The notes beneath the pieces were generated by a model. The model worked only from the letters and a program-made list of their open reading frames with translations. It was not told the origin of the DNA and did not search any database. The position numbers were made by a program, and so were the translations under genes. Shown here in pieces: positions 1 through 64,000 of a stretch of 64,000 nucleotides of DNA. The stretch is from assembly GCF_002113885.1 (NCBI RefSeq), contig NW_018405126.1:84867-148866 (forward strand). Reading direction: 5' to 3'. Position 1 is the first letter of the stretch. Each line of letters starts with the position of its first letter. This DNA is from Mizuhopecten yessoensis. Lineage: Eukaryota.

Positions 1-1186
1 AATAAATTTTAAAGTTAATCTAACCGATTGTAGTACGGTTTATGTCTACAAGAAGTTTTATGAGGTGGAATAAAAGACATACTCAAATTGAAAGTGATAA
101 AGTTAAAGCCATATTTTTGATATGCAACTTGTTCAATTTTCTATCATTTAGCAAGCCAGCTAAACATTTAAAACAAAACAGTGGTCGCAAAAGTAAAAGA
201 GATATCTTACAAGTGAAATAAAGATAGCTTTAACACAATTTAAAAGATATGTTTAGTTCAATTAGATATATCTCTATTCCAATCAAACATATCTTTATTT
301 CACTCAGAAGCATCTCTTTTTCATTTAAAGATTTATCCAATACACATTTAAAGATAACTGTTTTTATAAGATATCTCCTAAATTAATAATGATATCTCAA
401 TTGTTCCATCAGATATCGAATATCTCTTTTGGGTATAAAATGCTAAGTTGTTTTGCAATAATACTTAGATAATGATACGCCACAAAACAATTTGTATCTG
501 CATCAATATATGACGATTCGTTTTGAGATGTGTCACATATAACCAACATACCATTAGGCCGTTGTTATCCTGTATACTAACATATGTACTTGAACGTTCG
601 TGTTAACACACTAAATCTAAGATAAATACAATAGATTGCTGCCCTTTCTTTCTTTCTGGGCATACTGCAAAGCTTTTTCCGCAAAATTTATAGTTATCCA
701 TATATGATTGCATCTTCAACCGTCTTACATTGCAGTTCCATCTTATTACATAAAGAAGGCAGTGGAAGAGTTGTTCATGACTGGTATATAACGATCGGTG
801 ACATCGCCATCACCAGAGACATTCACAAACACACCCATACCGAAACACATATGTGTTTTTTTTTCTTCAAAAGATGCATCATTTTCAAATCGTTTCTGAT
901 CGTGTAATGGCACTGTTTCGTAGTTTCCATAGTAACCGTTTGTCTTTATCAATCCTCGCCAGTCGCGTTCATATCTCCTCGCCAGTCGCTTTCATATCTC
1001 AGTAACACCTGCCATTTCTGGTACAGAAAAGTAACGCGTTAAGAATTTAACATAGGTCGATATAGGGGATGATGTGTGGGCAGACATAATTTGCAATTTG
1101 TCTAGTATGTCACCCACTTTATCAGTTCATAAGCTGCATGAGAAAATATCTTTATTGTTGTTGGTCATTTTACATGATTTTAATCT

Positions 1187-1276
1187 TCAATGGCCTTCAA
1201 TCATGAACTTGGTATCCAGTGTTTCGAGTAACTTGGTGTGGTGTTTCCTGAGGATGCGTCGCTCGGCGTCATCCAT
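1187..1276 (-). pseudogene. Relic of a CARD/death-fold N-terminus
   Basis: After acceptor TTTAG, the frame reads MDDAERRILRKHHTKLLETLDTKFMIEGH*, resembling helix 1 of caspase-9-type CARDs (MDEADRRLLRRCRLRLVEELQ). Downstream frames toward about 750 are broken by stops. Confidence 0.45.
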
Positions 1277-1639
1277 ACCTAAACGTCGAAAACAAACCCA
1301 TGATCAGTGTTTCGTTTACGGCTGGACAATACAATAGTATACTGAAGTAAAATCTTGGAAATAGGAGATACACCAATCAATAGCGTTTCCTCAATTATAA
1401 AATGTGCTATACGTACTTTATCAAGAATGCTAAATTATGTAGGTATCAAGGTTTTACATAACTACCATATATACAACTTTGTTTAATCCAGCAAAATCCT
1501 CTACATTGATGAATTTCTGGAAAAGTGGGAGGCACGATTAGAATAATTAAAAACTGCAATTAATCACAGTATGCGAGATTTGTAGTCTGAATTGAAAGTC
1601 AACAGTGGACAATACGACGAAGGTATATATTTCCTGTGT

Positions 1640-3250
1640 ATTATTGTTTGTGCATTATGTGTATCTTTATGCATTTTTGTATAATTATATATGTTTTGTT
1701 AGTATTAATATGTTTTGTGTATATACCTTTTTGTATAATATGTGTATAATTATGTATTGTGTGTATAACTATATGTATCATATGTGAATTATTATTAACA
1801 TGATTTTTGTTTATTACTGTATGCATTCTGTGTGTTTAACTGCATGGGTTTTGTGTGTATAACTGCATGTGTTTTACTGTATGTGTTTTGTGTGTATTAC
1901 TGTGTTTTGTGTGTATTACTGTGTTTTGTGTGAATTACTGTATGTGTTTTGTGTATATTACTGTATGTGTTTTGTGTGTATTACTGTATGTGTTTTGTGT
2001 GTATTACTGTGCTTTGTGTGTATTACTGTATGTGTTTTGTGTATATTACTGTATGTTTTGTGTGTTTGAAAAAACTATTTTGATGTATATTACTGTGTTT
2101 TGTGTATATTACTGTGTTTTGTGTGTATAACTGTGTTTTGTGTGTATTACTGTGTTTTGTGTGAATTACTGTATGTGTTTTGTGTGTATTACTGTGTTTT
2201 GTGTGTATTACTGTGTTTTGTGTATATTACTGTATGTGTTTTGTGTATATTACTGTGTTTTGTGTGTTTATTACTGTGTTTTGTGTGTATTACTGTGTTT
2301 TGTGTGTATTCCAGTATTTTGTGTGTATTACTGTGTTTTGTGTGTATTACTGTGTTTTGTGTGTATTACTGTATGTGTTTTGTGTATATTACTGTGTTTT
2401 GTGTGTATAACTGTGTTTTGTGTGTATTACTGTGTTTTGTGTGTATTACTGTATTTTGTGTGTATTACTGTGCTTTGTGTGTATTACTGTGTTTTGTGTG
2501 TATTACTGTATGTGTTTTGTGTGTATTACTGTATGTGTTTTGTGTATATTACTGTGTTTTGTGTATATTACTGTATGTGTTTTGTGTGTATTACTATGTT
2601 TTGTGTGTATTACTGTATGTGTTTTGTGTGTATTACTGTATGTTTTGTGTGTATTACTGTATGTGTTTTGTGTGTATCACTGTGTTTTGTTTGTATTACT
2701 GTGTTTTGTGTGTATTACTGTGTTTGTTTTGTGTCTATTACTGTATGTGTTTTGTGTGTATTACTGTATGTATTTTGTGTGTATTACTGTATGTGTTTTG
2801 TGTGTATTACTGTATGTGTTCCGTGTGTATTACTGTATGTGTTTTGTGTGTATTTCTGTATGTTTTGTGTGTATTACTGTATGTGTTTTGTGTGTATCAC
2901 TGTATGTGTTTTGTGTGTATTACTGTTTGTGTTTTGTGTGTTTTACTGAATGTGTTTTGTGTGTATTACTGTATGTGTTTTGTGTGTATTACTGTATGTT
3001 TTGTGTGTATTACTGTATGTGTTTTGTGTGTATCACTGTGTTTTGTTTGTATTACTGTGTTTTGTGTGTATTACTGTGTTTGTTTTGTATGTATTACTGT
3101 ATGTGTTTTGTGTGTATTACTGTATGTGTTTTGTGTGTATTACTATTTGTGTTTTGTGCGTATTACTGTATGTGTTTTGTGTGTATTACTGTGTTTTGTT
3201 GGTGTTATTGTATGTGATTTATGTGTATTGTTATTGTATCATCACTGTTT
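1640..3250. repeat. GT-rich minisatellite, 19/23-bp units
   Basis: Units TACTGTGTTTTGTGTGTAT and TACTGTATGTGTTTTGTGTGTAT interspersed, degenerating at both edges; explains the Cys/Val/Tyr ORFs. Confidence 0.95.
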
Positions 3251-4598
3251 GTAGTGTTTTATTTTATTAGCTTTGCGTTTGCACGACAACACAAGAATAT
3301 TGTAGATTAATTCGTGAATATATGTGCAGGACATTACATATCCGATTAATAGTGCAAATGATATATGTGTATGTTTGTCTCGACGTAAACATGAAAGTGA
3401 ACATTCTTGTACACACACTTACTCACTTTCCGTACCCGATATAATATACTGTGATTATCCCCATGAACACTGTATAAATGATAATGGTTTCTTCCATAAG
3501 AATGTCCATACATGTAGCACACACGCATGACAAACGCTTGTTATTGTTCAAGTCAATTTAGTAATTTCGCATTGCGGAAGTAATATTCCGGAAGTGACAT
3601 TACGTCATATGGTGTTAACTCTTCCAGTTCAAAGGTGTGAACAGTTTCAGGGGTGAATGAGTTAATCTGTCGTAAATGGGACCGCTACTCTATCATTTCA
3701 TAAACTACTAGGTTTCTGACTTACAATGAGCAGAAGCGAGATCCATCCGGGTATGTTGATAACAAGCTCGTCGCTGGATAAGACTGGAAAACCCGTAACC
3801 AAATATTTTCTTTTCACTCAAATGCACTTGTGTGCAGAAATAAGTACACATACAGTGTTAGCTCAGACAACATGACACGCGTGACTATTGGGTGACGCGT
3901 GTGACGGTCATTTAAATAATAAGGGGAATTTATATAGAATTTCAAAGGCACAATAGGTATTCTAGAATTGTGGCATGACAGCGTTAAGGTGTAATGGTAA
4001 TCACTCACCTGTAACGTTTGCCCCATCAAACAGCCAATATCTTACTGTCACCATTAAACGCATTCACATTTTAAAAATTGAATTAATGTACTCTTTATTG
4101 AATTAATGTACTCTTTATTGAATTAAACCTCTTTTTACTATGGACATCGCTATTAAATAATGGCTAGTGAATTAATACAGCATTGCTCATGTAAGTTAAG
4201 ATAGTGACCAGGATGAGTTGTTCTTTAAGCGAGAAAGATGTTAAGGAGGGAGATGACACCTACTGTAGCTGCGATAACGTAGCTTTCTATATTGCGTCGG
4301 GCAGAGGAGGCCGGGTATTAATATTAGTACTAGTCACCTACCTGGCCGGCAATACACCCATACCTGACAATGAGCCATTCAACATCCACAGTAGCCAAGC
4401 ATCAATATCATCCAATACTTCCTATCCTATTGTCCTTTATAAAACTGTCGGCCTCTGTGTGTATTCCAGGACAAATGTAGTAGAAGAGCTCGGTGAAAAT
4501 AGCATATATTTAGTATACTAACAGCTTTGCTAACATAAATAAGCGAGTTAAAAGTTTTCCTCTCATTCCTGTGCGTATCTGACAGAACTGTCCACCGT

Positions 4599-6372
4599 AA
4601 AAAAGGCTGTCTTACATCCTGTTTCCATGAGTGAAGATGTCACAGTGGGACAATAATGACGTGACGTCAAACGCGAAAGCTACACGGTTCTCCTTTGTTC
4701 TTACTTAAAAAATCAAATTTCAACGCGGTATACCCGAGGTATTCATTTACCGATTCTTGCGCAGTTGGTCTCATCTGAAAGCTGGTAAACTTTTCTTTCG
4801 AAAAATATGCGTGTTTTTTTTAAACATTTGACCTTTGTGACCTTGAATGTTGATCAAGGTCAACTGGGGTTTTTTTCAAACCTGATAGCCAAACATCTGA
4901 TCATCCTACAGATCAAATATCACGACTCTAGACCTCCTAGATTTCGGGGAGAAGTATTTTAAGGGTTGTTACCCAAAATATCACTATTGAAATTTGACCT
5001 CTACCGAAAACCGGAAGTTGACTTCTGAGACAAAAATGTTTCCTTAAAAATTATGCAATTATATGCTGTCAATATCATACTTAAACAATTATGTAAATGC
5101 CACAAATCGTTTTCGAAATATTGTGGTTCATTTAACCTTTGTGGCCTTTAAAGTCTAGGTCAACCCTTTTATCAAACCTAATAGCCAAATATCTTAGCAT
5201 CTTACTGATCAAATCTCAAGACTCCAGACCTCGTAGAACTTGAGAAGTTTTTTAGAGGTTGTTATCCAAAATAGCACTCTTGAACATTAACCCCTACCAA
5301 AAACCAGAAGTTGACCTCTGAGACAAAAATGTTTCCTGAGAGAAATTTGCGAATTTAAACCCTCTACATCATACTAAAATATTATGTAAATGCCTGAAAT
5401 GGTTTTCAAAATATTTTTGGTTTAAAGATTTTTTTGAACATTTGACCTCTTTGACCTTGCATATTTATCAAGGTCAACCATGTTTTCAAACCTCTAAGCA
5501 TCCTACAGATCAAATATCAAGACTAGACCTCGTAGAACTTAAGAAGATTTTTAATGCTGTTACCCAAAATAGTGCATTTGATCTTTGGCTCTTCCTGAAA
5601 CCGAAAGTTGACTTTTGACACAAAAAAGTTTCCTAAGAAAAACATATGTTTTGTTTGTCTACAAAACATTTCCAAAGATGAATTTAATAGCTTCATTACA
5701 ATAATGAGTTATTGTAATGAGGTAAAAACGGATATGACATCATGGCGGCCATAATGTTTTTTCAATGAAGTAAAAAAAAATCAACAAATTAGGTAAGACA
5801 TCTGGGGAAACATTTATACCATGTTGAAATGAATTTACCATCATAAACATCGGGGGAAAATTGGTTTTAACATGTTGTCTGCAGTTTGAAAAAGTTCAAA
5901 GGAAATATTCAAAGTGTTAGCGATAAATTTTACAGAAAAACTGAAAGCATCAAATTAATTAGAATGGAATTCCCCATCGACAACAGAAAAAAAGATTAAA
6001 AAAAAAAAGTTGAAAAATTGGTGACCTTTGACAGTGATAATTTTTATTTGACCTTGTCATAAAAAAGATAGCCCCAAAATAAAGTAAATCTACAAATATT
6101 TTAATGGCATGGATAAACGATTTCGAGTTATGGCCATTTGCAGTTTTTAACCTATGACGTCATGGCAGCCATACTGGATGTTTGACCTACTTGAAATGTT
6201 GCAAAAACACCTTTAGACATTGGCCTTTAATATGCTTGAAAGACTACTAACATATCTGCTGCCAATCAAAATATTCGGTGGCCTGGCCACAAAATCATGG
6301 CAGAAGAATAAGAATAATAAGAAACATAACAAAAACAATAGGTCTTTTCATCATAAGTGAAAAGCCCTAATT
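4599..6372 (-). mobile_element. Non-autonomous Helentron/HINE-like element with internal degenerate tandem repeats
   Basis: End at 6300-6372 has a hairpin and (AAG/AAT)n microsatellite. Interior has repeated TTTGACCT/GATCAAAT/CCGGAAGTTGAC blocks. Left boundary approximate. Confidence 0.55.
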
Positions 6373-6479
6373 ATCTTGGTACAAGATGACAGTAATTTTA
6401 CTATGTCAAGTGATCTCTTAGTAAAGTGATGGAGATAATACTAAAATAAAGAATACCAACCAAATACTAAAGAAATAGT

Positions 6480-7220
6480 GGGATACAGTTTATGAAAATG
6501 AAATATTCTGGAAATTGTAAACCAATCTATTGCCAACAGAAAATGTAGAGATTTCCAATGGACATAGTTTCAACTAATTTTAAGCTAATGAAGATGGGAC
6601 TTTCAGATGGAAAATATGATTTCTGTCATGTCGACCTCGAGACACAAAAACATTTGTTTTATAGATGTAACTTCACTAAACGAGTATGGAAATTAATTAT
6701 ACCATATATACACAAAGCTATTAACAGTATCTTTCTGTCACAACTAGTTTATAAACTTTCTGCAACAGATGTTATGTTCGAATGCCATAACCTAAACATA
6801 AATGTTAACCTAGTTATCAATCTAATGATACTTACAACGAAATGGTATATTTGGAAATCAAGAAATAAACTGAAATTAGAAAATGATGTTGTTGTAAATA
6901 ATCAATACACTGTAAACAATATAAAACAGTTTTTAAATATGAACATTTAAATATTAAAAAGTTCAAATAAGTATTCCTATATCTGGGAGTCATTAAAGAA
7001 TTTGTTTGATTCTTAATGAGTAGTGAGATAAGGATAGGTTTAAAGATACAAAACTTAAGCGAAAACAAATGTGTATCATGTATAATGTATTGATTTATTG
7101 GTGAAAATTTTACAAAAAATCCTAGAGCTTAGATGCAATGTATAAGTACATGTAAATTGTGATTGGAAAAAATTAACTGCAAACATTGACAAGAATGAAA
7201 AAGGAATGAAAGAATGAATG
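6480..7220 (+). mobile_element. Degenerate 3' fragment of an L1/Tx1-type non-LTR retrotransposon (zf-RVT-like C-terminus)
   Basis: ORF 6558-6950 has FC....ET..HLF..C....VW and KWYIWKSRN motifs typical of the LINE ORF2 C-terminal zinc knuckle; followed by a (GAAT)-type tail near 7190-7220. Confidence 0.75.
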
Positions 7221-7248
7221 ACTTAATAGTATCAAATTTGAATCAATT

Positions 7249-7997
7249 AACAAGAGGCCCAATGGGCCTGCATCGCTCACCTGGTATTTATCTCACACTT
7301 GTAATCTCAAAAGTGGACTAAATACAGCTACAGGCAGAATATCAGTGTTTGAATCATAGGAACCTATTAAAAGATTTAAACATATGATGTCTGTGACCTT
7401 GAATGTCAAACAAGGACATTAGGTAGAAAGTGAGTCAAGGTCATTCATTTGAACAGACTTGGTAGCCCTTCATCCCAGCATGCTACAGGCCCAATTTCAG
7501 TACCCTGTGCCTTTTGGTTATTGAGAAGAAGTGGTTAAAAGATTTTACGACATTTGCCCCCTGTGACCTTGAAAGTGGGTCAAGGTCATTTTTTTAACAA
7601 ACTTGGTAGCCCTTCGTCCCAGCATGCTACAGGCCCAATATCAGTTCCCTAGGCATTTGGGTTATTAAGAAGATGTTTGAAGATTTTAAGACATCTGACC
7701 CCTGTCACCTTGAAAGTGGGTCAAGGTCATTCATTTAAACAAAATTGGTAGCCCTTCCTCTGTGCTTGCAACAGGCCCAATATCAGTACCCTGGGCATTT
7801 TGGTTATTGGAAGAAGACGTTTGAAGATTTTAACATATTTGACCCCTGTGACCCTGAAAGTGGGTGATTTGTTCATTTGAACAAATTTGGTAGCCCTTCA
7901 TCCCAGTTTGCTTCTGGCCAAATATCATCACCCTAGGCCTTGCGGTTATTAAGAAGAAGTTGTTTAAAGTAAAATATTGACGACGGTGAGCTAAAAA
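7249..7997 (-). mobile_element. HINE-like element carrying 4 units of an about 143-bp repeat
   Basis: AACAAGAGGCCCAATGGGCCT palindrome plus GCTCACCTG at one end and GGTGAGCTAAAAA at the other; GGTAGCCCTT recurs at 7461, 7605, 7747 and 7889. Confidence 0.75.
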
Positions 7998-8249
7998 TGA
8001 TACTTTGCATCCATGCAGTTAGAGTGTTTCAGGTTCTTTTAATGACATTAACTATGATGAGAAAGACTTAACAAAATGGGGTGAATACTGGCAGACGGGA
8101 ATAAAGAGCACGTCTTCTTTTAGCAAATGAGTGAAAGAATAGAAAAAAATGCCTCTTGTGAGGGCCTATTTTTGGACAAGGAGGGAATCCAGGGCTCCTC
8201 AACCCTGGCCCACCTTATAAATGTGCTGAGGAGATAAAAAGTCATTATG

Positions 8250-9010
8250 AAACAAGAGATCCCAGAGGGATCTTGCGCCCACCATCGTACCATCTTCATT
8301 AGTTCTATGTCAATTTGATCTTTTCTCTTATCTGTTTGATCAGTTTGCCTGTCCCCCATCTTAATCTTTTTATCAACCTCAAAAGTTAACATACACAACT
8401 CAGGACCAAGGGGAACCTTCATATCTAATTTGAGAAAGATTCCTCGTGTACATTCTGAGAAATAGCGGTAACAAACTTAAACTGTAACAAGATGACCGCC
8501 TGTCAACATCTTGGTGTTCAGATCAGTCTAAACATTTGATAAGAATAACTAAGAACCAAGAAGAAACCCTTATGTGAAATTTGAGAAAGATCACTTCGAT
8601 ACTTTTTTTGAGCAATATTCAATACAGCCACCTGCGGTTCATCTTGGTTTTCGAATCATCCCCAAATTTCGAAATGCAGAGCTATAGGAACCATGGGGAT
8701 CACCTTCATGTGAAATATGAGAAAGGCCGGGCCCTGCTGTACATTCTGAGCTTACAAACTTTCATTCTCAAATTCAAGATGGCTGGCTGTTGGCCATCTT
8801 GGTGTTGCCATTAGTCCCAAAAAAACAATATGCATAACAAGGGACCATGGGGAACTTTCATGTGAAATTAGAGAAAGATCCCTCCAGTACTTTCTGAGAA
8901 ATAGCGCAAGGATTGTTGAAGGACGGACTGAATGCAGACGGAATGACCCACGGACCAAGGACGCAGGGTGATTTGAATAGCCCACTATCTAATGATGGTG
9001 GTCTAAAAAA
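8250..9010 (-). mobile_element. HINE-like element, second family, with internal tandem units
   Basis: AACAAGAGATCCCAGAGGGATCTT palindrome at one end, GGAC-type microsatellite and GGTGGTCTAAAAA at the other; repeated TGAGAAAGATC...CTGAGAAATAGC blocks. Confidence 0.65.
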
Positions 9011-9472
9011 AGAGGAACAAACCAAGTGGATTTTTGTAAGATTTTATTGGACGTTTCCATTAAATATCCTTTGGTCCACAGTGACCTATAACATGGGTGC
9101 ATCAACACTCTATAGAACAAAGCTTCCTCATACACAGTAACATTGGTATCGTATCAGACACAGGCAGGCTTTGGTAATCTTATACTGAGGTGGACGTTTG
9201 GGGACATTGTTCTTACAATAAATCTGTAAAAAAACAACCCATATTTACAGTCAGCGTCCATTCTCTGATACTCACAAGACATGTTTCACAACAAAGTGTC
9301 CAATACCCTCTACCACGTCTTGCATGGTAAAACACTAAGGTATCTTATGCTGATAAAAGGGTGTGGTGTTTAAGAGAGGGAGTTCATTGTACGTAACATG
9401 TTCATGCTACGGGCGATTTACAGTTGCATGTATAAATGTATTTAAATGTTCTTCCTTTCATTTAAGAAAATA

Positions 9473-11640
9473 ATACAGTATGATGTTAGGCTCTGTGGGA
9501 TACAGTATGATGTGTGGCTCTGTGGGATACAGTATGATGTGTGGCTCTGTGGGATACAGTGTGATGTGCGGCTCTGTCGGATACAGTGTGATGTGCAGCT
9601 TTGTGGGATACAGTGTGATGTGTGGCTCTGTGGGATACAGTGTGATGTGTGGCTCTGTGGGATACAGTATGATGTGTGGCTCTGTGGGATACAGTGTGAT
9701 GTGTGGCTCTGTGGGATACTGTGTGGCTCTGTGGGATACAGTATGCTATGTGGCTCTGTGGGATACAGTGTGATGTGTGACTCTGTGGGATACATTATGA
9801 TATGTGGCTCTCTGGGATACAGTATAATGTGTGACTGTGGGATACAGTATGTGTGGCTCTGTGGGATGCAGTATGATGTGTGGCTCTGTGGGGTCAAGTA
9901 TGATGTGTGGCTCTGTGGGATCCAGTATGATGTGTGACTCTGTGGGAGACAGTCTGATGTGTGACTCTGTGGGATACTGTATGATGTGTGGCTATCTGGG
10001 ATACAGTATGATGTGTGGCCCTGTGGGATACAGTGTGATGTGCGGCTCTGTGGGATACAGTGTGATGTGCGGCTCTGTCGGATACAGTATGATGTGCAGC
10101 TCTGTGGGATACAGTGTGATGCGTGGCTCTGTGGGATACAGTATGGTGTGTGACTATGTGGGATACAGTATGATGTGTGCCTCTGAGGGATACAGTATGA
10201 TGTGTGACTTTGTGGGATACAGTATGATGTGTGCCTCTGTGGGATACAGTATGATGTGGGGCTCTCTGGGATACAGTATGATGTGTGGCTGTGTAGGATA
10301 CAGTATGATGTGTGGCGCTGTGGGATACAGTATGTGTGACTCTGTGGGCTACAGTATGATGTGTGGCTCTCTGGGATACAGTATAATGTGTGACTGTGGG
10401 ATACAGTATGATGGGTGGCTCTGTGGGATACAGTATGAGTGACTCTGTGGGATACAGTATGCTGTGTGGCTCTGTCGGATACAGTATGATGTGCAGCTCT
10501 GTGGGATACAGTGTGATGCGTGGCTCTGTGGGATACAGTATGTGTGACTCTGTGGGATCCAGTATGATGTGTGGCTCTGTGGGGTAAAGTATGATGTGTG
10601 ACTCTGTGGGCTACAGTATGATGTGTGGCTCTCTGGGAAACAGTATGATGTGTGGCTCTCTGTGATACAGTATGATGTGTGACTGTGGGATGCAGTATGT
10701 GTGGCTCTGTGGGATGCAGTATGATGTGCGGCTTTGTGGGATACATTATGATGTGTGACTCTGTGGGATTCAGTATTATGTGCGGCTTTGTGGGATACAG
10801 TATGATGTGTGGCCCTGTGGGATACAGTGTGATGTGCGGCTCTGTGGGATACAGTGTGATGCGTGGCTCTGTGGGATACAGTATGTTGTGTGACTCTGTG
10901 GGATAAAGTATGATGTGTGGCTCTGTGGGGTCAAGTATGATGTGTGGCTCTGTGGGGTCAAGTATGATGTGTGGCTCTGTGGGGTCAAGTATGATGTGTG
11001 GCTCTGTGGGGTCAAGTATGATGTGTGGCTCTGTGGGGTACAGTATGATGTGTGACTCTGTTGGATACAGTATGATGTGTGACTCCTGTGGGATACAGTA
11101 TGATGTGTTACTGTGGGGTACAGTATGATGTGTGACTCTGTGGGAGACAGTCTGATGTGTGACTCTGTGGGATACAGTATGATGTGTGGCTCTGTAGGAT
11201 ACAGTATGATGTGTGGCTCTGTGGGATACAGTATGTGTGACTCTGTGGGATACAGTATGATGTGTGACTCTGTGGGATACAGTATGATGTGCGGCTTTGT
11301 GGGATACCGTATGATGTGTGGCTCTGTGGGATACAGTATGTGGGACTCTGTGGGATACAGTATGATGTGTGACTATGTGGGATACAGTATGATGTGCGGC
11401 TTTGTGGGATACAGGATGATGTGTGGCTCTGTGGGATACAGTATGTGGGACTCTGTGGGATACAGTATGATGTGTGACTATGTGGGATACAGTATGATGT
11501 GCGGCTTTGTGGGATACAGTATGATGTGTGGCTCTGTAGGATACAGTATGATGTGTGACTCTGTGGGATACAGGATGATGTGTGGCTCTGTAGGATACAG
11601 TATGATGTGTGGCTCTGTGGGATACAGTATGATGTGTAGC
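9473..11640. repeat. 27-bp minisatellite array (about 80 units)
   Basis: Consensus GGATACAGTATGATGTGTGGCTCTGTG; the 9-aa periodicity of the overlapping ORFs (CGSVGYSMM / SYCIPQSHT) reflects the unit. Confidence 0.95.
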
Positions 11641-12650
11641 TATAAAGCAGTGCTGTAGTATACTGTCATTATAAGAAAGGGAATAGAGACTATTAAGGTT
11701 ACCGGTAAGTCAATAGGTGTTGTTCTTGTCAAATGGGATTGAGACCATGTGACACGTACATATCACACCCCTCATAATAAGATAACAGAGACCACACACG
11801 AGAGAAATGTACTATTTGTACATACAAATATAACAAATCATTAACCTTCAAACATTGCTATTACACACCATTATAATTGTTTGCAATTGTTTCTGCAATT
11901 CTCTTAATTACTGCATATATGTCATTATTGGCAATTAAGACAAAATTAATTGTATATTATACATATTACTACGATACATTTACAATCTGATTATGATACA
12001 TCATACACAAGCTTACCTAAGTGCATGGCTGCTTTAACAGACATCAGCTTTTGAATTATTTCTATGCCATCCCATACACAGATACTGTTTTGACATTATC
12101 CAGTTATTTATCTGTGTTAATATTCCCTTTGATCATCCTAATAACACCAGTTTAAGCCACAGCATGAGTTAGAAAAAAAATATCATGTAATTAATTGAAT
12201 GTTTTTTGTACATTCTAAAAACAGATCAAGATCAAATTATTGTAATACTGTAGTCTTACAGCCTTTTTTCTACCGGATATGATTTTGCCGATCTGCGACA
12301 CGGTGCCTGTCAAAAATATCTCGCTGTGTAAACCTCTATCACTGTTGGATTATGTATTAATATTGAAGCCTTTTCTTAATGAAAAAAAAGTCTTTTTTTT
12401 GTTCAAGCGCATGTCCCATTGATATACTACTGGAGAAGATTTCAAACGGAATAATACTAAAACTACGCGGTGGAAATTAACCGATGAAAATGTGAAGATA
12501 TGTAAGATATCTGATGAGTACACATACATAAAGATGGTATTGAGTAGTGACATCACACGACATCAGGCAAATTAACCACTTACAAACAGAAGCGAAAATC
12601 CTTGTTGTCCTTATATATATGTGTGTGTGTGCAGGGAAATGTTGAATTCT

Positions 12651-12738
12651 TTAACTCAGTCACCCCTGAAAACTAGGGGACTATTCCAACCTTTGATTTG
12701 GAAGAGTTCAAACGTGTCTTCAGGGGGGAATGAGTTAA
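12651..12738. mobile_element. About 90-bp TTAA-bounded MITE
   Basis: TTAACTCA.TCACCCCTGAA / TTCAGGGG.GAATGAGTTAA terminal inverted repeats; relatives at 18842-18932, 3614-3664 and 20140-20202. Confidence 0.7.
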
Positions 12739-15700
12739 TTTACATCAAAGATGAACCTGCGAACTGTAGACAGATTCAGCTCTCATTTTGTTATTGGTAT
12801 TAATTGTGATTTTTTTTTTCAATTAACAAATCATACGCTGTTTCAATTAATTACAAATCGACAAAAGTAATAAATCTGAGGAGTGATATGACACATTTTG
12901 TTGATTATATCTAAAGTAAGGAAAAGAAAAAAATACAATATCAAGGAAATTGTAACAATTGGTAAAATGGTGATTTACATAAAAAGGGTTACATATGTGC
13001 ATGCTTTTTTAACATCACACATACTTAATAGGATTTAATAGGATATTAGTGGATAGAGGCAGCTGCCTCTATATACACATGAATATAATTGAAATACAAT
13101 TTGGTAAACATAAAATAAGCCTATACACAAGACGCTGTATGATCGTACTTCAACTCAAGATCTTTCCAGAATTCGTCCAAGTTTTTCTCAAAGTCAAATG
13201 CGTATGGCTTATTCAAAACTACTGTATATTAATTGAACTGTAATCAAATGAAGATATCCCGTTATGTTGCATAAAGATGTGTCTAAATATTGGATAAGAA
13301 ATACTAAGTACTAGTAATAGCACTGATAGGGAACATGTCGCATGATCGACATACATACTCAAATCTGGCTTCCTATATATACACTAGTGTTACATTAAAA
13401 TATATCAACAAAGACACTTTGTTTTGCAATCAGTATCATCCATTAAGCTACACGTTTAACATATTCAATTGATTGTACACATGATATAAATATACAAGGT
13501 TACAGGAATGTCAATCAAATCCCAAACTATTGAGGAGAACTTGAATTCTGGAAAAACAAATTTCTTTCAATCCAAACATTTATTTGTTTAAAAATACTGA
13601 ATTTGCTTCAAATTTGAAATAATATTAACATATCAATTTTCTTTATCTAAATATAAGTGTCTACATTTAACTTTACCTATAAGAATGAATTTATTCTCAG
13701 TTAAAAGTAAGTTAAAAAACATTGTTTCCTTATTTTTTCTGAAAGTATATTGCTAATGCAGTTGATATTTCTGAACAGAAAGGATATTTTAAAAATGCGA
13801 TAAAAAACACCAAATAATTTCAATATTAAAGAAAGTTCAATGGCTTAAATTAATTTAGGAAAACTCAATTATTTTTGAGAAGTCATGGCCGGATCATATG
13901 ATCTACCAAAGGTTTTCATAAATGACCTGTTTTCATTTTGCACCAATCATTTTTTGGTCAGTTGTATGCCCACGATACTTGACAGGTTGTAAAATGCCAC
14001 AGGGATTTCTGAATTCAACTGTTTTCATTAGAAAGCATTATGCATAAAATTAAGCTGTGATGGTAAGGACTGGGGTGAACCATATTCAAATATTGTTATA
14101 AATTGCTTTGTTCATCACACACATGTAAAACTGAACTGCAACGTACAAATAGCATACCAGTGCAAGACATTAAAAGAGATGTAGGCGAGAATGATTTACG
14201 TCTCCTGCCGTCATATGCTACAAATATTTTGGTAATACAAGTACAGACTTGAGGGGAAAAAAAAATATTACATTCCACTTCAAAATTAACAATAAAGCTT
14301 AAATAAGGAAACTGAATTGTATATTGACAATTGTAATAAAGCAAAGCTAACAATATCAACTGATAATGTTTTAGAATTTCTCTATTCTTGAAGTTAAGTC
14401 TGTCTGTCTGTACTGTACATGGATATAAAGTTTTCGTTTCCTATTGCCTATCATTTTCAAGCAACTCCCCAGAGCCATTTTTATATATGGACCATACTAA
14501 AACCCAATCTAAAAGAATCATCCATTTACTTTTTATGATAACTCATATCAGACTAGTATTCATTTCTATGCCTCTTTTGTGGATTGATTCAGTATTTCTT
14601 TGTTTGGAGCTGCCAAACAGTTATACAATCTGGTACACATGTAAATGTCAACAGAGAAGAGAGTGTCTGAAGTACTGTCTAGTATACATACTTGAAAATG
14701 GAAGAAGTGAGTGGTACCCAAACTTTGTCCAGCAGTAATCTAAACAGTATCAAAGAGTTCAGAATCTACTTGGTATAGTACAGCACTAGTATTTACTGTC
14801 TTTTCTTGTTTACAGTGATTTATTGAGCATACACTGGGTATTTACATATTATAACACATATCTAATATTTAAATTGGTTTTGGCCCTTGATCATACCATA
14901 GAATAGAATTACAATATAATCAATTACTTGATATACTGATGAGTATGTGTCCCATAACCAACCCCAACTGGCTGGTTTTAAATATGAAGGTGATGCTTAT
15001 TATAATTTCATTCTTTCTTAAAGGCCACAAGCATTTCTGTTCTGTAAATTCGAACTATAGCTCCTGCACCAATAAATTAAAGAAAATGTTAAACTTAAAA
15101 AGACACTAATTACCTACAGTATACTCAGAAATTGTTTGTACTAGAAGCTTCAGATCCATATTGCCTATCTACCTCATATTTTTTATATATATATTTTTTT
15201 TTTGACGAGAAGTCTACAAAAATATAAATATTTGTACTATTTTCTAAAGGTGACAGCTTGAAATCCCAGGATTTTTAGGTTTTGTTTTCAGTTTTATCTA
15301 TAAAAGATATTGTACATCATAACTTCTCAGTGTGTGATTGAGCTATAATTCAGAAGCTTGATACAACCCTGTGTTACAGATAGAAACAAAACATGATCCT
15401 ATCAATATGACATTTGTATTCTGAGGTATTTCTTACATAGCATTATATCAAAAAGTACATTTGCATCAAGCTACTCCGATCAAAATGAAATGAATTTCAC
15501 TTCGACATAAGAACCTTTAGTAGAAATGTTTCAATCCAATCACTCTTCATTATTAATCATATCTTACTAATATCTATAGTTGAAGCATGCAAATTTTAAT
15601 ATGGAAACAACCTGTACAAATGTGGAAATGCATAAAATGACTGAATAAGTATATTTACTCTTCAAGAGGAAAATTCATTGCCTTTCATTAATAAAACCCT

Positions 15701-17175
15701 ATTGACTGACACAAAACTGTAACTGTCACATCTGGACAAGTTGTAATTGCAAAATATTGTACAATTTCTCAGGTCTAAATTAATAAATAATGTGATCATA
15801 CCTATAATACAAACATTGCACAGAGGTCAGATTACAAAGTACTGATAAATCACTTCATTCTGCAAATATATATTTCTCAGTCATACTCCATTTCTGTTTC
15901 AAAGAATTCAAATTCAACATGATTTTGTTTTATTATGACGAATAATCATAAACCAAATATCAACACCAACTAAATCTACAGACTTTGGTTAAGCATACAT
16001 ATTTCTTTTTTTTTTTTAAATAAAATTTACCATAAAGGTTATTTTTGAAGAGAGCTTAAATATTGAACATAAATCCATGATGTCCCCACAAAAAAAACCT
16101 GTTTCTGTGTATTGATTTCATTATAAGCTAGGGTTGAGAGACATAATAAATTGATGGTGTATCTAGGATGGCCAGTTAGACTAGGTAGGATGATCGACCA
16201 GTCTTGTTTGATAATCGTTAACATGATTAGTGTCAATTAAACAGTTGACACATTTTCTGCCCTTAATAGGTGTTTGACCAGTGACCCATGAAATGAATGC
16301 CCAAATGTTATGTGAATTTTATGATTGGTTCTATATCTATATAACTTGACTGTGTAAATATCATCACCTGTATTTGCTGAGTTGATTTTTGTTTTGTTTA
16401 TATGATATGCATGTAGACCTACACTGTTGAGGTCAACTTTATCACTAATAACATGGTAAGCCTCTTATCTGCCACTCTAAATTTCATTTAGACCTCTTCA
16501 TTTTCACATGAACAATTTGTATATAATACATGATGATTTTTTATTTCAATAAAATATTAGCTTATACTCAAGCATATTGTTGATACACATAGTAATTTCT
16601 TGTTTCATATTAAAACTCATTGCTACATTTAACAGTCAAAGCACTATTGCAAATCAGGTGAATGATTTCATTTCCAAATCTGGTACAAATGCCATAAAAA
16701 AGCTGTAACATTCGAATTGTTACCTCAACTTCAGATCTAATTTTTGTTCAGCTGAGACAAACAGTAGCACCACTAGCCATCCTTGACAAATTCACACCAA
16801 TGTTAAAATACCCCAAAACAAAAAATTCAACTTTCGACATAATCCTGTGTTTCTTTTTTTACCACTTTTTTTTTAGCTCTACAGCTAAGGGGCCAAGTAC
16901 CTACTGCCTTCATCTGGAAGAGAATTTGTAGATTGAATACTCCTGTAAACAATGCATCAATTGACCTCAACAACAACATATCACGATTCACAGACACAGT
17001 GGTCTACTCTCGTTCACTCAAATCTACGTTTACATCCTTAAACAAAACAGGAAGTAAAAACATCAAAGATTAAAACAAAATATCACAATTCTATTAAGTT
17101 CACACACTAATCAACATGCTCGAGGTTTTCCTCCCAAACAAGCACTTCTTTGTCCGACTAGCATCCATGGCAGAT

Positions 17176-20100
17176 TCATTCCCGGGATTGATAAAACAAA
17201 ATATAACCAGTCTCTGAGTTTTTCTGTAAATCCGAAGGCAATCCGTAAAAGTCTTCTATAGCATTGGAATCAATTTTCTGGAAGAGAAATAAATGTTTCA
17301 GAAATATCATAGACCTGTAAGTCACAGATAATCATGACATTCTCAAAGCAGATTTCAGCTAACACTTCCCATGTATTAGCTGAAACCAATGCTTTTAAAC
17401 GTTAGTACCTTACAGAAACAAACTTTTTTCACAAGAGAATCACCGGGGTAATGTAATCAGGGTAATGTAATAGTTAATACTATACTATTTAATCAAAGGG
17501 AAGGAACTCTGTCTCATGCTAGTGTTCACAAATAATACAGTTAATACTATACTATTGAATCAAAGGGAAGGAACTCTTGTTTCATGCTAGTATTCATAAA
17601 CACAATTAGAAACTAGAAATTGTTGGTAACAATCTGACGGACTTTTCATCACAAACCTTTTTTATGCTCGTGGTTTTTATCTTCTTTGAAGAAAAGTTCA
17701 AGTTAACCATATTACTGAAAGAAGCTTTGTTTTTCGTTTAAAATTAATCAAAATACTGATACAATGGCAAAATTGAAGAAAAAATAAATAAATCATAGCT
17801 CCCTTACCTTTATATAACTTGAGTCAAGAGTCTCACTATTTTTACAAACTGATTTTCACACAATACATGTACCTTTAACTTTTCTTTCGAAAACTTCCTT
17901 GACATAGTCTCTAAAATGTTTGGTAATTAAAATTCATTTGTTGTTTTCTTGAATTTTGGTCAATGTTTTTAAGATATTAAAATGTTCAATCCGCTTAAGA
18001 TTTTCATAACTATATTTTCTTGAATTTTCAAAATCCCCAAAAAAAGTTGTACTTTTTAATTTTAACTTTGTTCAAAAACCTTATGCACGGAATATGGTTT
18101 ATAGGAAAACCAATTTTACGCACTCAATTAAAAGAAAACACTTGTATATTGATATTACGCAACCTTATTCTGGATGATTGTTTAATATGAAATGCGAGAT
18201 GGACTTACATCAACAATATCATCGTCAAACAGGAACCAGAAGCCGTCACTCTTAACAATACTGATGTAGTGTCCTCGGTTGAGGCTGCTGCCGATATGAA
18301 TCACCACGGCTACCAGGTCGTACATTCGGTCAGGGTTACAAGCGTCATCCGACTAAACACAAATACGTTTCATTTTAATATCTTTACTTTCCTATAAGCT
18401 TAAGAAAAGTCCAATTCTAATTTGTTAACGTCACAATTAATAGGGTTCAAATACGAATTAGAATTTTTTCACGACAACCTACACATGTCCCTGTCTGTGT
18501 ATTTGATTCGTTACACCAGCAATCCATAATGTAATACATTTTTTATTTTATGAAAAAGAGACAAAAACTATATTTGTTAAAATATATACTTTGGAATAAA
18601 GTGAATTTATATCATAGTTATATGATAGTCTTAAGTCTACTAGAATTGGATTGGTCACTTACTGTATTAAACAATCGTAACTCTAAGGGAAAGACAACTC
18701 TGTATGACAACTTGGTAAATCGGTTCATCTGTTCCATGTACTTGAACCTCTTCAGGTGCAGAGCCAGAATCTGAGGCAACTTTTTCACTCTCATCCTAGA
18801 GAACAAACAACATAGGGTGAATTGGTCTTCTTAGAATGTGGTTAACTCATTCATCCCTGAAATTTCATAATGAACTATTCCAAACTTTGAAATGGAAGAG
18901 TTCAAATGTGTCTTCAGGGGTGAATGAGTTAAATAAAACCAAATGTACAATATTGCAAAATTCACATCAAGTCATCGTATTAACGTAATTCTGACTGGTA
19001 ATGACTTATATAGTACCGGTATATGATGACAAACAAGAAATTTTGACAATTATCATACAATATATATTTAATACTTTAAGCAGTTTTCTAAATTTTGAAA
19101 AGGAATATTCTTATTTTATAAACATATTTTTCACAAGTTCAAAGGACCAGTTAGGTTAGGTGATTCACTAGTCCTTGCTGAAATCTACTAGTCCAGGACT
19201 AGTGGACTAGTGTTAGCGTCGACTCCTGCTGTGGATTCTAACCTTTTCTGGGCCTCCTGTTTACTACAGCATCCCTCGCAGTAGTACTTGTGCTCTGCAC
19301 AAAGGGTCTCTGTGCTGCTGAAACCCCGCAGACAGTGTGTGATAGAGGTGTTCTGTTCTACGTCTACAGACAGGTCTAGGAAATCCTCATCCTTACTGCT
19401 GACCTGCAAAACACAAAATCCAACTTGGATTAACATCAACAACTGACATAATGATAGATATTCTCTTAAAAGTGGTGGTTTGTTGTCAGTTGATCGTGAT
19501 AGACAAGGTATATAGCGTACAACAATAATGTAAGTCAATTTCCAAATTTCAAAAAGTCACAAGGTCTTTCATATAAACACTGTACATATGTGTGTATCTC
19601 AGAAATACTGGGTAGAGCTGAGGTTAGGACCGGAGTTAAGCTGACTCAAGTGTATTATGACTAGAGATTGACCTTCCTGAGCATGGACTTTCTCTATCCA
19701 AGATAAAAATTGCTGTAAGCCCAGTCACTCTGCTGAACACAGGTATTGAAGAAGTATCTTTGATTCAAGTACTCCCACTTAAAAGATGTTCCAACTTTAA
19801 CCACAGAGAATTAATCCTGTAAACTGTTTCTTCTTGAAATACAGTATTCAAAAGGTAAGCAAATGCTTCAAGTGATACTCAAGTAAACAATCCTATGGGC
19901 CTACAATACCCTATTTAAGGATAAGGAAAGGTTACATCTACCCATTGCAATCCCATAAATCACAGAGGCTGTTTAGAAGTACGTCAAATTGTCTAAAACT
20001 TTTGAAATCATATGTTTTGAGACTATATAATGATATTAGGTCAACAAATTATATCAGTAGAGCTCCGCTGTGCATTGACTATACCACTCACCCTCTCCGT

Positions 20101-23100
20101 CTTCTCACTGTTTTACCCATTCACCCCCCAAGTCACAATTGAACCTTACCAAATCAAAGACTGGGCAAGTCCATTTTAGAAATATAGGGGTGAATGGGTT
20201 AAACAAACCGTTTTCATAGTTCCAACAACTGATCATTTTGGTCATTATTTCCACTTGTTCCCTGTGTGCACTTCTACCATATCAGTGTATACAAACGTCC
20301 CCGAGTGTCTACAACTTTTCCTCTCACAGTTCATACATATTGTCTTCAAAAGTTCTGTCTCAAATAAACAATCCCTATGACTTACCGTCTCACAGTTTAG
20401 ACACCGTGTCTCGTTCGTGAATGTCCCCTGGAACAGGTCCTCCACCCATGTGGGTTCTGACTTGGAACCAGGCTGGTTATCACTCCCTCCATTCTTTGGC
20501 TTAGTTCCCTGTTTTTCTGTAATTATTAAATAGGACGTTTAATGGTACTTTATAGGAGTTTTACTTGATTTCTGTGGTGTTTATACTGTGTAAGGGGTGA
20601 TTATAAGGTGTATGCCTTAATACATGTATAGACATTATATAAAACCAAGCTCTTGATTGACCATGATTAGGGTTTCCGATAGTCATTTTATCTAAGTTTA
20701 TTTGCTACTTTATCAAATCTGTATCAACTGGTCTTCACTCATATACAATAATATTACATTTCAGATATACACTAAACATGGATCTCCATAACATTGCATG
20801 ATTAGATATCTGGACAGCTGGTATATAAAATCTACACATCAGGTCATTTATCATCCCTATATATAGAAGTCAGTGAGCATTCACATACAGATGTCAAAGA
20901 GTCCCCCTGTATAGAGAGGTCAGTGCACCCCCCCCCCCCCTTCCCGGTATTAAGGTCAGTGAACCACCTGTATACAGAGGTCAGTGATGCTCATCTGTAA
21001 AATATAGAGATTAATGGTCCCATCTATGTTTAAAGTGGTCATTGACACACACACCCTCCCCTACGTATACAGATGTCAGTGATGCCCATCTGTACATGGA
21101 GGTCATTGCTTCCCATCTGTACATAGAGATCAATGGTTCTACCTATTGCCAGTCATTGGGTGCTCGGGTGATACACTGGATAATGCACTAGCCTTTCACC
21201 AAGGTAACGGGGGTTTGATTCCCAATCACACATAACGGTATTAAGTAGCCTGTTCGACTAACTGGGTTTTCTCCAGGTACTCTGGTTTCCTCCCACGTTA
21301 AGACCATGCATGCTACCATCTGGGCTAACAAGAGTGATTTATTTAAGTTGAAATAACTTGTTACATGATTGTTGTAAAATAAATAAAGTTTATATTTGGT
21401 CCCATCCTTAAAAACAATGGTCTATCATTGATCCACCCTGTGTTAGTGTACTAAGGTCATCGAGTCTAGTAAAATGTACCTTGGAGCAGCTCGGACACCC
21501 TGTTGAGTAAGTAGTTGAGGAACTCATGTGCATCTTGCTGCATGTAGTTGTCGAAAAGTTCTGTGCAAGGAAAGATGCATCTTATTACTACCAACATAAG
21601 GTGATTTTACTTAAAAATTACCATTATGACTCAAACACATAGATTAGCCCTTCATATGAATTGTATCATTCTTCACTTGGCATTTTTAACATCAATTTGC
21701 AAAAATTAAATCTTTTGTCTGTAAAAAAGTCTTGTTTTTCCCTAAAAAATATTTTAACTCATAAGTAAAATGTAAGACATGGAAATGGAAATTCAGAGTA
21801 AAAAGCATCACACTTTCAATCTGCCCCGATCAGCATATGCATACCATATTCCTTGCGCAACCTTGTGATGAATTTCTTTGGAGCAATAGTTCCGACCTTC
21901 TTTTTCTGCGTTGCTATGTTGTAGAAGAGGTCGGCTAGACAGGTCAGCAGGCTCTCCTTCTTGTTGTTCTTCTGGTGTTGTTTGTACTGCAACACCTTCT
22001 CTCGGAATGGCCGACAGAAATACAGTGCTTGTAGAACCGAATTACAGTAACAGGTGTTACCAAACTGAAAATACACGAAGTCATCTAACTCTATAGTTTC
22101 TAATATGGTCACTTCAACAATATATTATATATATATGCACAGGTTCAATTACATGGCAATGTAATTAATTAAATCACAAATCCAGCATCGCTGACCTCTG
22201 TATACAGGGGGATCAATTTGAATAAGTTTTAATTGATGTGAAAAGCTTCTTTACTATAACGACAATTTAACATGTTCTAATATTTTCAGTCAAAAGTTTT
22301 AACTAGAACTACCTGTATAACATTTTAAAATTATATTAGAACTTTGGTTGCTGGATTTGTGATTGAATTAATTACATTGCCATGTAATTGAACCTGTGCA
22401 TTTGCCTGCAGGCATTAATAGGCGCAAGGAAAGACAATGGCCATGAGTGATAGAGGTGTGCATTTAAAACTGCAATAACCCAAAATATTTGAGAAAATCT
22501 GATACAGTTTAAAGATTTAAGAACTAATTTGATAATGGCCTACTATTGAAATAAAATTTGAAAAACTTGAAAATGGATAGTAGTACTTTACAGTTTATGA
22601 AGTTTAGTGGATAATAAAGATAGCCACACTCCTGGGAAAATCTTTGCTCAAGTGCAGATAAATAATCACCTGGTTGATAGTTTTCCCAGGGGCCGACACT
22701 AACACTATAGTCCGCTAGTTCTGGACTAGCAGATTTCAGCAAGGACTAGTGAGTCACCTAACTAAACTGGTCCTTTGGACTTGTGAAAAATATGATTATA
22801 AAATAAGAATATTCCTTTTTAAAATTAAGAAACCTTTGCTCAAGTGTGGATCACCTGGTTGATAGTTTTCAAACTATCTCAATCTGCGTGACAATGTTCC
22901 TTAAATATTTATTTTATGGCTGTTTTGTGCCATTGTCATCTGATCTGTGTTCCCATAAATTATGCAGTTTGTAACTAATTAAGAAGATGTCAGGCCAAAC
23001 AGCAACAAATGAGAACTTAGAAAATCTGTTGAGTGATAATAAGGACAGTAATTATAATATAAAAATAAATATATAAGATATTTGAAGATTTTTTTTAGCT

Positions 23101-24820
23101 AATGTGTATTTTTTTTTGCCAAAATGTTGGAAAAAAAAGGATTGGATGCAAAAAAATACCATTGGTTGGGAAACCAGAAGAAAAAAATATTTTTCTGCCT
23201 TATCAAAATTATTTGCTAACAGCATTTTACAGTGAAACACATACATGATGAAAATGAAAGCATCGACTAACACAGAGCTGAGCTAAAGAGAAATTCCCTC
23301 TAGCTCGAAGCTAGAAGACGACCGTAATCCTATATGCACAATTAAAACCTGCAACAAATGTATTAAAGTACATTGTACCTATTCAAAATTAAGAATGATT
23401 CTATAAACCAATACTTACATTCACTAATCCGAAGTAGTGTTCATTTGCAGGCAACTGTTCGGATCCAATTTCCTTCTCTAGCTGGGAAGCATTGTTTCCC
23501 TATAAAGAAATTAAGAAAATAGTGTCAGGTGATGAACAAATGTAATTTCACTTTTCACTTTCAAGAAATCACATAACAGTAATTGTGCACTTCGAAAATG
23601 ATTTACCTTAACTCCTTTCTCTCAACATTTCAAATTTACACAAAAAAAAATGGTTTCCTACCTGATGAATAGAGTCATCTATTGAAAACGCTCATGATAT
23701 ACATTTTGTATAACCAACTCAATTCATCACTCCAAGAAACTGACAAAAGCAAAACTCATTCTTTGATTAAAATTTGATCTGGCCGAATGCACTATTGTAA
23801 TTAACTTCTTGTCACCTGTACATGTCTGTCTGGTCTTTGCTTAGCTAGATCTAGACCTCAATATTTTTGCCAATTTCATACTACAGAACATCATCGGGCT
23901 GTGACATTTTACCAGATACATTAAAGCAGATATATTAACGGGCAGTAAAACCTGATGAAAAAAATACTAGTCTCATCTGGCTTATCAATAAGCTGTGATG
24001 AAATGTCCGACATACAAATGCAAGATGATCTAAGAATCGGGTGGGGTGGGGTCATGTGAGAGTGGATGGTTGATAGGGACCACACTGTGTTTTCAGACTC
24101 AATAAACGTGCAGTTACCACGAAGCCTAATATCCATCGTGTAGTAATATAATGTACAAAAGGTAGCTACTTAGTTTTGGTAAGTGATATAATCAAATTTT
24201 ACATAACATATTTTTAAAATCCATATTGACAATTAACAGAATACGTGGCTTTTATATTTTCTAAAAATTGACCTTTAGTTCGCATTATAGTGTAATGACA
24301 CGGACTTAGATAATCTAATTCCGTGGTAATGACCATGATGACAAACTTCAAAAAATATTATTTGAACTGGCGAAGGATCAAATATGTTTCTGAAGGACCT
24401 ACAATGTAACTTAGCTACTGGTCAGTAATAGGACAGTCTCACAAGTCGAAGACTTACAACGTGCGAACAGTAACAATATTATATAACATATGCAACTGGA
24501 ATCATAAAGAATGTACGTCCGGACAGTTCGATTTAAAAACATTTCATTTTATTTAAATCAATAAGCGACACACATTATTTTACACAAAATCAACCGAATA
24601 TGTCTTCATTTCTTGTCAGCAGTCAGCTTTTGAACATACTGTCAGCAAGGATCAAACATCAATGATCTGATCATCAGGACGGAAATGAAAGTTCCACTGT
24701 TACGTATACATGGTTATATCGTCAAACCAAGAAAACCTGAAACATGTCTCGACAACGCTGTGCGAACCGGCGTCCTCACATAACAAATAACTAAATGACG
24801 ATATCAAAACTACAAACCAT
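17176..24820 (-). CDS. USP46: Ubiquitin carboxyl-terminal hydrolase 12/46 (USP12/USP46 family), 9 coding exons, 351 aa
   Basis: Exons on minus: 24818-24820 (ATG only), 23419-23499, 21845-22064, 21480-21560, 20386-20516, 19243-19403, 18663-18795, 18209-18352, 17176-17277. All introns GT-AG with compatible phases; total 1056 nt. Cys box [24 protein letters not shown], Zn ligands CLNC/CEGC, His box RGHY, FDDD and C-terminal [10 protein letters not shown] match the family. USP12 versus USP46 cannot be separated (probable single invertebrate co-orthologue). The ATG-only first exon is the least certain part. Confidence 0.95.
18842..18932. mobile_element. About 90-bp TTAA-bounded MITE (USP46 intron 6)
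   Basis: TTAACTCATTCATCCCTGAA...TTCAGGGGTGAATGAGTTAA; interior shared with the 12651 copy. Confidence 0.7.
19085..19228. repeat. About 145-bp dispersed repeat with an inverted copy at 22687-22832
   Basis: AAGGAATATTCTTATTTTATAA.CATATTTTTCACAAGT.CAAAGGACCAGTT...CACTAGTCCTTGCTGAAATCT matches the reverse complement of 22687-22832. Confidence 0.85.
20860..21140. repeat. Degenerate about 30-bp tandem repeat (USP46 intron 4)
   Basis: Recurrent TGTATACAGAGGTCAGTGA..CCCATC-like units. Confidence 0.6.
21158..21396 (+). mobile_element. tRNA-derived SINE with V-domain-like core
   Basis: Degenerate A/B boxes (GGGTTTGATTCCC), central GGGTTTTCTCCAGGTACTCTGGTTTCCTCCCAC, and AT-rich tail TAAAATAAATAAAGTT. 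Confidence 0.7.
22136..22400. mobile_element. MITE with about 52-bp terminal inverted repeats (USP46 intron 2)
   Basis: TGCACAGGTTCAATTACATGGCAATGTAATTAATT.AATCACAAATCCAGCA and its near-perfect reverse complement at the other end. Confidence 0.8.
24292..24332. mobile_element. Putative DNA-transposon excision footprint (27-bp core, 7-bp direct repeat)
   Basis: gtaatga CACGGACTTAGATAATCTAATTCCGTG gtaatga. Confidence 0.7.
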
Positions 24821-24869
24821 AGTTGTGGATCCTCACGGTACCTAAAATGCTTCAACAGTCTTCGTTTAT

Positions 24870-25002
24870 TTACACCGGCGCCATATTTGTTCTCATGTCA
24901 TGTCTAATAATGGATCAGAAGCACTTGTTCCGGAAGTTACTCCGACTTTCATTTGAGTTATTTCCCTTTATTGGCGAACAGCCGTTGTTCGGAGTAACTT
25001 CC
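24870..25002 (-). promoter_or_regulatory. Probable USP46 promoter/5'UTR elements
   Basis: YY1/TISU-like AAATATGGCG forming uORF ATGGCGCCGGTGTAA (24884-24870), ETS motif CCGGAAGT at 24930-24937, and a perfect 14-bp inverted repeat at 24932-24945/24989-25002. Confidence 0.5.
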
Positions 25003-26635
25003 TTTCTTTCGAATATTGATTTACTTTGAAGAAGAAAAAAATCTGATAATTTTGATCACTTGAAGTTGGATGCCTGATACTAAGTTCTTAACTAGGGGAG
25101 ATAATTCAGCTAGTAGTAAAATGAAATGGAGAAATTCTTCATAAAAACGCAGGTTTTAAAAAGAAANGGGGAGATGCACTTAAGAGCAAAATATTAACAC
25201 TAAGTGAACAAAAAAAAATGAACTTAATGGCAACAAATCACATATTAGCAAAATCTTTTGCACTTAAATACAAAAAGCACATAATGCAAACACTTTTTCT
25301 TCATTATGTAGTGATCTTTTCACATTATATACCTTCGCACTTTCGTACAAAGTACAAAAAAATATCCTCATACCCCTTTCAACAAAATGAATGATTCCAG
25401 TACCCATTTTTGAAACGTTTCTAACACTTCAATGGAAAAAGTTGTTTTTGCAAAACAAAAACAAAAAACATGTTTCACTTCATTGATTTTTTTTGGCTCT
25501 AAAGTGCGAAAGAACAAATAGTTAATGATAACTACATAATGACTAAAAGCTATGTAAAAACCATTAAGTGCAAAAGAACAATTATTTAAAGATTATCAAA
25601 ATATGACTACATAATGACAATAAGTTTGCCATTATGTCAGGTTTTAAGTCCGTGACTGATGTACAGAAAACGTTTATTTTACCTCAAGTGAAAAAAGGTC
25701 GTTTTTGCACTTAGGTATAAATTAAAATGACATAATGGCGAGTACTTTTTATCATTATGTAGTGATCTGTTTACAGCAAATACCTTTGCCTTTAAGTTAT
25801 GCAATACAAGGTACGTACTACATCGCTCATTGGTTAACCAATCCTAGAGCTTGATTTTAGAACAGTCGAAAAAGACTTTGGTGGGGGAATTGCTTGTTGG
25901 AAGTCTCTTCCTGTTAATTTTACTTAATGTTTTTTACACTTAAGTGCAAAACTTTTACACTCAAGTTAAAAAGCACATATTCAACATTACGGTTTTTTTG
26001 CACATAGTGCAAAAGTTTTTTCGCTTAAGTAGACATCAATGAGGTATTTTATCCTAAAACGGCCGTCCATAGTCTAAAGCTTACAATGGGCAAAATACCT
26101 GGTCTTGTTTCAATTGAAAATCTCAGCAGTGACATATATATTACGATGCATACAGTATATTGGGCACACGAAAAAATGGCAACGAAGAGTAAAAGTCACT
26201 TTTGGATGATGGTAGAAAAACATAACCTCAATTCTTTCTAGTTTAGCGAACTTTCTGTAAACCGAATTTGCTATGTATACGTGAAACACACATGTTGGTA
26301 TATATAAAAGCCTAGCTAGCATTGACTATCGTATTTCTGTAATATCGGAATTTATTGGAATATCGATATTGGCAGGTTCAGTCCATTACACCGGGCCAAA
26401 TTCGGCCCATGTCATGAAATTGGCGGGAAATCCGACGTTGTATTCGCTATGACGTCATAATTATGCTGAATTCAACATGGGCCGAACTCGACCCAGACTG
26501 TCTGTCTGAACTTTCCCCATTGCGAGGCGGCCACCCAATCTTTCGACAGAAAAAGTTGAATAATCATTGATAACGGACATTTTTGCTCTTTTGTGATTAG
26601 TACGGAATGTGGTATTTCTTCAAATGCCATACTGC

Positions 26636-26662
26636 CCAGAACCACGGATTCCGTGCCAGAAC
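26636..26662. mobile_element. Putative DNA-transposon excision footprint (13-bp core, 7-bp direct repeat)
   Basis: ccagaac CACGGATTCCGTG ccagaac. Confidence 0.7.
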
Positions 26663-27267
26663 GGCTTTATAAATAAAAAGGGGCCGAATATGCTTCGGTC
26701 TCCCCTTCTGGAAAATGTTTTTTATTTACTGTTTCAATATGAAAACGCTTACAGTTTGGTTTTGTATATATACATATTAACACAGCCATCACCATAAAAC
26801 GACACTCTTTTATGAAATATAAAAAATGATTGTAAGCCTTTTCTTTCGTTTCAGACAGAAGTAACATTTTTCATTACATATTGAAGTTATCTCATAATGT
26901 AGACGTTACAATTTGCAAAATTTAAGGAAAGCGTATCTAGACGTACGTATATAATTAATACTATTTACACGTATCTGCTATAATTCATATTTCCTGAAAA
27001 GTTGCCACCATCTATTGGAAAACAAATGGACTGAACCGCCCGGGATAAACAGTAATTTAATAAATAATTTATTTATTGCAAACGGAGTTATATAGAATTC
27101 TGGGGGTCTGATTGGGAAATAAAAAAAAATTGTCTGGCCATGCGGCCTAATATTGTGTTCGTATCCTATTTTTTTACAGTCTACCATGTAATTATAGGCG
27201 TATTATTAGAAAAGCGTTGAAAAAAAAAAGATTTGTGTTCCATAAACACAAATAAATAAATGTCTAT

Positions 27268-27305
27268 ATAACACCACGGACTTAAATCTAATTCCGTGAT
27301 AACAC
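27268..27305. mobile_element. Putative DNA-transposon excision footprint (24-bp core, 7-bp direct repeat)
   Basis: ataacac CACGGACTTAAATCTAATTCCGTG ataacac. Confidence 0.7.
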
Positions 27306-27422
27306 TATCTCAATAAATTATATTTTTGGTCGTCCCTGGCGCTCAATCAACTGTGTGTTTTTGGTCGACGACTGCATCATTCAGGTTCCGTGGCGTATTC
27401 TATGACTACGCATGCCTGACAA

Positions 27423-27455
27423 TTTCCTTTTTCTTCCGGTCGGCCATACTGTAAG
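27423..27455 (+). promoter_or_regulatory. Probable RPL21 TCT/5'TOP transcription start and non-coding exon 1
   Basis: Polypyrimidine tract TTTCCTTTTTCTTCC followed by ETS-like CTTCCGG, YY1-like GGCCAT and a donor (GTAAGG or AG|GTGCGA). Matching acceptor TTTCAG ends at 30456, 8 nt before the ATG. Typical layout for ribosomal protein genes. Confidence 0.7.
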
Positions 27456-27814
27456 GTGCGAATAAAGTTTGTCTACATATTCTGTATTTTCTTCATAATT
27501 CGATCCGAATTTATTGTTTTGTAATACTTAATTGGATGTTTAAACACATATTGGAACTGACTTCATATATATTTGATGTGTAACAATGATTGGAATACAA
27601 GAATCCCCGACAATAAATCGTTGGTTACAAACCACGTGTACTCGGTAGACCTTAAGCCGAATTACGAGTTGAGCCCCTTTGAATCATTTATCTGCTGTCA
27701 AAGCATGTCGCTCATGAGTTGTCGAAGATTTTTGATTTATAATAAAAAAAATAAAAATGGATTTAAATGCATTATATCACTTCAATATAATGCGGTCAGT
27801 ATTCATTTCTAATT

Positions 27815-27966
27815 GCTGCTTCTAAGTTCTCTGCACCACGGGTTTAAGCCTTGTCCTAACTGCAGTAGGGCTTTTCCTGGTGAACAAAGTGCTAGAAATT
27901 AGGTTCTATAGTTGCCAGGCTGTCATTGCAGGAAGGACCTGTCACCACTGACAACAATAAAGCAGC
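27815..27966 (+). ncRNA. Candidate H/ACA-like structured intronic RNA in RPL21 intron 1
   Basis: Two hairpins (CACCA..AAGCCTT/AGGGCTT..TGGTG and GTTGCCAG..CAGG/CCTG..CTGACAAC), an ANANNA-type hinge AAATTA, ACA near the 3' end, and a flanking GCTGCTT/AAGCAGC stem. No target identified. Confidence 0.3.
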
Positions 27967-28117
27967 CAAGCTCTTAAAGGAATTTTTCTTTTGATTACTG
28001 AAAATATATTAAAGCCAGATGACATCTATATGGTCCTGTACATTTAAAACTAGTCTCAAATTATATGATTTTTAGTCCCCAGTCATGTTATATTATTAGC
28101 TCCCAGTGAAATTGTTA

Positions 28118-28150
28118 CTTGAACCACGGAATTAGATTCCGTGCTTGAAC
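28118..28150. mobile_element. Putative DNA-transposon excision footprint (19-bp core, 7-bp direct repeat)
   Basis: cttgaac CACGGAATTAGATTCCGTG cttgaac. Confidence 0.7.
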
Positions 28151-28455
28151 TTGCCATTTTGCACAAGATAAGTGTTGAATACATCAAACTGAAAATTTCA
28201 GCTCTGATGGAACTATACAAAATTCAGAAAAACTGTTGAATCAATAGTGCCAGTAACGGGAGATTTAAAGGAAGAAATACTTGTGTGAACTGTATATAGC
28301 TGGAGTTCAATGAAATGATTAAAATCAATAATAGTATTTCAATGTTTCATTTAAACCACTATACTTGTCAGCAAAGACAAAAATAACAAAGCTATAATGT
28401 GTTTCCATGTAATAATACTGCATACAAATGTTAATAACCTTGAACTGCACTATAA

Positions 28456-28809
28456 CATGTCCAGTACACTCTGCCTATTGAGCTATATAGCTCTATTGAC
28501 CTATCTGAAATAGGTCTTTTGAGCTATTTTCAAGTGATTTTCTTTTTTTAAGGAAAAGTTGCTTTTAAAAGAAGATTGTATCATTAGGTTGATAACATAA
28601 GACATTTAATATAAGTATTCTTTTTAAGAAATAATGATTTTTTGTAGTCACCATTACCAAAACCTGATTGCTTTATGCGACTTTGCTTAAATTTAATGAA
28701 AATTGAAATCTGAGAAAATATAGCTCAATACAGCTATAATTTATAGGTGTATATAGCTATATAGGTCTATATAGCTATATAGCTCAATCGGCAGAGTGTA
28801 CTGGACCTG
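28456..28809. mobile_element. MITE with about 45-bp TIRs (Tc1/mariner-like ends)
   Basis: GTCCAGTACACTCTGCC.ATTGAGCTATATAGCT mirrored at the right end, which is followed by TA. Confidence 0.7.
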
Positions 28810-28811
28810 TA

Positions 28812-29387
28812 TAAGGTGGCAGTACCCAAATCGGATCACTTTTTGCAAAAATATTTGTAAATAAATAAATGTGTCAACAAATCAGTTATAACAATGATGT
28901 AGTCTTAGAATAGATAGCCATGCACCATTTTTAGACTACAGATAATTAGTTTTTAAGTTCAAATAGTGCAAGAAAACGTAATTCATACTCAAATGTCAAT
29001 GTTTTGATTACGTTTTTAAAAAATGGTGAGTGGGACAACTAAGCACTCTGTTTTGGACTATAGGAATAAATTCACACTATATAAATACTTTTTGTCATAT
29101 AAATTCTAAAGGTCATCATAAAATGTTAATATGCTAACAAAAAAATATTCATTTGAAGCGTACGATACTGCAAAATTCAAGCCTTGGTCCGATTTGGGTC
29201 CCGACATTAGCAAAAATGATTGGTGACTTCAGGGAGTTCAAAAAATATCTCAAGTGAACCCTGGGTGCTAATTTCGTTTGTGAGAACACGGGGGTCCATC
29301 GATAGTCTATTTATAATTCCTCCTCAGATTTTTCAATGATTTAATAAAATGATGGTTTGGTGATCCGATTTAGGTACTGTCACCTTA
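28812..29387. mobile_element. MITE with 28-bp TIRs, TAA/TTA-bounded
   Basis: TAAGGTGGCAGTACCCAAATCGGATCAC ... GTGATCCGATTTAGGTACTGTCACCTTA. Confidence 0.7.
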
Positions 29388-29976
29388 CAGATCTATACAA
29401 AGGAGAGCAAAGATGAAATTAAAAAAGTTAAATTCAACGTGAATATTTCTGCAGCCTTACTCTCAGAATATAATGTCACAAGTCAGCACTGTAACTGTTC
29501 TACTAATCTGATAAGGTTAAGAAAAGTTTTTTATTGAGTTGTGTCCAATTTTTACAAACCACTCAGCTTGCTGATGATCATGAGCCAGCTCCACTTGTTA
29601 CAGAAAAGGGTCGTTGATGGAATATCAGTAAATCAAACAAAACAACTTCACCCTTGTCTCAGACTTGAAATAAGTGCCCATGGAAAACATAAGATAACAT
29701 ACATGTTGACCACTGACTCACAGCCTTCTTTCATGAACACTAGATTTGTAAAATGTACAATAGTGTATCCTTTTGTTTTTCATTCAGTGAAAAAAATAAT
29801 GATATCAAAAACATGCTCATTTAATGTTTACCCTGATTTTGTTTGGATCGTGGAAATGATAGAAATACTCATTAAAACAAATTATTTACCGACATGATCA
29901 GTTTTCATCCTGACTGAATATGTTGGCGGTACCAAATTATGTCTTAGAACAAAGGGAAATATTTTTATGGTGCAAA

Positions 29977-30047
29977 ATCAATGATGAAGAAATTTTGAAT
30001 CTCGTTAATATGATTATTGATGAAATCAACAAAGCATTTCTGAGATC
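29977..30047 (+). ncRNA. Box C/D snoRNA, SNORD30/U30-like, in RPL21 intron 1
   Basis: C box ATGATGA 29981-29987, 13-nt guide GAATCTCGTTAAT 29997-30009 complementary to conserved 28S rRNA ATTAACGAGATTC, D' ATGA 30010-30013, C' TTGATGA 30017-30023, D CTGA 30040-30043, short ATC/GAT terminal stem. Confidence 0.8.
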
Positions 30048-30464
30048 AGCATCATCTAAAGTTGAGGCTTTTATGTCGGTCCAATAGCTAAGGTCATATG
30101 TTGAGTGGACTTCTTATATAGGACACAACACTGATTTTGGCCAAGATTTGAATTTAAAAAGTGAAGTAAAATATTGTCTTTAAATTAACATTTACAAAGT
30201 AAATATTTAAATTAAATTGTAAATATTGATTTAAAAATGTTCACAAGGTTATACTAAAAACCAAGCCAAAGTGTGCGTGCCATCACTTATTTCAATGGCA
30301 CAGCACTATAAATTACTTCTATGCAACACATTTGAACTCTTTTAATATCTTAAAGTTACATGTTTCTGGGCAGATTTTATTCAATGATTTGCAAAAACCT
30401 TATTTGAAATGCAGCTGTTCTTTAAAATGTTTAAACAATATTGCATTTCATTTCAGAAGGCATC

Positions 30465-33400
30465 ATGACGAACACCAAGGGATATAGGCGCGGTACGCGC
30501 TACATGTTCTCCCGTCCATTCAAGACAAAGGGAGTCATTCCATTGTCCACGTATATGAAAATATACAAAAGGGGAGACATCGTTGACATAAAGGTAACGA
30601 GTTATGCTACACTGAATACCTTAGTTTGTCCTGTATCACATTGGTTTGTTTTATCTAAGAAAACATCTTAAAAACGATGGGACACTAATTGTGAAACAAG
30701 GTTATCAATTTATATTATCTCTCTTTTTAATATTGATGTGAACCCATACCTTTTAACATCCAATCGGGGGATAAAACCCAAACTAACCGTAGGTGAAAGG
30801 CAAGTGTCCCATATACTGCACCATCTGACCATGGCCACCAGATATACGTTAGGAAGAGGTTCGATACTTGGAAAAAGAACTTCCTCGTATTTGAAGACAA
30901 GGTTGTGCAAAAAGTTAAAAGGTCTCCAAAAAGACACATTTGTGTTGAAAAAATTGCTATATCAATGAATGAAGTTTTTAATGTTGTGCACCATCTTTTA
31001 AAAGGGCCACGGAGCTGTACAAAAGGGTATGCCCCACAAGGTTTACCACGGAAAGACTGGGAGGGTGTTCAACGTGACTCCTCATGCTGTCGGCGTTGTT
31101 GTTAACAAGCGTGTAGGGTAAGATATGTTTTCCATAAGAATATTTTCTAATAAATAATAAGATATGATATCACCAGATTTTAGTTTATCTGTTTTATATA
31201 TGGCAGTTTTTCTGACTTGGACAATCATATTTTTTCTTTCATTGATTGGTCAAACTATATGTTAAGTAAAGGTATTTTCACCATTTAAAAAAATGTCTTG
31301 ATCAACTCACCATTGTCCGTAATTTATTGTTTAAAACCAGACTACCAGTAAACCAAAACAATCGTGCTACATGATTTTAGACCCGGACATTTTCAGCTCA
31401 CCTGGCCCGAAGGGCCAAGTGAGCTTATCCCATGGTGCAGCGTCCGTCGTCCGGCGTCCGTCAACTTTTTCCTTTAAAATGCTACTTGTCCTGAATGGCT
31501 CAGAGGATTTTGACCAAATTTGGTCAGGAGCATCATTGGCCAAAGGGTTCTCAGTTTTGTATAAACGGAGGGTATAACCCCCCTGGGGGCAGAGGGGCGG
31601 GGCCAAATAGGGGGAAAATAGGTAAATCTTTAAAAATCTTCTTCTTCTCAACCAATAGAAGGATTTTGACCAAATTTGTCCTAGAGCATCTTTGGACAAA
31701 GGAGACTCAAGTTTGTATAAACGGAGGGTGTGGCCTCTTTGGGGGCAGAGGGGCGGGGCCAAATAGGGGAAGTAGAGGATTTTTTCTCTCCTACTATACA
31801 AGTGAAGGGATTTAAACCAAATGCAGTCTGAAGCTTGGTCAGGAGCATCATTGGCCAAAGGGTTCTCAGTTTTGTATAAACGGACGGTATAGCCCCCCCT
31901 CGGGGCAGAGGGGCGGGGCTAAATAAGGGGAAAAAAGGTAAATCTTTAAAAATGTTCTTCTTCTCAACCAATTGAAGGATTTTGACCAAATTTGTCCTAG
32001 AGCATCTTTGGACAAAGAAGACTCAAGTTTGTATAAACGGAGGGTGTGGCCCCTCTGGGGGCGGAGGGGCGGGGCCCAATAGGGGAAATAGAGGATTTTT
32101 TTTCTCCTGCTATACAAGTGAAGGGATTTTAACCAAATGCAGTCTGAAGCATGATTAGGGACAAAAGAATCAATTTTGTATAAACTGAGGTGTGTGGGCC
32201 TCCTTCTAAGGGCAGATGGGTGGGGCCCATTAGGGGAAATAGAGGAAAACATCAAATATCCTTCTCCTTTTGTACCGATGAAGGGATTTTGACCAAATTT
32301 GGTCTGGAGCATCATTGGCCAAAGGGTTCTCAGTTTTGTATGAACGGAGGGTATGGTCCCCCTGGGGGCAGAGGGACGGGGCCAAATAGGGGAAAATAGG
32401 TAAATCTTTAAAAATCTTCTCCTCAACCAATTGAAGGATTTTGACCAAATTTGTCCTAGAGCATCTTTGGACAAAGGAGACTCAAGTTTGTATAAACGGA
32501 GGGTGTGGGCCTTCTGGCGGCATAGGAGCGGGGCCCAATAGGGGAAATAGAGGATTTTTTTTCTCCTACTATACAAGTGAAGGGATTTAAACCAAATGCA
32601 GTCTGAAGCATGCTTAGGGAGAAAAGAATCAATTTTGTTTAAACTGAGGTGTGTGGATTCCCCTTCTTTGGGGCAGATTAGTGGGGCCCATTAGGGGAAA
32701 TAGAGGAAAACATTAAAGATCCTTCTCCTTCTGTACCGTTGAAGGGATTTTAACCTAACCAAACTTGTTTTAGAGAATCTTTGGGCAAAGGGAATTGAAT
32801 ATTTATAAATGGAAGATGCAACTTTGTTACTTGTACTCCTTTGATAAACCTGAATGGTACTCAGCAGGTTTTAAATTGAAAAATAAAATACCAGGTGAGC
32901 TATTAAGGCCCCTGGGCCTCTTGTTTCTCTCTCCATCTACATATGTCGTTTGCAAAATCCTGAATAATGCTTTTAAGGATCCCTGTACCACTGCCAAAAG
33001 CTGATTTTGCTGGCAGGACTGCAGCATTTCTGAAATCATATGTGGAAAGAAAATCATACCTTGCAGGGTTTTTGTAAAAAATAAATGAGACGAAGCAAAC
33101 AAAAAATGTAACCAACACCAGGGCCCGTATTCATGAAACCGTTCTCATGCTCAAGCACGGATTCCGTGCTCCAACCAGCTTTCTTGTATCTCACTTAAAA
33201 CAATCAAAAAGTAAAATATAAACAGTGAAAATTGTTTTCGGCTTTAAATCTCTTCCATTTCTTTCCAAATCATTGAAAAAATTATATTGTTTTATTGATT
33301 TATAATCGAATCAAGAATTTAGAGACCTTAATATAATGCAGTGGGTAGGGATCTGTAAGATGAATCGATTGGAATGATCTGAAAGGAATTTAACAAGGAA

Positions 33401-33955
33401 TCTTCCATGTCATATTAATAATCATACCACAGAAATTAAGAATCTAAAGCTTCAGTTTAACTTGTTATTTTCTGTAAAACAGACACCGAGTTTTGCCCAA
33501 GAGAATCAATGTCAGGATTGAACATGTGAAGCACTCCAACTGCCGTCTTGACTTCGTGAAAAGAGTGAAGGAAAACGCAGAAAAGAAGAAGGTGGCCAAG
33601 GAGAAGGGAACCAGGCTCAGCTTGAAACGTCAGGTAGGTCTTGCTTGCCATTAAACAAATATATTAACAGTTAATCATGTAATTAAAAAAATATTAATTA
33701 TCAGTAAATTTACACATGAAAGTTATATAATAATATTTACCTTCCTTTACTTTCCCTAGTACAAATTCATGTTGATGTATGAAGTACATAAGGTAATGCG
33801 TAATGCTTCTCTTAATGATGCATTCTTTGTCATGTTATTTAATAAGACTTTCTGTTGTTTTGCAGCCAAAGCAGCCCAACAAAGCTCATTTTGTGAGCAC
33901 AAAATACAACAAACCACAGCTCATTGAGCCCATCCCCTACGAGTTCATCGCCTAG
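30465..33955 (+). CDS. RPL21: 60S ribosomal protein L21 (eL21), 4 coding exons, 160 aa
   Basis: Exons 30465-30593, 31005-31117, 33483-33633, 33866-33955; 483 nt; GT-AG with consistent phases. Translation [23 protein letters not shown]...[18 protein letters not shown]...[13 protein letters not shown]...PIPYEFIA is typical eL21. Confidence 0.97.
30735..30835 (-). mobile_element. Truncated SINE head (same family as 21158) in RPL21 intron 2
   Basis: Minus strand GGTGCAGT...CACTTGCCTTTCACC...GGGTTTTATCCCC aligns with the head of the 21158 SINE. Confidence 0.5.
31390..32926 (+). mobile_element. HINE-like element in RPL21 intron 3 with an about 155-bp higher-order tandem array
   Basis: 5' TTTCAGCTCACCTGG...GTGAGCT and (CGTC)n; 3' CAGGTGAGC plus AGGCCCCTGGGCCT palindrome and CTTGTTT; about 9 internal monomers of three alternating types. 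Confidence 0.8.
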
Positions 33956-33962
33956 GTCATGA

Positions 33963-33968
33963 AATAAA
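33963..33968 (+). terminator. RPL21 polyadenylation signal
   Basis: AATAAA 7 nt after the TAG stop, consistent with the short 3'UTRs of ribosomal protein mRNAs. Confidence 0.75.
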
Positions 33969-36900
33969 AAAAATGTACAGAAAATTCATGACTTGAATTT
34001 TTTTTTACCAAAATATATTCATCTAGGCTCATATGTTTTAGGTCACCTTAGTCACCTTTTGTCTGTCCACTGTCCACTTTTGGGGTTTGATTAAACTTGG
34101 TGGTTATCACCAGCCTGTGGTAGGGATAAGAATCTATACTAAAAGCGAAAAAAGGCAGACCCAGTTTGACCTCCAAAGGATCACAAAGTAAAAAAATATT
34201 CCGACAACATCTCATCTATAAGTTGCCTAAGGATCCATAGATGATGATATAATCAGAATCTAGACTGCAGAAGGAGCTGATCCACAGCCAGCGCCAGCAG
34301 ACGGACAGGTTTAAATGGAGTCATGGAGAGCTAAAGACAGGGAAAAAAACATTACGAGGATCACGCTTTTTACCCCTAATGGAACTCCTTCTGGGGAGGA
34401 GGGGGACTTGTATTATGGGGACATTTAGTTCAGACCTTCAAATAGCATTTAAGTTAAAGGCCTTGCCAGATATAAATATGGGGTTGGGGAAGGGAGGTCG
34501 AGAGGCACTTCAAAATATGGGTGTTAGAATCTTGTTGCAATAGTTAAATTATGGTTGGTGGTATCCATGGTAGTGTACCGGTATTCCCAACGGATGTCTT
34601 CGAAGAGGGATATACGGGAAGCAACTTGGGTTTGCTTCTGTTTCATTGCACATGGTGAAAATCTAGATGTGGTCAAAGCTGGATCACAGGTGTTGGCTTC
34701 GTCTGTCAATACACCCATAATACAAAATAAGTGTATTGTGAGACGAGGCAATAATATGTGTTGGAAGTGAACCATTTAGCAAATCTGTACATGGTGGCAG
34801 GCCAACGATGCATTGAGATATGACAATACAATCTTAACTACAATACCAAGATTTAAAATTTAAAATACCATATTGATTTATAAATTAATTGCATAATGTT
34901 GTTTTTCACACACTGGAATCAACAGGTTGGGCACAACCCTGCATATGGGTAATACTCCTGAATTTTGGTAACGGCTACCATTTACAGTAGCAGTTTCATT
35001 ACTGAAATGGGAAATAAAGTGAAATGAAAACACAAAAGTTCTTTTAAATAGGACCAAAAAGGAGTGAAAATTCATTTGTATACAAAAAGTTATCAATTCT
35101 GATGTTAAAACAGCAAACCCTATCATTGACTTCAGTGTGTTGCCAATGTGACGGGTGAGCATGTTTATTTCTGTGCTACATTGTAGCTACTCTACAACAC
35201 ACTGTAAGCAATGGAGGTGATGTTAGTTTGAATTAACATGTTTGTGTTCCATTGTACCTCATTGTTATAACATTCATTGGGTTATATTTGAAAGAATGAA
35301 AAATTAAAATAGTTAAGTGCGTGTTACAAAATATATATAAAAATCGTGGGTGGTAGAGTGTAAGAAAAATTAAATCATGGGTGGGTAATAAAAAAGTGCC
35401 TCCTTGACCCACCCACCCCTACATTTATTTCAGGAATAGCCTTTATTTAATTTAAGCTAAATAGTTTTCTTTTTAACTAGGCCTTGCATTGGGAGACACT
35501 GCCTACTAAGCTCTTATTGATGTAAACAATTCTACTCGACAGAAGTATTTATTCGGCTGACCATGAAGGTCAATCTGAATTGTTATGCTTTGTCTCAGTT
35601 AAAAAAAAAGACACACCAAAAGTTGTACTGGTAGTTGAAGATTATACATACAAAGTTGACTGGTACGCTTGTACACCAATAATTGGGAGCAAGGAATCTT
35701 CCAAAAATGAATAAAGAGGTCATGAAGAAACATGTATATTTATATGTACCCCTACCTACCGTAAATATGTCTGTCTGCATTGAACCAATCCTTAAGCTAA
35801 CTACGAACCTTCGATTCTGTCAAGAAAATTAATAGGGTGCAGAGGATATGTTATGCCGAGGGCGTAGCCGTAGACTGGCCACCGTCTCTAGAATATTGAA
35901 TTATTAAGAAAAAAGTTTAACCCTGAAAAAAATTATCACTTGGATGTCTGATTCTAGACTAGTTCTTAACTAGGGGAAGATAAGCTAGTAGTAAAATGCA
36001 GCTGAGAAATTCTTCATAAAAACTTGGGGGCTGGTGGCCAGTCGAGCGTAGCCGTTGAATTTAGAATACGACATTTGATTAGCAAACTTTTTTTGTACGA
36101 GTTGTTTCTCTTTCTTCTATAATTACGAAGTTTCAAATATTGTTCACAGAACAAAATCTTCTGCCAATAGCCGCGTTTTTGTGTCACATATTTAAAGCCT
36201 TAAATTTTTCTTGCATTCAGTTTTCAGAATAGATTTATTTTTGAATTACCAAATTGGCATTTACATGGGTGTCAGATGCAAAAGGAGCCACCCAAGTGCG
36301 AACCCCTTTTCCCCAGTTAAAGTGGGTTTGGGGAGGTTGTGGAAACAATAATTAGTTTTCTGGTGGTCAGTTAAGAGTTTATTTAAGTCGAAAAACACCA
36401 CTTTCTGGGTTAATGATATGCTAAAAAAGGATGAGAATACCGACTTGTCTACAAATCTATTTCGTAATCAAAATCGCTAGATGAAACATGAAGGCACTTG
36501 TACACCTGCACAATTACCCAAGAAACTGTCATTCAATGCAAATAAGTACTTTTATGTATACAGTTTTCATTTGATGAACCGTTTCATGACAATTAAACTG
36601 TATTAAGCTTTATTGGCTGCTGATTATCGTTATGGACAATTTAAAGGTAAGATAAACGATCAAAACATGACTTTCCTGATTTACGTGCCGTGTGACGCTA
36701 TTTATTGGAATATCATTTTCAAAGGGCCAGTTTGAGAAATTCATTTAATCGGAACCCTCGTTGATTCTTTAAATATTACAACTATGCATATTTTCCGCCG
36801 ATAATGATTGTTTATCCCGAAATATCAAATTGTGAAATAAATGAAAAGTTGATAGTATCTATTTATGAAAAATGAACAAACATTTTTGGAACTGATAGTA

Positions 36901-38071
36901 TGGTATAAATTCATATTTATAATATTTATCTAAGAGGTGTCCCGATTTGCGTACAGTGACGTTATATAAAATCCAAACAATGACTTCTGAACGATCTGTG
37001 ACATGAAATACCGTGGGTTAGAAAACATTGATGTCACTGTCAGGTCAGAGAGGTCGCCATAGGAAAACCGAAATCGTACGCTTAACGTACAGCTTAAAAA
37101 CCTGCACTTATATATATATATATATACGTGGGGCACCGCAAAAGGGGTACGGTTTGGCGTTTCATGCAGTTTTATTCAATGCCGTGTCCATAAGGAATGC
37201 AATTAAATGCAATGTTTGGGTTTTTATGTGAATATTTTTAGTTACGTAAATTTATGTCAACACATAAAAAAGGAAATCGCCTATTCGCGGTAAATGCCCA
37301 GTGATTAGGCAGTACACATGCAAGAACCGTTATGATGACTCGCGGCATTTCCGGAAATCCGCATACCAACTACCAGGATCACCGGAAGACGGCTCTTTGT
37401 ACCAATAGTGATTTAAAAAACATTTTTTTTATTTGTCATTCAACAAAAAGGATTAGGCACAAGTTATCTCAACTTAGAAACGCCCTCTCCAATACATTTC
37501 ACCAATAGTGAAACATTCCTATCTTCATATCATTGGAATGCAGGATATTCGGATACTGTTTTGCTTTAATTTGCTTGGATTCTTTTGTCCTCTGATTAAT
37601 CGTATTTGGCAGAAACTATTTACACATTATTTACATGTGTTATGTAGTTCACACAGTTATGTAGTTCCATGCGTTTTATCTCTTGGTTTCTACACTTTGG
37701 GGTTTATTTATTAATTTAATTTTAACTTCATTTTGGTGGTGTTTGTTGCTGAGCGTCTTTTCATTTATCACATAATCGGCCAATTATCCAGTCGATTGTG
37801 ACGTCATAATATGGACAATGACGTGACGTCATAAATTGTGATTGGCCAACAAAATGTTTGTCTCCGTTTGATTAAGCCCTCTACATTTTGGCTTTAAAAC
37901 CTGTCAAAATGTAAGTTTTCTGAGTTGTGTGATAAAAAGTATCTTAAATTTGTTTTCGTTTCATATGAGCTTTTATGAAATGAAAACTCCTTTAAGATCC
38001 TATATATATGAGCCACGATACTTCAGAGATTGTTAGGTTTCGCACTTGTGTTACACGTTATATATATCATC

Positions 38072-38491
38072 TACCAATGTAAGGGGAACTGTTGTAACTT
38101 GGCACTATATATGTAAGTGCTTGACTATGCGAGTTATATTACATCAGCCAATGCATTTAGATCTTACATTTTATATACTACATACCAATGTAAGGGTAAC
38201 TGTTGTAACTTGGCTCTATATATATGTAAGTGCTTGACTATGTGAGTAATATTACATCAGCCAATGCATTTAGATCTTACATTGTATATACTACATACCA
38301 ATGTAAGGGGAACTGTTGTAACTTGGCACTATATAAGTAAGTGCTTGACTATGCGAGTTATATTACATCAGCCAATGCATTTAGATCTTACATTGTATAT
38401 ACTACATACCAATGTAAGGGGAACTGCTGTAACTTGGCACTATATATATGTAAGTGCTTGACTATGCGAGTTATATTACATCAGCCAATGC
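38072..38491. repeat. About 111-bp tandem repeat, about 3.8 copies
   Basis: TACCAATGTAAGGG recurs at 38072, 38183, 38296 and 38407. Confidence 0.9.
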
Positions 38492-40670
38492 TTTAAAAGT
38501 CTATTATTAGGTCTTACATGGTGTTACATACCACATATACGTTCATTTGCATCTTATCGTATTTTTGCTTGTCACAATCCGGTCGATCCCACATATTTTT
38601 GTATCTGACAAGGATACGGAAATGCAATATCCCGTGTCTTCATCGTGCAAGGATATACAATGTCTTTTGCAAATCTTTTTTCTATAAATAACTTGTGGAT
38701 TTTCCATTATATAAGATATTGAACGGTATGTAACCGGGTTCACTGACCGGGTTCACCCGATTGCCGATTATGATTTTGACGTTCTATATAGGACTTTGTC
38801 TCGGATGGTATAGCAAAGTACATGTAAGTATTCTAACAAAGATAAACATTAACTTTTAGGTAATTCAGGGATTACAATGTCATATGTTATACACATATTG
38901 TGTAACAAGTGTAAAAATAGCCTGCTCATTATATACAACAGCAGGTGCGTGAATGAAATATGCGCTAGACTACCTTTGTGTAATCTCACTGGGAAATACG
39001 TGGTATTACGTAATGTACAGAATTCAGGGAATTCTAGTATATTTGAAAGAGGGGGCGTAGAATGAAAACTTTTGCCGAGCGGAGCGAGGCGAAAACACTT
39101 TTGGACCTGTTTTTGCTAAAAAAAACCCCATAAAATAATTGTGAAATGCACTAATGTAACGAGGTTTTTTTTGGCTTCCACTAATTACAATAAACGAAAG
39201 AAAATGTAAACGTTTCCCCAATGGTGCCATGCATTTTTTTACGCCAACAATAAATGTAGTATTTTTGCAGCAAAATAATTTTGTCAGACCCAGTTGTGTT
39301 GGAGGTGATGATTTGTTGACGGGAGTATTTATCTTAATTCTTAAATATCAAATGTTACCCCTACACTCTAGGATAGGTCAAAGGATACCTCAGCGATTGA
39401 TTCTCACATAATCCCTGTGTTATTCACTGTGTTTTATAATCTGATTTTTTCTCACTGACTTAAGATAAGTTAAGGAGCGTGGAGACGCAAAGGGAGTTAA
39501 CTCCAGAGTCAACCCACACTTTGCAATACACTTATCGGTTGAATTTCATTTATGTATATTGTCATAATGCATTTACTTTACTTTGTCAATTTTCAATGAA
39601 TGTATAAATGTATATTGTTCTTTTTAAACTTCCTTTAACGCTGTGCTGTCAATTACAATATTTATGCATCAATTCTCTAAATAGACTGTTCTTCATAAGG
39701 GTCATTGTCACAGTAGCTCCCTCAAACTCATCTTTGTTTGCGCAAAGAAACACCAGTTTTGCTACGTTTAGGATTTACATTTGGTAAACTCTGACAGAGG
39801 AACGTGTAATTTAAATGTGACCGGAACTATGACTTGCTGTTACAAATGTAATTTGGACTCAGATACGTCGCATTAATATGCTATTTGAACGTTTACTTAG
39901 GGAATGACTGTTCCATATTACCTCCGTCTCTCCTCTCTTTTATCTTATTATAGATATATTTATCGCCCATCTTTATTGTTTATCTGCTTACCAACAATTG
40001 TTATTTTCAACGCCAATAATTGTATACTTTACTTTAAAATTTTAATCCTAAGTGTATTATACCGGTTTACTTTGGCAGAAAATAGCAGCGCAGAAAGATA
40101 TTTTCAAAACAATTCTATCGTCATTAGCTTTTCCATGTACACATTTGCTCTTAATTAAAATAGTGTTGTTATTCTCACATTATTTTTTCGTTACTTTACA
40201 ATGATTCGGTAACGACGTACTATTTTCCTACGCGCTTCATATCCGTGTTGAATACTATTTCCGGTTCAAGACGTCACCTAGCGCGAGCAGTCGTTCTGTT
40301 TTTAAAAGCAAAGCAAGGGAAATATGTCGATTCTCCTCATCGGACACTGCGATGTTGATGAGTTATCACCAACCCATCCCAAGTCCTCTGATTGAAAGTC
40401 AGAACATCGGAAGAAGTACAAATCACACTGGAAAACATATTTGTTAACAACGATGATCCGATAATTGTTTTAAAACCAAGATGAAGGTATGATTTTTTCG
40501 GATGAGCAGTACCATTAAAAATACCAAAAGAAACTTATGTGTTCTTTTGTTTTGAATGAAGATGAGTCATGCTATCTACTCTAGCTTATGTCTATAGTAT
40601 ATGTATGTATGTAGTAAACAAGTCTACTGATGCTAAATAAGGTTGATCAATGATTCAGTAAGCTCCACAA

Positions 40671-40898
40671 GGGCCCTCGGTTGCTAAGTGGTTAAGGCGT
40701 CAGACATTCTGCTACCACTAGCCCTCCACCAGTGGGTCGCGGGTTCGAGGTCTACGTGGGGCAGTCGCCAGGTACTGGCCGTAGGTCTTTATGGTTTTTC
40801 TGCGGGAATTTCGGCTTTTCTCCACCACCAAAACCTGGCACGTCCTTCAATGACCATAACTGTTAACAGGACGTAAAACACAAACCAACCAAACCAAA
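40671..40898 (+). mobile_element. Full-length tRNA-derived SINE with (CAAAC)n tail and TSD
   Basis: A box GGTTGCTAAGTGG, B box GGTTCGAGGTC, V-like core, tail GGCACGTCCTT...GGACGTAAAAC(AAACC)n; TCCACAA direct repeat on both sides. A 5'-truncated copy lies at 43315-43460. Confidence 0.8.
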
Positions 40899-41077
40899 TC
40901 CACAAAGTAACACTCCATTAAGATGCGAAATCAATGGTTAACTTCTTCTGTAATCTATCACCATCTTTAAACAGTACGGCAATTTAAAAACATCTTATTC
41001 ACGATTCATAACTACGTCAATTAGATTTTACCTTTAAAAATGAGGAATTGAACATTACAAATATTACAAGTCGAGAC

Positions 41078-41547
41078 CACAGGGACCTGATAATTAGCTA
41101 CAGCTACCTATATGTACCTAAACTCAGGTGTTCAGAGTGATTTGACATGTTTTAGGGGTTTAGATCGACTTTCGCTAAAAATGACGCCCCCAACGAGAAG
41201 GGCGGAAAGCTCTCGATGTTGAAAAGTCGACCCCACCTATTTTAATATCTTGTATCAAAAACAACATTTCTAGTTGATCTACGGAACAATCCTTGGTACC
41301 TTTGGAAAGATGTTTCAATTTTCTTTTAAAAGCCTCCTATATGGACGTAAACTATATTCCCCTTCCGCGGACACGATCTCCGTTTCCTTCCAAAAACGCA
41401 CGCCATTTCAGAGCTTCAAAGATTTCGCTGTCATTGGGGGTGTCATTTTTAGCGAAAGTCGATCTAAACCTCTTAAATATGTAAAGTTACTCTGAACACC
41501 CTAGTTTAGTTACAAATATAGCTGTAACAAATGCTCAGGTCCCTGTA
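41078..41547. mobile_element. 470-bp MITE with long imperfect TIRs and a perfect 8-bp target-site duplication
   Basis: GTCGAGAC at 41070-41077 and 41548-41555 flanks CACAGGGACCTGA...TCAGGTCCCTGTA; inverted similarity extends about 110 bp inward. Confidence 0.8.
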
Positions 41548-42480
41548 GTCGAGACATCCTTGAATAGGACAGACACGGTGTGGTGATATAATCTATACAC
41601 TCGTGTTCAAGGGCAGGTAGGTACAAATATATCTTAATCGTCGGAATATACCAACGATGTACATTCAAGTACGGCGCCTTTGATTAATTTGATTTATTTT
41701 TTATCATTTATTAACATATACATGTAGATGATCAAAGATGCAATAACACGGTCATTCTTTTTCGGTACCCGATCTGAAAAAAAGGTTAAAGCTTTTAATT
41801 ATTCCAAATACTTTGTGTCTTGTGAGTATTTGATGACAATATTGACCCAGAGTTCTGCAAAACGTACGCATCAATCAATTGATCAAAGTAAATTAATAAT
41901 GATAAATGGCTTGTCATATTTAAAAAAAAAACCAATAAGCGATGTGACGAACCAATCGGTGTTTCGATCACAAACGTAGGAAAAAATTGTCGCCATCATT
42001 CAGATTTTCGATCTGGATAGCTTTAAAACTGGCCTGGTAAAACTGGAACAGTTGGTATTTCACCGACACTGAATTGTGTACTGTTCTTGTGTTTGGAGCT
42101 ATCCAAATGGGATTAAGCGCATAATTCCCGAGACAGCGCATACTTATGATCGACCAACTGATATCGGCCTGTTTTTGATTTTTCAGGAAGTATACCAAAA
42201 CTTATTCTGCATAATAAATAGTATACATGAACTTGAAGAACACATATTTTCCTGTCATTCCAGGCGCTCCCGGCCTTATCATATGCTTTCTGGCACAGGG
42301 TCATTTTACTATGGGGCAATGGAGTTTGCAACCTTGATTATATTGTAAACGTGTATTGACAGACGAAGTTAGTTACAGTGGTGAACTCAATTTCTCCTAT
42401 CACAATCCGTTGAAGTAGGGAATTACGGAAACCTATGATGGCTAATTTCTTTTCTAAACATTTTCTTCAGCTTGGTAAGT

Positions 42481-42911
42481 ATGGATTGTGAAAAGATTTA
42501 TGTAACACAACCAATAAGTATTTATATGCGAGGTTTCGATGACTAGTACGGTATGTACATGTACACTGTCACCTTCATCAGACAAAAGACCAGTGAAGCG
42601 TATGTACACAAAGGTGTAAAATATGACCAAGTATTAGCTGAATCGAGTCATTTCGGTACATATGTAACTCCCACCCTGGTAAAAAAAAATACTAGCCGCT
42701 TCCTACCGTCTCGGCTAGGGAGATTTTCTCTTAAGCTCATTCGGTAGAACGTAAGACTAGTAAACCGGAGGTCCCGGGTTCGACTCCTAGCGGAGGCATT
42801 GAAACATGATCGATTTGTGGACAACTTTGTGGAGTACATACCGTACTAGTCATCGAAACGTCACATATAAACACTTATTGGATATGCTACATGGATCTTT
42901 TCACAATCTAT
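42481..42911. mobile_element. Inverted-arm element with a minimal hammerhead motif enclosing a tRNA-like head
   Basis: Arms 42481-42558 and 42834-42911 are reverse complements. Minus strand has CTGATGA (42581-42575), stem II and GAAA (42537-42534); tRNA-like sequence at 42732-42797. Confidence 0.55.
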
Positions 42912-43620
42912 GGTGGCTAATATATGTTTTGTTTTGTTATTCATTTTGTCGCTTGGTATCTTTTCGCGGGCGTCAAACTGAACGGACGAAATGTCACATA
43001 TAAACCACCATAGTAAAGGCAATGTTTGTAAAATGTAGCTTTTATTTGTTGAAGCCGCTCGAACTGTCAGATCAAAGACATATTTCTCTACTGCCTCACA
43101 ATCGGAAAAGCAGAAAGCATTGTCATTTTCAAACATGCCTGTTGCCGCGGTTATAATGACTGTGTTGCACATAAGTCCATAGAAATATGTGCATTAATTA
43201 ACGACCATATCATGACCAGTCACCATTAACACTTTCTGTATAACTATATGCCTACTCCTTAATTCTAGTTAGGCACTGTAGTCAATGCTTTGTCTATTTG
43301 TAGAAAGTTCATACCGTTCGAGGCCTACGTGGGGCGGAATGGCCGTAGGTCGGTGGTTTTTCACCGGGAACTCCGGCTTTCCTCCACCACCAAAACCTGG
43401 CACGTCCTTAAATGACCAAAGCTATATATATGACGTAAAGCACAAACAAACAAACCAAACATACCGTGTAATATACTTCATACATGACGATACTTTACTG
43501 ATATACACAATTCATATACTTATTGTTGATTCTTCCGCCATCTCTGAACTGTGATGATCCTGCGGTAAGCTATGTTTATTAAGATCTGTGCGGATATTCC
43601 CATGAGATGTCTCATATCAT

Positions 43621-44458
43621 TTTCAGCTCACCTGGCCTAAAGTGAGTAAATAAGTACGCAGTACTTATGCCGTAATGCGGCGTCCATCGTCCGTCGTCCG
43701 TCCGCCCGTCTGTCGTCCGTCCATCAACTTTTTCTTTTGAACGACCTCTTCTGAAGGACTGGAGGACCTAGGGTCATGCTATTTGGCCAGTAGGTACCTG
43801 GGATGGAGTGCTATACACTTTCCTCGTTAAAATGATCTTGACCTACTTTCAATGTCACAGGGGTCAAATATAATAAAAACTTCAAACAACAATATCGTTA
43901 GAACCATTTGGACTAGAGTCATGATATTTGAGTATGTTATGTAGACCAGCAGTGAGAATCGTGTTTGGTATTACAGTAAGGAGGTCAAATGAAAACTTGA
44001 AGTGCTAGTCGGGGTCAAACGTGAACATGGGTTAATAGCTTTAACAATCCTCTTCTCAAGTTCCATAAGGCCCAGCTTCATGATATTTGGCCAGTAGGTA
44101 CCTGGGATGAAGTGCTACAAAGTACCTTTATTAAAAGGACCTTGACATACTTTCAAGGTCACAGGGGTCAAATATGTTAACAACTTTAAACAATGATATC
44201 CTAAGGAGCATTTGTTCTAGAGTCATGATACTTTTTAAATGTCAACTTCAAATGCTAGCCGGAGTCAAAGGTCAACGTGGGTTAAAAGCTTTAAAATTAA
44301 AACTTGAAATTTCAAACAACAATATCTTAAGAAGCGTTTAAGAGATGTAAAAATGTCTTGTGTTCTTGTTACCAGATTTGGTCTTAAGTTACCTATATGT
44401 CAGTTTCATGTAACAAAAGAAACAGGTGAGCGATACAGGTCCTATGGGCCTCTTGTTT
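43621..44458 (+). mobile_element. HINE-like element with internal tandem repeats
   Basis: Same termini as the 31390 element (TTTCAGCTCACCTGG, (CGTC)n, CAGGTGAGCG..AGGTCCTATGGGCCTCTTGTT); interior resembles the reverse complement of the 7249 array. Confidence 0.75.
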
Positions 44459-46864
44459 TAAATGTCTTACTCAGTAAGAATTATTTCAGACATATCAATT
44501 ATACATGTACATCCGGACCAGGAAATTTGAGAATCGTTTTAGACAGTTTAGCTTTTGTGACTCATATAACAGGAAGGAACGTGTCGCCGCACAATAAATG
44601 TATGTTATTTTGCTGCTATAAAATTCATGTAAATATGCATTTATTTATTGCCATTATGTCATTGTCATATTTAAATGTGTGTAAAGCACAAAGGCATTGT
44701 TGCCTATTGCAAATTAAATAAAAGGCATTAAACAGGGATTGTCGGTGAATCGATGAAATGTAAATAAGTGGTACTATATTTTGTATGACAGCAATTCTTT
44801 TATGTCGGCACAGCTGAAGATGGCAAAGCAATTCTTTCTTGGAGAAATTACTCATCATAATTAGAAATACTCTTTTAATTAAATTAAGGGAATTATATCT
44901 TATATATATATTTTTTTATACTCTTTTGGAGGCGAAGCGCTCCCACTTAAGGCCAGAACCCTTATATTCAATATCACTGTACCAAAAACTGGACACTTTT
45001 TAGATGAATATCAATTTTGTATTCCATACTTCCAAATCCATAAATGTTTGTTCTTTTTTCATAAATAGATATATTACATGTATCCACTCTTAATTTCTAT
45101 AACAAGTTCGCCTGGTCCCAGTCACATCAACTCTTGTATCATCTTTAACCCAACGTACATAGTTTTAACTTTTAGATTAACATGATTTCTATTTAACCCT
45201 GTTTTAATTGGAGTCGTCATTTCCTCTCAAATATCAGGAAGAAGAAGAAGTTGGTATTTCCGGAGTGTGATTCTATAAATAGAACGCGGAACGGTCACGT
45301 ACGCCCTTGAATCGGTGTTACTGTACCCTGAAAGGCACACTTTGGTATTTTGGGGGATAAACAATTAATAACAGCAGAAAATTATTCATACTTCAAAATA
45401 TCTTAGAGTCAATGGGGGGTTTCGATTTTTTTTTCTTTCCAAACTACAATACCCAGTTTGCATAAATTGCAACATTCAAATCTTAAAACCTTGGTTAATA
45501 TTTTAGCATTTTACTCCTGTGTTCTTCACTGTATTGTACATGCACGTGTATAAGTATACGCCTGTATGATCTTATCATGGGTAAATTTATTCCCAATCAC
45601 ATTGTTATTGCTGTAATAGCATATATATATTAAAATGAAGTTAAAGTCTGAAAAAGTGTTGTACTTCCCTCCAGTGTTGAGCTGTCTATCACAACATAAT
45701 GCAATCCATTAAATGAACAGTCATCCGTTGGTTGTTAATGTAACATTCCGAAATGTGGCATATATTTTCCTTTTCAGTACATATCATTGTATACTTTGTT
45801 ATTTATTGCAATTCGAAATTAAACATACATGTTTAGTTGGAACAGAAAAAAATGAATATGATGTTTAAACTAAAATGCTATTTCAAAATTTAATAAGTGA
45901 AATCCGTTCATTCACAACGTGGTATACTGCGGGATTTGTAAGCCAATCACATAAGCGAACTACAAACTATCACCAGGTGCATGGCTTCTTTATCGGACGC
46001 CTATGTCACGTGGCTCATTTGAAAGAGAAAGTTCAATAAATGGGTTAAAGAAATGATATGGAAGACTTGCAGAGGAGTTGTATGGAACAACATTCACTGT
46101 TACGTATACACGTATATTACGATATACTTCGCCATAAAGGGGATAAATACTTTTGAGAAAAACTTGTGAGAACTTTTGGTATATTCTAACATACTCTAAC
46201 ATAACAGTCGATGGGAAAACTATCATTACTTTAAGGTTCCATATTGATTTGTAGACACGCTTGAGAACAAGGCGGTGCGTTTCCATCATTTTTAGAATCA
46301 CGAGTATATATATATTCCACCGAAATACACAATAAACAGACAAAAGTTGTTTTTATCTATTTAACAACATAAAAACTAACTGGATGCATTTTTTCCTACT
46401 TGTTTAGTCTCTGTAGAGATGTCTTCTATATTATCCAATAATTTAAAATGTAGAAACCATCTGGTTCATTATTAGTCTCTATTTGCATACATGTACACTT
46501 CTGTCAATCGGGAACCATCGACACTTCCCTTAAACGGAAAGTACCGACGGTTCCCGATTGCACTCATGTGTCAATGGCCAAACAACCATAATCAAATCAT
46601 TGTTCATTTTGAGCTGACTGACGTATTATATAACGAGACATTTCGAGTAAACAGGTAGAAGTTCCAAATTTGTATATGTAACAGGAAAGAGAATAATGTG
46701 CTTCTTTCCACCGGGGATCGAACCCTCGATCTCCAGGTTCCTACGGGTACCACTGATCATGAGCTAAAGGGAAATTCCAGCTGGCTCTACCGCTCTTCCG
46801 TTGGTATGAATTTAATGCTATTTATAGAACCCGTAATTCCCACGAGGTGTCAAGCTTGTGTAAC

Positions 46865-49800
46865 ATGTTTATTACGGTGATGATTGTAATATGCACATAT
46901 ACCGTACCTTTTGGCCAGGTAAGTGAATGATTTAGCTAATAAGATAACTCAAATACTTGTGTGTAACATTTAAAGAATAATACCGCAGTTTTTACCTAAC
47001 AGAATACACTGACGCTCATTTACGGTATTCCACGTAACACTATGTTAGTTTCGTTTTGGGTTTATCAGCTACTGATAATATGACGATGATTCAGAAGTAG
47101 TTTTTATGATATTAAATGAGAAAGTTGTGAAATGTTTAAGTCTTTTTAAATGTCTTTACATGATACAACTCCACGCGCTGACTTATACATATTACTAATT
47201 AGTCTGTAGCCTAGTTACGTGGCGCAACGTATACATTATGTATGTCTGTTTCTGTTTTTATCAATAATGAACCATATGTTATACGTAGAAACGCCCAGTA
47301 CGTGCGATATATATATATATATATACATTGTATATTCATATTACTACTCCTGTCGCTATGTGGGCTAATCATCGTGTATACGTACGGTAAACCAACACCA
47401 TTCAGGAGTGGGGGGCACATACATGTGGTAAAAAAAAATGTATTGGATCATTGGTGAGTTATGCAACGGGATGGTCTAGTCACAGATTTTTAAAATAAGT
47501 ACGGAAACGTTTTGAAATCACTAATTTATTTTTTAAATCCTATCGACCTAGGCATCTCACAAAATATGTATATATATATATATACATTATCGTCATGGTT
47601 AACCCTGGGAAACACTCGTATTCAAAGTGTGATCAATACAGGTCGAACAAAGAATGCGTTTCGCTGGTAGAACAAAGCTTTAAAGTGTGATCAATACAGG
47701 TCGAACGAAGAATGCGTTTCGTTGGTAGAACAAAGCGTGTGTTTGCCTGTCTCGGTGTTATCTATATATATATACACCACTGTGATTCAAACTTCCGTGT
47801 AGCTCTAATATCATTGGCTATATTCTATGTGATGCCAATTACCGTAAATTTGGGCACAAGAAACCGCACGCGTGTGATCAGAACATTTAAATCAACCAAT
47901 TGTTTATAAGATATAGAAGGACAATGACATCGACTCATTAAACAGTGTTGTACAGATATAAGATATAGTTATTTAAGGGGTCTGATTTCAACATCAAAAA
48001 CTGTGTCAGCTGGCAAGTGGCCTACTCTTGTGTGCCTTCACAAAAAATGTGGGTCATTTCTTGAATACTTAAGTGTGTCACAGACAAATGTATTCTAACT
48101 ATCACACTCGGTAGAGAGCGTTAGACTGGTAAACCAAAGGTACAGGGTTCGATTCCTGGCGGATGCGTACTAATCATATTGACATCTGTTATAGAAAGGA
48201 TCAAATGTATATGTTTAGTATGAATAGTTGGTAATTGAAAATGCTAAATAAAAAAATTATGATCAGGCTCACATTAAATAGGATACACGAACCCACGACT
48301 GGTACAATGTATGTATGTGAACATTGATCTTGATAACTGTTTGTTAAAAGATCAGGGACCAGTGTTTTAATCGAGAATTTTTTTTGCAACCTGTACTTTA
48401 AGATTAAAACAAATGAAATTCTTCATAAGATCCATACAAATGCTCACAACCTTGAAATACCGTACACCAAACTATTCCATTTTAAATTCCTATTTTTGCA
48501 GTTCTTAGATGAAAGACCCAATTAAGTAAGGTTAAGTCTAAGGAGGTATCAGGGGGAATCCCACAGTTATAGCTCGGCGACTAGTACACATGTAACAGTA
48601 CCAGTAATACAAACATATTTATATTTAGTATACAATTCCTGTTGCCCTAAGATTTATGTCATTGTATACCTAAACACGTATATAGGATGTAACATATCTG
48701 ATGCTCATCACGAACAAGGACTAATCTGTATGCTATTTTATACGTAATAGGTCTTGCGATTTAATGACATACACGGACCTATGTTTTTGCACAGTGACAC
48801 TTAATTAATGTGCCCTATTTTACCTTATAGTAACTTGAAGCCGTTATTCCGTGCTTGAAATGATTTTTGTCCGCCATTGTTAATCGGTTTGAGATCCCGG
48901 GATGGAAATTAAACAACTAATTTATTTATCAACCAGTTTTAATTTACATGCACAGAATAATTGCAGGCAAGCAATACAAGATTTACTGCACATGTACTGT
49001 AATTTCTTTATCTAACTTCTCAAGTAAAACCCGATAATTACGAGGTTTCTCACCAGACATCTTTATGTCAAAATGGGCGGATTGGTCAAGTGGTTAACAC
49101 TTCGGCCTTCAACGCAGACGGCCGAGGTTCGATCCTCGAAGTCGTCGTACGCATGGAATATCAGAGAAAGTGGTTTTCTCTTGCCCACACAACTCCAACA
49201 ACCCAGGTGGAGTAAGAAATGGTCTGGGGTGCATGTTGCGGTATCTGTGCTGTAGCATTCAAGTGAGTTGGCACTATAAAAGATGCCGTTGGATGCACGG
49301 TCCCACTACAAAACAGAACACAATACATATCCAGCACACACGCAGGCATACACACATAAGGAAATATTAGCCAAGTGGCATAAGACTAGTAGTAAGCGCA
49401 TGATAAGGCAGCTCCTGCGAATTCCTCAAAATGAATTAATTAATGTATATGCTAATTGTTGTAAGTGTATATCTATGTAATGTAAAGCGCTTTAGAGTGC
49501 CTTATGTTAGCTAGATAGGGCGCTTTATCAAATGTTGCATGTTATTGTTCTTATAAAATGTCTCAGTCTGGTGTTAGGGTCAGTGGAAACTCGGGCTATA
49601 TACGATAAAGATGACATTTATTGGTATGGCAGCATCCCTCCTCCGACTAATCGTTTGGTCAATGTGTGTCGTCATGTTAGTTTTTCCTCGTTCATTTACT
49701 TAAAGAAAAAAATAATACACAAGTTTTAAATACATTTGCTTGTTTTCGTGCAGGTGACAGCTATTTCATCAATTTGTACATGGAGAGGGAATTATTTGTC

Positions 49801-52800
49801 ACTGCAACCAAACGGAAAGGGCGTATGTTCCCCTTGCTCTCAGTGTCCAGCAGGCAAGTTCATGCGTGCTCGTTGCACAAAGGACGTTGACACCAGATGC
49901 GCGCAATGCCGACACGGGTACTTTTCACTTGGTGGCTTCAAAAAGAAATGTACAAAATGCCGTAGACCAGTGTGTGAGAAGGGGTTTAGATATATCGGAT
50001 GCAAAAGGTATCGAAACGCAGCGTGTGTGCCTTGCAAGAAGGACTACTTCTATCTTCAATCGACGAATGAGTGTAAGAGATGCAGCATATGCCCACCTGG
50101 GCACTACGCCAGCAGTCCATGCGGTTTATTTAACGATACTTTGTGTAAGCCATGTCCAGAGGGCACGTTCCTGGAGAGTTACAATTTGCAGTTATATTGT
50201 AGAGCGTGCACGTTCTGTAGGTTTGGTGAGCAGACTATCCGGGAATGTACAGCCGACCACAACACTAAATGTGGGAGCTGTTCCGAAGGTAATGCAACGG
50301 ATTTGGAGTCGTACTTTCCGGATTAAGATTAAACATGTAATAAACCAATAAATAAGTTATGTTAAGACCTCATACCAAATTAACAAATACCATGTAGATA
50401 TGTGTTTGTTGCAATCTATTCTGCATTCTGTGATTTACCAGTGTATGTTGGAACTTTGATTTTTTTCTACTCACCATTACACATAACCAGTTGCATAACA
50501 CATATTTAATTGTCTTTAGAAAACAGTAGTCAACAATTAAAACAAATATTTCACCACTCAAAGGCAACTTTTAAAATTATCATGTGTCTGGTATATATAC
50601 ATGTAATCAAACTAACCACAACGGTTCATCTTCACATGCATTTATCTGTACGCTCATAGGATCAATGAATAACGAAAGTATTTTGATTTGTTGTGCAGGC
50701 TACTTCCGACTTGAGTCCTCTTATGAGTGTGCAAAGTGTTCTGTGTGCTATAGAGGCTATCCAGAGTATGTTATAGAGGTAGATGAGTGTCGAAGTAGCG
50801 AGAATAACAGCGATACTATTTGCATGCCGGTGGCCTATCCGCCATTCGGATATCCAGATGACGAGGAGGAATACGGTAGGTGACTTGATAAAGTGTGTTT
50901 TTATTCTTTTGGTAGATAATTTTTAAATAGAAAAAGTCCTATTACTGCGATGTATGTGTTTATATAACGATTTATCATGTTGATTAGAGGTCGTCTTTGT
51001 CGTCGTTACTCACGTAGGCAAATAGCTTCCCCGGTTTCACAATGTGAAATGTGTCCTTGAAATTAAATACGAAGTACTTACTGCTCTACTGTTTGAGCTA
51101 CCTGGTCGCCAACGATCGACCCACTCCAGTTTCGTTACACACGTATCACCTTAATGATTCACTGATGTAACTTAAGACGAAGGTGTGAACAGATCAGCTC
51201 GTTTATAATCCATATGTAAAAAAGTATTCCGTCATAAATAAAATCATAAATAAATCATTTCAAAGTTATGAAAAATATTGTGAGGAACATCATTGTAGGC
51301 GTCAATGTGCATATGGAAAAGTCGATGACGATAATATTGTTTTAAAATGTCTTTCTAATTAGTTTTAAAGTTCGTGGTATTCTCCCGCAGATATCCTCTG
51401 TTACCTTTTGATCGTATGGTATTTCGTTGACTTTTAGGAATGGAGGAATGTACAAAGTAGTAGTGTTTAGATAAATGATAAACATTTTATCACACAATTC
51501 TTTTCATGGTATGTTGTTCGAACAATTCTCATCACTCGCATTTGGATAAAAACTCGAGTCGCTCTATGGTTGCCTTTACATTTTATCCATGTGCTCGCGA
51601 TGAGACCGTTGTTCTCATAACAAACCCTGAAAACATTTTGTGACAATCTATAAATGCTGAATCAAGTAGTTTATGCTCAGCCCCAATCTCGTTTGTAGCT
51701 TGGTAACTTCGAAATTGTCTCCAGTTACTAAGGACAAATGGTATGTTTTGATAACGTGTCTTATTTCATAGGTATTGCAGATGTGACAGTTTTTAAAAAT
51801 GAATTCGATTGCCATGAATAAAAGAAAACAAAAAAACCTATCGTAGAAGGAACCAGCGGTTTTAGACAATAAAGTAAGCTGATTTGTTTCTCTGACAGGT
51901 TCCGTCTCCCCCGTTGTATTTGTCGTATTGTTTTTCTTTTGCATACTTTTCCCCACCGTATAACGTCACATCAGCTTGTCCTTATTGACGTAGATGTAAT
52001 GAGTGAAACAATTTTCTGATCATGGATTACTTTTCAAGTTTAGTGATATAATGATGATTTACTCTCCTTGCTTAGATATATCTTCTATATATAACGATGC
52101 TACATTATGTATTAGAATACAAACATATATCCCAATTTCTTTTCCAGATTATGAACTGATTACGACAAGGGAGTCGCCTGTTTCTTGGGCTGAAGGTGTT
52201 GGTGATGTTTTGATAGCAGTCTTTGTAATAATGGTGGCTGTACTCATCGGCATCAGCATTTCTGTTGGCTTTTGCTGCATCAGGAAACGGAGGCGTAGGA
52301 AAGGGAAGGAGACGAGGAAATTATTACCAGTGACACCAAGCACCAAGGTGGAAGAGTGGATGACTAAAATTTATGACAGCGAAACTGTCGTAATGATAGC
52401 ATCTAACAGTGAACCGATGTTATTCGTTCATGTTGATGATAAACCCCATCGAAATTCATATCCAACAGCTTTGTCATTGGCAAAAAACCTTGAGGCGGGG
52501 CATTTATCATCGCCCCTGCATAATACTAGTTCAGAAAATGAAGAGTTTGACTTGCTCTCCGTTTCAAAAGACGATCTACCGTCAGCAAATATAAACAAAC
52601 TGGCTCTGGAAGAGTCCCATGTTCATGTGACTGATGAAAACGTGTCAGCTGTTCCAACAGAGGAATGTAACGCTACGTCGGAAACCGACCTTATCTTTAC
52701 CATAGAAAATCTTAACAAGAGTTTTGCTGAGGGTCCGATGGTACACAGCGATACTCGTCCCCAGGTTAAAGACAAACAGATGGGTAACATATCAACAACA

Positions 52801-53529
52801 GATACCGGTTACTGCTCCACCAAGATTGCCAAAAACACACAAAATACAACGGACCACGTGCAAGAAAATGTTACTTGGGGCGAACCTTCATACAGTATGA
52901 AAGAACCGGTACAAGGGGAGAACACGTTTCTTATTGTTAATACGCAAAACTCAGCTTCAGAACCCACAACTATAAAAGAAACTGCAGCATCAGTGTTGCC
53001 ACGGACGACTGCCGTGGATGGTCACTCTTCCACTTCAAGGGGATCGATAGGAAGTTCTAGTACCGCTGCCGGTCAACAGTTATCTCTGTTATCAAGTAAA
53101 GCTAGTGACGATCTTATTGATCTAGACAGCGATATTGGTGGTGCTTCAACGATATATTCAAGAAATCAAAATGATTCAGAACTAAAAGATTTTAATGCAA
53201 CCACGTCAATACCAACCTTAACAAATTCATCACCTGCGTCTCGTTATAGCACTGTATTACACAGGTCTAACAGAGATACCATTATAGTTGAAAGGTGCCA
53301 ACAACGCAAATGTCGTTCTATGGATTCAGCTTGTGATGAAGACTATGCTTTTCACGCACCTGCCCGTAGGATGCAGCAGTCGGCAGATTCTCGAACTTTG
53401 CATTATTCGGATAGCCAGGTGGATTCGTATTTAGAACAATCTTCTTGTCCGGACATGTTCATTAAACACATGGAAGACAAACACTCCTCTTGTACATGTA
53501 CGGATTGTTCCTCTATACAATCGCTGTAG
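46865..53529 (+). CDS. TNF receptor superfamily member (signal peptide, about 5 cysteine-rich domains, single TM, long Ser/Thr-rich tail with no evident death domain), 715 aa
   Basis: Exons 46865-46918 (MFITVMIVICTYTVPFGQ, donor CAG|GTAAGT), 49754-50288, 50699-50875, 52148-53529; phases 0,1,1 consistent; 2148 nt. TNFR-type motifs CSPCSQCPAG..C...DTRC, CKRCSICPPG..C..DTLC and CRACTFC..EC...NTKC. TM VLIAVFVIMVAVLIGISISVGFCCI followed by RKRRRRK. Exon 1 assignment is inferred. Confidence 0.88.
49074..49550 (+). mobile_element. tRNA-derived SINE with L2/CR1-like 3' tail (TNFR intron 1)
   Basis: A box TGGTCAAGTGG, B box GGTTCGATCC, 3' GTAAAGCGCTTTAGAG...GGGCGCTTTATCAAAT stem-loop tail. Confidence 0.65.
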
Positions 53530-55120
53530 TAGGTTTTCACTAGTCATTACAGTTTCTACAAGTATTACGCAGTAAACTATAAATGTACAAGGAATGCTAT
53601 TTGAGCTCCTGGTTTCGCCTCGATCCAAATTTGATGTATTCTAGATGGGCAGCTACTGATTGTATATGCCCTTCATTTTTTTGGACTGGTCGTTTGTCGT
53701 ATGGGAAGAGTCCATCCGTTCGTTTGTCCACAATTTAGAGCCAAAAAATGTTTTAGTTTATTTAAATATCATTCGATTTTTATATATCATGGTAAGCATG
53801 TACACTGAAAAAGCCAGAGACGAAATAAGCAAAATATGTGCATAATTTATTAACATACTACACTCCAGTTGGTCGAGAGTTCCTATGAAACTTATATTAT
53901 ATCTTATGAATATTTATACTATAAAAAGTCAAAGAATATAGTAAATGCTGGAAAAACTATGCGTATATATATTTAGCTTACCTAGCCCTGATTCGTTAAA
54001 ATTATTTGCTAAATAACGTAATCAAACATAATCGGCTCTCATTAATCTAAGTCATTATTTATATGAAACACTGACAAAGGCTTAATACCAAGTCAAGAAA
54101 CCTGTGCTTAATTGATTATTATACTGCGCTCTTATTTGTCGAAAGTTTTCGAACAAGGATTTTGATGAAACTTGGTCAATTTGTAAAAGGCAAAGTTTAA
54201 ATTAAAAGCGTAAGCTGCTATGATAAGTAAGAAGCACTTTACAATATATATGGTAATGACAGGTCACGATGAGTGGATTATGAGCAAAAGAATGCAATAC
54301 CATTTCTATTTTATGTTTTGAAATGAAGGTCATTTAATCAATTTACATACATTTTTGAAGGTATTAAAGAAAATATAATATACGGACATTTACCCTGAAT
54401 TAAGTTGCTAAAGGACAATAGGTTTTCTCCTTTTATCATATCGCAGAAATAATTCATTTTTACAGAGTTATGCAGTACACATGTAGTTTCTTATATATAC
54501 ATTCCCATGTTTCCATAATTTTGTACAATAATGCACCAGAGGGATTTAAAGTATGTCAATTTGGCATAGGACGGACATGTATTGTTCCTCCCCTTGTTAT
54601 CGGGGTTAATTTTGGATTTGTGTGTTAACGTTGTGCCATATTTTGTTTTAGTCAATAGTCTTTGGCTAGATTGTCTTTGTCAAATTTGATACATTATTTT
54701 GTGTAAAAGGTCGGACAGTTCTTAAATTATTTAGATAGCTTTTTTTAACTTTTATATTGTACACGGGATGTAAAACATTAATGTGAACTGTTAGATTGTA
54801 TAATGACAATAATGCGACAATCAAGTAATAAAATAACCCCTAAATTATGGATTGAAGTAATCCTGTGTATTATTCATAGAAGCTATACTATATAGGTATG
54901 TGGAATATGGATATTCTGCATATACTGATGGTAGAACAGCAACACCCTTCTTCAATTTCATTTGAATGATTTACTTTTGATTCTCTCGAAACATTCAACA
55001 ATGCCATTGCAAATGAAACAGTAGGTATAGGCTTTCTAGACAAGGTACAAATCATTAGAGCATAAAAGTGTGATACATCACTTATTTTTAAATAATCAGA
55101 ATGAGATTCATCAGTTTGGT

Positions 55121-55283
55121 TTGAACACAAACATTAATTGAAAACTTATTTTGCGAGCCTTCGAAGTGGAATTGCTTTCAGCGATTTAGAGTCGAGACAC
55201 CGGTCATTTGCGTCTTTGCTTGACAAATGAAACGGATGTTTTCGAAAGCTCGAAAAATAAGTTTTCAATAACTGTTTGGGTCA
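55121..55283. mobile_element. Small foldback/MITE remnant
   Basis: ATTGAAAACTTATTTT.CGAGC.TTCGAA mirrored by TTCGAAAGCTCGAAAAATAAGTTTTCAAT. Confidence 0.5.
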
Positions 55284-55882
55284 AAACTAACTCAGCATAT
55301 ACCTTTCTATAATCATACTATAAAAACCTCTGTTATGGAATGAGTAGTGAATCGGGAACAGCATCGACTGTTTTTTTTTTTTGTATGAATAGGCCTCGTC
55401 TTTATTTTCATCTAGCACTTGAATCATATCTAGATTTACATTTTACATTGTTGATCTACAGTTTTTCAATATTTGGCGTTGTGGCGTAGCAGTTCAAACT
55501 GAACAGACCACTAAACTGCCATTTATGTTATGTGTAGCGTTTGTTAGCTACACTAAGAACAACTCACAATGGTAGAATTAATATTTTTCCCTCCAAATTT
55601 ATATTTCCCCAGACATATTTTTCAGGAATTTGTATATATCTATATTTCTAGCAAGAATTGGTATATATACATAAATATTTTTATAGGAACTGCTAGGGTT
55701 AAGGAGCCCTGGGGTCTGACCCCGAACAGTAGTGTGTCCTCACACAAGAGGGCGTTCATTCAACATTCATCTTTCACTCTCTTTCTGAATTTAGTTTATT
55801 TGTAGTGAGTAAAAAAGGAGGGCTATACGGAGGGTGGTGGGGAATAACACATTTGCAAATGTTAAGTGATAGTATAGAAATT

Positions 55883-56065
55883 ATTTAATGACATTTGTAT
55901 TGTAAGACACTGGACCTATAGTATAAGTAATATTTAATGACAGTTGTAATGTTAGACACTGGACCTATAGTATAAGTATTATTTAATGACAGTTGTACTG
56001 TTAGACACTGGACCTATAGTATAAGTATTATTTAATGACAGTTGTACTGTTAGACACTGGACCTA
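55883..56065. repeat. 49-bp tandem repeat, about 3.7 copies
   Basis: ATTTAATGACA recurs at 55883, 55932, 55981 and 56030. Confidence 0.9.
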
Positions 56066-56160
56066 TTAAGAGTTGACACTTTTACACAATAAAACTCTGT
56101 TGTTTCGTTAGATACAATGTTGTTAAAAAGGAAGCATCACTATTGAAATAAGCTGGTACC

Positions 56161-57011
56161 ATAACTTTAATACCGATATATATTAAGTGTTCTGAGCCAT
56201 GATACGACCATTGTTTTGGTAAACCGTTCATGGTTATACAGACAGTTGTATGAGAACGTGTTCAATCTTATTTAAGTAAATTCTTAATGCAAAATTAGAC
56301 CCTCTATACGATCGAGGTCATGTCAATGCTACACGCGTTCTATTACCTGTTATTCGTTGTTGGTTTGAATGACATTTATTATCTGGATATTAAATACTTC
56401 CTGGTCGTAATCCAAAGATCTTTAAGTATTTAATGTGTGTATGCAAGACTGATGTATAAACGATTCCAAAGTTTATTACCAACTATAACGTTACTGTAGC
56501 ATATACATATTACCAATTACTTAGCAGGGTCTGTTTTGGTGATTCGTCGTAAACAGTTGTGAAATATTGTGTATACATGTTTGTTAAGCGTGGGAGACCC
56601 CAAAACCTATTCAACCTCAAAGTATCCTATTCAATGAAACAAATACCATTATTTTGGAATTACGTAACATGAGAAACGCCCAATCTTTAACTTGTTTATA
56701 TTTATTGCAGGGACAACATCATTAACATTATATCACATTAATTTTAGAAATAGAAAAATGTGTTTTCCAAGGAATATTTAATATCCAGATAATTAATGTC
56801 ATTCAAACCAACAACGAATAACAGGTAATAGAACGCGTGTAGCATTGACATGACCTCGATCGTATAGAGGGTCTAATTTTGCATTAAGAATTTACTTAAA
56901 TAAGATTGAACACGTTCTCATACAACTGTCTGTATAACCATGAACGGTTTACCAAGCAAAATGTTCGTATCATGACTCAGAACACTTAATATATATCGGT
57001 ATTAAAGTTAT
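56161..57011. repeat. About 245-bp near-perfect inverted repeat with about 360-bp spacer
   Basis: 56161-56404 is the reverse complement of 56767-57011 with few mismatches; no TSD seen. Confidence 0.9.
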
Positions 57012-58164
57012 CATCAGGTTTAAAAATTATAATTTTTTATTATGGATTCGTTGAAGTTTCTTTTTATAATAGCGATATGTATATGAATTATGTCACTGCT
57101 GATACAACCTTGAACGATCTGGACACGATGTGTGTTGTATACACATAGCCGTAGTTATTTATGTAAAACATTTACATCATGTTAAACACCTTAAGTATCG
57201 GTTTGACAATGGGACCGCTGACCACCTGTATCAATATTGACACTACTTTACGTCTTTTGGTTATAGGGACCACATGTATTGTTCTACATTGTAGTAAATT
57301 CTCTTACGGCACTACGATCAATTGTCTGACTTAAAAACAACATACATTCAATACCGTCAATGATAGCCCTAGGGCATACTCAGTCAAACTTAGGCCTTCG
57401 TAAGTTAATAAATAGGTTTTTCTTCTTCCTGAAATGATTTTTTTTTCACGTGGTGTTTTAGAACAGCTGTGTATATGACGTGCATGATCTGGGCTTTCGT
57501 TCGTGTGATTTGTTTCAAAATTGCAACTCATTGTGTCAAGCCTTTTATCTTAGTTTTTGGCATTTTCTCGGTTTCTTTTCTGATAAACCGTTTGCGAAGT
57601 TTTGTTACAGTGTGGTCCTGTGTGACCTCATTGTTTTGATAGATCGTAAGTACTTTATTAAATAAAACAATATACAAAGTAGGACGTTGATAATTTTTAT
57701 TCTTTTTTTGAAATAACATGAAAGTCAAGTAACAGATAACAGAGTTGTAGATGAAAAACCACACGACATTTAAAAATCTGACTGGTGTACTAGTACCTTG
57801 TATAAACTAAGAGGACATGAAACTCAGAAAACATTGTCAAGCCCTTATAATAGTATTCGAACATCACTCTAGGGTATTTGAATATTACTCTGTTGTCATC
57901 TGTAAATCGTTAATGCACATGCTTGAATGCAGTGCGAAGACATGCATGTCTCCGGTGTCCCATAGCAGTATCACATTCACGCTCTTTTTCCATTCATATT
58001 TAAAGATAGGAGGATACATGTTTGTAAAAGAGTGCCCTTTTGATTTAAAGATGTAGCTACTTCATGACGGATCTGGATTATGTGTTCTATCATCAATACA
58101 AAAAAAGTCAGGTTTGAAAGGCTTGAAGGCCATCGCTTTATACAGAGACAAAACAAACCTTCTT

Positions 58165-59664
58165 ATGACCAGCATGTCGAATAACAACGTATCCGATGTA
58201 AGCGCATTAACAACAGTGAGCGGGTCCTTCTATAGATGGCTCGAGAATGATGTGGTGGACAATGTAGCAGGTGTTTTCATGTTGATTATTTTCTTAATCG
58301 GAATGGTGCTTAACATTCTCGTTATACGTGAGCTCGTCTCAAACAAGCACAAGACCATGACAAGCAAACCTGTTTTTGTTCAGTTAATTGTGATAGATTT
58401 TGTTGCCTATTTGCTGATAATTTTGCCTGGGATTGTAGCATCTTTTGACGATTCGTTGATATTTCCTGATGGGTTTTGTGTGATAAATGGACTATCTGTG
58501 TCTATGTGTCGGCTGGCATCTTTCCTCTTCATGGCAGTTCTCTGCTGCGAGAGAACGACACAACTATGGAAACCAAGAGTCCACGAACACGTTTTTGAGA
58601 AAAGGAAATTCAGTGTTGCTATTGTTGCGCTCGTGTGGTTAGTGAGCGCCACATTATCTGCTCTCCCACTTACCGGTTACGGAAAGGTGGAATATATCCC
58701 ACTTCAACAGCGCTGCCACCTACACGGCAGTAACCAGCTACATATGCATCTTCTCTTTGCGTTTGGCATATACACTCCGGCCATTATAGTATGCATTTGT
58801 GCGATCTTCACGTATGCTCGCAAACGACAAATCATTTTAACTTTATCGAAATTAAACAAACAAGTCGAGAGTATCAATATGAAACTCGCTAAAAGGAATG
58901 ACGAAAATAAAACCATGTCAGCATCAGGACGATATGATAACGCACAAACTGATTTAAGTGTTAGTGAAATGATTGACGGGGCTTCAAATGATGTTTGCAG
59001 TACTATTACACAATCGGTGCCATTCCGCATGGATACATCCGCATCGAGCAAGCACTATAGAGCGATATCAGATGTAATCAACCATATCCCAACTGATACT
59101 GCTTCAAGTGACGTCACTACGGACATCGAAGATGGAGACAGTCAGGTCACTGTTAGAGAGTCAATAACATCAAGACCTGAAAATGACGCGAACATAGAAA
59201 TAATATCTGGTGGTATAACCAGGAATAAAACAAAATTGTCGAAGGTCAAGGTGATGTTCAACGTTTACCAGTCCTCCACAGAGGAAAGGGATGTAACTCT
59301 AGCCGTAAGTTATATTCTAATGTATCTGGTGGTGCTAGGTACGTGGCTGCCGTATGTGGCCCTGTCATATGTGGATGGCGACGAGGATACTGTGTGGGGA
59401 GGCTGGTTCTCACTCGTCGTGCTGGTATCCGACATTTCCTACTGTATCAAGCCAGTTGTCTACCTTAGTCACAACAGTGTCCTAAAGATGGCAGCCGTGG
59501 AGTCCTTTCCGGAGTCTGTGAGAAACAGAGCAGCAAAGGCACAAGCGGCACTGAGGAAAATCACAAAGAAACTCGACAGCTTAGTCTTTATCCAGATTCC
59601 TGACACCAAATCATTATTAGATATAAAAGGGGATAGGGTACGTGTGTCCCCGACAAGTTTATAA
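58165..59664 (+). CDS. Intronless orphan class A (rhodopsin-like) GPCR, about 499 aa
   Basis: First in-frame ATG at 58165 in the 58114-59664 ORF. Seven hydrophobic segments; TM1 GMVLN, TM2 LIVIDF, TM3 FC...CCERT, TM4 W..S...SALPL.GYG, ECL2 Cys, TM6 WLPY, TM7 CIKPVVY; N-terminal NVS sequon; ICL3 about 150 aa. Confidence 0.9.
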   Translation: MTSMSNNNVSDVSALTTVSGSFYRWLENDVVDNVAGVFMLIIFLIGMVLNILVIRELVSNKHKTMTSKPVFVQLIVIDFVAYLLIILPGIVASFDDSLIFPDGFCVINGLSVSMCRLASFLFMAVLCCERTTQLWKPRVHEHVFEKRKFSVAIVALVWLVSATLSALPLTGYGKVEYIPLQQRCHLHGSNQLHMHLLFAFGIYTPAIIVCICAIFTYARKRQIILTLSKLNKQVESINMKLAKRNDENKTMSASGRYDNAQTDLSVSEMIDGASNDVCSTITQSVPFRMDTSASSKHYRAISDVINHIPTDTASSDVTTDIEDGDSQVTVRESITSRPENDANIEIISGGITRNKTKLSKVKVMFNVYQSSTEERDVTLAVSYILMYLVVLGTWLPYVALSYVDGDEDTVWGGWFSLVVLVSDISYCIKPVVYLSHNSVLKMAAVESFPESVRNRAAKAQAALRKITKKLDSLVFIQIPDTKSLLDIKGDRVRVSPTSL

Positions 59665-59789
59665 AGAGAGTGATACGGAACGTGTGCCGCTACGTTACGT
59701 AAAAAGAAGAATAAAGGACGTGTTATTGAAACTGGACAACATTAAATCACCTCAAATATTTACTCTGTGCTTCTTTATCCTTTCAGTAT

Positions 59790-60110
59790 ATAATAAAAAG
59801 ACGAGTAATAAAGTGTTTCCGCTACAAATAATACAGAAAGGAGTAATGGAGTGTGCCCGCTACATAAAATAAAAACTGGAGTATGTTAGTGTGCCCTATA
59901 CGTACTGTAAAGGTGGAGTAATGAAGTGTTCCCGCTACGTTTAGTAACAAAAAGGAGTAACGAAATGTACCTGTACAAAGTGAGTCCGCTATATGTAATG
60001 GATAGAGGAGTAACGAAATGTGCCCGTTACAAATAATAAAAAGAGGAGTAACGAAGTGTGTCCGCTACAAATGATAAAGAATGGCCAAAAGAAGTGTGTT
60101 TCACGAATAA
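59790..60110. repeat. Degenerate about 38-bp tandem repeat in the GPCR 3' region
   Basis: Recurrent GAGTAA.GAAGTGT.CCCGCTACAAATAATAAAA-like units. Confidence 0.65.
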
Positions 60111-60319
60111 GAAAGGGATGACTAGCGAAGTAAAAATGGTTTCCTTGTATACATTGGGACAGACGATGATGCTTCCGTAAATTTTAATCCTTTTAATGAT
60201 ATCACTAAGGTTAGGGGATCGCTAGTTTATACGTATTAAGAACATACCGAGTTAATAAACATATTCTAAGTAATGATTTATATATTGAATATATTTTGAG
60301 TAGATAATATAAACACTCG

Positions 60320-60870
60320 TTAGCTAGCTTTATCTCTGGAACTTTACTATAAAGTAGCATCATGTCTAGACCTTTATCATCAGCTAGCTTTAGGTCTGGA
60401 AGTTAACCGTTTGCTAGCTTTAGATCTAGACCTTTATCATTATTAGCTAGCTTTAGGTCTTGAACGTTACCATTAGCTAGGTTTAAATCTAGAAATTTAC
60501 CATCAGTAGCTAGCTTTAGGTCTGGAACGTTACCGTTAGCTAGCTTTAGATCTAGTCCTTTATCATCATAAGCTAGCTTTAGGTCTGGAACGTTACCGTT
60601 AGCTGGCTTTAGGTCTAGACCTTTATCATCAATAGCTAACTGTAGGTCTGGACCTTTACCATTAGCTAGTTTTAAATAAAATCCTTTATCATCAATAGCT
60701 AGCTTTATGTCTGGACACTTATCATTAGCTGGCTTTAGATCTAAACCTTTATCACCATTAGCTAGGTTTTAATCTGTACATTTATCCTCATTAATAAGCT
60801 TTAGGTCTTGACCTTAACCATTAGCTGGCTTTAGGTATTGAGTTTTACCGATAGCTATTACCGTTAGCTA
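60320..60870. repeat. About 30-bp minisatellite with alternating dimer structure
   Basis: TAGCTAGCTTTAGGTCTGGAACGTTACCGT alternates with TAGCTAGCTTTAGATCTAGACCTTTATCATCA. Confidence 0.85.
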
Positions 60871-61042
60871 TTTATACCAGCAGATGTTGAAGTAAAACTC
60901 CACTGGCTGAAAGGAAATGAAACTATTGTAATACTTATGTAATAGAAGATAAATTACATTTTCTCCTTTAATGGTCAGCTTATTCAGATGTACGTGATGT
61001 TCTTTATAGATATGGAAAGCATAGAAATGTTGTTTATATATA

Positions 61043-61685
61043 TTTGTTTGGTTTGGTTTAATTTTGTTTAACGTCCTGTTAACAACTAAGATCATTTAAG
61101 GACGTGCCTCCATGTGTGTAGTGTATTGGTGCTTGCGTGTGTGCATGCAGGAGACAGTGTATGTTGGTGTGCTTGCCTCCTTGTGATAGCGCGGATCTGG
61201 TGCGACTTTATAGTGCTATCTCATTGAAATACCATGCCGACGGCACCCAGCAAAGCATTCCGCCCAGTCACATTATACTGAACACGGATGTACCAGTTGT
61301 TGCGATTTCCCTAAATGCTGAACATAAAGAAGGATATAACAACTACCGTTTTTAAGGATTTTGGTATGTCCAAGCCTGGGGACAGAACCCATTGCCTTCC
61401 TCACGTGGGCGAACGCTCAGCATTAATGCCAAAAGTGAGGTGTTGCCAAGAAAGGCGCTAGGAAATAAAAGGTAGTTAGAAGTAAAAAGAAAGAAAGATG
61501 AAGATCCCGAATATTGCAATGGGTGCAGCATATTTATTTTGATCGCTTTTGTGTCCCCAAATAGTGAACTCCAAAGCGAACCCTTAATTCTGCAGGTGGT
61601 TCCCCATTAGTCGCCTCCTATGATACACGCAGTTGGTAACAGCAGGTGTATTCTTCCCCCCCCCCCCCCCCCACCTGCAGGGGAG
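61043..61685 (-). mobile_element. Composite SINE (Meta-type body, (CAAAC)n tail, 5' extension)
   Basis: Tail is the reverse complement of the 40671 SINE tail; degenerate tRNA head near 61370-61430; upstream stem-loop CTGCAGGTGG/CCACCTGCAG at 61590-61680. Extent beyond 61450 is uncertain. Confidence 0.55.
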
Positions 61686-64000
61686 GTTTATGGATATGAA
61701 CGGAGAAGAAAATCTTAGGTTTCTGATGAATGAGCAAGGCCTGCAGCTAAAAGTAGCTAAATGTATATATTCCAAAATCATAGCCGAAGGTTACTTAGTA
61801 TCCAACTGTTCTTTTTAAAGGTCATTGTTTTATATTGTATTAACATGCGAAACTGAAACATACTATCATATCGATACCAACATAAAGTATATTTTCCTTC
61901 AGATTTTGTTGTATGGCATTTTATGATCTACTTGAATGACACAGCTTTGCGCGCTAGCTATTTTATGTTGTAATAAAAGTATTTTAACAATTATTTTCTC
62001 GATTCTGTTTTACACATTTACGTTGTATATTGCAGTTCCGGTCTGTGTGGTATGAACACGATACTAATTGTGTTTCGTGGTGCATGACATTTAAAGTCCC
62101 ATCAACGACACAGCTTTCAAATAGATTATATAGTGACAATGCCATGCACATGTAAATATTGTGTTTAAATGGCACATGATTATCACCAGTTTGTAAAAGC
62201 TGTAAGTGTGTATAGTATTCAAAATGTCACTCGATTGATGTGTTTCATAACCCAAACTTCCTTATAGAACGTAATAGAGCCTATCACAACATAACAGTAA
62301 ACAATACAACAAACTATGTTTAAGTGGGTGCATCCACGTTTACATGAATCTCTTTTCTATGGGTCGGTTAAACAGTCAGTATTTGTAGTCACATATCCCC
62401 ATGTTTTAGTAAATGCCTATAGACCTTTTGTCCGTTGGTTCGTGGAATCACTAACGTGGACTTCCACGAAAAATGATAAACGATCGCACATGAAGTTTGC
62501 TAAAGCAAAGTATTGACATACTGATAATAGTATGATTTAAAGTAGGTTTGGTAATATTTCATGTTCTGTGGTAGGTAATTATCTGCATGTATACACACAT
62601 ACTAGTAGTTTACGATATAAAGTATATAATTGTCTATTTTAAGTGGTCGTAGATAAATATCTGTATTAAAAGAATCGATATATAATTGTAGTTTTAATAG
62701 TAAAATTATTGAATGTATTTTTAGTATCATAAGATCGAAAGATCCCGTATATGGAAAGCTTGGGCTATTTAAGTACAATAAATATCTAGTAATCCTCTCG
62801 TAATTCAACTCTAAATCAAGGTTACTGTAAGGACTAGCTATCTCAGGTTTTAAAATAAAATAAGACGATATATAGATGTGGGTTAAAATCATTTTATTCT
62901 ATTGAGGTCAACAGTTGTGCTATACTTTGATTCTATTGTGAGAGACTCATGCTAACTTACACGACGAAGCTGGTGTCTGAATGTAGCATATTATGTACGA
63001 GCAGGTAAACACTCTTTAAGATGTCCTGGCTAACTAACAGCCTACTTAAAAAGAGGGTTTTTCCTCCTCTACAGTTGCAATAGGCCATCTTTGACCACCG
63101 TACAACCTTCGTAGTTCAAGAATAGTTAATTCCAATAAATAAATTTAAAATTTGTCCGTATTGAAACATTTCCCGACGTATCAGGCCCTTACAAAATTGT
63201 CTTCAATCTTTTTTCTCACGGCTCTAGTCGCCGACCATATATATTTATTTCGTAAGCGTGAAACAGTCTGACATTACCTATTGTTTCGATGTGCAGATAA
63301 ACTATTGACAACATTTTTGTTTTAAGTATATAGCTCAATGTATCGAAAAAGGGAGATTACTCGCTTACTTTTTGTTATATCAACCATGCAACAAAAATGC
63401 AAATTGTTGTGTCCCCTTTATTGCTATTGTCGATAGTAAAAATACACATGTAAGTAATTGCGATTTTTTTGTGTACTGTGTATATTTATTATCATATGCA
63501 ACATTTCCCTTCAAAAAGTGTTTATGGAATGTCTGCAAATCCTAACATGATACGATGTATATAAATGTTATACTGGGTTGTGTATTTGACCTCACAGCTC
63601 TGTATATGTGTTTTTAAACTAGGTAATCCCTTTTGAGCTCGTACTATGATCCTCTTATCGATATCGACTCGCACAAGGGTCAGACACAGCGAGCATTATA
63701 TAAATATAAATACATATTGTATAGTACCAAACACACACATCGTATAGTATTAAAACACATATTGATATTGTGGTATAACACATCAGAAAGATGATTGACA
63801 ATTTTGTTTTCATCAGGCGCATGTGTTCAACTAGTTAACGACCACCTAAATGTGATTTTTTCCCACAAAGCATCACTTTGTTGACACACACGATGTCGCC
63901 TAGTTGGTGTGTTGGTTGCACACTTGTGTTTTATCAGTAGGTTTCAGTATTAATAACCTGATTTATGATGGTGATCAATACTTCTACGGTAGATTAGATT

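Follow-up and report, generated by a model that had tools for sequence, protein, structure and literature searches.

The closest described counterparts of the sequences reported here are the P{wa} junctions at Drosophila melanogaster P donor sites, end-joining products collected in Table 1 of PMC2895639, the mechanism being treated in PMC7776569. Like the junctions tabulated there, the scallop cores that we describe keep both target duplications and as many as 17 nt from either end, and are closed by short-microhomology, blunt or insertion-bearing joints. Like Drosophila P, in those parts of PMC7776569 that concern its ends and its transposase, the parent family has CA...TG ends and a transposase in which a split RNase H carries a GTP-binding insertion domain. 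The differences are that Drosophila P makes an 8-bp duplication whereas the scallop CACGGA family makes one of 7 bp, that the two ends of the scallop family differ from each other within their first 17 nt, that a scallop sister family has a limit of 19/18 nt, and that no THAP domain was detected. The P{wa} junctions of PMC2895639 are also experimental products, whereas the scallop scars are inherited genomic copies in their thousands. A 7-bp duplication, occasionally one of 8 bp, is reported in the relevant part of PMC4168063 for Galileo and 1360 of the Drosophila P superfamily, where the target consensus is GTANTAC/GTATTAC as against GTWWWAS around the scallop cores. Galileo is given long, internally repeated terminal inverted repeats (TIRs) and a THAP domain, while in the scallop family the TIRs measure 29 bp and the N-terminal domain is a different one; the resemblance is one of features alone, and we do not claim descent from Galileo. 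Our literature search, confined to the main texts of openly accessible papers, turned up neither a survey of P scars across a genome nor an account of the CACGGA family, the two text matches to its end sequences falling in papers on unrelated subjects.

The window, by which we mean the whole 64,000-nucleotide stretch of Mizuhopecten yessoensis DNA that was analysed, holds four short cores that are very probably the joined tips of a P-superfamily transposon, flanked on both sides by its duplicated 7-bp target and most likely left by germline excision and end joining. The first-pass annotation had listed four such cores between perfect 7-bp direct repeats that differ from site to site, and all four are found at the following positions, among these features:

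18185..24820, minus strand: ubiquitin-specific protease gene, its UCH domain encoded by exons between 22124 and 18185, and an exon at 23500
24292..24332, plus strand: scar 1, duplication GTAATGA at 24292-24298 and 24326-24332, 27-bp core at 24299-24325
26636..26662, plus strand: scar 2, duplication CCAGAAC, 13-bp core at 26643-26655
27268..27305, plus strand: scar 3, duplication ATAACAC, 24-bp core at 27275-27298
27426..33651, plus strand: ribosomal protein L21 gene (PF01157), ATG at 30465
28118..28150, minus strand: scar 4, duplication CTTGAAC, 19-bp core at 28125-28143
33149..33175, strand unassigned: doubtful copy, 13-bp core at 33156-33168, no matching 7-bp duplication
48834..48860, strand unassigned: doubtful copy, near-duplicated CTTGAA(G/A) around 13 bp

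Each core can be resolved into two transposon tips. Scar 1, whose core is the commonest in the genome, joins the CACGGAC end to the CACGGAA end with 15 nt kept of each, overlapping at the 3-nt microhomology TAA; scar 2 joins 6 and 8 nt of the ends with a 1-nt overlap; scar 3 is either a blunt joint of 10 and 14 nt or a 24-bp microhomology product with one substitution; and scar 4, which runs the other way round from scars 1 and 3, joins 14 nt of the CACGGAA end to 6 nt of the other with a 1-nt overlap. The protease gene, which we take to be USP12/46-like, has a predicted start codon at 24820, and RPL21 has a predicted non-coding first exon with a pyrimidine tract at 27426-27439 and a GT donor at 27456. 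With the starts of both genes placed from sequence alone, scar 1 would lie in the first intron of the USP12/46-like gene, scar 2 in the stretch that separates the divergent pair, some 780 bp upstream of where RPL21 starts, scar 3 some 130 bp upstream of the RPL21 start at the pyrimidine tract, and scar 4 in the first intron of RPL21. The pattern (N7)CACGG.{0,50}CCGTG\1 occurs four times in the window and in none of 200 block-wise dinucleotide shuffles, while a generic scan for cores that have inverted ends of at least 5 bp and lie inside a 7-bp repeat of whatever sequence returns the four scars and one unrelated site, against 1, 1 and 2 sites in three shuffles.

Four cores gathered in 4 kb about a divergent gene pair, all of them present in contigs from four further sequencing runs and belonging to a family with CpG-rich flanks genome-wide, might be expected of regulatory palindromes, protein-binding sites selected at promoters. 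We give this idea almost no credence, for the spacing of the half-sites ranges from 1 to more than 30 bp, every core sits in its own 7-bp duplication, and transposon ends fully explain the sequence; some cores may nevertheless have been co-opted later. Contigs of the four runs span scars 2-4, with no 20-31 bp gap in the pieces listed, and scar 1 is spanned in one run, contigs of the other three stopping at the right end of its core. No empty allele was seen at these scars in the contigs of the four runs, which as contigs drop rare variants and one of which may come from the assembly's own source. The fifth and sixth, degenerate copies of the first-pass annotation are not established. The flanking 7-mers of the core at 33156-33168 disagree at 4 positions, and this core sits midway in another high-copy repeat (~33117-33200), other copies of which share the central stretch; it is at most an old scar carried by its host repeat; the site at 48834 has the right-hand TCCGTG only, with no CACGG start.

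Genome-wide, cores of the form CACGGA…TCCGTG number 3,537, against 358 for a reversed-pattern control, or roughly thirty for every element end that survives, 107 ends of long elements lying within 1 mismatch of the CACGGA termini. Both ends are carried by 17 elements of 1.4–6.3 kb, with 29-bp imperfect inverted repeats starting CA and duplications that are perfect over 7 bp in 12, have one mismatch in three, are 8 bp long in one and unmatched in one. A longer element with the same termini, as the first-pass annotation had foreseen, thus exists, and two family members encode a P-type transposase. Around the cores themselves a perfect duplication is of 7 bp in 58 of 101 cases and of 8 bp in one, and the target preference is palindromic, as in other P-superfamily elements. 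Some scars have been copied passively within other repeats. Among the paralogs of one host repeat, 13 are empty with a single 7-mer and 17 are filled with a scar and its duplication, the size difference being 36 = 29 + 7 bp in 16 of the 17; the expected empty site with a single 7-mer is therefore seen in paralogs of a repeat rather than, as had been proposed, at orthologous loci. At one long element, L090, a contig joins the flanks across the element and one duplication, an empty form that may be an allele or a paralog, as the repetitive flanks do not separate the two. A full element and a scar at one site in different haplotypes were found neither at the window's sites in the four runs nor at L090, so the step from element to scar is read indirectly.

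Each core joins two different parent tips by microhomology, a blunt joint or filler. Among 87 independent cores, which come in 23 different lengths, exactly 17 nt of one end is kept in 27 and more in 2, and exactly 17 nt of the other end in 21 and more in 3; since core selection favoured long retention, the pile at 17 nt is inflated and only the drop after it is unselected. Of 295 cores in which 17 nt of one end survive, the 100 listed first were counted by eye, and parent base 18 was present in 11 of these and base 21 in none. The minority beyond 17 nt, which has GGG at 18-20 in 5 of these 100 cores and reaches 22 nt at the other end, needs a second route. Of the 1,416 cores with intact 11-nt ends, 1,219 are 22-34 bp long and 197 are 35-64 bp, the extra length in most of the latter being filler and not parent sequence. 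The ceiling near 34 bp that had been predicted therefore stands as a limit of 17 nt per end and falls as a limit on core length.

It could be argued that the cores are themselves mobile, micro-MITEs moved by a P transposase and amplified from a few masters: one 27-bp sequence is far commoner than any other, each insertion would likewise yield a 7-bp duplication, and comparing empty with filled sites cannot by itself separate a scar from a tiny insertion. We consider this very unlikely. Joining at the longest (3-nt) microhomology between the tails is predicted to give two products, and the commonest 27-mer is one of them; the 87 events have their 23 lengths; variants that mark subfamilies among the long elements recur in the cores, the TAGAATAGA end being one; and TIR positions 18-29, conserved from family to family, are missing from the cores. 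In Drosophila, according to PMC7776569, a helix-turn-helix domain binds the inner half of the TIR. Internal deletions made with no transposase cutting, through slippage or hairpin deletion between inverted repeats, or else aborted gap repair, would also shorten an element to its tips; long copies are rich in internal deletions, and cores with 18-23 nt of an end fit short templated synthesis. Such deletions give no reason for a limit at 17 nt, nor for its move to 19/18 nt with a displaced motif (see below), the 22-34 bp cores predominate with mostly filler in the longer ones, and aborted gap repair requires excision first, all of which makes this origin extremely improbable. The reading as P-like excision scars is instead supported by the parent, the 17-nt limit per end and the empty paralogs.

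The transposase remnants in the two family members, C2226 and C660, match PF21787 (E 2.5e-08 and 2.6e-14) and PF21788 (E 1.3e-21), as well as the Drosophila P transposase (E 2.9e-09), and their only low-E match among solved structures is P transposase 6p5a. Both copies are broken by frameshifts or stops, so cleavage is not readable from them: C2226 has both aspartate motifs (FDE, CDG), the part read stopping at an assembly gap before the third, and C660 is broken at the third catalytic motif. A PF21787 match at C76738 lies outside the nearby family element and belongs to a distant transposase. Two relatives annotated merely as uncharacterised proteins, with neither ends nor scars given in their entries, P0001 of Ylistrum balloti and P0002 of Mizuhopecten yessoensis, show 68% and 77% identity across the N-terminal region; P0001, complete at 927 aa, has PF21787, PF21788 and PF21789, its fold matches P transposase structures 6pe2/6p5a (Foldseek E 6.8e-23), and D-D-E motifs are present in it and in the C5526 sister element. 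The first-pass annotation had expected a THAP-domain P transposase, and what was found is a P transposase with no PF05485 match in either copy, in P0001 or in the six closest relatives scanned, the domain being present in 1 of 22 proteins. In the N-terminal place of THAP is a conserved four-cysteine domain, modelled confidently (pLDDT 95), for which there was no Foldseek match at E 0.001 or better, no Atlas match of at least 0.9, and a best Z of 5.8, to unrelated folds. The RAG1-like domain PF12560 occurs in 2 of the 22 relatives and is absent from the CACGGA family.

Sister P families in the same genome leave similar scars, and all share the inner TIR motif G(A/G)GA(T/A)(T/A)GGCAAC; TIR positions 18-29 are conserved between families and absent from cores. 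One sister family has a retention limit of 17 nt. In another the motif lies 19 and 18 bases from the tips and the scar limits are 19 and 18, so that scars put the inner cut at 17/17 nt for two families and at 19/18 nt for a third. The limits shift with the displaced motif, and cut depth therefore likely follows it; given this correlation, the inner motif, and not a fixed depth, would likely set the place of the cut. We envisage that insertion at a GT-W-W-W-AC-like 7-mer would duplicate the target, as is seen in paralogs and long elements; that the transposase would make a staggered cut, at the tip on one strand and 17 nt further in on the other, where the inner motif has its edge, so that the chromosome keeps 3' tails of 17 nt, as suggested by the 17-nt limit and by Drosophila biochemistry; that trimming of the tails would be followed by joining, whether at microhomologies of 1-3 nt, by blunt joints or through filler, by a pathway we can only propose; and that the resulting scar of 13-45 bp may be tolerated and persist where a multi-kb element is lost. 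Long copies contain many internal deletions.

The promoter targeting put forward in the first-pass annotation has partial and indirect support. Scar flanks are CpG-rich (o/e 0.89 vs 0.65, p 0.005 at block level) and hot spots are common to several families (10 vs 0.44 expected), but none of eight promoter motifs is clearly enriched in the flanks, the top ratio being 1.9 for the E-box, on 18 against 22 counts. The CpG o/e of long-element flanks, 0.79, does not differ from that of scar flanks (p 0.28, n 17), and these figures thus do not show that promoters have selectively lost long elements.

Taken at its widest, the case is one that we favour with some reserve: the inner cut of P-type transposases would fall at the edge of the bound motif and not at a count of 17 bases from the tip, with an overhang of 17, 18 or 19 nt according to family and end. 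A THAP-less, four-cysteine clade would have done so in thousands of events in the scallop genome, and the pooled scars of several families would make both a fossil map of chromatin open in the germline and a natural library of end joining in an invertebrate. At their length these P scars would probably escape routine repeat annotation, and in CpG-rich hot spots they would be a neglected supply of small insertions close to genes and would document how germline breaks were repaired. In several distant P families the genome reveals a cut depth that shifts with the inner TIR motif, and this offers a direct, testable rule for where the inner cut is placed.

The four palindromic cores with CACGG...CCGTG ends that had been reported between perfect 7-bp direct repeats in the window were found at 24299, 26643, 27275 and 28125, and the repeat-plus-core pattern occurs there four times, against none in 200 shuffles. 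Two further proposed copies are doubtful: that at 33156 lies inside another repeat without a matching duplication, and that at 48834 retains one end only. High-copy repeats also occupy the RPL21 introns (33117-33200, 31400-32900 and 28400-29350), where they are visible as depth peaks. We conclude that the cores are very probably excision footprints of a P-superfamily family; this reading, put forward in the first-pass annotation, is borne out by a parent element with a transposase, a drop in retained sequence after 17 nt, and empty sites.

Across the genome of the window (G000, 988 Mb), CACGGA and TCCGTG separated by 0-30 nt occur at 3,537 sites, a count that takes in passive copies, as several scars sit within other repeats, versus 358 for the reversed control. 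Cores with 11 exact bases per end number 1,219 at 22-34 bp and 197 at 35-64 bp, with none in either control. Of 101 distinct cores from the retrieved loci, the 7-bp duplication is perfect in 58 and has one mismatch in 20, and a single core has a perfect 8-bp duplication. The consensus 7-mer, GTWWWAS, is near to the Galileo target GTANTAC (PMC4168063, in excerpt). Scars have been passively multiplied within at least three other repeat families (loci L001, L003, L004 and L314; the L015 group; L032, L034, L037, L041 and L043).

Extending both core ends yields the parent's imperfect 29-bp terminal inverted repeat (TIR), which has 107 occurrences within one mismatch. Eighteen end pairs were fetched, and the 17 lying within one stretch were analysed; these elements span 1.4-6.3 kb, have internal sequence in common, and are flanked by duplications of 7 bp (12 perfect, three with one mismatch), 8 bp (one) or no match (one). 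None of the 17 carries a long transposase frame. A genome search with PF21787 gave 25 matches, two of them inside the parent family: one downstream of an intact TIR on contig C2226 and one upstream of the other TIR on C660. Both copies are broken, are 90.6% identical over 2.3 kb, and match PF21787, PF21788 and the P transposase of Drosophila. Their nearest protein matches are uncharacterised and come from scallops, which makes a bivalve the likely host, and a full-length relative is predicted to fold like P transposase. Thus the longer element expected to share these termini exists and has a P-type transposase, but the THAP domain expected with it was undetected. The N-terminal domain of this clade has four invariant cysteines in a 55-sequence alignment, and comparison of its modelled structure gave no clear match. 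The transposase N-terminus holds tandemly repeated 21-aa units that vary in number (L124:3600-3900, L127:5100-6000); they occur also in the related M. yessoensis transposase P0002 and are missing from P0001 of Ylistrum balloti. Several distant P-type transposase matches adjoin frames with putative helicase-like motifs (L130, L137, L139).

In each core, the first bases of one parent end are fused to the other parent end in reverse complement. In 87 independent events (duplication with at most one mismatch), exactly 17 nt of the first end are kept in 27 and more in 2, and 17 nt of the other end in 21 and more in 3; the search patterns inflate the height of this peak and leave the drop after it unaffected. 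The joints comprise 38 microhomologies, 10 blunt joins and 39 with filler or later mutation, and the commonest core (27 bp) is one that joining at the longest microhomology shared by the tails would produce. This anatomy is the same as that of P{wa} repair junctions in Drosophila (Table 1 of PMC2895639, seen in part), where the staggered P cut leaves 17-nt 3' tails (PMC7776569, in excerpt). Among the first 100 of 295 cores holding 17 nt of one end, counted by eye, the parent's next base is present in 11, three further parent bases in 5, and four in none. A minor class with exactly GGG beyond the cap (5/100 among the cores listed) might reflect a different cut position or a short stretch of templated synthesis:

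G000 C459:1384745, core with GGG beyond 17 nt
G000 C2187:90191, core with GGG beyond 17 nt
G000 C2941:1169722, core with GGG beyond 17 nt
G000 C3027:47712, core with GGG beyond 17 nt
G000 C3225:863421, core with GGG beyond 17 nt

At L160:1501-1548 (G000:C657:711404), the filler of a parent-family scar is the tip of a sister family, and the same 3-kb locus holds two sister-family scars, one less than 30 bp away.

Empty sites with a single 7-mer, as anticipated, do exist, in paralogous copies of a multi-copy repeat: in the best 30 of 41 matches, 17 hold the scar and 13 the single 7-mer, and filled minus empty copies equals 36 bp, the core plus one duplication, in 16/17. The window's four cores are present in contigs of four more sequencing runs, and these contigs showed no empty allele.

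At other P transposase loci the tips differ, and the inner TIR motif, G(A/G)GA(T/A)(T/A)GGCAAC, is shared. In the CAGAGACGTATAAT family 17 nt precede this motif and scars are capped at 17 (13/48 ends at 17, 1/48 at 18). The member of the clade most likely to be intact and autonomous is the following element, whose transposase frame, after an assembly gap, runs without stops over ~790 aa:

L132:721-9218 (G000:C5526), P element of 8,498 bp that has a TIR at each end, encodes a transposase and is flanked by a perfect 7-bp duplication

Here 19 nt at one end and 18 nt at the other precede the motif, and a cap at 19 was predicted ahead of the scar search. The search pattern asked for no more than 16 nt of the first end, of which 19 nt were kept in 14/28 scars and 20 in 1/28; at the other end, 18 nt were kept in 10/17 and more in 2/17. 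The caps therefore follow the motif, and we infer that the enzyme uses this motif to position its inner cut. Such positioning fits the Drosophila P structure (PMC7776569, in excerpt), which has a helix-turn-helix domain bound to the TIR's inner half and disorder at nucleotides -14 to -18. The inner motif recurs in further P-like families, whose tips read CAGGGAC... and CAGGGATG... (L142:9516, L268, L006, L258, L315); these families too have scars between 7-bp duplications (L010, L041, L128, L222, L261). MITEs of ~1 kb with 7-bp duplications belong to the CAGAGAC family (L222, L224, L245).

Between a ubiquitin protease gene and RPL21, whose start sites are predicted from sequence, the window has a CpG-rich stretch, and the scars fall within it or alongside it; CpG o/e is mostly 0.75-1.3 over 24.0-27.5 kb, versus 0.2-0.5 in the protease gene body. 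Genome-wide, scar flanks (82 loci) have a value of 0.89 against 0.65 for 20 arbitrary 10-kb stretches (p 0.005 at block level). Scars also cluster: 11 additional cores were seen where 0.88 were expected, a tally in which two pairs count twice, and 10 parent-family cores lie beside 42 sister-family scars against 0.44 expected. The CpG-rich flanks and the clustering lend the proposed promoter preference partial, indirect support, and promoter motifs show no clear enrichment at scars. The pattern fits either open, unmethylated chromatin as the target or tolerance of insertions there.

As a kind of product, the footprint is known already from fly experiments, and no genomic description of such P scars was found in the literature searched. 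New in this case are the parent together with its transposase, the empty sites, and a depth of cutting that moves as the inner TIR motif moves. Scars carried inside other repeat families, moreover, give those subfamilies a relative age with respect to P activity.
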